Shown piece after piece: positions 1 through 64,000 of a stretch of 64,000 nt of DNA; position 1 is the stretch's first letter, and every line of letters starts with the position of its first letter. The translations under genes and the position numbers were made by a program. Location of the stretch: the NCBI GenBank assembly GCA_964016885.1, contig OZ024743.1, positions 342,178,001 to 342,242,000 on the forward strand. The letters are read 5' to 3'. The DNA comes from Eledone cirrhosa. Taxonomy: Eukaryota. The notes under the pieces were generated by a model, which ran no database searches, was not told the DNA's origin, and worked only from the letters and a program-made list of their open reading frames with translations.

Positions 1-1099
1 TATAAAAAAGACGTAGGATATTTTGAAATAAAATTAATATAGCAAGTTAAAATGAATAAAAACAGTGGAGAATACATCGAAATGAAATGGAAAACAAACC
101 TTGAAGAAATTAAATGCACGAAAATATTAGAAAAAAACATAGTACACAAAAGAAACATATTCTACCACAAAGCAATGGAACTCTCATACGATAGGTACGC
201 TCTGAAAACGGTGAAAAAACTACACATGAAGCAACTATATGCATTATATCAAACTAAAACGGCAACTCAAATCTAAAATAATGAGTAAAAGCATCCCCAT
301 TGAAAAATACAATTACAGACACAAGAAATAAACACATTCGTTTCCACAGTTAACAGCAAATAGAAAAAAAAACGACATCGCCGCAGTCCAACCACACTTA
401 GCATTGAGCGGGATCTAACAGGAAAAGAAAAGTAATTCAAATTTAGCATAAACATATAAATTGATATAGATCAAAGTAAATATCTACCTCCAGCATGTAA
501 AAGATACCAATAATTAAAAAGTGTAATAAATAGGAATACGTATAATCTTAAAAGCAGATAGAAATTAAGCTATGCTTTGAAAAATGTAAATGCATCTTCC
601 AAGAGAGACCAGGATCAACGGTTATTCAGGCATATTGGAAGCGAATAAGGAACAAAAACATTCAACAAAAGGTTTTAAAATAAAATAGAAGCGCGAGGAA
701 GAGGCACATTGGCAGCACCGAATTCCCAAGCAATTTAAGTTTAGCTTCTAGGTTTGGTAGCTCCTAACTTCTGAACTGAAGACGTACGGCCAAGTAGATA
801 TGATACTCATCTCACATTCGAATAATCGTGGCTTTTATCCATAGATTGGTTGAGACACTGAATTTCACCATGAGTACTAGAAGCAACTCAACGATCCGAT
901 GAACAAGTCACTCACCAAGGGACAGCCGTGTCCATTCAGTCACTTAAGACTTCATAAAACCAGGAAAAGCTCCGACATGAAGACTCTCTAAGCTCGAGAA
1001 AGACTTTACATTCTTGGCTGAAACAACTGACCAGTAATCAGTTCTTGAACATCCATACCCTTACCGTACTTTATATTTCAACGAGGCACATGGCCATTT

Positions 1100-1205
1100 T
1101 GAATCACAGGTACAAGTGTCTTGGTCAAGGATACAACGTGTTACCGGCAATCAAACTCACGAGCTTAAGATCGTGAGCCAAACACCATAATCACTAATTG
1201 ACATG
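1100..1205 (-). mobile_element. Degenerate tRNA-derived SINE fragment (CORE/V-like central motif)
   Basis: The minus strand reads ...gtgagtttgattgccggt...gttgtatccttgaccaagacactt: a decayed B-box followed by the 'tgtgtccttgagcaagacactt'-type SINE core. Confidence 0.4.
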
Positions 1206-1216
1206 CATTCACACAC

Positions 1217-1307
<91 letters not shown>

Positions 1308-2389
1308 GATATATGTGTTATATATATTTTTTTAAATTAAAATAACAGATTAAAGTTTAAGCAAAGAATCACTGCTTTCACTCATATATATATTACCATA
1401 AACAGCATCAAATAGCAGACCTTAGCAAAGACCACTATATAGATTATCTTTTGTTTTCCGAAATGCTGCGGATGTTTCATTACAAACTTCCGTCAACATT
1501 CCGACAACAATTCGTTGTTTTGCAGTTTCTTCCATTTCAGCTCTTTTGTGTATTATCGATAAAAAAACACTGATAAAATTAAAAAAATGGGACAAATTCT
1601 GCGCTACATTAAGCAGGAAATTGAAGACTATTGTATTGGGAGAGGGAGAAAGACAAATCAGATTGTGACTATTATTTATTCTATGCAAGGTCGCTTACGC
1701 AATCTATAAATACAGTTTTTATGACTATTATTTTAACACTGTTACTCTCAGTAATAACAATAGTGTCTTTTATGTGAGTGTAAATTACCATGTTTTCTGT
1801 TGAATATATTAAAGGGTAATTTTGAGTAAATCGTATTAAGTGGTTATTGTAGAATTTTATGAGGAACTTTAAGATACTAGTTCTGAAATGATAGATTCTT
1901 CTCAAGAACATTATTGAACAGAGATTTTTTCCGTTTTAGTCGTTGTTTTCTGTTGTGCAGTAATTACAGATTTAGTTCTTCGTTATTGGTGTTGTTGCTG
2001 TTGTGGGGAGGGGTTTCTCCTCTCAATAACTATTTCGTATAGAAGACGGCACAATATAACTTGCCCCACCTATTTCATCCTATACTCCGACTCTCCTTCG
2101 TCGCTGTAGAAACTCGTACACACATATATAAACAAACTGACACACTTCTCAATGTGTACCTTTTTCCTTTTGTGACGGTAAGGATTTGGTTGATGTTTCA
2201 GCATCTGCTGATATCAAGAACCGGATCTATTGCTGTAGCCAGAGGGCACTTAGTTGTTCCTCCTACATGACTATAGATGTTGGCTTTCTTTCTACTACAA
2301 CGAGCAGCTGGTTTCTGTTCGATCGTTTTTGTTCTGCAATCAACACAGACAGAATCTTTTTACATCGCAAATTTTTTCGCCATCTTCAG

Positions 2390-2658
2390 GCAGCGTAAAT
2401 TCACGCTAATTACCAATAGACAAACACATACACACTGAGAGGCACTCTTTCCTTACCAACAGAAAATGTATAAATACCACCATAACACATTGACAGTCGG
2501 GATATCTGATGATTTCCTTCGAATGAAACAGTTCTAGTCCTGTAGAAGCCATTTCTGTATTAAACATTTATACTCTGCAGTACCTTACTGTGGTTAACCC
2601 CGATTGAATCCGGGATACACACACACATACACACACACACACGCATACACACACACAC

Positions 2659-2697
<39 letters not shown>

Positions 2698-2870
2698 CAG
2701 TATATATATATATATGAATTTCGCATATCTAAAGATATATGGTGTGTTTAATAAATAAACATTTAGAAAATCCTTCCTATAAATAAAAATCTGGTGGTTA
2801 ACGCCACTGAGCGGAGTCCAGCAGAAGCAGGGGTGATAACTTACTATTCATTTCGAAATTAAGATGTTTA
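2390..2870 (+). repeat. Left arm of a long-range inverted repeat: PLE pLTR-like family with decayed HHR and an internal (CA)n(TA)n tract
   Basis: Reverse complement of about 5115-5905. Contains CTGATGA-tttccttcgaat-GAAA-cag..ctg-TA-gaagcc at 2506-2550, with stem I decayed. Confidence 0.75.
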
Positions 2871-2889
2871 ATTCTAAGTACATTTTACT

Positions 2890-3760
2890 AAATTCTACCT
2901 ACAGCAATCTCCAGTCCGTACAGGTGGGTGTATGGGCAAAATGATGGTTTCTACATTGGAGTGAAATCTCATCTCTACTGCTCCATACAGCTTAGCATGA
3001 TTATTTAGGTGCATCCCATATTACACGCCCTTCAGTCACGTCTCTACTTAGCCCTTCCAGGATTTCTCCACCAACCAAATCCTCTTTACTACGTTAAATG
3101 GCACAGATAATGTATTGGGTATTTTATACTATGTGTCCGGATATTAGTACCATGTCACCATCACTTAATGTATTGTTAAGAAGGTACTGGAATTTTGTCA
3201 CACACTCTGACTTATTATTTTCAATGAAGATGAGTAGACAGTGCGGTAATCTGGTGGTTATAATATTAGGTTTCTCGCAGTAAATACTATGTTTAAAAGC
3301 CCTTGCATTTGCCTATAAGATGTACCTTATTTCCTGTATCACCTCTATTTGATACCTTAAAGCGCAACATCATCAGCAAAATCAACATGCCACTTTTCTC
3401 CATTTTATTCTGTAGCCCTTCAAATACGATAAAAGTAGGAAAGTGAATAGAGGAAGAACAGCACTCTGGAGAACATATGTCAAGATATAAAACAACCCGT
3501 AATCTCTTTAAGTGTTTGATGCAACAGGGTTAATGTTCATTCCGGAATTGAAACTTTTCATTTATGCACTAAAGCAGTATAATCTTTCTAAGTAAACTCC
3601 AGGGAATATTGTTAAAAGTATTTTTGGAATCAATGAAATAGATGACTAGAATTCACAGCAGTACTCAATGATGTTGTACTAATAAGGAAGGTTTGCTGTT
3701 CACAGAGGCTGATTTCTAATTTCCTTGTCAGTCTTTTCAATACTATAATGCAAAACAACA
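2890..3760 (-). mobile_element. Highly degenerate RTE-type LINE reverse transcriptase remnant
   Basis: The minus strand encodes HVDFADD at about 3370-3390, with a downstream 'KLYG'-type RTE C-terminal motif. There are many stops. Confidence 0.5.
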
Positions 3761-5272
3761 CCCCAAGAGCATACAGCAATGTTACACCTCCCCAATTGTC
3801 GAAATCATTGAAGCATGTCTTCCTTGGTAGAATTTCAATAGCTTCCCTTCTTTAATCATCTGGAACCAGTTCTATATGCCATATTTTAGCAAAGATATAT
3901 ACCTTTTCCTCTGCAGTAACGTCTTGTCGACGGTTTAGCAGATCTGCTGATCTGCTGTGGTAAGGCCCGGTTCAGCTGCCTCAGTGTATCATTTCTTTTT
4001 TTTTGTTGACAGTCGTAATTGCATCATGCTCTCATATATACCGGTGATACATTTAATCGAGTGATATCTGATTTTGTTCGAAACCAAATGACTGTAACCA
4101 AATATTAATGTATGAATGAGAACTCACTGAAAGTGTTCAGCCCATCTCTGGAATTAAATTTCAATGGTTAGTAGGATGTAATCAACTTTGTACATTATTG
4201 GTACGTTTTCGCCCACCTGTTAATTACTTGATGATTATATACAGTGTCATACAATCACTGATGTCTGATGCTCTCTGTGTTTTAATGATGTTGGCTTAGA
4301 AAGATCTCATCTTGTCTCTCTTGCAGCTATGTATGACCCTTTAATGTCAACTGTCAGATTCCATAAGTCAATCAATATCAACTATTCTCTCTGGTTTCCT
4401 CTTCCCCTTTCAATTCCTTCAGTACACTAACATTAATATATACTAACACACAGACACACAGATTAATATGCGTACATAAACACACAAACACATATATATA
4501 TACACACACTCACACACACACATACATATACATACATGTATGTATATATACTCATATATATATAATCATTATCTAATATTTAATAAGAAATGGCTTCTAC
4601 AGGACTAGATCTGTTTAATTGGAATGAAATCATCAGGAATGCCTAGTGACATAAAGACTTTTTGATACTTCTATATAGTTTTTTTCGCCTGTGTAAATGG
4701 GCTGATTAGCCTCATTTGCATACGAAGCTGTATACGTTGGCAAAGTTTGAAGTAAGAAGAGAGAAGCATTGTCCTGATCAGAACCATTTAAGTTCGAAAT
4801 GCATAGACAAGTAACCCTCATGCTCCAGCTGGACTCCGCTCGGCGGCGTTGAGCGCCAGTTTTCTATTGATAGCTGAGGCTTTCTAAATGTTTATTTATT
4901 AAACATGGTGTACATCTTTAGATAAACGAAATTCACATACGCATTTGTATAGAACTATGTCGTAGCTAAATTCTAATTACATTTTAAGTTGAGCCAACTT
5001 ATACAGCTTCGTATGCAAATGTGGCTAATCAGCTTATTTATACTGGCGAAAAAATTATATATTTTCACGTGTCCTAAAGTGCAGCATTAGGATGAGGAAG
5101 AATTGTCCGGATGTGCACCATTTAAGTTCGAAGTGAATAGACAATTATCCCCCCCCCCTGATTCTGCTGGACTCCGCTCGGTGGCGCTGACCGTCAATCT
5201 TCTGTTTATAAGTAGTGCTTTCTAAATGTTTATTTATTAAATATACCATATATCTTTAGATATGCGAAATTC

Positions 5273-5626
<354 letters not shown>

Positions 5627-5705
5627 ATCCAGAGTTCAATCGGGGGTAACCACAGTAAGTAAGGTACTCAATACATAGCAGAGTATAAATGTTTAATATA
5701 GAAAT

Positions 5706-5756
5706 GGCTTCTACAGGACTAGAACTGTTTCATTCGAAGGAAATCGTCAGGAACGC
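5706..5756 (-). ncRNA. Type I hammerhead ribozyme motif
   Basis: gcgttc-CUGACGA-uuuc cuuc gaau-GAAA-CAG uucuaguc CUG-UA-gaagcc. Confidence 0.65.
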
Positions 5757-6399
5757 TGACTGTCAATGTGTTATGGTGGTATTTATACATTTTCTAGTGG
5801 TAAGGGAAGGTGGTGATTCAAAGAATAAATAAACCTTGAAAATTAGCAGTGCCTGTCAGAGTCTATGTGTTTATCTATTGGTACTTAGCGTGAATTTATT
5901 TTGCCTATGTATACTGTGATTGGTATATCAGTATAGGGCAAACAGGATGAAGGCAGATGACAGAAAGTCGAAGGGCAAAGTCCAGAAGAAAGAGGATTTC
6001 CTTCGAAATAACTAGACGTATCTGAGGAACTTGCGAATCCAGAGTCAGGTTCGATCCACAAACAGATTGTACCTCGAGCTGTTCGCCGGAGAAACATTTG
6101 TCATACGTAATAAATTTGTGTTCCGATGCACCACTGATTCTTCGTTTTCCATATCATCATACGCTGCTCCGAAGGAACATAGAGTGCTCAACTGGCATAC
6201 CGCCTATGGACGCATCCAAGCAACCTTACCACAAATATATATATATACATACACATACACGCACCTATACATAAACACGTATACACGTAAACAATATATG
6301 CAAAGCTGATTTTTGTCGAATAAACAAATCGTCAGGGGATTGCCAACCTGGTCAGTGACCATGGATTTAAAAGAGAACAGAGGACCTCTTTATTCAATC

Positions 6400-6630
6400 A
6401 AGAATTGAAAGAGGTAATCCGAGCAAAGAAGGAGACCTGCAAAGCTTAGCTTGGAAATAAGTCCATATTCTTACACTTGTGGTACAAGCAGGCACGAAGA
6501 ATTGCAGCTGTGGGCGTAAAAGCTTCAAAGGGTAAGACACAGGAGGACTTTGTGTTTAAGCTGGAATCCGACTTCAGATCAGCAAATAAAGTATTCTGGC
6601 AGACCATCCTCTCAGTTCGAAATAAGAAAT
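6400..6630 (+). mobile_element. RTE (Expander/Rex3-like) LINE fragment, EN-RT linker
   Basis: Translates as ...YKQARRIAAVGVKASKGKTQEDFVFKLESDFRSANKVFWQTI, resembling the Rex3/Expander 'DFRSASKRFWQT' region. Confidence 0.55.
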
Positions 6631-6909
6631 ATTGTTATACTTGTTCCTAATGTTGCTTGTCTCGAGATCAGCTTCAATTTAGTAGACTTATATTAAAAGC
6701 GTTCCATCCGGACTAATTCGTAACTTTATATACCAAATTTGTTCGACGCATACTTAAAGGGACTGTGGTGTGTAATACGGGTGCTAATACTACCGAGATT
6801 ATCCACGATTATCGACCGTACATAGGCATACTCCTTGACAATTACTATGTGTATATATATATAGGAATGAAAAATGGCGTGCTGCGTTGTTGCGGATGTG
6901 ATACATATG

Positions 6910-7637
6910 AATTAAAAAATAGAGTAAGAAGCCAGTACTATTCGTCATCAGTGATCTTCTGGCCATCATAGGTATTTCTTCGCATTAATGATCATATACC
7001 TTAGGCCAGCGCGAGCAATAACTAAATAAAGTTATTGGGATAAAAAGAATTGGGTGGAGAAAGAGAGACATGTAAACAAACCAGAATGGTAAGGCAACGT
7101 AAAGGGTGAAAAATCAAGTCAGTGATACAAGTGAACATACGATCTGGCGAATCATTGACGAGAAGACGAAAGACGCATCCGAGCCATGCGAAATGTGAGC
7201 AAGAAAAGAATTTCACACAGGTCAGACGGGTGGGAGTGAGAGAGTGTGAGTAGCAGAGAGTGAGTGAGTGAATGTGTGAGGAAGAGGCTAGCCGAGAGAG
7301 GGTGACTAGCAGAGGGGGGGGGGTGAATGAAAGTATGAGTTACAAGGAGAGAGAAGGGGGAGAGAGAAAGAGGATAGCAGTAAGGGAAGAGAAAGAGACA
7401 GGTCACAGCGGATGGAAAAAATATAGGGTTGATTTTTCACCCTTTAAGTTGCCTTACCATTCTTGTTTGTTTACATGTCTCTCTTTCTCCACCCAATTCT
7501 TTTTATCCCAATAACTTTATTTAGTTATTGGTCGTGCTGGCCTGAGGTATATGATCTTTAATGTGAAGAAATACCTATGATGGCCAGAAGATCACTGATG
7601 ACGGATAGTACTGGCTTCTTACTCTATTTTTTTAATT
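6910..7637. mobile_element. Fold-back element (about 180 bp inverted arms, about 370 bp spacer) ending at (TA)n
   Basis: 6910-7090 is the near-perfect reverse complement of 7455-7637. Confidence 0.85.
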
Positions 7638-7756
7638 TATATATATATATATATATATTTATTAAAATAACAGATAAAAGTTTAAGCAAAGAATCGCTTA
7701 TTTATCGTTATCGAGCCTTCTTTGGATTTTAGTCTTCAAATTTATTATTATTACTT

Positions 7757-7801
<45 letters not shown>

Positions 7802-7819
7802 CATATATATATAGTGAAA

Positions 7820-8004
7820 GAATTGTTTCTACTTTAGGCACAAGGCCAGCAATTATCCAGTGCATTACTGGTACTTTATTTTATCGACCCCGTAAGGATG
7901 AAAGGCAAAGTCAACTTCGGCGGGATTTGAACTCAGATCGTAAAGGGACGTAACTATGCTGGAAAGCATGGTGTCCGATCCTCTACCGATACTGCCAATC
8001 CACC
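7820..8004 (-). mobile_element. tRNA-derived SINE with Nin/Deu-like core
   Basis: A-box TGGCAGTATCGGT, B-box GAGTTCAAATCCC, core gcctttcatccttacggggtcgataaaataaagtaccag. Four copies occur in the window. Confidence 0.85.
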
Positions 8005-8009
8005 GCATA

Positions 8010-8330
8010 GTGAAAGAATGAAGAGTAACATGGTTAGCTGTACAAGAAGGGGCTTTATTTCAGGTATTGGCAGTTGTTTCATTGATCTAGAGGCCGCTAA
8101 TCGCTCGAAGTTGCGTCACTCGATCTCCATTACATGATTTACCTCTGACCAAATCCTCAGTATATTCTAATGATTTGATCAGCGGTAAACACTGTTTTTA
8201 AGGTCGAGTGACGCAACTTCGAGCGAGTAACGGCCTTCAAACACACCTGATCAATGAAACAATTTTAATACCCGAAATAAAGCCCCTTGTTGTACACCAA
8301 CCATGTTATTCTTCATTATTTCACCATTAT
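8010..8330 (+). mobile_element. Fold-back pLTR-like element with decayed long-stem-II HHR (8163-8270)
   Basis: Arms 8010-8125 and 8204-8326. Motif tatt-CTAATGA-[tttgatcag...ctgatcaat]-GAAA-CAATT. Confidence 0.6.
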
Positions 8331-8490
8331 TACTCCAAGTATAACCTGACCTGCATAGGAATTCCCGCGAACTCGCTGCTTAACTATGGAAACATCTTCT
8401 TGAGTCAAACAAAGCCGTAAGTTAAAACTATCCACGACGCAGAGTACTCACATCCTCTAACTGGATTACCTATAACGATAACTTGTTATC

Positions 8491-8527
<37 letters not shown>

Positions 8528-9488
8528 CAAGGGGGTGTAAACACAGAAAATATCTTTAAAAATAATAAATAAATTCCAAAAAATTCCCTGTACTTACTAT
8601 ATGTGCCCTTACCGCGGGTTCAGATCCCAAACAATTAGATACTCCAAGCAGATTTTCATTGAGAAAGAGATCATCGTCAGAAGGCTTTTCTCTCTCGGAG
8701 AATATAAAATTACCGAGTTAAAATTACAAACTGGCGCCATACCAAACTGCCCCAGAATGAGAGCAAATGAATGATGAAACAGTTCAGCTGTGGTACCGTA
8801 TGCAGAGGCAAAAAGCACGGTGGACAGGTCAATCCCGTGCTGCAAAAAATAGCAGCCGTTCAAACGACCAAAGTTTTCTCTACCATTGGGGAGAATAATA
8901 ATAAAAGTATGTGTTCCTATATGTAATTAATACACACAGGGGCACAAGTATAGTCCGACCATATGCTAATGTTGATCCGACCATGAGACAGGTTGTACTG
9001 GGTTACATGTTACCAGTAGCACTCAAGAGTGATCCAAGATAGGGCGGAAGAATTCATAAGCGTCAGCGGCCATCACAAAGTGTGTAAATATGTATATATA
9101 CATGTACATATGTATGTATATGTGTATATACATGGGTGCATGTGTGTGTATATACGCGGGGACATAGAAATAGTCGGGTTGGACACCCGATCGCGCGGTT
9201 AAACCAGTGGGAGTGAAGGACCCCTAGACTTTGTCAGGGCATTCTTTTAGAAGGCAACTCAGGAAACTGGGATAACTCCGATATAAAACATGCGGCTCAG
9301 TAGTTACCGATGATGTTGATCTTTTCTTCTTTTCATGTTATATTTACTGTCGCTAAGAGAGTGGGATTGGCTCAGTGTACAGTCGTTCATCACTTTAAAA
9401 AATATCTTCGCGAACAGGCATTGCAGGATAGCATTAATTAATAATTATTAATAATATTATATCCGCGATAACGAGGGGGCAGCCATCA

Positions 9489-9534
<46 letters not shown>

Positions 9535-9553
9535 ATAAACATATACATGTATG

Positions 9554-9596
<43 letters not shown>

Positions 9597-10127
9597 ATTT
9601 ATATATGCCCATATGTATATATATATAGAAAGCGACAGAGAGAGAGAGAATTAGGGAGAGAGATAGAGGAAGGAGTGCGTGTGTCTGTATATAGTTTCTC
9701 CTAAAATTATTTAATCAATATGTTCTATATTTAAGGAGGTAGTGTAGTTTTTGGTTTGATGTGTCATATATTTTTCAGCAGGTAAGGAGCCCGCGGAGAC
9801 GTTCCCTAGTTAATTGACAGACAGGTGAAAATAAGAAGATAATATAAAACTAAAATTCACTATATATAATTCATAATATTGCAAATGTTTTCAAGGAAAC
9901 GAAGTAGCAACGCAACTTTGACGTTGGCGCACTCTTTTATAGTTGATACGAAGAAAATGTAAACAGAGACATGCTTTGACGAGAATATGATGATACAGTA
10001 TTCCCCCAAACTACGCAATCACACCCACACATGCGTTCCAGCACACAGATTAGCGAACATACGGTGGATACATGCACATACAAAAAAGTATATAGGGACA
10101 TATATCTATCTGTATATGTATCTGTAT

Positions 10128-10955
<828 letters not shown>

Positions 10956-11447
10956 TGTACTGGAAAAATGCTGGTATTTTCTATTTTCTGAAAGGAAATG
11001 ATTTACATGTGGATATGTTGATTCGGAATGCGGTGAGTGCGTTACTAGTCTCTTTTTGTTAACTATTCTCATTCACCAATTCGCATGTTCTGTCTTCATT
11101 CTCATCTATTGTTTCATCTTCTTATCTTCTCATCAAAAACAATGAAAAGTGCGCATGTTTACTTGTTTTTCTGAACCTACATTGTCTTTTTTGTCTTAAT
11201 TTTGTACATCTCATATGTATATCTTTTATACATCTCCATTTATTTATGTGTGTACTTGTATAACACACACGCACACACATAGACACACGCAAACACAAAG
11301 ATATACACACACACACACACACACATGCACACACACACACGGACGGACACACATATATATAGTAATAAAATCCGAAGATGTCTCGATAAGGATGATATAT
11401 ATAAACCCGTAGAGTTTATTATTAAATAATATATATATCACCCACCA

Positions 11448-11570
11448 CGCCAGCAATTATCCAGTGTATTACTGGTACTTTATTTTATCGACCCCGTTAG
11501 GATGAAAGGCAAAGTTAACCTCGGCGGGATTTGAACTCAGAATGGCAAGTGCCGTAGCTCAATGCGTCAA
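11448..11570 (-). mobile_element. tRNA-derived SINE, 5'-truncated copy
   Basis: Same B-box and core as 7820-8004. Confidence 0.8.
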
Positions 11571-11689
11571 TATATATATGTATATGTATATCTATATATA
11601 TATATATATATATACGTTATTCCGGGTTGAATCGGAGGTAACCACAGTAAGTAAGGTACTCAATACATAGCAGAGTATAACAGTTTTAA

Positions 11690-11756
11690 TATAGATGAGA
11701 TTCCTGATGATTTCTAATGAATGAAACAGTTCTAGTCCTGTAGAATCTCATCTATA
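11690..11756 (+). ncRNA. Type I hammerhead ribozyme motif with perfect long stem I
   Basis: uauagaugagauuc-CUGAUGA-u uuc uaau gaa u-GAAA-CAG uucuaguc CUG-UA-gaaucucaucuaua. Confidence 0.75.
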
Positions 11757-11787
<31 letters not shown>

Positions 11788-11942
11788 TTACTAAAATAAC
11801 AGATTAACGTTTAAGCAAAGAATATATATATATAAAGACAATATCTATATAAAGACAATATATATATATAAAGACAATGTTAAACAAATGAATAGAAATA
11901 AGTACAAGATGTAAATATATATATATATATATATTAAACAAA

Positions 11943-12112
<170 letters not shown>

Positions 12113-12124
12113 TATATTTTATTT

Positions 12125-12295
12125 AGGTGGATTGGCAGTATCGGTAGAGGGTCGGTCGTCACGCTTTGACGCATTGAGTTACGGACCCTGCCATTCTGAG
12201 TTCAAATCCTGCCGAGGTTAACTTTGCCTTTCACCCTAACGGGGTCGATAAAATAAACTACCAGTAATACACTTGTGCCAAAAGTAGTAACAATT
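12125..12295 (+). mobile_element. tRNA-derived SINE
   Basis: A-box, B-box GAGTTCAAATCCT, Nin/Deu-like core and an (ATTAT)n tail. Confidence 0.85.
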
Positions 12296-12949
12296 ATATT
12301 ATATTATATTATATTATATCATATTATATTATATTATTTATTTATGTTCATATACGGAACAAAGGGGCTACCAAGGTTGCATGGTCCGAATTTGACCTCA
12401 CCTAAAGAAAAGAAGGGGCATCAAAGTAGTCACGTCTCTACAGGCGCTAATACCAGTTTATAAGTTACCGTTAAAGACAATGTTAAACAAATGAATAGAA
12501 ATAAGTACAAGATGTAAATATGAATTTTGAGATCAACCACGTGTTTGTGTTTGTATACTATAGCAGAAGTATTGTATTGTGTGATGGAATGTAATATAGA
12601 GACAGTAATATTTACTAATGTATCGAGTATAGTAGTAAAGAACATGTATTAGATTATGTGAGTGTGGAAAGAGAACGAGAAAGAAAATATATAACGGGAG
12701 TATATAAATGAAATTAAGGTGGTTGAAAATCAATCGAAATTGTTGAATATTTCCACTTAGCAAGCAGCTGAGTTTTGAAATGGAGACATATATAAATAAT
12801 ATAATATTTCTGCTCTTATCCCGATTAGGCACTGTTTTCTATTTTCCATTTCGCATCTACAGAAATTCCTACGTACACACATACAGACATACACACTCCC
12901 CCCCCCTCCCACACACACACATGTATATAAATATATATATATATATATA

Positions 12950-13266
12950 AGGAAAAAAGATGAAATCGAAAATGCAACTGGAGAGTTATTTTTAAAAAAA
13001 ATATATTTATTTGGTTCCTTTACCGGTTTCGCAGTTCTTCTGCTTTTCAAAGGTAGAATTGATATGGAGGGTTTGTGGTTTTTCTAACAGACCCTCCATC
13101 TCAACTCTAGTTTTGAAAAGCAGAAGAACTGCGAAACCGGTAAAGGAACCAAATAAATATATATATTTTTTTTAAAATAAGACTCCAGTTTCATTTTCGA
13201 TTTCATTTTTTTTTCTTATACTTTCAGTCGTGTAGGACACCGCGCTTATTTTGTAAAAAAAATTCA

Positions 13267-13270
<4 letters not shown>
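12950..13270. mobile_element. Fold-back pLTR element, UUGAAAA-HHR family, between (TA)n tracts
   Basis: Arms 12950-13075 and 13087-13220. HHR copies lie at 13017-13053 (-) and 13111-13146 (+). Same family as 39840-40258, 57335-57722 and 25862-25930. Confidence 0.85.
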
Positions 13271-13299
<29 letters not shown>

Positions 13300-13305
<6 letters not shown>

Positions 13306-13465
13306 ATAGGGAGAAACATTTTTTTTTTTCCTTTTATATTTTTTCTCTTCTTTCTGAGTTAGAAAATGTTTAAAACAAAATATTTTACTTTGTGTGAAAT
13401 CTTAAGGTATTAGTTAATTTATTTATTAACAATGGCATTTATTTATTTATATATTTAATAATTAT
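13300..13465 (-). repeat. Solo terminal fragment of the PLE at 58885-60385
   Basis: Closely matches 58885-59072 and abuts (TA)n. Confidence 0.7.
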
Positions 13466-13676
13466 ACATTTTGTTTATAAAGCTATATTTACGCTGACAC
13501 CTTCAAGTGAATATACACACACACAAACACACAATAGTAGAATATATAAAACGTATGACCACATGATTTAATGTTACTTTGTAAACGCAGTGTCTTGAAA
13601 AATACATAAAATGTTTTTAAATCTACAGAGAGAGAGAGATGAGGGATGGGGGGGTAGGAGGCTCAGACACACACGC

Positions 13677-13709
<33 letters not shown>

Positions 13710-13713
<4 letters not shown>

Positions 13714-13900
13714 GATAGAACCAGTTTTAAACTGGTTGGACCATTACTCAACAGAGTACTCGATACTTGGGATAGTAGTGTATGGCTATGTTATAAAGAG
13801 TTTGTGCCCGACGGCTAAGCTCTTGCTGTTTCAACTAGACTCTGGAACTAGCTGATGAAACAGCAAGAGCTCACCCGTCGGGCTTCGACTCTTCATGTGT
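13710..13900. mobile_element. Short fold-back element with HHR 3' half (family also at 18120-18460 and 19695-19865)
   Basis: Shared 'gagtactcgatacttggg(a)tagtag' segment and an inverted repeat centred at about 13842. Motif GAAA-cagc...ccg-TC-gggc. Confidence 0.65.
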
Positions 13901-14120
13901 ATATATATATATATGATTATATATATACATTTTACTATGGAGATATGGTGGTGAGTCATCCTCCTCTGGAGTTTCACCTGTGCCCTCACAGAAGCATCAC
14001 ACAAGACTGCATGTTCTCCATATACGTCTAGTACCTGCTGATACATATATACATATATATACATATATATTTGAGGCTTCGTGCATGCACGTGTGTTACG
14101 TGGGTGTGTAGGTGAGAATC

Positions 14121-14174
<54 letters not shown>

Positions 14175-14175
14175 T

Positions 14176-14377
14176 AAGTGGTTACACAACAGTTAGTTCA
14201 CCATACCGAGAACAATTGTTTCACCTTAGCGGATCTTCAGCTTGACGAGCTGAAGATCCGCTAAGGTGAAACAATTGTTCTCGGTATGGTGAACTAACTC
14301 TTGTGTAACCACTTCTACCTAACTCGTCCCATGGACTGAGTAATATACCACTACGGATGTTACCTTCCAGTGTTCTA

Positions 14378-14382
<5 letters not shown>
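14176..14382 (+). mobile_element. Fold-back pLTR element between (TA)n tracts
   Basis: Near-perfect 65 bp arms at 14177-14241 and 14249-14313. Confidence 0.85.
14247..14282 (+). ncRNA. Minimal type I hammerhead ribozyme (palindromic stem III)
   Basis: gag-CUGAAGA-u cc gcuaa gg u-GAAA-CAAUUG-UU-cuc. Confidence 0.8.
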
Positions 14383-14429
<47 letters not shown>

Positions 14430-14432
<3 letters not shown>

Positions 14433-14661
14433 ATAATAATAAATTTGAAGACTAAAATCCAAAGAGGGCTCGATAAGGATAAATATATATCAAATATATA
14501 AGAACCGTAGAGGAAATATTTATTAAAATAACAGATTAAAGTTTAAGCAAAGAATCGCTGCTTTCACTCTTAACGGGATCTTCTGAAACTCAGAACTTTC
14601 AGAAGATCCCGTTAAGGGTGAAAGCAGCGATTCTTTGCTTAAACTTTAATCTTTTATTATA

Positions 14662-14665
<4 letters not shown>
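14430..14665. mobile_element. Fold-back pLTR element, CAGAAGA-HHR family
   Basis: Inverted repeat centred at about 14592, with an HHR-like motif at 14597-14644. The family also occurs at 1335-1385, 7660-7750, 11790-11822, 16378-17682 and 17767-17995. Confidence 0.85.
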
Positions 14666-14719
<54 letters not shown>

Positions 14720-14789
14720 AAGGTATATATTGAGTTAGGAACTCAAAATAGTCTCTTATAACAAAATAGAGATATTTCCGAGCCGAGTA

Positions 14790-15165
14790 TTATAATAGAA
14801 TATAAAAGAAAAACGTACACAAATATATACATATACGTGTTCAAATCGCAGGGGACCAGATTCGCTAAGGTGCAAAGAATACTAACTATAGACAATTGGG
14901 TTTGCTTGTATCAATTAAGAAAAAAATCAAGAAAATAAATACAAAGCGGAATTGTGGTAACTACCAATCACCGAATTGTGAATAGAATTACCAATTCAAG
15001 CTCATCATTGGTTTGTGTTTTTTTCTTGATTTTTTCTTAATTGAGACAAGCAAACCCAATTGTCTATAGTTAGTATTCTTTTCACCTTAGCGAATCTGGT
15101 CCCTTACGATTTGAACACATATATGTACATATCTGTGTTCGTTTTTCTTTTATATTATATTATAA
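14790..15165. mobile_element. Fold-back element flanked by (TA)n, no HHR recognised
   Basis: 14790-14945 is the reverse complement of 15012-15165. Confidence 0.8.
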
Positions 15166-15186
15166 CTATAATTATATATATATATA

Positions 15187-15281
<95 letters not shown>

Positions 15282-15496
15282 GTTAAAAATGTACATCCAC
15301 ATATGTATACTGAAATACTAGTATGCATATGAATACACACACGTATACATATGTAGATGTACCAAGTTTTTCACTGGTCACTTTACCGTGAGTGTCCAGC
15401 TATTCTGTATGTAAACACACAGACAAACCGGTTTTTAGAGTCATACTGGCTTTTGAGGAAACACCTTTCCTCTATTCTCCAGAAAGCCAGACAAGG

Positions 15497-15541
15497 AATA
15501 TTGAACTAGTTTCGTTGTTGTTACAACTCATCAGCAATATT
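15497..15541 (-). ncRNA. Type I hammerhead ribozyme, canonical core (inverted copy)
   Basis: Reverse complement of 16002-16046. Confidence 0.85.
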
Positions 15542-16001
15542 TACCTATCTACCGGCCTTTCTGGAGAATCGTAAAAGCACATATCGTTATATGCTTTTTC
15601 TATGAAAATTAGTAGTGGGCAGACTAATTTGCATAGAGTGTGAGTACGTACCGGTTCAACGGAGACGATAAAAACAAATAACGAAACGAAATTAAATTTC
15701 GTTTCGTTTGTAACTCACTTTTGTATATGTATACGTGTGTGTATTCATATGCATACTAGTATTTCAGTATACATATGTGGATGTACATTTTTAACTTAAT
15801 TGTTTAAGCGTCAGTCATACAAAAGTGAGTTACAAACGAAACGAAATTTAATTTCGTTTCGTTATTTGTTTTTATCGTCTCCGTTGAACCTGTACGTACT
15901 CACACTCTATGCAAATTAGTCTGCCCACTACTAATTTTCATAGAAAAAGCATATAACGATATGTGCTTTTACGATTCTCCAGAAAGGCCGGTAGATAGGT
16001 A

Positions 16002-16046
16002 AATATTGCTGATGAGTTGTAACAACAACGAAACTAGTTCAATATT
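16002..16046 (+). ncRNA. Type I hammerhead ribozyme, canonical core
   Basis: aauauug-CUGAUGA-GUUGU aaca ACAAC-GAAA-CUAG-UU-caauauu. Stem I extends via ttctccagaaag/ctttctggagaa. Confidence 0.88.
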
Positions 16047-16334
16047 CCTTGTCTGGCTTTCTGGAGAATAGAGGAAAGGTGTTTCCTCAAAAACCAGTAT
16101 GACTCTAAAAACCGGTTTGTCTGTGTGTTTACATACAGAATAGCTGGACACTCACGGTAAAGTGACCAGTGAAAAACTTGGTACATCTACATATGTATAC
16201 GTGTGTGTATTCATATGCATACTAGTATTTCAGTATACATATGTGGATGTACATTTTTAACTTAATTGTTTAAGCGTCAGTCATACAAAAGTGAGTTACA
16301 AACGAAACGAAATTTAATTTCGTTTCGTTATTTG

Positions 16335-16377
<43 letters not shown>

Positions 16378-16381
<4 letters not shown>

Positions 16382-17680
16382 TAAAATAACAGATTAAAGT
16401 TTAAGCAAAGAATCGCTGCTTTCACCCTTAACGGGATCTTCTGAAACTAACAAAGTCAATCTGTAAACGCAGAACGCCACAGACCACATCTTAAACAAAA
16501 GATCTGAGGCAATTTCGACTTGTAAACATGAATTGCACAAAACTTTCCTGTATTACAGCCTCACATTATACCCTAACGGATAGTACGATCTATACGTGGT
16601 TATTTTACGTCTTGATGTGGTAGCTAAGTGTATGTTTTGTTTATACCATTACTTATTTGCATAGGTAAGTATATATTACCTGTATGTTTTGTGAAGGTAC
16701 GTATACTTTCTCATACGTATATTTGATTGATTATGTTATGGCGTATAAATGTTCTATATATTCTGGTACATATGCTTTGGTTATGTGTATACGGGAGTTT
16801 TGCGTCTGCGTGAGTATGCAGGTTCGTACGTATGTAGAGTGTGTGTATATATGTACTTCATGTTTTTGTTGACTTACCTCTCCGAACATTTGTGTATTTA
16901 CATGTAGGTATGTGTGTGCGCTTGTTATATACGTATTTATTTATTTATATACGTTTATTTAATTATTTATTTATTTGTATACACGCACCCACACACACAC
17001 ACACATATTTATATGTGCGTAGTTTTGTATACCTATTGCAAGTGTTTTGCGTATGCTTGTGTATGTACATATTTGCATGCGTGTATGCATTTATTTAATT
17101 TCTATTACGTCTGTATTGTATTTATTTACTTTATTCTTACTCTGAAGCGGAGATTCATTCGGTTTCCTAGTTAGAATTTAGTCTACGACTTCAGCTATAC
17201 CATTTACGTGGATTTGTCTTTGCTTGCAATTGTTTTCCACGCTCCACATATGACGTATTATCTTCGTTTGTCCGTTCATTGCCAGAAAACGTCTCTATGA
17301 ACCACCTAAGAGAACATTAGTCTACTTCTTTTATACCATAAACGTGGTTCTGCCTTTGCGCGTAATTGTTTTTCACCGCTCCTATTAATGACGTATTATA
17401 TTCGTTTGTTCCCGTTCTTTGCCAGGGAACGTTTCTACGAACCAAAGTATCGTCTTCCTGTCTTCCTCCGGTTGCAACGTTTTTTAAAATATCCACTTCT
17501 GCGTTTACAGATTGAATTTGTTAGTTTCAGAAGATCCCGTTAAGGGTGAAAACAGCGATTCTTTGCTTAAACTTTAATCTGTTATTTTAATAAATATTTG
17601 CTCTACGGTTCTTATATATTTGATATATATTTATCCTTATCGAGCCCTCTTTGGATTTTAGTCTTCAAATTTATTATTAT

Positions 17681-17682
<2 letters not shown>
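16378..17682 (+). mobile_element. 5'-truncated Nematis-like PLE: last codons of the endonuclease, about 1 kb 3'UTR and pLTR, with an inverted 5' pLTR
   Basis: About 16480-16560 encodes DHILNKRSEAISTCKH (compare LLNRKSEIFSSCPH at 29490-29535). Inverted arms at 16378-16473 and 17497-17594. Confidence 0.75.
16398..16448 (-). ncRNA. Hammerhead-like motif with variant core CAGAAGA
   Basis: aguuu-CAGAAGA-u ccc guuaa ggg u-GAAA-GCAG cgauucu UUGC-UU-aaacu. The partner copy is at 17523-17573 (+). Confidence 0.65.
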
Positions 17683-17747
<65 letters not shown>

Positions 17748-17766
17748 GTATATATATATATATATA

Positions 17767-17995
17767 GTAATAATAATAAATTTGAAGACTAAAATCCAAA
17801 GAGGGCTCGATAAGGATAAATATATATAAAAAAATATAAGAACCGTAGAGTATATATTTATTAAAATAGATTAAAGTTTAAGCAACGAATCGCTGCTTTC
17901 ACCCTTAACGGGATCTTCTGAAACTCAGAAGATCCTGTTAAGGGTGAAAGCATCGATTTGTTGCTTAAACTTTAATCTTTTATTTTAATAAATAT
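17767..17995. mobile_element. Fold-back pLTR element, CAGAAGA family
   Basis: Near-identical to 14430-14665, with apex at about 17923. Confidence 0.85.
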
Positions 17996-18461
17996 ATATA
18001 TATATTTTTTTTTTGAAACGATCGACTTTCGTCAAATCGGGCCGAGGGAACAATGTTTCCGTTGGTCTTTCCAATTGCTAATACTATCTATCGGTCGCAA
18101 CTCCAGGTAGAAGGAGCAATGAACAGATTCAGGACCCCGCCGGTTGAGCTCCAGCTATTTCGACAGTCCTGAAACTTCTCGTTACCCACTCTGAGCTCCT
18201 GCTGTTTTGACAGTGCTGAATCTTTTCATATTGCCCACTCTACTACCCCAAGTATCGAGTACTCTAGTGGGTTATGGTCCACCTGGTTTTTTTACCACAC
18301 CCTATCTGATACATATATATACTTATATATTTCTATATATCTGTGAGTGTGTGTGCTTGTGCAAATGTATGCCATATATATATATAAAAACCAGGCGGAT
18401 AATAACCCACTAGAGTACTCGATACTTGGAGTAGTAGAGTGGGAAATATATATATATATAA

Positions 18462-19010
18462 AAACAGGTGGCTGGACTGGTGTAAATCCCTGAAAGGTTT
18501 ATTATACTATGATCATTTCAATGACCGGGTTCAGTATGAATACGGTGACATCATCAGGTAATTCAAAATATAACGAAGGAATATAACAGATAAAATCCAT
18601 GGTGCTGAAAATCATATGTAGACCTAATAATCAACACTTGAGGGCGATCCACAGAGGAAGAAGCTGCTAAATTGTCTGTCGTCCTCCTGTCTCTGATTTT
18701 CACCACCATGAATTTTAGCACCATTGTTTTTATCTGTTATATTCCTTCGTTCTATTTTGAATTACCTGATGATATCACCGGATTCATACTGAACCTGGTC
18801 ATTGAAATGATCACAGTATAATAAACCTTTCAAGGATTTACACCAGTCCAGCCTCCTGTTATTTTATAATAACTCCGTACTCGCACCACCAACTACACAA
18901 ACGCAGACGGGTGAGTTGCATTACGTTGAGTGCTCTCCATAATATTACATCGAGGTTGACCACACGGAATGAGTAGTTCTATCCAGTGGTCAACCAACAA
19001 ACCCAATAAA
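18462..19010. mobile_element. Fold-back pLTR element with HHR in each arm
   Basis: Arms 18463-18595 and 18728-18860. HHR at 18501-18562 (-): auuac-CUGAUGA-[31 nt hairpin]-GAAA-UGAUCA-UA-guauaau. Confidence 0.8.
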
Positions 19011-19013
19011 TAA

Positions 19014-19049
<36 letters not shown>

Positions 19050-19053
<4 letters not shown>

Positions 19054-19500
19054 ATACTTTGGGAGGGTCATGTTGCCAATAAGAAACACACGCACCAGTT
19101 GCTTCACTTCAATTTATTATAATAAATTTATGAATTTAGGAATTTATAAATTTCCAGTTGGTTGGTTGGTTCCACAACCAGATGATTGTTTATATATTGT
19201 CAAAGTTCTTTCGTCACACATTCTGTGACCTCTTCGGTGACTGGGGATTCTTTTCTTTGTTTTTGTGCCTCTCCTTTGTTCTGTCCTACGCACAGAATGT
19301 GTGACGAAAGAACTTTGACAATATATAAACAATCATCTGGTTGTGGAACCAACCAACCAACCGGAAATTTAAAAATTCTTAGATTTATAAATTTATTATA
19401 ATAAATAGAAGTGAAAGCAACTGGTGCGTGTGTTTCTTATTGGCAACATTACCCTCCCAAAGTATAACAATATCGGTTTCAACACACGTTTTCAGATAAA
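19050..19500. mobile_element. Fold-back solo pLTR related to the Neptune-like element, with HHR at 19199-19241 (-)
   Basis: Arms 19049-19225 and 19292-19471. Shares 'ttgttatact(t)gggagggtcat' with 20233-20257. Motif guca-CCGAAGA-G-GUCACA gaaug UGUGAC-GAAA-GAAC-UU-ugac. Confidence 0.8.
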
Positions 19501-19591
19501 GAATCTTGGTAAACAAATTCAGAAGCGAAATATATATATATATGACATACATATGTACAAACACACACATATATTATATATATATAAACAA

Positions 19592-19623
<32 letters not shown>

Positions 19624-19630
19624 GTATATA

Positions 19631-19694
<64 letters not shown>

Positions 19695-19974
19695 AAAATG
19701 TATGACCGCGACGGCAGAGCTCAAGCCGTTTCGACAGCTATTTCTGTCCAGAAATAGCCGTCGAAACGGCTTGAGCTAGGCCGTCGGGGTCATACATGAT
19801 CCTATTACCCACTCTACTACCCTAAGTATTGAGTACTCTGGGGCGTTATCACAACTCCTTCGTTATATATATATATATATATATATGTAAAGGGTAAACA
19901 GAAATAACAACACAATCGCTACAGTATATGGAAGGGATATATTTGGTTAGTGATTGATATAGCAGGAAGAGGGA

Positions 19975-20008
19975 CTTAACGTTTCGGACGCTAGTGCTTC
20001 ATCAGAAA
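19975..20008 (-). ncRNA. Minimal hammerhead motif, partly decayed
   Basis: uuu-CUGAUGA-agcac uagc gucc-GAAA-CG-UU-aag. Confidence 0.55.
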
Positions 20009-20109
20009 AAGAATGAGAAATAAGATAGATTGAGGGGACGGGGGTGGGGATTGGAATAAATGTCTTTAGATAAAAATAATAGATCCATTCATGTTGACAT
20101 CTCTTACAA

Positions 20110-20189
<80 letters not shown>

Positions 20190-20192
<3 letters not shown>

Positions 20193-22260
20193 TTGCGAGG
20201 TTTTTGATATGAAATCGTGTGTCGAAACTAATATTGTTATACTTGGGGAGGGTCATATTTGTGTAATATTGCCAGAATTAATAACAGAACACACTCACTG
20301 TTTGGTTGGTTTTCGCTTTTCGCTTCTGTGTCTTTTATATCGGTAATTTAATTTATTCGGTCCTCAATGTTGCCATTGACTAACCAACGGTCAAAAACAC
20401 AGATACAATATAGACACCAACACATATATATAGTTTATCAAAGTTCTTTCGTTGCACCTCTGCAACATCGTCAGTGGTGCTATTGTTTCGTCCCGTTGCA
20501 TTGTACTTTCTACGCCATCTTTATTTAGTCTGTTTATATATTTATTTATTTGTTTATTTTGTCTTCTTTGGGCATGCGTTTGCGTGTGTGTATAGTGTTT
20601 TGTTTGATGTGTGTTGGTGATTGGGTGACTGTGTATTGGTTAATGTATTCTATCTTTACTAGTGTGTGTTTATATGTGTTTGTTGTTATTGTGCTTGTGT
20701 ATGTATTTAATTATTTATCTATTTATTTATTTATTTATACTTCTCTTAGGTCAGTGTTGTTTGTTTGGGTGTTGTTGTTATTCCATTCATTTTTTCTGTT
20801 TAGCCTTGGCCTTCTAAGTTCTATTTCACTGGCCTCTCTGATTTGACTATCTGCTGGGTCATTTCTATGTTTAGATATTATTCTAATTTCTAAGTTGTCT
20901 ATGTTAACGTTGTGTTGTTGTCTGGCATGTTCGTATAGTACTGAACCGTTTGTTAGTCCTTTTAGTTCCCCCAGTGTTGGTCTATCATTTAACCTATGCT
21001 ACGAGCTGTCTCGCCTATGTATGTGGTTGTCATGTTACTGCAAGTACCCTATGTACATCTTATGCTATAGACTACTTTTCTAGTTTTACAACTTATCCGG
21101 GGGTTTACCTTACATATGATACATTTCCTATTAGTACAGTGGGTTTTCTTAAAAGGGTAGGTTTTGCTGATCAGTGATTTTATGGTGGTTCCTGGCTTTT
21201 CTACCACCTTAATCTTTAAGTGGGTCTTTCTCAGGGCCTTTCTACACTGATTACCTCATTTCCCTCCAGGGGTAGCGTCAACAAACATGACACTCTGGTA
21301 TCTCTGGTTGTCGTACCATGAGGTGGCTTTCCTTATATTATGTCTAGCCCTATCTAAGCTATTCCATGATTTGCTCCTGTATAATGGGCAAATTCCTTTC
21401 ATGTCCAGTTCTATGAGGGTCTTATACTTCTCAGTGGCTCCTTGGTATACTCTGATTATGTCTCTTTGGTTGTAGCCAGAGAACTGCATGCGGGTGATGA
21501 AGTGTTGGATGTGTCTTTCCATTTCTGTTGGGTCGCACATGCGGGACACGTTCTTCATCACTCGTCCCAAGTCTGCGATCAGAATATTAAACTTAGCACT
21601 ACTGGACATTGCTGAGTTTTTGAGTATCAGGTATTTGGAGGCCATGGGTTTAACCTAGTGTGAGTGGAGAATTTGGGCTCTCTCGTCTATAGTGTTAATC
21701 CAGAGTTCCGTGTCTAATACAGGTAGTCTATTGTTAGGATGTTTGGAAGGGTAGTTGATAGTTACAGTTCTCCTCTGGTGTATGGAATTAGCTATCTGCT
21801 GGATGCTTCCAATGTGCTACGTAGCAATGTGCTACGTTCTAAATCAAACTTGTTAGTGCTCTCTTGTGGGGATTTTCTTATAACTATATTGATATCGTCT
21901 ACGTAACGAGAGAACATGATGAGGTCTATGGGGCTCTTATTACGGAGATCTTTAAGTCTCCTTTCCCATCATACCATAAAAAGGTTGGCAACCTCACCAG
22001 CTATGCTGACGCCAATGGCTGCTCCCTCATTTTGGGTGTAGATCTTCTTGTTGAACTTGAATATGTGGCCCTTTAGGGTAGTTTGATAGTAGCCCCCATT
22101 GCATGTGCGACCATTTTTCTTACCTGATCATAGTTTCATGGGAGTCTTTTTAGCCATTGAGGTTATGGTGGGAGGTCTACCTCTTATGGCTCTATTGGGG
22201 CAGAAACGTCTAAGGTCATGGCTGTCTAGGTAGTCAGTGTCGTAGGTAAGTCTAAGTAGT
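20190..22260 (-). mobile_element. Neptune-like PLE, 5'-truncated inverted copy (RT C-terminal half, GIY-YIG, 3'UTR, pLTR)
   Basis: RYVDDI, LPVLD and PMASKYLI...SAMSSSAKFNIL...FSGY...VMFVDATPGGK. Nearly identical to 24690-25860 reversed. It ends at (TA)n and has an HHR at 20438-20477. Confidence 0.92.
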
Positions 22261-24066
22261 ATCTGTGTTTTTGATCGTAGAAATGATGGCGTAGAAAGTA
22301 CAATGCAACGGGACGAAACAATAGCACCACTGACGATGTTGCAGATGTGCAACGAACGAACTTTGATAAACTATATATATGTGTTTGATTCTATATTGTA
22401 TCTGTGTTTTTTACCGTTGGTCAGTCAATGGCAACATTGAGGACCGAATAAATTAAATTACCGATATAAAAGATACAGAAGCGAAAAGCGAAAACCAACC
22501 AAACAGTGAGTGTATTCTGTTATCAATTCTGGCAATATTACACAAATATGACCCTCCCCAAGTATTACAATATTTGTCTCGACACGATTTCATATCAAAA
22601 ACCTCGCAAAACTAATTCATCGCCATTATGGCATTAGCTTGTGCCAAGCTGAAAGGTTATTGAACGGCACTGTTTTCTGTTATATAAAAACTACAATAAC
22701 AACAGAACAAATCCGCTTCTTAAAACACTGTGTTTCCTCCAAAATATACACAACAAACATATCAAAACAAGTAAATAATTTATTTTTGAACAAAACACAA
22801 GCTGAACGACTAAAACACACAATAACAGTTAATATGAAAAGAACAAACATACACAAAAATCAACCAACTTTACAGACAGAAACGCATTAACGGTAAGGAA
22901 GTCCAAAATCTCACCACACCCAACGAGAGAGATGACTTCATGAGCTTCATCCGACGTGAAACGAAATACGCCCGAAACGAATGCAATAGGCATTTCAATA
23001 AGAAATTAGAATGGATTAATAAGAAAAAACTAGAAGAAAGGAAAATAGAATATTCTCAAAAATACCCAGATAACATCAACAATATCCGTATGACTGATGT
23101 AAAACTACCGGAAGAATTTAACAATGACAACACAGTAAACATTTATGGGAACACTTTAATCAGTGAACAAGAACAACAAATCCTGCAGCTACCACCAAAA
23201 TTTGCCATCTACAAAAAGATTAACCCTATTGAGCTGGAAAAGTGTTTCACAAAAATACGTTGGAATGCAAAAGTAAACAACAACAACAACTATACGGACA
23301 ACAACAACAATAATAACGGTAGTAGTAATATAAACAATAACTCTGAGTATAGAAATAACAGCTATAATAGTAATAGTCATAACAATAACAATAGCTGGAG
23401 AGGGACAAATAGTAATAATGGTAATAATACTAACGATAGACAGAACAACAACAACAACCACAATAATAATAATAATAGAAACTACAGACACAGCAGCAGC
23501 GACCACAGTAGTAATAACAGTAACAATACGAATAACAACAACAACAACCACAGTGGTAATAATAGAAATAATACATGTAGCAACATTAATGATAGACACA
23601 ACAAAAACAAGAAACATAATAAAAGTAACAACCACAATGGTAGAAATAACAGTAAAAACAACAATCACAGCAACAATACATCTAGCAATCATAACAACAA
23701 TACATCTAACAATCACAGCAACAATACATCTAGCAATCATAACAATAATAATAATGCTAATGATAGGAACAACAACAACCACCATAATAAAAATAATAGC
23801 AAAACACACAACTATGACGATAGATATAATGACAACCCTTAGAGAAACTATTCTTCAACCCAGCTGACAAAACATATAAGACGGGTAATATCTATCCTAC
23901 GAGGTTACCCTTTAATAAAAGAGTTTGCATACCACAACAAATAGATGACGAGACAGAGGCACAGTTCACCATAGCTAGAAATAAGATTAGACAAATAATA
24001 GACCGGTTTACTAAGAGACAGAGCAGACCAGAGATCCAACAACTTGGGAGGAAACCTGTAGAAGGC

Positions 24067-25203
24067 TTGGTTAGCCTCAAGCAGCGCACAAGGGATGGTG
24101 AGGTAGTATGTCTACCCACGGATAAGTCTGGTAGGATGTCAATAGATAGCATGCCGAACTACATCAAGGCTATGCAACCCCACACCACCAACACGAGCGA
24201 AATTGCACAGCAAATACATGATGGGAGAGAGAAAATCTTCAACGCTCACATGATGATGTGGACTGACATCCTAAAGCCAAGCAGACGCACTGCCAACAAC
24301 TTCCAGGCGTCTAACAATGGCATACCACCCTTGTATGTGCTCGGCAAAGACCACAAGACAGTCGACGGCACGACAACAGGACCACCAACAAGACCCGTAT
24401 GCGGAGCAAATATAGCTAGCAACTACAGGATATTCCACTTCCTCTCAATGGTTATACGCCCCATAATCAAGATGTCCCCAGATGTATCTGACAGTACAGA
24501 GGACCTCCTCAGCAGAATCAGTGAGTGCAACAAAAACAGGAACCTATCCAACTGCATAATAGGCAGCATGGATGTGGTATCACTGTACCCATCCATTAAC
24601 ATTGATTTTGCCGTGGAAAAATCTGTGGAGATGATCAGTGAGAGTGAGGTGGAGTTCGGCGACGTCGACACAAAGGAACTGGGCCTCCTACTTAGACTTA
24701 GCTACGAAACTGACTACCTAGACAGCCATGACCTTAGACGTTTCTGCCCCAGTAGACCCATAAGAGGTAGACCCCCCCCCCCCACCATAACCTCAATGGC
24801 TAAAAAGACTCCCATGGGAAGGTGGATTGGGTGGACCAAAGCTATACGGACCACCCATAACAATGATCAGTTAAGGAAAATGGTCGCACATGCAATAGCG
24901 GCTAGTATCAAAACTACCCTAAAGGGCCACATATTCAAGTTCAACGAGAAGATCTACACCCAAAATAAGGGAGCAGCCATTGGCGTCAGCATAGCTGTTG
25001 ACGTTGCAAACCTTTTCATGGTATGGTGGGAAAGGAGACTTAAAGATCTCCTTAATAAGAGCTCCATAGACCTCATCATGTTCTCTCGTTACGTAGACGA
25101 TATCAATATAGTTATAAGAACATCCCCACAAGAGAGCACTAACAAGTTTGATTTAGAACGTAGCACATTGCTACGTAGTACATTGGAAGCATCCAGCAGA
25201 TAG
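24067..25203 (+). pseudogene. PLE reverse transcriptase core (frameshifted at both ends)
   Basis: TDKSGR, KDHK, RPV, GSMDVVSLYPSI, QNKGAAIG...ANLFM, SRYVDDI. Confidence 0.92.
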
Positions 25204-25628
25204 CTAATTCCATACACCAGAGTATAACTGTAACTATCGACTACCCTTCCAAACATCCTAACAATAGACTACCTGTATTAGAACGTGTCCAGCATGTGCG
25301 ACCCAACAGAAATGGAAAGACACATCCAACACTTCATCAACCGCATGCAGTTCTCTGGCTACAACCAAAGAGACAGAATCAGAGTATACGAAGGAGCCAC
25401 ACTGAGAAGTATAAGACCCTCATAGAACTGGACATGAAAGGAATTTGCCCATTATACAGGAGCAAATCATGGAATAGCTTAGATAGGGCTAGACATAATA
25501 TATGGAAAGCCACCTCATGGTACGACAACCAGAGATACCAGAGTGTCATGTTTGTGGACGCTACCCCTGGAGGCAAATTAGCTAACTAGTGTAGAAAGGC
25601 CCTGAGAAAGACCCACTTAAAGAATAAG

Positions 25629-25860
25629 GTGGTAGAAAAGCCGGGAACCACCGTAAAATCCCTGATCAGCAAAACCAACCCTTTTAAGAAAACCCACTGT
25701 ACTAATAGGAAATGTATCATATGTAAGGTAAACCCTCGGATAAACTGTAAAACTAGAAAAGTAGTCTATAGCATGAGATGTACAGAGGGTACTTGCAGAA
25801 ACATGACAACAACATACATAGGCGAGACAGCTCGTAGTATAGGTGAAAGGATACACCAAC
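25629..25860 (+). pseudogene. GIY-YIG endonuclease N-terminal part with upstream Cys motif
   Basis: CTNRKCIIC...NCKTRKVVYSMRC...C...YIGETARSIGER. Confidence 0.88.
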
Positions 25861-25861
25861 C

Positions 25862-26070
<209 letters not shown>

Positions 26071-27692
26071 TACTTACACATATACACGAGCTGCTGGCCA
26101 AACAATTTTTGATATCAATGGATTAAATACATCCTCCGGGCAAACGCCTTCTCCATTCTGTCCGCCGGAGCTGTGGGGAGGCCAGCACATGGGACCCCAT
26201 TTGCTCACCAGCGGAGAGATGGGGAGGGTGAGAGAGATGGATGTTATGGCAGTGGGAGTTCGGCTCTTCCACGTTGGCGTTCATCAAGCCCTATTGTAGT
26301 AATGGGATTGAGTTAATCCTATTTGGTTGTTTAAACAATTGTCTCTAATAAATGACTTGTATATGGAACATGTGAGCATGTGAAATATCTGACAGGTCAA
26401 GTCTTGAATTCTATCAAACAATCTAGCCCATACTAACACGGAAAGAGGACATGAAATGATGATATGGAATTTCAGGGTTATGTTAAGCACAGAGATTGTT
26501 TTAATGTCACTTGGATTTAAAATTTTATTATCTTAATTATCCACTTCTCTGTAGTGAGAACTTGATTAATGTAAAATCAATTAGTGGTCAGTTCTTCAGT
26601 CTAAAGTCTCTAGGTAGAATAAGTGGCCAAGTTGTATGTATATTTAAATCTATATATACAAATTTACATGTACACACGTACATACACTCTCAGATATATA
26701 TTGAGTGACTGTGAAAGAGCAAAGGTCATTATTGAAAGTCCCTGGATGTGTATATTTCGCAAGGTACTTTATATTTTTTATTTGAGAAGTTAAGAACTGT
26801 CACTTGAATACTCTACTCTAAATAACAGTATAGTATATATTCACAGTTATTTAAAAATCCATTCAATTATGACATTCTTTTTAATATTTAGTATTACTGT
26901 ATACTGACAGTAATATGTACAATATATATATACACTATAATTAGTAAAAATACATGCTTTTCAGCAAAAGTTTTATTGCACTGTTTTGTTTTCACTCATG
27001 TATTTTTTGAAAATGTTACTTATTCATTATAAAAATTAAATGATAGCATTCTATATGTTGGTGAAGCCCCCTATATCTCTTGGCAAGAAATATTTTTAGA
27101 CCTAGTCCGCCACTGTGTATGTGTGTATGCATACATGTACACACATATACACTCATATACACACACATAATGCCTTCACTTTGATCTCCGCTTCAAGTCA
27201 CAGTAGTTTAACGGTCTTCATTCTTCCACATAATTATTTCTGACCAGTCAGATGTGTAACACTCTTCGTCTGCTTATAATTTCATTCTCAGCCTTGTTTA
27301 TTCTACACGTTTAGGTATTGAATACAATGTGACGATTAATATAAATATACAGTTATTTTCTCTATATTTGTATATTTTTATTTCGTTTATGTTTTTCCTT
27401 CTGTTAATTTTATATTACATATAACACGACGCACTCCACCGTGATGAAACAGAGTCCTGTCCAAAATGATACAAAATTGTAATATCTGATGCAATACCAT
27501 GTAGCTTTCCTTGTGTTTTTGTTTTTATTTTTTGTTCGTTTACTATCTCCTTTTTTAATTTTACACAAATAAACACAGAGATACTGACGCACACACACAG
27601 ACAATCACACACATGTACCCACACATAAACACAGACACAGACACACACACACTCGCACACACACACAGACACACACACACTCACACACACAC

Positions 27693-27724
<32 letters not shown>

Positions 27725-27782
27725 TATAAAAATTATAAAAAATAAACCAAAGAAGCCTTCAATACATCAAAAGTCTTTATTA

Positions 27783-27820
27783 GCCAACAATGTTTCGTCC
27801 TATTAAGGACTCATCAGGGC
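27783..27820 (-). ncRNA. Minimal type I hammerhead ribozyme, canonical core
   Basis: gcc-CUGAUGA-GUCC uuaaua GGAC-GAAA-CAUUG-UU-ggc, in sense orientation about 60 nt from the PLE 3' end. Confidence 0.88.
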
Positions 27821-29425
27821 AAGTAAAGCTACAAGAAGCACTATCGGCCAATACAAGCCAAAAACTCAGAAGAATATGGAGTATACATCTATTAAAGCTT
27901 AGGAAAGATATCAAGGAAAGGTTGGCTAAGATTAAGAGTGAGCAGTTACAAACATAGATATAGACCAAATAGCAAGGAAGTGATTAACATGCTGAACCCA
28001 CATTGCAAATATTGTATAATGCAAAAACTTGAAACACAAATGGTAATATAATGCGAGAATTACAGTACGATATAGAATGTAATATAATATAATAGATGGT
28101 GATAATAAAAAGCTTAATATATGTATATATATAAATATCTATACATATACACATTAGTACAAACACAAACTAACACTTATTAAGTATTTAAATATATATA
28201 TATATATTGTTTACAGTATAATATAATAAAGATAAAAATAAGAATAAAGATAAAAATAAAAATAAAATAATATATAATTCCCTGTCAGTGTGCATAAACA
28301 ATATAGAAACATTATAATAACAATATTATAATATATTGACATCAAAAGATATACAAAATTACATCATACATATAATTCAAGGTTAACAAATAGTATAAAG
28401 TTTTACACAGAGTAAGAAAAAATCATATAGAACTAAATTGTGTTGAAAAAATATCTATATCATTGTAACAAATACACGGAGGTCAAGTCATTTTACATTG
28501 GCATAAATATTACCAAAATATCACAAAATATTACAAAATATAACAGAACAGTACCTCAAATAACAGACATATATTAAAATCTATAATACGATTACATAAA
28601 AATGATATGATATAACAACGTTAATATCAAATAGCAAGCAGAGTGTAAGGAAATGCTTAATATATATATTTACGTGGTTGACATACACAGACATATATTA
28701 ATGAAATTACATGATCAGACAGACAGCGTGTGGTAGTAAAAAAAATAAATTAAATAAACAGGAGATCGAAAAACAAAAACAAGTATATTTACTTAGGTGT
28801 CACAAGCGGTTACGTAAAAGAAAAAAAGATAGAAATGTAAGCCGGAGAGTTGACTAGAAAACCTTTTTAAATTAATTAATATTAAAAGTATTTAAAATAC
28901 ATATTTAGTCACTTCAAAATTGGCTAGTGTTTAAGTCATCAAAATCGTATAAGTTTAAGATATCTCAATAAAATTATCTAGAATAGAGTAAAATATGCTC
29001 CGTTCAGTCGAATAACGTTATCAAATAAAAGGACTCTAAATAGAACTATGGTAGACCAATGGGAAAAGAAAGAAGAGAGGTTATGGAGGATAGGAAGGAG
29101 CATAAAAGTAAAATCAATATATTATATAATATCATAAAAAGGAGCATAAAGGTGAAATTTATATATAGTATAATAGAAGGGGCGGATATTAAGTGTGTAG
29201 AGGAGGAGGTTCATTAGTTGAATGAGACTCCAAACAAAGTATTTAATAAGATATAAACTCATAAGGTGTTAGTAGTGAAACTATAATAATGCTTAAGAAG
29301 ATAGATAGGGTATGGTATCCAAAAGACTATGGAAACTAAAATCGAAAAGCTGTAAAAAACTAATAATAATAATGATGATGGTAATCAAAATGAACCTAAA
29401 CAAAAAAGATAAAGAAATATAGCAG

Positions 29426-31600
29426 CTAATGGATACGATTTAAACTACCAGAGCTTTTAGGTCTATAATAGAAGAAAGAATTAGAAATCGCATGGGGGCA
29501 GGAAGAAAATATCTCAGACTTTCTATTAAGCAAAACTTCCCTAGAGAAAATTATAGAGTGGGTCTCTAGGATACAGAGATTACATAATTTAGTGTGTATT
29601 GATAGGTTATTAGAGCGTGCCACTATACGCCAATTAAGGCTATATGGCATACCAGCCACTTTAAGATCCCAGATATGGTGTGCTAAAGAAGTAGACTTCT
29701 TAAACTTAACATGCTTAAAATTAGAGATATGAGAATTAAACCTATTTTAAAAGTATTAGATGTGGAGCCTATATATGTGATATTAGAAGAATTAGTCTTA
29801 ACTTCACAAGCATAAACAATGTTCCTAGAGAGGCAGTGACCATTTAAAGGGCAGTTAATACTTACTCTACAGTTACACTTCCGGGTGCTATTGACCGGCT
29901 GAATGAGTGATGCATCACTCCTAGGGTTATTATAAGATAAGGTCTGCTCAGGTGGTAAGGCATTAATGGATCTATCAAGACTAGTAGTACGCAAAGAGGA
30001 GTAGCTGTCCCTAATTTTCCTATTGTTAGTGCTAGCTAAATGAGAACTAATATTAGGGGTGGTAGAGAATGATAGTTTAATTACATTTTTATTAAAAATA
30101 CCATGGTATTTATTAGAAGGAGGGAAATTTTTCTCTAAGATAGAAAAGAAAGACCTAGGGATGTTAGTTAATACTTCATGATCATAAGGCGGGTTAAAAT
30201 AAGTATTGAGTCTCCTCCTATTTCTATCCTTACCAACTCTACCGTTATCCAGTATCCCACTAATAGGATCAGGGTTACTACGAGGACTAGTTGAAACAAC
30301 ATTATTAGAAGCAGCCAAAACCCTATTGAGCCTCCTTCTGTTTCTACCTTTAGTATATCTACTGTTATCTGGAATCATATCAATAGGATTAGGGTTACTA
30401 CCAGGATCAGTTGAAACAACACTATTAGAATTAGTAAAAACATTACCACTGGGTGAGCGATCAGAGTGCCTAACTTGTTCCCTAGAACTAATCCCGAAAA
30501 GTGTACCATTAGACACACTATTACGATTACGGTAGCTTAACCTATGGATGGGTTCGGATACACCAATGGGATTTCTACGATTCTTATGCTTTCTACTCCC
30601 ATTTATGGCCATATTATGGGATATTATGTTATTATTATTATGGGTAAACGGAGACTTTCTAAGGTTGTTCTCATTATAACGTATTTTACCAGAGTAACGA
30701 GAGTTAGCTAGGGCATTATTATAGTACTCCGCATGTGAATTAAATATTCCTATATCCTTAGAGAGTGTGGAAATTCTATTAGATACACCGTTAATTATAG
30801 GGCTAATCATAGATTTGGGGTGGTTAGAATTGGGATTAACATAAGAGAGTATCTCATTTGGCTTATGGAAGGGTTTATAACTATTAGTGACCAAGTCCAA
30901 AGTCACATCTAAAAAGTTGACCGCTCTATCATTTCTATCAATCGTGATCGAAAGGTTAAAATTTTAAAAAAATGTATAAAGTTTCTTCCTATTATGCACA
31001 ATGTTATTGGTGCTAGAGTTTATCACAAACAATGGATCGTCACGATAAAGTCCGCCTTTAAGGTGCGGAAAGGTAACATACAGTTCATTAAGGAGGAACA
31101 GCCCAACAAGATCAGTTACCTGGGCTGAATCACTCGAACCCAGTGAGTGTAACGTCGAAGTTGTTGGGTGTGTTTTTACGCGTCCAGAGTGTATCCTCAA
31201 ATTTGATGATAGTCCTACGGGCTGCTAGTATAACATCAATCTGCGGTCGTGTAAGGCTAGACACTCGCATGGCCATAATTAAGGCTTTATTAAGGAGGAT
31301 AGGTGAAATCGACGTGTAATAGGCATCAATATCAAACTGGATAAACCTACTAGACTAAAGTTTATTAATACCAGAGAACCAATCTATAACATCCTTAGTG
31401 TTCCCCCATAGATTAAAATGAACCTTTTCCCTAACGGCTGGTATAATCAGGTCAAGGATTTTCTTACTAATTATAGCTATATCAGACTTAGAAGGACTAA
31501 TGAGTCTAACAGAAGGATTACTAATGAAGTCTACCTTATGATCCTTAAGAGTGAATCTCGGTTCCCTAGGGTAATATGGCTGGGTATACTTATAATTCTT
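29426..31600 (-). pseudogene. Frameshifted RT plus GIY-YIG ORF of the Nematis-like PLE
   Basis: ORF pieces 30964-31200, 29683-30906 and 29426-29659 join into one protein across frameshifts. Confidence 0.9.
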
Positions 31601-31696
31601 CGGCTCTGTTTAATTACATTGAGCTATATATTATACTGTCATTTCTATAATATGAAGAGGGTGTTTAACTCCAACACACTCTAGTATTTTAATTCT

Positions 31697-31880
<184 letters not shown>

Positions 31881-31974
31881 CAGAAGGGATATTCAATTTG
31901 TTGGTAATTCAACAAATATAAATGTTTATAACTCATTCAGAGCACTCGACAGGTTTTCTGGAGTATAATATCCA

Positions 31975-32310
31975 ATAATATTAAATAAATGGAAACTATA
32001 TTTATAAAACCATATTTATTCTATTATATATATTCCAAGGGTACCAAAAACGTTCGTACGCTTTCATCAGATAAAATACAAAGTGTGTTTTATAAATTTT
32101 GACATAGCCAAGAAACATACCTTAACGGTTGAAATTTTATCCAAGGAAAATTTCAACCGTTAAAGTATGTTCCTTGGCTATGTCAAAATGTATAAAACAC
32201 ACTTTGTATTTTATCTGATGAAAGTGTATCAAAGTTTTTGGTACCCTTGAAATATATATAATAGAATAAATATGGTTTTATAAATATAGTGACCATTTAT
32301 TTAATATCAT

Positions 32311-32312
<2 letters not shown>
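31975..32312. mobile_element. Fold-back element between (TA)n tracts
   Basis: About 160 bp arms with apex at about 32142. A CTGATGA is present but there is no complete HHR. Confidence 0.8.
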
Positions 32313-32347
<35 letters not shown>

Positions 32348-32399
32348 TATTTATAGTTATGTATATACTATAAACAACTATAAACAGGAAAGGTGAGTA

Positions 32400-34430
32400 A
32401 TTTCCTATTACCTTATTGCCAGTAAGAGAAATAACTCAATGTAAGAACATCAGTCGTTTTACCGAGCAGGAAAATAAATAAATTAGACAATTATGAAAGT
32501 TGTGTTCAAATCATTTAATAGCTGAGAATCGTTTCTTCCAAACTCTCGTTTGGAATGATCGGAGCATTATCCATGTTTGTACATATAATTAACCTCCTAT
32601 CCAACTGAACAATAATATAGATACATATATATTGATGTTGTGAGCAACAGCTTCGCATTTACCGGGTGGAATGGATGTGCCATATATTTTACGAGAATTG
32701 TACAATAATCGTACAAAAATTCAAATTCAAATTAAAGGCAGAGAGTGGAATACACGCAACAGATAAAACAAGAGAATAGTCCAATAATTAAAGAGGCATT
32801 GAGAAATGTGTTTTGAGAAAGGAAGAGTACATTAACAATACATATGCAGGCGTGCGGAGAGTACAACTGCGTTAGTAATATATATGAGAAGGAAACAAGC
32901 AAAGTTATTATGCATATATAGATAAGTAAATACTGCACTTTAAGCAAATATATTAATGTATTAAAATCTATGGTGGATATAGTATGTTGATAGTGTTTGA
33001 ATTAGTGTGTTAAGAAACAAAGTTTTTGCAGTCTTTTCCATTACATATGTTGAATTAAATTTAGTTAATGTTTATATTGAATGTTTTAAGTTAGTTAGAG
33101 CAATGGATTGTAAATTAGGCTTAGTGTATTCATATTCATGGACTAAAGTTCATCAACCGGTAAATTTTCCAATCGTTAATTTCCGGAAGTGAATAAGGGG
33201 AGCTAATGCGTAAGGGGAGATAACTAGCTAATTAAATTCAATTCAGTTATTTAAATTCTTTGCTCTAATACACATTATAATGTGATACCATTGGATCTCT
33301 ATTACACCATGTTATATATTTATACTTGATCTTAAATACAGTGTATTTTACTGTCATACATTAAAGGTCTCTTTAGATTGTTATCTATTCATTACTGGAC
33401 AAGGTATATGTTATGAAGAATTGTATAGCTGTTAATATTTCCAAATAGATATATCATATGTGTAATAATATACATTATTGTTTTAAAAGTTGATCCCAAA
33501 TATACAATACTATTACATTTTATATTTAATTATAGTAGTATATATACTTTAGTATTATTATTATGTGTTAAAGGTAGATAAACTATATACATGTTATTCA
33601 TTTAAATATTTAATTATATAATTATACATGTATATTTAGTTTATTATCACATATTACATTAAATGTCTCTACATACTAAATATCCATTACTGTATATAAT
33701 ATAATTAATCTATTGTAGTTATATCACAAGGTGGTAACTTTATGCTTAATTCTAACTGTCATTGCTGAGCATAAGGATAGAGATAAATAGGAGTTGTGTA
33801 GAGGAAAGAGTCGATCAAAGAGTGTGTGCTTGAGGGTGCTGATAAGTCCTAGATGTAAAGTGTTAAAGGTGGTGGGGAATTCAAATCTGACATTGTTGTA
33901 TACTAACAGCTAGGTTTAAAATTATGGAACGAGTGCCGGTATCTGTGTTGGCACGAGGAGACTGCCTCTGACTTTCTATTAAGGAGGTCTAGTTTCGAAA
34001 AGATTATAGTATGGATCTCTAGAAGACAGAGATTACACAATTTATTCGGTGGTTTATACGATGAGGCCCTACCTACTACTTCCCATTGCAGTGTAAATGG
34101 TCTATTCCTAGTTTTCAGAAAGTGTACGTAGCTAGATAAAGAAGTGGAGCCGGCTACATTGTGTTTTTTGAAAGAGTGGAGGTGCGAGTTGTATCTCGTC
34201 TTGAAGCTGTTCGAAGTAGAGCCTATATTTATTTTAGAAGAGTTGTAAATACGAAACTGTTGCTCATAACATCATTATATATGTATCTATATTATTGTTC
34301 AGTTGGATAGGAGGTTAATTATATGTACAAATATTGATAATGCTCCGATGAAACCAAACGCGAGTTTGGAGGAAACGATTGTCCGCTATTAAATTATTTG
34401 AACACAACTTTTAACTGTCTAATTTATAAT
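32400..34430 (-). mobile_element. 5'-truncated Nematis-like PLE (GIY-YIG C-terminal part, long 3'UTR, inverted pLTRs with decayed HHR)
   Basis: 33910-34235 minus encodes IGSTSNSFKTRYNSH...CNLCLLE...LLNRKSE. Arms 32481-32650 and 34257-34424. HHR-like gct-CCGATGA-..ccaaac gcga gtttgg..-GAAA-CGATTG-TC at 34342-34386. Confidence 0.85.
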
Positions 34431-34434
34431 ATAT

Positions 34435-35488
34435 ATATATATATGAATGTATATATAGTGTATTATGCAATACACTGTATGCTTAATTAAAAGCATTTCG
34501 AAGACCTTACGCTATTGTTTTAGAGTAGTGACAGTCTCATTTACTTTAAGTTTTCAGCAAACATGAGAGATAAAGCTGACAGAGCTCTGTTTCGTACTGA
34601 TTGGTACTTATCAAAGCCAAGTACTCCACCTGTTTGCTGAAAATCGTGAATGTTTGATTCTTATAGAATTCTAGTAATAATCAGGAACTGATTATACAGA
34701 GGGGTTGCCGGTCAAGCTGAAATTAAAAATTAGAATTGGTGCTCTGAAATAGCGATATATATATATGAATGTATATATAGTGTATTTTGCAATACACTGT
34801 ATGCTTCATTAAAAGCATTTCGAAGACCTTACGCTATTGTTTTAGAGTAGTGACAGTCTCACTTATTTTAAATTTTCAGCAAACAGGATAGATAAAGCTG
34901 ACAGAGCTCTGTTTCGTACTGATTGGCTTTGATAAGTACTGATTGGCTTTGATAAGTACCAATACGTACGAAACAGTGCTCTGTCAGCTTTATCTCCCCT
35001 GTTTGCTGAAAATTGAATGTAAGTCAGACAGTCACCACTGTAAAATAATAGCGTAAGGTCTTCGAAATGCTTTTAATTAAGCATACAGTGTATTGCAAAA
35101 TACACTGTATATACATTCATATATATATATCGCTATTTCAGAGCACCAATTCTACTTTTCAATTTCTGCTTGACGGGCAACCGCTCTGTATAATCAGTTC
35201 CTGATTATTACTAGAATTCTATAAGAATCAAACATTCATGATTTTCAGCAAACAGGTGGAGTACTTGGCTTTGATAAGCACCAATCAGTACGAAACAGAG
35301 TTCTGTCAGCTTTATCTCCCCTGTTTGCTGAAAAATTAAAGTAAGTGAGACTGTCACTACTCTAAAACAATAGCGTAAGGTCTTCGAAATGCTTTTAATT
35401 AAGCATACAGTGTATTGCAAAATACACTATATATATACATTCATATATATATCGCTATTTCAGAGCACCAATTCTAAATTTTTTAATA
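34435..35488. mobile_element. Non-coding 322-nt monomer, in tandem on both sides of an inversion (retrozyme-like)
   Basis: 'gaatgtatatatagtg' occurs at 34445 and 34767 (period 322). About 1.5 monomers (-) are followed by about 1.7 monomers (+), with the inversion at about 34921-34945. Confidence 0.88.
34575..34617 (-). ncRNA. Type I hammerhead with U3-A8 core
   Basis: gcu-UUGAUAA-GUAC caauca GUAC-GAAA-CAGAGCUCUG-UC-agc. Further copies lie at about 34946-34988 (+) and 35268-35310 (+). Confidence 0.82.
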
Positions 35489-35661
35489 TATATATTTATA
35501 TATATATATATATATATATAGGGGGGAAGCTTTAAGTGAAACGTTTTATGAAAGCTACCTGTCGTGTCTATGTTCGAGTTTTCATCTCCTGCATATTTCC
35601 ATCACTCCTACGTCCATAATCAAAGATCCTAAATTTTTTTGTTTTACATATATACATATGT

Positions 35662-35756
<95 letters not shown>

Positions 35757-35759
<3 letters not shown>

Positions 35760-36012
35760 CTAAGGCGGGTAAAATTCCCGAGATCCATGGACGAGTTCTC
35801 TCCAGTGGTCTCTGTCCCTCATTATCGCTGACATATCCTGCATCTCCAACAGACCAGTGTCTGTCCTTAGGGCATCAACATATGTTAACCTTGGTCTTCC
35901 TCTTCTAGTGTGTCCATGTAGGGGCTCCCAAAGGAGCACTGAGTGCAATGTCAACTCTGGATGTCGGTGAGCATGTCCAGCCAACCTCAGTCTCCTCTGT
36001 GTCACTTTCGCA
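35757..36012 (-). mobile_element. RTE-type LINE 3' end
   Basis: RRLRLAGHAHRH...LLWEP.HG..RRGRPRLTYVD...MRDRDHWRELV. Confidence 0.85.
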
Positions 36013-36074
36013 TGCATATATATATATATATGCATGCATATAAACTATGTGTTTTCCTGTGATGCACGTCCGTC

Positions 36075-36350
36075 TGAAATGAATGGTAGTGTTTTAGTTG
36101 TTTGATTGTAATTCGATTCCTGGCCTTGCGACGTGTCTTTGTGCAAGACATTTTATGTCACGTTGGTACAGTTTACTAAGCTGGAAAGATAGATTTTAAC
36201 TGTAATTCCAAGAGACAGCTTTGTCACGTATTGTATCACGCAGAATCTCCCTGAAAACTATATCATGGTTGTTCATGTTTGTGGAATACTCAACCACTTA
36301 CTAATTAATTTCACAAGCAGGTTGTTCTGTTTTCTGAACTACTGGAACAC
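36075..36350 (+). mobile_element. Degenerate SINE
   Basis: B-box-like ttcgattcc followed by the gtgtctttgtgcaagacattt core. Confidence 0.4.
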
Positions 36351-36399
36351 TCGACTCAACATACAAACATGCATAAATACAAACCTATTTGTCGTTATC

Positions 36400-36895
36400 C
36401 AAAAATCAAAATTGCTATGAAATTAAAACACAACCGACCTAATATTGCTATTTGAGAACTAAGATTAGAAGCATGATTCTCTGTCGTAGAAGTCAGCTGG
36501 CCACTCGGCAGTACGGAAGAGAAAAGAGACAGGTGGTATCGATGGGCTATTGATGAGATATTTCCAGATCCAGTACCCCAAATTCACTTTCAGTTTCTTG
36601 CCTGTTGTTATTTGAGTTACAGGATATATACCAACCCGCTTGGACCAAAGTTTAAGTGAATCTGGATTCGTGGAGAAGGAATGCAGCTCCTAAACTCATC
36701 ACTTACAAATGGCACAATAGCTGGCAACTTCAAAACTCTTTTAAATATTCTTGAAACCCAAGAATGACTGCACAGTGCACGAAGGAAGTTTTCTTTTCTT
36801 TACAACTTTGCCACCAGGAAGATTTCCGGTTAAAAACAATTTTGAAATTAAGAAGGAGACATACATACATACATACATACATACATACATACATA
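36400..36895 (+). mobile_element. Degenerate R4/Dong-like LINE 3' end with (CATA)n tail
   Basis: LKHNRPNI..., SVVEVSWPL. The 3'UTR matches 46510-46590 reversed, and (CATA)n follows. Confidence 0.8.
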
Positions 36896-37481
36896 CTTAT
36901 ATATGTGCGTATGTCTGTTTATGTGTGCATGTATGCAATTTCAAGAGGAATTTGATCTAAAGTAAATATATTAATTTTACGAGTGTGAATCTCACTGTAG
37001 TGAATATTATTGAATCCAGACCAGACTCAATATGGGCATTTAATTATAAGTAAGGCAAGATGGCCCAGGGGAATGTAATAGATGTCGGAAATCGATCGAA
37101 AGCGTTTCTGCTAGCATTTGTTCGGTTAATTAGCCAGTCACATATGCCGTTAATTACGAGTATTCAGCAATAAATTATAGAACCTCATTGTTTAGCTAAA
37201 TTACATGTCTGGATGCCGATAAGGTTATTTTGCAAGGCATTTAATTAAGAAACGGAGTGTATGAATGAATGTAAGCTGTTGTTCTTTAGCCCCAGGTCAC
37301 TTCAGATAGAGCAGATTTATGGTAGAAGGTATTCCAGCTGTGAACATGACATCAACTTCTTATGGACAGGTAACTTAGAAATAATTCATAAAATGCGTCC
37401 ATATATGTGACAGTAAGGTGGAGTTTGACTGCTGCGCCTAGTAAGTCAAGTAACCACATAGACTCATCTCATTGATATGTA

Positions 37482-37542
<61 letters not shown>

Positions 37543-37914
37543 GGGGGGGGGTTGTGCCTTTGAATGTGTGTGCGAGTGTGACACACATTCTTGGATGAAA
37601 GAGGATGGCACAGATAATGCTGTGCTACATACGCCTACACATCGAACAACCACTACTGGAGAGTATTTGATGTTATAACTGCCCTGTGTTGCAGCCTCGC
37701 CTATATAGATCAATTCATAACAGCATGTTGACAGCAGCTCACACAATCCCACTAATGTGGTGGCTAGCAGTCTGTTACATGAAGTGCGATTCTCGCTAAT
37801 GACTACCAAATCCAGATCAAATAATGCGAGGTGTTTGAGGAAACTACTATTTCAAGATTTCACGCTAAATCATGAATATTGAAACATTCAATATTCAATA
37901 GTATTACTGTTACA

Positions 37915-38105
37915 AGGTGGATTGATAGTATCGGTAGAGGCTCGGACGCCATGCTTTGCAGCGAAGAGTTACAGCCCTTTATGGTCTGAGTTCAAATCCC
38001 GCCGAGGTTAACTTTGTCTTTCATCCTTACGGGGTCGATAAAATAACGTACCAGTAATACACTGGGATAATTGCTGTCCTTGTGTCAAAAGTAGAAACAA
38101 TTATT
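37915..38105 (+). mobile_element. tRNA-derived SINE
   Basis: Same family as 7820-8004, with an (ATT)n tail. Confidence 0.85.
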
Positions 38106-39762
38106 ATTGTTACAAGCGATGAGAAGTTATTGGAATTATAGTTTACTTACCTGGAGTATATTCCTCACATCGTCGTCGTAATAAATTGATAGATTACGTT
38201 TTAAGGATTTCTCGAGTAAATTTTGTTTATTTCGTACAAAGTTAACACGGTGGAATATTCCTCGTGCTTTTTTTTTTTAGCTCGTGTGTCAGCTTCAACT
38301 TCTTGCAAAGCATTCTGTAACTGATGATCTATTGCCAAAGAGTAGCTATTCCGTGCAAATCCCAAACTTACCTTAGTGTAGTCAGTTCAATTAAGGAGAT
38401 GTCAATTGTGTGAAACCTCGCCTAGTCAAATGTGTCTAATCATAGGAATCCGATTTGATATGTCACATACTTCAAGCCACCTACTTCCTCTTCTGTTTTC
38501 TTATCGGAGTTCACTAGATTGCAATAATTTGGATCAGATTTGAGGATATCAATATCTTGATCGATTTTTTTAAACAAAAGTTTAGTGAGTTCGAGTTCGC
38601 TTCCCTTTATACAAAATAAACATTTATATAGTTTTCGTTACAACAGATCAAACCTCACCTGCAACATCTATGCCCATCGTCTCTCTTTCTTGCCCATTTC
38701 ATACATCTTACTCCATATTACCAAACAGAGGCTTGTGAGAGAGGATTGATTTCCATTTCATGTCGAGTAACCTCATAGAATTCCTATAAAAATCTATTGT
38801 TAGAAACCTAGCGAGCGATGAGGTGCAATTAGATCTCTCATGTCTGCCACTGATCTAATTTATGGCTGTTTTCTAACTGTTTCTCTTACTTTGCAAATGC
38901 TCGTCAAAATACGAATTATATTGACAGCACGCACTACTTTCAACTCCGTAAAGTTAATAGACTTTGAGCAGCCTTTTATTTTCAACTCAATATATGTAAT
39001 TGTAATGAATTCAATCAATTGCCAATAGGCACGTGATAATCGAGAGAATCTAATGCAACAGCAGCTAGCTTAAACAGGGTCAGAATCTCTTCAGATGATT
39101 TAAATAATAGGTCAATAATCAAATTATAAACTAATAGGTTTATTACAATAAGAGGAAGTTCTTCAAAACTGACATTGCAATTTAGGAATTGTAAAATTCA
39201 TATAGAAGAGCAGCTACAGTTTATGGTGGTAACCAAATACAAGGGTTGTTCCAATGATTTGGAGACCAACATAAGGATATGTCAACAAGAAATGAATATT
39301 TCATTTATTTGATTTTTGTTTCTTAGTAGCAAGTCCTCTGAGTCTTCTCTTTAACTGTGCTCAAACATATTAGTTATAAACCCATTGCTACTTGTGGCTT
39401 TCATATTTATAATTGTCTCTTGAAACTTCATCAGTGTCTCAGAAAACTTTTTATCTATACACAAACATAATGCATATAAATTCACTATTAACATTTTTTC
39501 ATGTGATGCCAATGCGCATCACAGGTAAAATATAAGGTCTAAATATTTATGTTGCTTTTGAAATTAGGCTTTGAGGCAAGATCCGTTGTTTTTACTGGAT
39601 TGACTTGTGCTTTCAAAACATGGATTAATTGATGTTGTTGAAGTTATCTTACTTGACTGCTGTTTATAGATATTAAAGAGCCTTCACTTTTAAGGTTTAC
39701 AGCGCACTAAATTAAATATGTGAGACAATACACACACACACACACACACGCACGCACGCACA

Positions 39763-39839
<77 letters not shown>

Positions 39840-39841
<2 letters not shown>

Positions 39842-40254
39842 CTTTTTTCCTTATACTTTCACTCGTGTAGGACACCTCGGTTTTTTTTTTCATTTTGTAA
39901 TAAACCTCAATTTCTAATATATATATATATATTAGAAAGTAAGGTTTTTTTACTAAATGAAAAAAAAAACGAGGTTTCCTACTCGAGTGAAACTATAAGG
40001 AAAAAAGATGAAATCGAAAATGCAATTGCAGTATTTTTTTTTTAAATATATTTATATGGTTCCTTTACCGGTTTCGGAGTTCTTGTGTTTTTCAAAACTA
40101 TAATTGAGATGGATGGTTTGTGGTTTTTCTCACACAAACAAAACACATTCTACTTTTGAAAAGCACACAAACTGCGAAACCGGTAAAGGAACCAAATAAA
40201 TATATTTAAAAAAAAAAGACTCCAGTTGTATTTTCGATTTCATCTTTTTTCCTC

Positions 40255-40258
<4 letters not shown>
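39840..40258. mobile_element. UUGAAAA-family pLTR pieces: terminal fragment plus fold-back copy
   Basis: Matches 57335-57722. Decayed HHRs lie at about 40062-40098 (-) and about 40153-40189 (+). Confidence 0.8.
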
Positions 40259-40313
<55 letters not shown>

Positions 40314-40463
40314 CACACAGTTGAAGAGTAACCAATCTTAAAGGGAGAGATGGAGATAGTAGAGGAGATATGAGAGGAGAGATTGGTGAGTTAGAAGAAT
40401 ATGTTGACAATCTTTTAATAATGTCTTCCTTGTGAAGTTTGTTGTCTTGTTTTGCTTAACTAA

Positions 40464-40520
<57 letters not shown>

Positions 40521-40523
40521 GTG

Positions 40524-40560
<37 letters not shown>

Positions 40561-41271
40561 AGATTTGAATGGATACAGTTTAGTTGAAAGGAATTTATTG
40601 ACACGTGTTTCTATAACAGTTACATAACCTAAAACAGCTATCTACAAACTTTTAGTTATGCAGACATTCAATATTTCAATGTTATTGTTTACTGTCATTT
40701 CATCAGAATAATATTACTGAGGACCTATTTAGTTTTTATAGAGAATATTAGGAGGAAGGGGTGAAGTTGTTAGAAGAATAGTTGAAGGAGTGGTTTTTCG
40801 ATAGCAGTGAGAATTCTTGGTGGCAGTGATTAATTAGATTCCCATCTGTTGTTTTGACATTTTTTATAGAATATATTATTGGTTATTTTTCTAAATCTAT
40901 AGAAGGATTAGAGATAGTAAAGATATGCGTGGTTGGTTTTGTGTTTGCACTTAACATTCAGACTTAAATTTTTCTTTCAAGTGTACGTATTCTTTCACCC
41001 ACGCATTCACACACAAATATATTTGCACACCTCTACAAAATACATATACTCACAATTCACATATTCATACTTACATATATATACACATGCATACACATAT
41101 ATATACACACATGTATTCATGTACATACATACGCGCTCATGTGTATACATTCAAATCTTTCTATTTTTCTCCGGATTACTTTTGGAACTACAACTGGAAC
41201 CGTCGAGCAAACTCTACGTGAGCTGATAATCTACTGTGTGTAATATTTATATTACAACACAACGGAAAAAA

Positions 41272-41331
<60 letters not shown>

Positions 41332-41939
41332 TGTGTGTGTATTATATATATATGAGTGTATATACATACCAACTGCATTACTTAATGTGGTGACTGAATA
41401 GATCGTGTTAGTGATTGCGTGACAACAACAATGCACGCCACAGAAATGTGTATTAGGGCTGATTATGATTAAAAGGAATTATGGATACCTACATTTAACC
41501 TTCAGAATTATGTATATATATATATATATATAACAAAATAAGATGATGAGGTTACATAGATCGTTTAATCATTATAATTATTTCCACGGTTCTCCATGCA
41601 ACCGAGAAGTCCTTCATGCATTTGTTGTTGTTAAGAGAACGATATCCTCAGATGATAACCGATATGTTTGATATGCCGCCGGTAGGCACAAACACACGTC
41701 CTATTGCTTGTGTGCCCAACAGACATATCAGTTCCTGAAAGGGTCTCCCATCCGTCGTGTTTGCTAGAGTAAAGTACTATCAACAAAAAAGAACGCAAAA
41801 ACTGTATGTAACCAAAGCCCAGTAGAGTGTGGAAGCAATAAATGGAGTTCTGAAGGAGGGTGGGGTATATATTTTATTGACAGCCACCTTAACACAACAG
41901 CTACAACAACACTTCCGCTTGTGGTACGGGTTGTAGAGG

Positions 41940-42610
41940 CCGGAACTAGATTGAGGGTAACGTCCAGGAAGTTAACTATCTTACTATTATTTTCTATGTC
42001 TATGCTGAGGCCCAGGATTTTGAAAACTGTAATTAAGATCTTTCTAATCCTATTTATCATGCTGTTGTTGTGGTCGAGTAGCGTAAACAACGCATCATCG
42101 CAGTATATTCCACCGCCTAACACTGGGATCTCATTTTCGGGTTCCTGAGGATGTAGAGGCCCACTAGGTCAGCAACCTGCGCCGAGTTGCTCGATCCCAT
42201 CGTGATGTCAAAGTTGTCCGGCCACTCTCTCCTAGTCCAGTGCTCACCGTCGAAGCCTATCAGTGTCTTCCTGGCAGTATGAATTATGTTAATTTCATCT
42301 CTGGTTAAATATGTATGGGTGCATGCAAACATAAGTGCCTTGTTAACCACCACCATAATTACTAACTATTAAGATGCATAATAGTTACATATATCAAGTT
42401 GTATAAAATTAGTCCTACCTTTGTTCTGCAGGCCGTTAAACCACTCGATCACGTCTCCTGTTATGGAGCATTGTTGTAATTTGATCTTTTTTTGTAAGTA
42501 CTGGTATGATTCTGTCCAGTATTCTTTTGCTTATACACTCGATGTCAGACTTTGATGGTAATATAAGTCTGACTGGGAGTACAGTTCCGATGTTCGGTTT
42601 GTTATATATA
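41940..42610 (-). mobile_element. Nematis-like PLE RT fragment
   Basis: FDITMGSSNSAQVADLVGLYIL, GGIYCDD, VNFLDVTLNL. Confidence 0.85.
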
Positions 42611-42974
42611 TGGGAATTTTCACGTTATGTTTGTAAAATTGTATTTTGGTGGAATGATTATGTAAAAAGTAGTGAGATTTCAGCTTACTAGTTATATTTT
42701 TCAACATGGCTAATGGAATTATGTAATATCATTTTCCAGGTGTTAAATTTGTTAGTATTGCCAAAGGTTCCAAGAATTCACGGAGTAATTTAGTATAAAA
42801 TATTGTATTAGGAAAAAGAGACAGGGAATGAGGATAAATTTGAAGAGAGATTTATTTGATGTATTAATCTAACACGTGTTTCATTGCCGATTACATGATC
42901 ATCTAAGACAGCTGTATACAAATATTTTTTCTGTTCATTCAGTCGCATTATGTTTGCATTCGGAAATTCTTCTG

Positions 42975-43305
42975 AAGAGTCTCTGGAGTAGCGTTACTCG
43001 GTAGAGTGCGTAGCTCGAAGATCACAAAGTAACGCTAGGTAAAGACACTACATCTCTTAATTCATAGCTCCGATAATACAATAGGCATGTGGTTAGAATG
43101 TCTCCAGGATTGAAACGGATCAAGCGGAGACGGTTGCTTCTGAAAGGACCCACTGGAATGAATGTTTGAGGATTCTGCCCCAATAACCCTTTCAGGAATA
43201 AGTGGACGAAGAAGAAGAAGAAGAAGAAGAAGAAGAAGAAGAAGAAGAAGAAGAAGAAGAAGAAGAAGAAGAAGAAGAAGAAGAAGAAGAAGAAGAAGAA
43301 GAAGA
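42975..43305 (+). mobile_element. RTE-type 3' end with (GAA)n tail
   Basis: The terminal tcaggaataagtggac+(GAA)n is identical to that of 53625-54570. Confidence 0.75.
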
Positions 43306-43431
43306 TATTCATGGAGGTATTTATGGTACCATATGATTGAGACAATTTGATTTTATCTGTAATTGCGATATAGATATGTATACATATGTGTATATATGTG
43401 TGTATGTGTGTGTGTGCATGTGTGTGCATGT

Positions 43432-43930
43432 TAATGTAGTCTATAGCATAAGATCTGCAGAGAGTACTTGCAGAAACATGACAACGACATACATGGGTGA
43501 GACAGGTCGAAGCATAGGAGAAAGAATAGACCAACACTGGGGGAAACTAAAAGGACAAAAAAAAACGTTCCAGTACTATACGAACAAGCCAGACAAAGAC
43601 ATGACGGTAATATAGACAACAAAGAAATTAAAATAATATATAAGCATAGAAATGGCTCTACAGGTAGGCAAATCAGAGAAGCAGCTGAGATAGAACTAAG
43701 AAGATAGAAGTTAAACAGAACAAACGAATGGAATAACAACAACAACCATACCCAAACAAACACTAGCGAACAAAGATAGAATACAAAAACAAACAAAAAA
43801 ATACACTCAAACGCGAACACACTCACCAAACACTATAAACCCACGCAAATGCATGCGCAGAGTCAGAGACAAGAGGAAATAAATAAATTCTTGAAAATAA
43901 AAATGGCGTAGACATGCAATACAACAGGAG
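43432..43930 (+). mobile_element. Neptune-like PLE remnant (GIY-YIG plus 3'UTR)
   Basis: VVYSIR...TCRNMTTTYMGETGRSIGERIDQHWG, homologous to 20500-21075 reversed. A related pLTR piece lies at 44310-44475. Confidence 0.85.
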
Positions 43931-43946
43931 GAAAATTAATAGTACC

Positions 43947-44016
<70 letters not shown>

Positions 44017-44057
44017 AGTAAGTATGTTTTGAAACAGTGAGCGAGTTTGAAATTAGA

Positions 44058-44236
44058 AAATATATAGCTTTCACCGTATTTTTGACTAAAGGAATTTTAG
44101 CCTGATAACGGGGTTTAGAACCCTCACATAAATGGAAAAAGATGAGTATTGACAATACTCATCTTTTTCCATTCATCTGAGGGTTCTAAACTCCGTTATC
44201 AAGCTAAAATTCCTTTAGTCAAAAATACGGTGAAAG

Positions 44237-44240
<4 letters not shown>
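44058..44240. repeat. Fold-back hairpin (about 90 bp arms, minimal loop) between (TA)n tracts
   Basis: Apex at about 44152 (gagtattg a caatactc). Confidence 0.85.
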
Positions 44241-44316
<76 letters not shown>

Positions 44317-44472
44317 CTGTATTTGTAACCGCTGGTCAGTCAATGATAAATATTGATTGCCAAATAAATTAACTATGGAGGTATAAAAGATACAGAAGCA
44401 AAAACCAACCAAAGAGTGAGTGTGTTCTGTTATTATTTCTGGCAATATTACAACAATATGACCCTGCCCAAG

Positions 44473-44566
<94 letters not shown>

Positions 44567-44690
44567 ACATATATATACATATATATGTGTATGTATATAT
44601 TTACATATATATATATATATATATTTGAAGGAATAACACAAATACAGGTATGCAAAGTCTAAAATTTTATTAGGATCACGATCAGGAGGA

Positions 44691-44744
<54 letters not shown>

Positions 44745-44925
44745 ATCGGGGTAACCACAGTTAGTAAGGGACTTAATACAATACATTAGTGGAGTGTAAA
44801 CATCAAGTTTAATACAGGACTATAACTGTTTCATTCAAAAGAAATCAATAACGAAAGAATTCTAGTCCTGGAGAAGTAATTTCTATAAGAAACTTCATAC
44901 ATATATATATGTGTGTATGTGTATC

Positions 44926-45004
<79 letters not shown>

Positions 45005-45232
45005 AGAAGTACAAATCGACAGGTTAGAATTTTCTTCATTCATTATACCGTCGCTGTTATATATATTACGATGATCCATATTATACAACAGTTGTCACCT
45101 CATCGTGCAGCTAATTGTTGAACAGTAAAAAATACAGAAAAAAAAACAGAAAAAAACGTGACGAAATAGATATGCCTCTGGCTAATCATTGGTGTTTCTT
45201 TCTCTCTCTCTCTACCTCTTTCAATCTCTCTC

Positions 45233-45265
<33 letters not shown>

Positions 45266-45388
45266 ATGTATGTGTGTGTGTTTATGTCTGCGTGTGTGAG
45301 TGTGTATGTGTGGGTGTGTGTGTGCGTACGTGTATGTGTATGTCTGTATGTGTGTGTGTGCGTGTGTGTGTGCGTGTGTGTGTATATA

Positions 45389-45497
<109 letters not shown>

Positions 45498-46440
45498 GTG
45501 TGCATGTATGCATAATAAGGAAGTCACTTTTTTATAATCCTGCATATCGTTATCAGCCATCTATTGTTAAGGAAAATTCTTGGTTCGTAAATCACCACGG
45601 CAGACAGCTTTATACACATATACTCGCGTGTATGCACGTGCGTGTGAGGTCGTTGCGAATAGTAAGCAATACATAATAAACATTTAAATAGTCTAACTTC
45701 TTTATTGGTAATAGCAATAGTAATGGCTATTAAGATAGACCCAAGGCCAGAAATATGAGGTAAGAGAAAGAACTTGACTGGTACTTTGAACGTAACGATT
45801 CCATACAAATATATTCCGCTGCTGATAGCAGTATAATCATTTCTAATGATTTCTGATATAAGCACACGTCTAACCACTTTTGCGGCATAGTATATTCGTT
45901 TAAATTTTCTCAATAGCGCCTCGGTTACATATTTCCTAGATCAACATAAGACGACAGGTAATGTTTATCTAAGCTGAATTTCATCGCAGAACCTAAAATG
46001 TGGTAACTAAATACCACCGACAAGCCACCTATCGCATTTATAGTAATTCATTTTAATATAGACACGCTACAAGAACACCTCAATAGATGGTAGAAATTGG
46101 CTCAGAATTAAGCAATCAATTTCAATTAATTATTGTTTATCCAGCATACCTTTCTCAATAGCACTAACGATTTTGTGATATGAATATTTACATTTTATGG
46201 TTATTGCAAACAACTTCCTCTGCATGACGTCAACTCGTGCAAATTATAATATATAATCTATTAATTCAAAGTTATTAGCAATTTTATGTGACAGTTGATT
46301 TAAATATCAATAAATTATTATTATTTTACGATGATTTTCGGCGAATATTCCAGCTTTCCTTCAATTAATGTTTTCGATCAATTTTTTTCTTTTCTTTCGG
46401 ACAATATTCTTTCAAACATTGTCTCAGACGGGAATGTACC

Positions 46441-47300
46441 TAGTATGTATGTATGTATGTATGTATGTATGTATGTATGTATGTATGTATGTATGTATGT
46501 ATGTATGTATATCTCTTTCTCTTAATTTCGAGTATATTTTTTTGACCGGCCACCTTCCTGGTGGCAAGGTTGTAAAAGAATAGAAATTGTCATCCCTTGA
46601 ATCGCAAGAATGTTTTGCAAATTTTGAAGGTGCCAGCTGTCGCAGCCATTTGTAAACTATGAATTAGGGAGCTGCGCTCTTTGTCCGCAAATCCAAGTTC
46701 AGTCATACTTTGGTCCAAGTGGGTTGGTACATAACCCGTAGCTGCAATAATGATGGGTATGAAGCTAAAGGTGTATCTTGGATACTGGATTTGTAAATTC
46801 CTCATCAATGATCCGTAGATGTCCTCCTTCTCCTGTATTTTTCTGACAACGTTTACATCAAGTGGGCAGCTGATCTCCACAACAGAACACGTTTTCAATG
46901 TGTGGTCCCAAACTACAATATCAGGCCGGTTGTGCTTTAATTTGGTGGCAGTTTTTATTTTCAGGTTCCACCAGTATTCCTTAGTGCCATCTGTCTCAAT
47001 ATATTCTTCCTCGTTTGTTGTTAATTTTGTTTTCCGAAATGCGTTCCAGATGGTTGTATGTATGTATGTATGTATGTATGTATGTATGTATGTATGTATG
47101 TATATCTCTTTCTCTTAATTTCGAGTATATTGTTTTGACCGGCCACCTTCTCATCGTGTCTCATGGAGAGGTAGTAGCGAGATGACATTCATTCGCAGCT
47201 GGCAACAATGTGGCTTACATCCTCGATCTTTGTTTTACATAGCCTACATTTATTGTCAGCTGATGGCCCTTTTGTGCAGCAGATATTTGGTAGTGAGTTC
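46441..47300 (-). mobile_element. R4/Dong-like LINE family A, 5'-truncated (CCHC plus restriction-like endonuclease), (CATA)n tail
   Basis: NKCRLC...HIVASC...RHD, WWN...HNRPDIVVWD...CSVVEISCPLD...K. Interrupted at 47056-47150. Confidence 0.88.
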
Positions 47301-47584
47301 TTATGCATGTATGTATGTATGTTTGTATATATGTTTGTATGTGAAAGGCCCCCAGTTGTTGTCACAACACCTTTCTAGGAGAGGGAAACTGAAAGTGGTA
47401 GAGAGAGTGGGAGTGCTCGAGTGCAAGGCATTTCCCCACTTAAAAATCCTTCAAAGTATAGGCATTGCTTGTTTAGGATACGTTACAGGTTCGTGTAGCT
47501 GGCCGTAGCCTAAAAGTACACCATCTTCTCTAATCTGACAAGCGATTGCAATACTCTTAGCGTAGTTGCAGTCATCATGTATGT

Positions 47585-50500
47585 ATGTTCTTCTGGTTTT
47601 ATAATTTCACAAATGTTTTCCCAATAGAGAGAGAGTCGGTTTCTAATAGACACAAGACTGTCTCATTGGAATTTACACAACATCAACTAGGTAGATTATG
47701 TATGCATCCATGCATGTGTATATATGGATGTTATTGTATGTGTGGATGTGTATATGCTATGTATATGTACATGTGTATATGCCATTATTAGATGCAACAT
47801 TTTTGGAATGTTTTACATATTTTTATTGTTCCATTATTGGATTCTACATGTAATTACCTAACTAGTTGTGTTCTTTCTGTTCCTGTGAAGCCCAGCTTCT
47901 CAAGATTTGTATTGAGGCAGTTACTAACATATCCCAGTGTCCCAATAATCACAGGCATAAATCTGAAGGTGTAATCAGGGTGGAGTATCTGCAGATTTCT
48001 CATCTGTTCTGCATAAATATTCTCCTATTCTCTAATCTTTGATATTATATTGGCATCTGCTTGGCAGCTAATTTCCACTACTATGCTTTCTTCTCCCTGT
48101 CCCATATTATAATATCTGGTCTGTTATGCCTGCATTTTATTGGGGTTTTTACTGGAACATTCCACCACTATTCTTTCATATTATGTACATGGATGTCTTC
48201 CACATTGCTGTAGCTTTTAATGTGTTTATTATCAGGGCTATCGTTTCTACGGATTGCATTTTACAGTGTTCTGGCCACTACATCATGCCTCATAGATAGA
48301 TAGTACCGCGATGACATATTTGGACAGCTGCTGATAACATGGGTGACATCTTTGATGTTAGTTCTGCAGAGTCTGCACTTGTTATCACATCTAAGTGTTT
48401 TGCCTGCATCCCTATCTCTTTTATGAATCAGTTATTTCGTTTTAATTTCCTGTTCTTGGATTGCAAAAGCGTATCCTTCAAAGTCGGAGCCATTATAGCG
48501 GTTGTTGGTCCAAGATAGACTACTTTCCTTATTACTCTCACTCTGGAGCTTTCTGGCAACATATCCATGCATGACTTTTTGCTGATAAGCATGCAGTTTT
48601 TCATACATGGATTCACTGCGATACTGCTGAGTGACTTCCCTGGATGTGAGTTTTTTATTATCACACAGGGAATATCTCTCGAGGAGTTCCTTCCCAATTG
48701 TCATGATCTTATCTGTTTCATGCAGATAGACTTGCTCGAGAGACGGGCTCCTACGCTTCGAGGTTCGTAGATGTCGGAGGGATATGATGCGACATTCAAA
48801 TGTTGTCTGGACTGATGTTAGGCCTCTGTCTCCCTGCTTACGTTTCAAGGAAAAGCGGTCTATGTCACTGTTGATGTGGAAGTTTCCGGCGTTGTTTAAT
48901 ATTTTTCGAGTTCCAACATCAACTGCTCGGATTTCGTCTATCGTGCAATTGAGTATTCCAAACGTTGGTGTTAGGACAGGCACAGCAAACACATTGTGAG
49001 CCACTGTTTTGTTTTACGCAGAGAGTTCCGACGACCAAATCTTTCTTAATTGGGTGTAGTATTCCCTGGTTACGCGTTCCTTATTACAGATACCATTATA
49101 GGATATGTTCTCATCTATCCCCAGGTATTTGTAGCAGTCCTCGCCAGATATCGGTGAAACAGTTAGGCCATTGATGACAATGTTGCTAGAATGGGTTGTT
49201 GTTTTTCCCCGCTTTACAGTCATGTAGGAGCCTTTATCTTGGCCAAACTCCATTCCTAAATCCTTTGAGAACGTTGTAACCAGGTCAATATTTTTCTTCA
49301 TACCATCCATGTTCTTGGCATAGAGTTTCAGATCATCCACAAAGAAATTATGGGTTAGGTTCATATTTCTGTCCTCCTGTGAGCGAATGATGTATCCTTC
49401 ACATTTCTTGAGCAGAAGGGACAAGGAGTTTAATGACAAGATGAATAATATCACAGAGAGACTGTCTCCCTGAAATATACCCTTGCGATATTTTATTTTA
49501 TCAGTGAAAATAGAGTCCTCCCTCTCCGTCTTTAACCTTAGGATAGTAGCCCAAGAAGAAGACAGCTTTTCTATGGGTCTGATAATAATGTCTGGGACTT
49601 TAGCAAGCTGGGGGGCCTCTATCATCCAAGAGTGCGTAACAGAATCGAAAGCTTTCCTGTAGTCCAGCCAGACTGAGGCCATATTCCTTCTAAGTTGTCG
49701 TACTTCCGACATCGCAGTTTTGTTGATTAGGAGTTGTTCAGCACATCCCCAAACCCCTTTCTTTCCAGCTGCTTGTTCATCTGTGATGATGTTATTATTT
49801 TCACAGTGATCTTGGAGGAATAGGTTCAGGCAGGCTCTATACATCTTATCCATCAGGTTCTGGCATGCATTGTGTCGGTAGTTTTTTGCCAAGTGGGTGT
49901 CTTTGTTCTTGGGGACCAGTAACGTTTGTGCTAATGTCAACCATCCTGGTATAAGGGTATCTCCCTTAAGAACTTGTGGATAGAAGCCAGTAAGATACCT
50001 CCGATAGGATATCAGCTTTTTGTACCAGTAGCCGACAATCATGTCTCTTCTTAGTGTTTTCTTATCTTGGAGTTTTCCTATCACAGTCTCAAGGGTACCC
50101 TCACTTATTTAGTATGTTTCTGCTGTAGTGTAGGAGCAATAGTTCTTTCGGATTTCTTTTAGCCAAACTGCATCTTTGTTGAAATTATTCTTTCTGGGAT
50201 GGAGCCTCAGTGACACTTATTATTTTGTTCTTCATATCTCTATAAACTGATGTTTGGTTTGTTTTTCGCTAACAGCTCTCAATTCTTGTTTGAGGGTGAT
50301 CAGCTTATATTGAAGAGTTCTGGTTCTACTATTACCAAACATCGTCTCTATTTTATTTTTCACTCTTTGTTGGTGAGGAGTGAGGTCTTGTTTGTGTTTT
50401 TCGTAGGTCAGCAATCTATTTTTCTACTTTAGATATATATGATGGTATTTTTGGTGGGGTTTTGTTCTTGTTAATATCTCTGCTATCACCAAGATAATGC

Positions 50501-51535
50501 TTCACTGTCGTGCTAAGGCATATAAACAGGCGTTGATTTGCCAAGATGTTGGGGTTTTTATCCGTCGTAAATATTCATCCCCTATTTCGTCAATAACACG
50601 TAATATTTCATTATTTGTTTTTTTATTAAATATTAATACGTTCAGCAAGAGAGATATTTATACATGAATTAATTTCTCTCTGGAAGATTTCGTTGAGGGA
50701 AATTTTCAATTGTTTATACTTTTGATTATTATCATTATCGATAGTATTTTCCACAACAGTCGAGGTAGACTCGGATAGTACATGTGCTGTCAAATTTCTT
50801 GGATTACTATTATTATTTCTTCGATTACTATTATTATCGATAGTGTTTTCCCCAGCATTCGAGGTAGACTTAGATGGTACACGTGGTGTCAACTTTATTA
50901 CAGGCATAGTTGTTTCAAGGCATTGTTCGACCTGGCTGCTAGGAAGTCTAGTAGCATGGCGACCTGTAGCACGTGTTGTTGATCCCATGTTTGTTGTGGG
51001 GGACCTACAATTAATAATATTTATCTAATTTTTACGCTCAACAAACGTGGCTTGTTGGCATAATTTTTTCTCTGTGAAATAAATTAGCTCTGGGTGCATT
51101 TCGTCCCAGTGTAGCTTCATTCTGTTCATATAGCCAATGGAGGGATTGTTTTTTGCCATTTTATAACAATTAAATAAATCATCATTAAGTTCGCAACTCC
51201 AAGAGAAATGCGATTTATAATTTCGGTTTCTTCTGTAGCTACAACTGAATAAAGTTTGTTTACCTTTCTCATTGTTTGTCTTCGATACTTCCTTAATTTT
51301 GTTGTTGATGTTGTGTTTAGCCATGCTGTTTGTAGCAAATCCTTGTGAAATGGATTATCTATTTAGTCGGATATCTCTACAAATTCGAATAAAAGGTGTC
51401 TTCAGAAGATATAGTTAGAAGAATAACCAGTTATTCAATATGACTGTAGTTGTGGCATTACTGTCGGAGATAGTATTCATCTTAAATTTAATAAGTAGTC
51501 TCCCACGCCAAAATATGCGACTGATCGCATTGACT
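47585..51535 (-). mobile_element. R4/Dong-like LINE family B, apparently full length but decayed, flanked by (CATA)n
   Basis: N-terminal Myb-like W..ELN..L..CY...GYM.RM; RT WLDYRKAFDSV, KGIFQGDSLS, FFVDDLKLYA, YKYLG; CRLC..H....C, RHD, NRPDII. (TATG)n lies at 51547-51620. Confidence 0.9.
49014..50084 (-). pseudogene. Non-LTR reverse transcriptase domain (R4 clade-like)
   Basis: Motifs listed above. Continues by frameshift into 48432-49004. Confidence 0.92.
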
Positions 51536-52639
51536 GTGTGTGTGTGTATGTATGTATGTATGTATGTATGTATGTATGTATGTATGTATGTATGTATGTA
51601 TGTATGTATGTATGTATGTATGTGTGTGTGTATGTACGTACACCTAAATGGGTCCCGAGGTTAGCACTAGTTAACCTTATTTCTCGGGGAGTATGAGGTA
51701 ATGACATGTAATGGTAAGCAGAGTCTCTGAATTCGCTCGGTGAAGTGTTTTTTTTATTTTAATGATTTGGGTCAAGTATTTGTTCACATGATTGGTTATG
51801 TGAACACTTGTCGCATTATTGTAACAGGGTCCGTGTCTTCATTGAATTTGGTTAGCAGGAACTTTGGTATATTCCGGCAAGCTGCGTTGGGTTTGAATTT
51901 CTTGTTTAGGAATAGAATCGACCAACATATAATGTGAAGGAGGATTTGGTAGACATTAAATCCGTGTCTGTATAAGCGTTATCTAAACTATAATGAAGTA
52001 AGGAGTGCGGGACTGCATCCAGAATATATTTTTGTTATCCCGTTTATAAAATAAGTTTGATTACTTTGAATAAATAATGAATGAATATTACATAACCTAT
52101 CTACTAAATTTCATTATACTGGATTAAATATAAATAATATTGATGGGTATTTTAAGATTCACTTCTTTACGTTTTCAAATGTCAACACTTCCGGTTAGCG
52201 ATCGCTTAAATAACATTCATATATTTCCGTCACTAATTTTCTCCTAATGCAGTTTATATATAATATCATTTTTTTTAATGTATCATGGATTACGTTACTG
52301 ATTACATAAGACCGTGTAACGCAGTCTTCGTTCAATTTCTGTGCATATTGTCAATTACGATTTTATTTGATGTATCATATCTACATGCATATATACGTGC
52401 ATATAATATCAATATGCATACTACACATGCTAGCAGAAAACCACCCGAAGCGTGGTTTTTCTGCTAATCTTTCTATAATACCCCATATGATATATGTGTG
52501 TATTTCTACATACAATGGTTTTAAAATATGCTTGAATAATTCACCAGGTCTTTCCCATGTCGTGAGCCTGGTAGACTGAGTCATTATTTTGCTCTCTGCT
52601 TCATTGAATATTTTTTATACGAGTCGTAAATAGGGAGTT

Positions 52640-53370
52640 GAAGATTTTGTTGAGAGGTATATTGTTTCGTTTAAGTAGTTTACATTTCTTAGCACAGAAC
52701 ACTATGATACAGCAGTTGCCCGTCGGTTCGTTAATGTTCCTGATATCCATGTGCCTCAACAGCTGAAGCTCGCTTATATTTTTTTCTTGAACAACCGGTG
52801 TAATATATGTCCGCTTAAAAAGTGTTTGCTAATGATCAGAAGAACATTGTTTTGTAGCATGCCTTTCATAGGTGTTCTGTGGGGATTTGCCGACTAACAT
52901 TCCTTTTCCTTGTTTAGTTGGTGAGGTCGTTTGTCATCGGCAAGTAATTAATAGTGTTATTCCATATATTTACGTTTGTGCATGAGTGATTTATTTATTT
53001 CTTCTATATAGAAATATCCTATTAAGTGTACCAAGGTTACTTTTTCCTAAATTTATGAGTCCATATTGGGGTGAATTATTTTTATGGCTCTTGAACATAG
53101 AGATCAGATTTGTGTGAGATAAAGAGTTTTTCTTAGATATGTTGGTCGTTTGTTAGATATTGTGATTCCATGTTTGCGTTGGTATATACAATTCTGTTTG
53201 TATGTTAATAGTTTTCTGTGCTCTTATTCGACACATTGGTATGTCATTGTATATGTGATATGTTTCGTATCTTATCAGCAAATATAACGGATTTCTAAAG
53301 GGTGTGTATCAATTTGGTTTGTGGTAAATATATTTGAATTTTCTTCATTGTTTCTCAATTTCATGTATAT
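52640..53370 (-). mobile_element. Very degenerate Penelope-like remnant
   Basis: A YIYHKP motif at about 53315-53335 and general resemblance to 59560-60385. There are many stops. Confidence 0.35.
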
Positions 53371-53624
53371 GGCTCAACTAAGGAAGTTATTTTCAAAGGC
53401 ATTTAATTCTCTTCCCTACGAGGGTAATCTCAGGGATGAGAATTAAATGCTTTTGATGTTCCAGCATAAAACACAATATTTTCCTTCATATTGTGAAACT
53501 TTTATCCGAAAAAGATTTTAAACCGAAACTTAGAAAACTCAGATAATCGTATCATCATTTACACTATATACGGATGCATATATACGTAAGTAACAGAGTG
53601 TATAACTTTACAAGAATTTGTGTC

Positions 53625-54570
53625 CCTTCTTCTTCTTCTTCTTCTTCTTCTTCTTCTTCTTCTTCTTCTTCTTCTTCTTCTTCTTCTTCTTCTTCTTCTT
53701 CTTCTTCTTCTTCTTCTTCTTCGTCGTCGTCGTCGTCGTCGTCGTTGTCCACTTATTCCTGAGAGGGTAGTGGAGGCAGAGTCCTCAGACACTCCTTCCA
53801 GTGGGCCCTGTCAGAAGCAACCGTCTCCAACTGATCCAACTGATCCCAAGCGTTACCAGCCAAGCTCATGGGTGTTAACCGACCATCTTGCTCGGAGTCT
53901 ACTCCTGGGTCTCCTACCAGTTGGTTTTGTCCGAAAAATCTATCCAGGGATTCTTTCCTGAGACATTCTAATGACATGTTCATAATATCTCTGAATTCTG
54001 AGAAGTAGCGGCACTACCTGAACAGACTCCTAGATCTCTAAGCTACGTACTCTATCGAGTAACGTTACTCCAACGGCCCCCCGCGGGAAACCCATTTCGG
54101 CCGCGTGTTTTGGCGATCGCATTGTTTCGATCATTACCTAAGGTTCATGACCATAGGTAAGGGTTTGCAGAAATACCTAATTGAAAATAGTGAGTTCGGC
54201 TTTTACGCCTACTGATTACTGAATGCTGCACCATCTCATGTAATTCTTGTACTTAATTCAGCCCCCTACCTGCAATCACTTGTGAACACGGCCCGAGATA
54301 CTTGAACTCCTCCACCTGATTCAGTGGAACTCCATTCACATGTAGACAGCACTGTGGAAGCTACCCTGTGCGGACGAGTGTTTCAGTTTTCGCAGTACTG
54401 ATTTTCATTCCAGCCATACAGCACTGGACATCAAACCTATGAGGTGAAGTCGGAGATCACCTTTTGTCACGTTAATTAACACCATATCATTTGAAAATTC
54501 CAGCCAACTTATTTTAGATCCACCCGTCTGCGTATGTCAATGCCCTTCATGAAAATAATGCATAGCGATA
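53625..54570 (-). mobile_element. RTE (Expander/Rex3-like) LINE 3' portion with (GAA)n tail
   Basis: FSNDMV (decayed FADD), LNQVEEFKYLG, TLTYGHE. (TTC)n lies at 53626-53722. Confidence 0.8.
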
Positions 54571-55102
54571 ATCCTAAATGTTTTCTTCGAAAACTATAGA
54601 ACCAAAAAAAGTCTCCTACTCTCCTTTCCCCAAAATCCTCCCTTCCTTTCCTTTTTATTTATTTCCCATTTCTCCATTTTTTCTTTTCTACTACTTCTTC
54701 CGCTTTTTCTCCTATGTCTCCTTCCATCTGCTTCACCATCCCTCCATCGTCTTCTACACCAGCTTTTTATACTGTGGTTACCAGTTATAAATATATTATA
54801 AATATATATGGAGGGTTTCGTATGCGCGTATATGCTCGGCCAGCCATCCATAACACCAAAGTATGATGTGTTGCTGTCTTTATCAAAGTCCACTCCATTG
54901 AGAACCACTGGTTTCTTTCACCCCATTTTTAGAAGTTCACTGAAACGGCAATGGATGCTTCCCTTACCAGTAGTATGAAGTCACAGAATTAGCAACTTAA
55001 TAAATAACACATTTCACGATATATAGTATTGTTTATAAATGCATCGTCCATGAAAAACTAATTCTTTATATATATATATATATATTCGTTCTATATAAAT
55101 GT

Positions 55103-55330
55103 GGACGCGCGTGGCCTAGTGGTAAGGGACTTACCATCATAATTACGTGGGTTCGATTCCTGAGCTGGTTTGTGTGTTGTGTTCTTCAGCAAAACCCTTC
55201 AACGAGTACCAGCAATAGCTGGTCCTGTCCAAGAGGGAGTTTTGCACTTACAGTTGCTTCATTCACGCTACGGAGACCAGATAAGCACCGGCTTCATGAG
55301 CCTCCGGGATCGAGACAGACTTCAGACTTT
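55103..55330 (+). mobile_element. tRNA-derived SINE (second family)
   Basis: A-box GTGGCCTAGTGG, B-box GGTTCGATTCC, then the gttgtgttcttcagcaaaac core. Confidence 0.7.
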
Positions 55331-55944
55331 AGATATATATAAATAAATGTTTTGATGTATTTGACTGTGTATTCGCGTTATCAATGGTTCCTTGAAACAT
55401 TACAAAGGTAATGTACCATCTACAAGGAACAGGAATGGTTTTAGAATTAAATTAATTATCCACTGACATGATGCAGCTCTCCACCACCAATAATCTAATT
55501 TAAAAATCGTATAAAACTTTTGGAATTAAGTCAGATTTTAGATATATTATGTACGACTTATCGCAAATCCTATATGTCTCAAAGGTATTTCAACATTTTT
55601 AATTAAGTGTTTTTTTCCTAAAGGTTGTGTTGAAAATTCAATTTCTGGAGTGAATTTTAATCTAATAATTTGTTAATTAATAGTTAAATTATTTAGACAC
55701 ACTCACACACACATAGATACATACATAGATACAAACATACAAACACACATACATGCTCAGGTGCTTAGATTCATACAGACATACATACATACAAACAATC
55801 ATACATACTTACATAAAAATCTAAATATTCTGCATGTGATAACAGATACAAAACATATGTACATGCACACATATAACTCAAAACATGCACATCCATACAT
55901 ACAATCAATACCTGCGCACACATATACATATACTATATACACAT

Positions 55945-56051
55945 ATACCTAGTTGATGTTTTTTTCCAATTGAACCTTTGTGTATCTTTGTTAGAAACCG
56001 ACTCACTCACTCTCTCTCTATATATATTTTTCTCCCCCCTCTCTCCCCCTC

Positions 56052-56107
<56 letters not shown>

Positions 56108-56152
56108 TCTCTTGGTAAACAATTATAAAATTATAAAACCAGAACATACATA
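55945..56152 (+). repeat. Decayed 3'UTR of R4-like family B, ending in catacata
   Basis: acctagttgatgtt...ttagaaaccgactc...aaattataaaaccagaa matches 47590-47692 reversed. Confidence 0.65.
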
Positions 56153-57137
56153 AATACGTACTTATATAAATACATGCATGTACACACACAGAGACATGCC
56201 TATATGTACGTCTATATACATGTGTGTGTGTGAATGAGTTGTATCTCATAATTATCTTCAGTACGTTTGTCACTGCTGAACATTGAAAAAATGTAGTATA
56301 TATATTAGATTAGTCTCGGTCTCAATACGTACGTCATACAGTTTCCCTGTAATAGATTTCATACAAGAGGACTGCGGTTCAGCAGAGGCTATGTGACAAA
56401 CACTTACCCAAAATGCATGATACCGAATAGGATGCATGGCAGTATTACTGGGTATCAAACGCTTCGGTCGCGTGTCAAACATCGGTTTATACAAAATGAC
56501 AGATACGTCATTTTTGAAGTATACAACGCTCTTGATCAAGCGCAGGTTCCTAGATCACACATTGAGACTTTTACGTAACTTCTCAATGTATGTATTTCGG
56601 TATGATTTGTTGTAGACAAGCTGACAGCAAAGATATTACCTTGAACACATCAAGGAGCTGCTAGGTGAATGAAACCGATGGGCAAGGTTAGAGAATATTG
56701 CCTATGTGAAACAGTATCGTGCCAGGTTAAAGAAAATTTGGCTGCTTTCGGAGGTGCTGATAGATCATAATGCTGATGATGATGGTGATGATGATGATAG
56801 TAATGATGAAGATGATGATTATGATTATGATGAGGAGGACTGGAGGACGGGAGGATAAGTTTCTCAATGTTGATATACAACAGAAAAATAAACTAAAATA
56901 ATCTTCATTAGATATCTTATTTTAAATGTTATGTTATGCGATATTTTACATATATCATACAGCTTGTGAAACATAGCATTACATCACTTAACGCTAATTA
57001 CAAATAGTAAAAGTTGAGTTTAGTTGAAAATCCAATTTCAAAGGCAAACGTGATTGTAATAAATTAAGTAATCAAAAGACGTCCGATTATTTCAAAACAT
57101 ATATTAATACACACACACGCACAAACACGCACACACA

Positions 57138-57213
<76 letters not shown>

Positions 57214-57260
57214 CACAGATACATACATATATATATTTATATATATATATATATATAAAA

Positions 57261-57334
<74 letters not shown>

Positions 57335-57337
<3 letters not shown>

Positions 57338-57722
57338 GAAAAAGAGATGAAATCGAAAATGCAACTGGAGTCTTATTTTTTTTTTAAATATATATATTTA
57401 TTTGGTTCCTTTACCGGTTTCGCAGTTCTTCTGCTTTTCAAAAGGTGAGTTGAGATGGAGGGTCTGTGTTTTTCTCACATGTGAGATGGAGGGTCTGTGG
57501 TTTTTCTCACATGTGAGATAAACCACAGACCCTCAATCTCAACTCACCTTTTGAAAAGCAGAAGAACTGCGAAACCGGTAAAGGAACCAAATATATATAT
57601 ATATTTTTTTTTAAAATAAGACTCCAGTTGCATTTTCGATTTCATCTCTTTTTCTTTATACTTTCACTCGTGTAGGACACCTCGGTTATTTTTCATTTTG
57701 TAAAAAGAACCTCACTTTCTAA
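57335..57722. mobile_element. Fold-back pLTR element, UUGAAAA-HHR family (best preserved copy)
   Basis: Arms 57337-57470 and 57521-57656, with a duplication of about 32 bp at the apex and (TA)n on both sides. Confidence 0.88.
57547..57584 (+). ncRNA. Minimal type I hammerhead with U3-A8 core
   Basis: ccuu-UUGAAAA-GCAG aagaa CUGC-GAAA-CCGG-UA-aagg. An identical copy is at 57408-57445 (-). Confidence 0.82.
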
Positions 57723-57879
57723 TATATATATATATATATATATTAGGTATAGGATTATCCAAGATGTAGTGATGGTTAATTACTACACTGGATATGGTTG
57801 ACGTACAGTAAGAGGTTACTCTACGAGTTATGGAAGAATTGTTCAAGAAACTTAGTTCCTGGTCCTTCAGTATTCCGGA

Positions 57880-58845
57880 GTGTATATAAAGAATGAATAA
57901 TAACAGGTAGACATCATAATCAAACATCCGAATCACCGTTTTGTGACCACGCTCGCCAACAAGACCTGGCAACTCCGTGAACACAACCAACAGTTCACCT
58001 TAAAATGGGATATACTTTCCAGCGCAAATGCATATCGGAGTGGATTGAAGTACTGCAGGTTATGTAACCTTGAGCTATTTTACATACTAAAATCCAAAAA
58101 CAAACTACTTAACGATAGAATTGAACGATCATTATACTGCAACCACAAACTAAAAGCTAAATTCTCTCACTATAAAATAACTTAACATTCGAACCTGTAA
58201 CTACAACACCACTTACTAGCTAACAACCTTCTCCTCCCCCCACACAACAAGACAATACACTGCTTATCACTATACATGGTAACTCAGTACAATTCCTAGA
58301 CTACTACTACAAAACCAAAAGTTCACTCACCACACATACTTTATCTGTGCCCTCTCTACCTATATATCTCTCTCTACATCCATTACACTCTCTCTCTCTC
58401 ACCTTTGACCTACCTCCCTCTCAACATCTATGAACCTGCCCTCTGGGGCAATAAATAATTCCGACCTCAACTATCTACGCATCTCTCCAAAAGTAAACAA
58501 TAAAACCCCTACCATAACATTTTGATTAAGATATCTACAAGCCACTCTCTCCTACTTCTCCAACCCCTGCATATCTTTCCTTCTCTCTCCTTCTTCCCTA
58601 CTTTTCTCTCTTCCTGTTCCACTCTATCTTCCCCAACAACCCCACTTAAGGGTTTTTACATTGTACATTTACCATTCTGCTCTGAGGAAACAGTGGTCAC
58701 AGCATTGGATATTCGAGTTCTGCAAATACTTGTGAATTTGCACGTAGCGGAACTAGGCTGCAGTACCACCATGGAAACACTTGTAAGCACACGGAATAAA
58801 TTACCTTTTTATGATGTCTACCTGTTATTATTCATTCTTTATATA
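57880..58845 (+). mobile_element. 5'-truncated Nematis-like PLE (endonuclease C-terminus, 3'UTR, pLTR) with a short inverted terminus
   Basis: TTLANKTWQLR...KWDIL...CRLCNLE...LLNDR...CNH. 57883-57919 is inverted at 58809-58845. Confidence 0.85.
58678..58789 (+). ncRNA. Type I hammerhead motif with 85-nt branched stem II
   Basis: ugcu-CUGAGGA-[aacaguggu...accaccaug]-GAAA-CACUUG-UA-agca, in sense orientation about 50 nt from the element 3' end. Confidence 0.6.
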
Positions 58846-58847
58846 TA

Positions 58848-58884
<37 letters not shown>

Positions 58885-60385
58885 ACAGGGAGAAAGAGAA
58901 GATTTATTAGGAAGAAAAATATATTTTTTTCCTTTTTGTCTCTCTCTCTCTTTATTCTGGTTTAGAAAATGATTAAAACGAAATGTTTTACTTTGTGTGA
59001 AGTGTTAAGGTATTAGTTGATTTATTTATTATTTAACAATGGCATTTATTTATCTATTTATATATTTAATAATAGTCTATTACCGGTTTCAGCATTTTTA
59101 TGCATTATCAAATGATAGTGAAATGTATTAGTGTGGTGTCGCACATCTTAAACAGAAGGTGCAGAAAGAATAATGTTATTTACAAACAAGGTTTATGAAG
59201 TGAAAAGAAAAAAGAAAAAGGAAAAAAAGACGTGCATAATGTAGAGCAATAAAAAAGTCAATGTGGAAGAAAAAATAATGTTATTTACAGGCATTGTTAT
59301 TGAAGTTAAGCAGATCAAAATGTGTTGATATAGCAAGAGTGCTTAGTTGATCCATGATTCCGTGATGGAGGCAAATGGTCGACTGAGGTTTGATATGATT
59401 TCCCTTTTTAGAGAGTTAATATGCAGGGGGAAGCAATTCTTGCTGGATCATATTTAATTTATTTAAGAAAAAGGATTAGGTAGGATGTGAGGGAGGTAAC
59501 TCTTGTAAATGTTTGATTGTTTGTTGCAGTTTTAGATTGGTCCGATTTTTAGAGCATTAAGTAGAGGTTAAATTTGTTAATGAAATGTTTCCTTATTGGT
59601 ACGTTGGATGAAAGTTGCATTGTCTATGAATTTGTAAATGGGGAACATTTTTAAGTTTGGATGTTGTGAGTACAATTGGCGTTATGTTCACTAAATGCAA
59701 TCTTTCTGTATTCCTGTATTTTAATTTGTGATTTCTGGACGGTCATACGTTGACGGAGGCTGGTTTTTTGTCTGTCCTATGTAGTGCTCTCGGTTTTGTT
59801 ACTGTATGGTTCATTGTGAGGGTTTGTTGCATTTTGGCACTTGTGAGGATGTATTTTTATGGATTTAGGTTGTCTTTTGCTCTTTATGATGTTGTGTGTT
59901 TGTAGGATTTTGTTCATTCTTGGGTCTTTTTTTAGTAAAGGAATGTTCTGGAGGATGGTGTCGAATGCCTCATTGTTGAGGGGGTTGTGTGTGGAGATGT
60001 ATGGTAGAGTTTTTTTTGCTGTTCATTCCTGGGTTTGGGGTGTCTGAGTTCCTGGATGTCTAGTTTTAGGGCACGTTGGAATCCATTGGTGATTAGGGAT
60101 GGTGTGTAGTTTCTGCTGATAAGTGTGTTTTTTTAATTCTTCTAGTCATGTGTAGCATGTGTATTTATCTGAAACTATTGTGAAAATCCTTCTGGCTATG
60201 TTATAAGGAATTGCCATTTTGGTGTGTCTAGGGTGGCACGATTTGAATGGAAGGTATTGTTTGGAGTCTGTGGGTTTGTAGTATATATCTGTTTCTATTT
60301 TGTTTCTTGTTTTCTTGATGAGGATGTCGAGGAAAGGGAGTTGTTCATGGCTGTAACCCATTGTGAATTGTAAGTTTGTGTTGAG
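58885..60385 (-). mobile_element. Penelope/Poseidon-like PLE, 5'-truncated
   Basis: LQFTM...LPFLDILI...TDIYYKPTDSKQYLPFKSCHPRHTK.AIPYNIARRI, with a decayed endonuclease at about 59560-59800. The 3' end lies at (TA)n. Confidence 0.88.
59077..59118 (-). ncRNA. Hammerhead motif with U3-A8 core
   Basis: cuaucau-UUGAUAA-u GCAU aaaa AUGC u-GAAA-CCGG-UA-auag, with stem I bulged. Confidence 0.65.
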
Positions 60386-60443
60386 TATATATATATATAT
60401 ATGTGTGTGTTTATGTGTTTGTGTATGTATGTATAAATTCATG

Positions 60444-60474
<31 letters not shown>

Positions 60475-62316
60475 ACGTGTGTGTCTGTGTGTTTGTGTAT
60501 GTATAAATGCTTGTATATATATGTGTATGTGTGTATGTGTTTCTGTATGTATGAGGGGGGCGTGTGTATGCGTGTATATTAGTGTGTTTTATAATTGTTA
60601 ACATCATTTAACTCAGACACAAATATAATAATAAACAACTTATAATATTAATAAAACATCTATAATCACGCCGTCAGATATTCTTTAATGTTATCATAAT
60701 GTATAACTTTTCCGTTAAACTACCTTTCAATCCACGATAGATTAAACTAAATACCCATGATTTATAAATTTTACTTAATTCAATATGCGGTCGTATAACC
60801 TCATAAATTCACCATGTCACAACATTATGTGCATTAACTAAATCTCAGGACTTGATGAATTACGCCTCTTACCTTCGGTTACGATTTGGTAGTTCATCGT
60901 TTCAAACTTTAAGCTCTCAAACTTTTCTGCATATATATAAATGTGCTATGTAATGGAATATTATTTACTCCACATACGTATCAAGCGTTTACTGTCTCAC
61001 TCCTTAGTTTTACATCAATATTTATGCTAGGAATTGTTGACCTTTATATGCGGATTCTAATGGATATATTTTTAAACCTTATATTCCTTGTTTAATTGTT
61101 CATCCAGACCTAACCTATTCTCTTACATCTACAATCTAAGTTTGGAATTTAACTGTCATTCTTTCAAACCTTAATCTATAACTTTCCAAACTCCCTCTCT
61201 CACTCCCTTTCCCTCACCCATTTAGTATTTCCTTTCTTCTTAAATCCATTCTTTCAACATATATTACCGATTCAATTATACGATTTCTCTCAGAGAACCT
61301 CTGGAGAATTCAACGAAGAATGAAAGAAATTAGTAAACTTATGTATCAATAACTATGTATCAAAGGCTGTCCGTGTACAGTATTGGGTTATTTGTAAAGT
61401 TATCAGCTACATTTGTCATGATCACATGCATCCATATATAATACGAAGTAGTATATTGTGAAGAAGTTTAACGTTAACAAAAACATGCATATTAATAAAT
61501 ACATGCAGCGAATAAAGATAACCTTCAAGATTTCTATATGGCTTTTCGTAGTTGGATTGTATATCCACGTTCACAATAACCTCTTGAGAGGTTTTTTGGG
61601 GGGCATTTTACTCCTATAGATTAGCGTTTTTCCTAAGAGCGTACTTTATATATAAATGTATTACAAGGTGATGGATTTGCCCAATTTGAATTCCTAGTGC
61701 AGTGCTGTTAACAGGATGTAAACCACCAACTTACCGTCTGTTTGTTTAACGTGCGGGTTTGACAACAAGCATATGACTTTCTTCCTAAAATAATTTGTTT
61801 CCCTTTTCTCTATGTAACTGAAACTGGGTAATACCATTTTACCGTTTATTTTGACTTCTCCATAAAACCACCAACGTTGTTAATTCATCTAATGTTTCAC
61901 CACAGATTACGTCTAACAACATCCAATCACAGCTGTAGCTTTACTTGAGACTATGATAGAAGATATTTACCGAACGTGCGAGCTCTGAGGTCGAAGATAT
62001 AACAACGTGGTTGAAAAGCCAGCCACTTAATTACATAATTATTCATGTGCCCATGGATATACAACAGCCGAAATTAAAATGCTAAAATAATCTAATTTAA
62101 ACATCTTATTTAAAATGTTAAATTAAGTCATATTTTACTATGTATCATGTCCAGCTCATAGTAAAAGCATTGGTATATCTATCGAAGCTAATTCAATATG
62201 GTCAATTAATGTCTCTGACAATTTGCGTGCAGTTGAACATTTAGCTTTCAAATTGAATTCAACTTTAATACATCATTTAATTTTTAAAAGGCTCCCTTCA
62301 CCTAATTAAATTAAAA

Positions 62317-62371
<55 letters not shown>

Positions 62372-62864
62372 GTGTGTGTGTGTGTGAATGTGAGTATGTT
62401 CCGATGTGTGAGAGACTGTGTGTGTGTACGTATAAATATACATGTACTATATTGAATACACAAATCAAATGTGCTCGAGTTTAACATGATTTATTAATTT
62501 TTTTCATAATTCAGATATATATTATTTTAAAACCAAAATTGTGCTAGTCAATTTATTATCCCTGGACTCGTTTCGACTCCGTCTCTCTCTCATCTTCTGA
62601 ACAAATGAGATTTATTGACCATGCAGCATGTAAAAGGAGAAGTAGAAACGTTAATGGAATTATAAACTATTCTATCCCGTGACAAATGAGAACATATGAT
62701 ATATCATGAACAAGCTGGATCAAAATCGAACACAACTGTGTCTTTATGTTTGAAAGAAATGATGAACGATATATTTATGAAAAGATCAACGGGTCCAATT
62801 TTGCCACAAATCAACTTTATTTGCTGGTGAATGGCAAATTGTTCCCGGGGTCGAAACCCGAAAA

Positions 62865-62918
62865 CTTTGGTCAACATGACCGCTTTGGTCAACATGAATG
62901 CTTTGGTCAACATGAATA
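62865..62918. repeat. 18-bp tandem repeat, 3 copies (ctttggtcaacatgaNNN)
   Basis: Copies start at 62865, 62883 and 62901. Confidence 0.95.
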
Positions 62919-63689
62919 TTGTGGACCAGGGGATTAGGTCTGTAAGTATCCCGAAACTATTTTTATTTGACTGTTGCAATCCTTATAAATCGCTCGATTG
63001 TTATTCACCTATCTGTTCTATAAGGGTGAAGATTTCTTATGAACAAATCAATATGATGTGCTCTGTAGCATGTTCTTACACACATGACTTAGCTTTCGTT
63101 GAGCAATTTATAAAAAAGCTCGATCAGAAAATTGCGTTGGTTTTTGTGCCTCTGCTATTAAATCGACCCAATTCCTCATGGTATGCATGGATGGCTGCTG
63201 GTCTTCCACAAACAGCCTTGCCTGGACTTGTGCCCCGTAGGTGCTAATCCCAAGGTTATCTGTGACCGAAGGGGGTCATTAATCTTTTAATATTTTACAA
63301 ATATATTCCATTTATACTTGATGGTTTACCTAGTGAGTAGATCTAGTCTTTTTGATTGGCAGACCGTAACATACTAAGCAAAGTATTCACTATTATGCGT
63401 ACCATCCATCATAGATGTGTCACGAGGTTGGTGCAGGAACGGGGTTGAATACGTCAATGAAAAAAAGAAGGCCAGATTTCAAATATTCCTTTAATGTAGC
63501 AAGAATCACAATACGTGTTTCTATGACCGACAGGCCCATGTTATCAGCCCATGATGCACATTATATGGTGTAATTCAGGTGTAATTCACATGAACTATTT
63601 AGTGGTTATGTAATCAAATTCTTGATTACAGCAAAATATAAACAAAGAATTGATATACAGGTTGTCCATCGGTCAATGTGACCTATGGC

Positions 63690-63900
63690 AGGCGGCTTCC
63701 GTGTGCTACAGATTCGAACACGTTATACATTGTTGGTTCGTGATCAAGGAAGGAGGTTGTTTGAGAGTACACATTCTGGTTAGTCGTAAAGCCACTCAGA
63801 TTCAATTATTTGGTGTATTTAACAAGGTCTGGGAGCACCATATAGGCTGGTAAAACCGTACTAGTCCCTGGCCGAAATCCAGCATTGCGTGACGGTGAAT
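63690..63900 (-). mobile_element. Possible ancient CR1/Jockey-type RT fragment
   Basis: The minus frame reads AGFRPGTST...VFESVAH, resembling GFRPGRST...FDSVPH, with an in-frame stop. Confidence 0.35.
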
Positions 63901-64000
63901 CTCTTAAAGAGTATACATATTAGTGGTATAACACGTTATAAATGATATAGAATGTGCAAAGATTACAAAAAGGAGGGAACCAGTAGTAAATTCTAAATGA

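Follow-up and report, generated by a model that had tools for sequence, protein, structure and literature searches.

A young 466-nt hammerhead-bearing repeat of Eledone cirrhosa, a candidate retrozyme with the insertion ends of PLEs

Metazoan non-LTR retrozymes are non-coding, low-GC tandem monomers with one type I hammerhead per unit and a self-paired fold, present in thousands of copies in genomes that also hold PLEs (PMC7229834). The 466-nt repeat reported here has all of this in common with them and, as far as sequence defines the class, is a metazoan non-LTR retrozyme, very probably PLE-mobilised; the element itself is of the kind to be expected. Its monomer is longer than the retrozymes of PMC7229834 (about 170-400 nt when expressed, 150-450 bp as repeats), and we found no account there of opposed arms, of a pair of fixed ends or of targeting to (TA)n. 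The circular RNAs of PMC7229834 were seen by northern blot, whereas the 466-nt family is known from genome sequence alone. The axolotl hammerhead HHR_Amex1, like that of the 466-nt unit, has a helix III with a palindromic loop, and the axolotl motif cleaves well only as a dimer (PMC7229834). Newt satellite 2 (cited in PMC2220036 and PMC7229834) likewise has a weak-helix-III hammerhead acting as a dimer, with a reported internal snRNA-type promoter; the promoter of the 466-nt unit is a candidate, a conserved octamer motif. Vertebrate non-LTR retrozymes are also PLE-dependent hammerhead tandem units, of 51-972 bp, a range that includes 466 nt (10.64898/2026.07.22.740005). Their link to PLEs consists of co-occurrence and pLTR similarity, while that of the present family consists of insertion footprints and one chimera, no homologous pLTR having been found in the sampled loci. 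PLE-driven copying of retrozyme circles was proposed in both papers; we found insertion footprints in neither, a point on which the supplements could bear.

The EN+ PLEs, as described for Poseidon PAc (PMC11167929) and for Naiad, Chlamys and Neptune (PMC8557442), share with the 466-nt family partial tandems, an inverted 5'-truncated arm, a one-sided tail, AT-rich or (TA)n targets and internal RT starts; non-autonomous head-to-tail copies are found in Chlamys, e.g. MRC1. As described, PLE insertions contain a truncated copy in inverted orientation and have a tail on one side (PMC8557442). Purified PAc makes a nick in each strand of AT-rich DNA, and its two internal starts on the RNA define the tail (PMC11167929). 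In contrast to these elements, the 466-nt family lacks an ORF, its tail measures about 70-75 nt instead of 30-40 nt, and both arms are often multi-unit. Judged by its genomic copies, the repeat behaves like a non-autonomous PLE.

The window, the whole stretch of 64,000 nt that was analysed, contains at 15151-16381 two opposed arms of one 466-nt unit, located between two (TA)n runs (Table 1). The arms overlap by 2 nt at their inner junction (direct arm from 15725, inverted arm to 15726). The 3' end of the inverted arm (15276) is the 'short' end of the family, S, and that of the direct arm (16341) is its 'long' end, L. Positions 15725-15875 and 16191-16341 are identical over 151 nt with a period of exactly 466, and no run was found with a period of 464, 465, 467 or 468. 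Apart from two mismatches (15450/16093 and 15652/15891), the inverted arm 15276-15726 is the reverse complement of 15817-16267. These values confirm the period of 466, the near-identical copies and the partial tandem plus inversion stated in an earlier note on this DNA. The insertion differs from four sampled loci at one position of 458 and is therefore young. Stop-free frames on the circle do not exceed 60 codons, and the earlier view of the unit as a retrozyme-type tandem monomer that is young, does not code for protein and carries a hammerhead is supported. The octamer ATGCAAAT, which we take to be a putative snRNA-type promoter element, is present in 112 of 123 locus majorities and in 11 of 12 rows of the two-family alignment. 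The tail between S and L is among the least variable parts of the unit, and we infer that site S is a second RT start.

Table 1. Features of the retrozyme locus, in window coordinates
Feature	Position	Strand	Remarks
Left (TA)n target flank	15151..15275		
Inverted arm, 451 nt	15276..15726	-	Unit positions 408-466, then 1-392
Type I hammerhead, inverted arm	15497..15541	-	Core at 15534; predicted cut after 15504
Direct arm, 617 nt	15725..16341	+	Unit positions 316-466, then 1-466
One full 466-nt monomer	15876..16341	+	35% GC
Octamer motif ATGCAAAT	15909..15916	+	Candidate internal snRNA-type promoter element
Type I hammerhead, direct arm	16002..16046	+	Core 16009-16015; predicted cut after 16039
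Long-range helix, 16097-16104 with 16279-16286	16097..16286	+	Closes multibranch domain; compensatory changes in sister family
Small hairpin	16261..16274	+	Loop and 3' side contain site S (unit positions 389-397)
PLE-type tail, about 70-75 nt between S and L	16268..16341	+	With 13-bp hairpin 16301-16329
Right (TA)n target flank	16342..16381		

The direct-arm hammerhead consists of stem I (16002-16008/16040-16046), stem II (16016-16020/16025-16029), GAAA (16030-16033), the CUAG palindrome (16034-16037) and GUU (16037-16039). It had been called canonical, which is correct for the core and stems I and II; helix III is a single pair with a palindromic loop (CUAG), and the match to Rfam Hammerhead_HH9 (38.6 bits, E 5.8e-8) lies under that model's gathering score of 52. 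Rfam gave no match at gathering score in the 64-kb window, and the microRNA-family matches obtained at a loose threshold were discarded as hairpin noise. Each unit contains one type I hammerhead, and successive hammerheads are spaced 462-470 in the arrays of the family. The fold of the monomer has a z score of -11.0 when linear and -12.6 when circular (60 shuffles), with 69% of the positions paired; the four internal pairings quoted in the earlier note are all present, and all occur in the minimum-energy fold. By RNAalifold counts, 24 of 84 consensus pairs show double changes relative to a 420-nt sister family, among them pairs in stems I and II of the hammerhead and in the long-range helix; as a comparison of only two lineages this is support and not proof. 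Within the 466-nt family alone the figure is 4 of 140 pairs. The likeness to viroids that had been suggested extends to the branched fold with its compensatory changes and ends at the ribozymes: pattern scan and Rfam placed a hammerhead on one polarity of the unit only and did not find the two-polarity ribozymes of a viroid-like replicon.

The assembly searched comprises 3.0 Gb and contains 4,898 exact copies of the 41-nt hammerhead (control, 0). Exact L/(TA)n junctions number 2,129, a lower bound for the insertions, most of which lie in (TA)n; the S junction was counted 776 times on the forward strand (reverse counts overlap). Older subfamilies are 87-95% alike, and the 420-nt sister family is collinear with the 466-nt family and about 61% alike. 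A degenerate hammerhead pattern covering both families gave 39,854 matches. A search of the openly accessible literature found no published description of the 466-nt family or of two-armed retrozyme insertions.

Of the 143 loci analysed, 38 were the highest scoring, 26 were taken in order of position and 79 were chosen for having an L end. L100, which looks like a duplicate of L099, was dropped, and records that overlap at one locus were either merged or entered a single time. The first 64 loci have 117 arms, of which 58 end at L and 53 at S (111 together), and 101 of the 117 run into (TA)n. L corresponds to unit position 464-466 and S to 389-397, about 70 nt upstream. Contiguous two-armed loci combine L with S in 92 of 100 cases and have one odd end in eight; L+L and S+S were both found 0 times, S+S being unable to show among the 79 loci chosen for an L end. 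Several seemingly one-armed loci carry a tiny S arm. The inner ends are scattered over the unit, and the joins mostly have a 0-9 nt overlap. The sister family ends at aligned L and S sites, 56 nt apart. Target duplications, seen as shared flanks of 12-14 nt that may include microhomology, occur at six loci outside pure (TA)n (L027, L032, L035, L037, L051 and L063); in pure (TA)n, as at the window locus, such duplications are unresolvable. The earlier note had stated that the arms begin and end at different points of the unit, by circular permutation. The ends do differ, and mapping them on the circle at the sampled loci recovered L and S, two fixed, family-wide sites that rule out free permutation and form a PLE tail signature instead. 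ORF-bearing PLEs of the genome have the same layout of two ends in (TA)n, with tails of about 40, 88 and 95 nt. The pairing of L with S matches the PLE tail, which is made by two internal reverse-transcription starts (PMC11167929), and the retrozyme insertions were very probably mobilised by a PLE.

Boundaries other than L and S number 44; 19 of them have no (TA)n close by, and a search of these 19 with four PLE proteins gave one match. The chimera is one of 143 loci. At this locus, L092, a retrozyme L arm stands opposite a PLE arm with an ORF fragment, termed Neptune-like on the cysteine motif before the GIY-YIG domain alone, after the description in PMC8557442. The PLE arm consists of 39 nt of the unit fused to a 5'-truncated PLE with 1 nt of microhomology and no (TA)n spacer, and it ends at the PLE's own short end, in (TA)n. 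This is the trace that RT switching from PLE RNA to retrozyme RNA would be expected to leave; the alternative is a nested insertion plus deletion. The unit at L092 belongs to an older subfamily, and copies of its PLE family are 85-99% alike and mostly broken; none of 20 further loci of this PLE has a retrozyme arm. A related PLE family (about 51% amino-acid identity) has many near-identical copies and an intact 777-aa frame, and is a candidate helper of the young retrozyme copies. By eye, the ends of two young PLE families (777-aa and 1217-aa frames) show no likeness to S or L. The sampled loci, 1.49 Mb in all, yielded no autonomous PLE whose terminal repeat is homologous, and the best non-clan match of a profile search of these loci was no better than E 0.014. 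L112, with a unit arm and the PLE family of L092, was considered as a second chimera and set aside as ambiguous because it combines L+L ends and a fold-back junction. In L055 the unit lies next to a full-length PLE that was rejected as a partner, since this PLE inserted separately and has a hammerhead and ends of its own.

Opposite arms of a locus differ by a median of 0.57%, compared with 2.2% between loci of one subfamily, and the variants of a locus recur in both of its arms. Four arrays, of 7-20 pieces, are invariant throughout. In the 20-piece array L061+L062, two A>G changes that are absent from the other 63 loci of its set occur in every covering unit, in both arms. Substitutions were counted with 17 of 140 loci left out (outside three large clusters, or too short) and with pieces under 100 nt and columns beside gaps masked. 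Locus-fixed sense changes comprise 36 A>G versus 14 T>C (p 0.003; by set, 22 versus 7, and 27 versus 12 in the second set alone), whereas unit-private changes show no excess (60 versus 67). Changes confined to a single locus show a modest excess (13 versus 4, p 0.049; Fisher versus unit-private, p 0.037), for which neither set is significant by itself, and no neighbour preference was found at A>G sites. The A>G pattern fits edits on one RNA molecule that was then copied to every unit. Together with the variants common to both arms and the absence of a register effect between them, this favours one RNA monomer, fairly likely a circle, as the template. The earlier note would have held against a circle genomic copies that are always attached to a PLE ORF with fixed termini. 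The termini are indeed fixed, the unit is the terminal repeat of an RT plus GIY-YIG ORF at none of the 143 loci, and fixed ends do not refute a circle, because PLE RT starts internally (PMC11167929).

A template of long linear read-through transcripts is unlikely; the repeat would then be a non-autonomous PLE without any circle, its arrays regrown by unequal crossing-over and its hammerhead incidental. Block duplications in several long arrays agree with such regrowth, as does, for the transcript, the finding that PAc in vitro does not require hammerhead cleavage and has uncleaved RNA as its main substrate (PMC11167929); non-autonomous Chlamys PLEs insert as head-to-tail multicopies, and their clade is described as lacking canonical hammerheads (PMC8557442). 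The editing-type A>G excess, however, is locus-fixed and not unit-private, minor alleles common to both arms amount to 11 in 81 loci with 4 in register versus 2.5 expected, and compensatory change keeps the hammerhead across families about 61% alike. Compared unit by unit, the arms differ by 0.71% in register versus 0.74% (49 loci, p 0.58), an absence of register effect that argues against a linear multimer of differing units; a perfectly homogeneous source array, copied as a linear transcript, would give the same outcome. Repeated multi-unit haplotype blocks were found in L074+75, L080, L113, L132 and L153, and by this record some long arrays also grew as DNA, by block duplication, a process from which the length and the homogeneity of an array can both result. 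Very unlikely is a hammerhead-cut linear monomer as template, with multimers built by an RT that, on reaching the 5' end, jumps to the 3' end of this monomer or of a further one. Switches of template do take place (L092; mixed haplotypes in L049), and known retrozymes have linear monomers alongside their circles (PMC7229834). Against this, the 4,898 hammerhead copies are exact across the cut site, units are far more alike within an insertion than between loci, and inner ends fall at the cut in 7 of 184 cases versus 4.3 expected; with no scars or truncations enriched there, the cut monomer is disfavoured. It is extremely improbable that the units are orphaned pseudo-LTRs of an unsampled ORF-bearing PLE of the genome, as the resemblance of Xenopus retrozymes to PLE pLTRs (10.64898/2026.07.22.740005) and a weak hammerhead-like remnant in the 3' UTR of the L092 PLE (79% over 29 nt, E 0.14) might suggest. 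The 143 loci mentioned above speak against it, as do the precise head-to-tail joins of the units and the same non-coding organisation of two families about 61% alike.

The whole account, in which a young, high-copy, non-coding repeat borrows the RT-endonuclease of a PLE and a single circular RNA monomer is likely copied into (TA)n, is considered fairly likely. Tandem copies would be transcribed, possibly from an internal octamer-type promoter, and the transcripts cleaved after GUU by hammerheads that probably pair as dimers through the CUAG palindrome; of Xenopus retrozyme dimers, only one of nine was cleaved (10.64898/2026.07.22.740005). A host ligase would close the cut monomer into a circle. 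At an AT-rich target, the PLE protein would nick the two strands and start two cDNAs, the first primed at L and the second at S. Both would travel a variable distance round the circle before the two cDNA 5' ends are joined by microhomology; some arrays were later lengthened by block duplication at the DNA level. The chances are evenly balanced for a broader reading, namely a long-lived circular-RNA clan (about 40,000 hammerheads, at least two families, its own promoter motif) that parasitises Neptune-type PLE enzymes, with a dimeric RT priming both nicked strands at two internal sites and rolling round one circle, and A-to-I edits of that RNA fixed in every unit of both arms. If this reading is true, the genome records rolling-circle target-primed reverse transcription directly, and L092 names the helper clade. 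The return of animal retrozymes to DNA by PLE RT copying of circular RNA has so far been proposed (PMC7229834, 10.64898/2026.07.22.740005). In the 466-nt family the inferred RT start sites are defined, some copies are very young, candidate helpers with intact ORFs occur in the same genome and one chimera indicates a clade, which makes the proposal directly testable in the existing in vitro PLE assay.

Some further observations were made on RNA and substitutions. A single 496-nt contig of run X4 (466+30, a closed unitig) was examined as an RNA circle and is explained as a collapsed tandem, since the other repeats of L045 are present in the same run at trace depth. None of the listed runs that contain the unit is recorded as RNA, which counts neither for nor against a circle. 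In L061+L062, A>G changes fall within the octamer motif, and the array may be promoter-dead. Unit-private sense changes comprise 107 G>A versus 66 C>T (81 versus 50 outside CpG), with hot spots at unit positions 188-191 and 434 (window 16063-16066 and 16309); RT error bias or cDNA deamination could account for the excess. An array at G000:C1:5738326-5752444, partly in L080, has a 31-unit arm opposite a sub-unit arm, and the 10 units examined show repeated haplotype blocks.

Other elements occur in the window and in the sampled loci. A second type I hammerhead lies at 27760-27835 of the window (minus strand), with its core at 27817, just before a (TA)n run and about 1.9 kb downstream of a PLE-like RT/GIY-YIG ORF remnant (29683-30963, minus strand), of which it is probably the terminal repeat. 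Another (TA)n-nested family with opposed arms and apparently two 3' ends is present at 14409-14669, 16374-17597 and 17619-17995; the copy at 16374-17597 is directly to the right of the retrozyme and has a hammerhead-like CTGAAG motif near 17142. Opposed, frameshifted PLE copies occupy 21256-25589; their intact relatives elsewhere have a 1217-aa frame with a C-terminal GIY-YIG domain, and the two ends of this family are about 95 nt apart. L055 contains at 5221-8975 a near full-length PLE of another clade with a 738-aa frame and an inverted arm; both of its terminal repeats have a hammerhead, and its tail measures about 88 nt. In L073 (8709-9695), a hammerhead-like motif recurs at about 310 nt. 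A broken non-LTR retrotransposon with an RVT_1 domain (E 2e-18) is located at 46590-51024 of the window, on the minus strand.

Follow-up and report, generated by a model that had tools for sequence, protein, structure and literature searches.

The window analyzed here, a stretch of 64,000 nucleotides from Eledone cirrhosa (assembly GCA_964016885.1, contig OZ024743.1, positions 342,178,001 to 342,242,000 of the forward strand), contains a 322-nt unit repeated at 34433-35487 in two arms that lie head to head within a (TA)n tract. The left arm (34433-34926, RNA sense on the - strand) comprises about 1.5 units, adjoins (TA)n, and has its 3' end at an internal TA site, referred to here as site 0, without a tail. 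The right arm (34943-35487, end approximate, RNA sense on the + strand) comprises about 1.7 units, has its 3' end past the tail, and likewise adjoins (TA)n. The 322-nt period can be read from the GUC sites at 34900 and 34578 (-) and at 34985 and 35307 (+), and the arms, period, and GUC sites located in this way bear out the description in the first-pass annotation of a head-to-tail unit on either side of an inversion. The inversion junction (34916-34959) falls inside stem II of a hammerhead motif and holds a 20-nt duplication, and tail sequence is also found at the unit-unit junction of the left arm (34731-34754, -). A complete unit in the right arm (35155-35476, +) served as the query for genome searches. 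Toward its end lie two hairpins 5' of the proposed priming sites, hairpin 1 at 35389-35406 (+), which differs between subfamilies by a compensatory C-G/U-A change, and hairpin 2 at 35409-35428 (+), with a compensatory G-C/A-U change. These are followed by an internal TA-rich tract (35429-35452, +), the end of which is site 0 and the first of two fixed 3' ends, and by a tail of about 26 nt (35453-35478, +), strongly conserved across subfamilies, the end of which is the second. The positions given earlier for the long stem-I extension, the two named hairpins, and the internal TA tract are correct, and the absence of coding capacity is upheld: read as an endless circle, the unit has no ATG-started frame longer than 45 codons. 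The ordinary unit of the family is about 320 nt long (majority 319 nt), and the window unit reaches 322 nt because of an extra TA. The host site of the insertion is the (TA)n that ends an unrelated fragment (33903-34427) of a Penelope-like element (PLE). This fragment is part of a 5'-truncated PLE piece (32345-34427) with an endonuclease end at 34271-33903 (-) and an inverted piece at 34245-34427.

Four copies of a type I hammerhead motif, complete or partial, lie in the two arms. In the left complete unit (34551-34643, -) the core spans 34614-34578, with the box UUGAUAA intact at 34614-34608 and a predicted cut after 34578, and the elements follow in the order stem I, UUGAUAA, GUAC/GUAC, GAAA, CAGAGCUCUG, UC, where GUAC/GUAC forms stem II, CAGAGCUCUG stem III, and stem I is long. 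The second copy of the left arm (34873-34926, -) is a 3' half only (34915-34900), with GAAA, stem III, GUC at 34900, and the 3' strand of stem I, and it is without the core box. In the right arm, the copy at 34943-35012 (+; motif 34949-34985, GUC at 34985) has an intact core, a truncated stem I without its outer part, and one stem III change (CAGUGCUCUG). The copy in the right complete unit (35242-35334, +; GUC at 35307) is decayed, with an intact core box (35271-35277), a stem II mismatch (GCAC), and a broken palindrome in stem III (CAGAGUUCUG). The combination of GUAC/GUAC and a perfect palindrome, earlier ascribed to each unit, therefore describes the family majority and one window unit, the left complete one, but not the other three copies. 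A hammerhead descriptor with a U3-A8 core matches the locus and gave no matches in 40 dinucleotide-resampled windows, whereas Rfam at E<=1 reported no hammerhead at the locus, yet matched three others in the window. A sub-threshold Rfam match to a plant microRNA at the locus was rejected, the match being caused by the inversion.

The internal loop of stem I lies at a distance plausible for a loop 1-loop 2 tertiary contact. Stem III consists of 4 bp and a tetraloop, and thus cleavage as a monomer is possible; the suggestion that the palindromic stem III cleaves as a dimer stands as a possibility and not as a necessity. For subfamily A, the family of the window unit, the predicted energies of stem III are -1.8 kcal/mol as a hairpin and -20.1 kcal/mol as an intermolecular duplex, values that would fit optional dimer cleavage. 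The circular unit is predicted to be structured. Its predicted minimum-energy fold differs from the active fold, which costs 2.6 kcal/mol more, and the antisense circle is predicted to fold at least as well as the sense circle.

Other hammerheads and reverse transcriptase (RT) sequences are found elsewhere in the window. An unrelated pair of minimal U3-A8 hammerheads (57412-57441, -, and 57551-57580, +) lies in an inverted TA-flanked repeat, copies of which also occur at 12921-13297 and 39917-40313. A canonical-core pair (15481-15552, -, and 15991-16062, +), assigned to HH9 by Rfam below gathering score, sits in an insertion that is inverted and partly tandem, probably another PLE-type element. 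A broken PLE (27728-31700, -) encodes an RT followed by a Cys-linker and an endonuclease-like region and has a long 3' UTR; a hammerhead (27833-27763) directly precedes (TA)n. Pfam gave no recognition of the endonuclease fragments. RT remnants with Pfam RVT_1 matches occur at 23833-25589 (+) and 49014-50108 (-); from their motifs, we take the former to be Naiad-like and the latter LINE-like.

The unit belongs to a dispersed family of thousands of copies and at least six subfamilies. Within the genome searched, which comprises 3.0 Gb and is rich in TA microsatellites, the unit query found dispersed copies at 96-98% identity (40 scored of 2,186 candidates), a 37-nt core pattern had 125 exact matches, and a 20-mer of the tail had 4,544, with reversed controls giving 0 for both patterns. 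Copies are dispersed as monomers, dimers, and multimers. In 26 of the 30 top copies, (TA)n begins no more than about 10 nt from the tail end, in agreement with the expectation of many genomic copies flanked by (TA)n; three others continue as another unit and one as other sequence. Contig sets of unrecorded kind place the family in two organisms. The U3-A8 pair, seen in 28 of the 30 top copies, is the state of the window family (subfamily A), and subfamilies B-F were found through diverged copies in the flanks of family loci. Their cores read UUGAUAA (B), UUGACAA (C), CUGAUGA (D), CUGAGGA (E), and CUGAUGA with C3-G8 in a 310-nt unit (F). Across the family the unit measures 310-334 nt with a GC content of 0.33-0.38, and mean pairwise differences are 0.052 in A (44 rows), 0.069 in B (14), 0.086 in C (4), 0.102 in D (8), 0.036 in E (4), and 0.025 in F (8). 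As asserted earlier for the family, searches for canonical CUGANGA cores miss whole subfamilies, those with U3-A8; close relatives carry canonical C3-G8.

Subfamily F is a distant sister of A (68-78% identity) for which pattern searches gave 16,913 exact tail matches and at least 1,058 tail-terminated arrays. It is far younger than A and probably very recently active. Its arrays (for example L143:1400-3220 and L240-L314) are near-identical, two-armed, and up to at least 15 units long, and its hammerhead is canonical C3-G8 with a 1-bp stem III and CGCG, the predicted cut falling after GUA in place of GUC. At a further locus (L175:3562-4189), an internal deletion that removes the hammerhead has left a 163-nt unit in three to four tandem copies.

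Comparison of the subfamilies bears on whether the predicted ribozyme fold has been maintained. The core boxes UUGAUAA...GAAA...GUC occur in type I order with the 3-8 pair present. Among 25 copies each of subfamilies A and B, 92.3% of cells are paired, compared with 32-46% in slid controls, and double changes occur in 8 of the 28 pairs, in stems I and II (50 rows), counts that represent few independent events, mainly one contrast between A and B. Positions 3 and 8 are paired in all 50 of these rows and are C-G in subfamilies D, E, and F; N7 varies between subfamilies, and the other core positions are kept, with the 3-8 pair covarying. A tree with positions 3 and 8 masked, determined without subfamily F from 37 of 74 rows, gives the order C, B, D, E, A and requires two changes of the 3-8 pair. 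When subfamily F is added (32 of 82 rows, midpoint root) three changes are needed, two of them forced by strong branches, so that the pair has switched between C-G and U-A at least twice. The compensatory changes in stems I and II, together with these repeated switches, therefore indicate selection on the fold. In subfamilies A, B, C, D, and F the self-complementarity of stem III extends to its center, as it nearly does in E; stem III changes are present in C, and the 10.1-11.1 pair is mismatched in B and C. The subfamilies form a natural series of predicted hammerhead core and stem variants within one lineage. The two hairpins 5' of the 3' ends are 96.4% paired, with double changes in 3 of 14 pairs (16 rows), and may serve as recognition elements.

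The ends of the insertions follow a strict rule. They were analyzed in 60 consecutive tail loci of contig C1, selected for having a tail, with subfamily D copies placed on the subfamily B ruler. The tail end is the 3' terminus of 52 of the 113 arms and site 0 that of 38, with other termini in the remaining 23; the 32 head-to-head pairs comprise 21 with one site 0 and one tail end, none with the same end twice, and 11 with one unclear end. The fixed 3' ends thus lie about 26 nt apart, one per arm, and the window insertion obeys the same rule, its left arm ending at site 0 and its right arm at the tail. In these loci the 5' end is no more than 4 nt from the predicted cut in 5 of the 113 arms, about the chance level, and 52 of the 91 arms with a regular 3' end continue beyond the cut. 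Subfamily F behaves alike, with 75 3' ends at the tail, 52 at site 0, and one elsewhere, and with 5' ends distributed uniformly over the unit, 4 of 135 lying close to the cut, again about chance. The prediction of permuted ends is accordingly right for the 5' ends and wrong for the 3' ends, which are fixed at two sites. Truncation at the 5' end, an inverted copy, a one-sided tail, and a microsatellite target are all present in the family, and any target-site duplications, expected in retrozymes to exceed 4 bp when present, would be masked by insertion into (TA)n. Craig et al. 2021 (accessible text of PMC8557442) described PLEs with just such an inversion, a one-sided tail, and a preference for microsatellites. 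The (TA)n targets, two fixed 3' ends, and scattered 5' ends are Penelope-type signatures.

Variants within individual insertions point to the nature of the template. In subfamily A (51 loci after removing 9 duplicates), units differ by 44-47 per kb within an insertion and by 45 per kb between loci; because these values are equal, the units appear to have been made at insertion and not duplicated later. Rare variants common to the units of one insertion amount to 2.2-2.5 per kb, against 0.17 between loci. As post-insertion change swamps the signal in A, the haplotype test rests on subfamily F, in which 56 of the 76 loci have at least three complete units (444 units in total; 42 of the loci are two-armed). 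Of the variant calls in F, 102 are array-wide, present in every unit of the insertion, 70 are confined to a single unit (about 12 of these being one deletion), and 10 are partial; they define 27 haplotypes. A haplotype is common to nearly all units of an insertion, opposite arms included. Catalytic positions carry none of the 27 array-wide variants, whereas single-unit changes do fall there. One haplotype per insertion, in both arms, with the cut left unmarked, is thus as predicted for one closed monomer recopied, and the template was most likely one monomer copied repeatedly, a circle. The haplotype switches part-way in 2 of the 56 arrays (L266 and L293), and templates are therefore exchangeable. 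The part-way change at L266 is a single A to G, in stem I. Among 23 distinct array-wide F substitutions, 9 are A>G and 2 are T>C, and changes from A to G are found repeatedly, in distinct haplotypes, at positions 120, 137, and 191, a weak bias that could perhaps come from editing, recombination, or tolerance of G-U pairs.

A partner that might supply the enzymes was sought with a single PLE protein as query. The genome contains an abundant young PLE, presumably of the Neptune clade, with intact 713-aa frames encoding an RT followed by a GIY-YIG-type domain, and with alternative TA-bordered 3' ends. Two loci (L211 and L212, on contigs C3 and C5 of genome set G000) hold very young copies of this high-copy PLE with the 713-aa frame intact, and a simple pattern found no hammerhead core in their 3' UTR. 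The unit has no homology to this young PLE family, whose tail differs, or to the PLEs of the window, and the search among them gave no autonomous partner sharing sequence with it. All 60 tail loci consist of unit-family sequence, followed by a simple repeat (TA-rich or other), by flanking sequence, or by the beginning of the following unit, and PLE protein matches occur in 10 of the 60 at variable distance and orientation. Apparent PLE-unit fusions at L011, L012, and L050 were rejected, as a fixed-phase link is absent. At two loci (L033/L213 and L058/L214) an older copy of the abundant PLE adjoins the unit directly through its 3' UTR, in the same orientation and without TA; these joins could come from template switching or target deletion and are not counted as support.

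We consider it likely that the family is a non-autonomous non-LTR retrozyme, predicted to cleave itself and to form monomer circles that PLE enzymes would copy into (TA)n. Judged from its sequence, the unit has what defines a metazoan non-LTR retrozyme, and the genome-wide end patterns, the haplotypes, and the conservation of the fold favor the original proposal of a retrozyme with Penelope-type mobilization and rolling reverse transcription. Tandem copies would be transcribed, and the hammerhead would cut after GUC once per unit, either alone or as a double hammerhead formed through the palindromic stem III. The monomer would then be ligated by a host RtcB-type ligase, a step that the accessible text of PMC7229834 reports in vitro for retrozymes of axolotl and mussel. 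A GIY-YIG endonuclease would presumably cut the (TA)n target, and each DNA end would prime at an AU-rich RNA site, one at site 0 and the other about 26 nt further on, in line with the observed end pattern. The RT would circle the template for anything from part of a unit to at least 10 units without stopping at the cleavage site, which is the pattern seen in the arrays. Finally, the two cDNAs would be joined head to head, probably through microhomology, giving the observed inversion.

The closest competitor keeps the element and the enzymes and replaces the circle with a linear template, either uncleaved multimers or cleaved monomers between which the RT jumps. A homogeneous source array would indeed yield homogeneous daughters, and template switching is real in 2 of 56 F arrays. 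However, the 102 array-wide calls far outnumber the 10 partial ones, which calls for a monomer bottleneck; jumping at cleaved ends predicts 5' ends at the cut, where only the chance level is seen; and both opposite arms carry the same haplotype. We therefore regard a linear template as unlikely, while granting it more weight than either of the remaining explanations. One of these makes the unit a pseudo-LTR (pLTR), or a truncated 3' end, of an autonomous PLE, the very case that the first-pass annotation had put forward against its own proposal. According to the accessible text of two studies (PMC8557442, PMC4209133), pLTRs likewise have fixed 3' ends, a tail, inversions, and hammerheads; PLE fragments do lie near some copies, and the unit may possibly have derived from a pLTR in the past. 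Fixed ends are not proof of a pLTR, because the unit has no ORF attached anywhere in the sampled loci. With the tail always within unit-family sequence, PLE matches that place no RT-endonuclease ORF in fixed phase, and pure arrays of at least 10 units, this explanation is largely refuted and seems very improbable for the present-day unit.

It is equally improbable, in our view, that the family is a satellite or DNA-level element, spread by unequal crossover or DNA rolling circles, in which the hammerhead is dead and coincidental. A DNA circle would also predict array-wide haplotypes, local amplification is discussed for retrozymes in a 2026 preprint (accessible text of bioRxiv 10.64898/2026.07.22.740005), and the hammerheads of the right arm in the window are decayed. 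Against this, A units are as different within an insertion as between loci, the arrays are short and dispersed, and their polar ends and 5' truncation fit target-primed reverse transcription. Additionally, repeated compensatory changes of the 3-8 pair and the stems need selection on RNA, and catalytic positions are spared by array-wide F variants and struck by single-unit changes. Returning to the circular RNA template, we tentatively extend it to a fuller picture, to which we give somewhat less than even credence: each insertion would record a single RNA circle, copied by two RTs, each primed from one end of the same break, at sites separated by 26 nt; the lineage of circles, selected for catalysis, would have flipped the 3-8 pair two to three times; and the recurrent A-to-G changes in stem I would perhaps reflect A-to-I editing of the circle, fixed in the genome on insertion. 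If this is true, the family would explain the origin of Penelope-type tandem and inverted insertions and of one-sided tails, and would offer a currently active system for testing that origin.

Non-LTR retrozymes of coral, mussel, and axolotl are described as 150-450-bp, AT-rich, non-coding elements with a GC content below 50% (Cervera and de la Pena 2020, PMC7229834, accessible text). The Eledone family resembles them in its short AT-rich unit with one type I hammerhead each, its tandem and dispersed arrangement, its thousands of copies, its palindromic loop 3, and its structured predicted circle. It differs from that account in the U3-A8 pair within a full-size hammerhead, the very long stem I, the repeated 3-8 switches in one lineage, and the two-armed insertions with site 0 and tail ends. 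Natural U3-A8 cores have been reported, with in vitro activity cited from earlier work (PMC3088659), and about 1,300 minimal U3-A8 motifs were counted in Schistosoma (PMC4209133), both as given in the accessible text. The hammerheads of the Schistosoma Cercyon PLEs share the U3-A8 core covariation, for which activity in vitro is reported from earlier work; those motifs are minimal, without helix III, and mostly single, whereas the motifs described here have full stems and lie in a tandem non-autonomous unit (accessible text of PMC4209133). A motif is no guarantee of activity, since only one of nine Xenopus retrozyme dimers predicted to cleave did so in vitro (bioRxiv 10.64898/2026.07.22.740005, accessible text).

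PLEs with an endonuclease (EN+), among them Chlamys elements such as MRC1, share with the family partial tandems, an inverted 5'-truncated copy, a one-sided tail, microsatellite targets, and multicopy head-to-tail non-autonomous insertions (PMC8557442, accessible text). In that text their tail is 30-40 nt, compared with about 26 nt here, and hammerheads are mostly missing from the Chlamys elements; unlike in those systems, no partner with a similar 3' end was found for the Eledone family. Literature searches listed no earlier account of this family, of a full-size U3-A8 lineage with core flips, or of per-insertion haplotypes, and supplements or subscription papers may contain one. Mobilization of retrozymes by PLEs has been proposed (PMC7229834; Li, Clavereau, Pollet 2026, bioRxiv 10.64898/2026.07.22.740005), and the 2026 preprint, in its accessible text, likewise describes PLE co-occurrence, monomers, dimers, and multimers, and proposes that PLEs mobilize them. 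Circles as Penelope-type templates were proposed earlier from co-occurrence and homology. The link to PLEs rests there on co-occurrence and pLTR homology and here on insertion anatomy and per-insertion haplotypes, a homologous pLTR not having been found. The metazoan non-LTR retrozyme class and natural U3-A8 cores are already known; what is new is the genomic evidence for the mechanism. The family makes predictions at the sequence level, namely that both arms of an insertion carry a single haplotype, that 5' ends are uniformly distributed, and that site 0 and the tail end are used in strict asymmetry, and the young subfamily F makes the model of a circular template primed from two ends directly testable.
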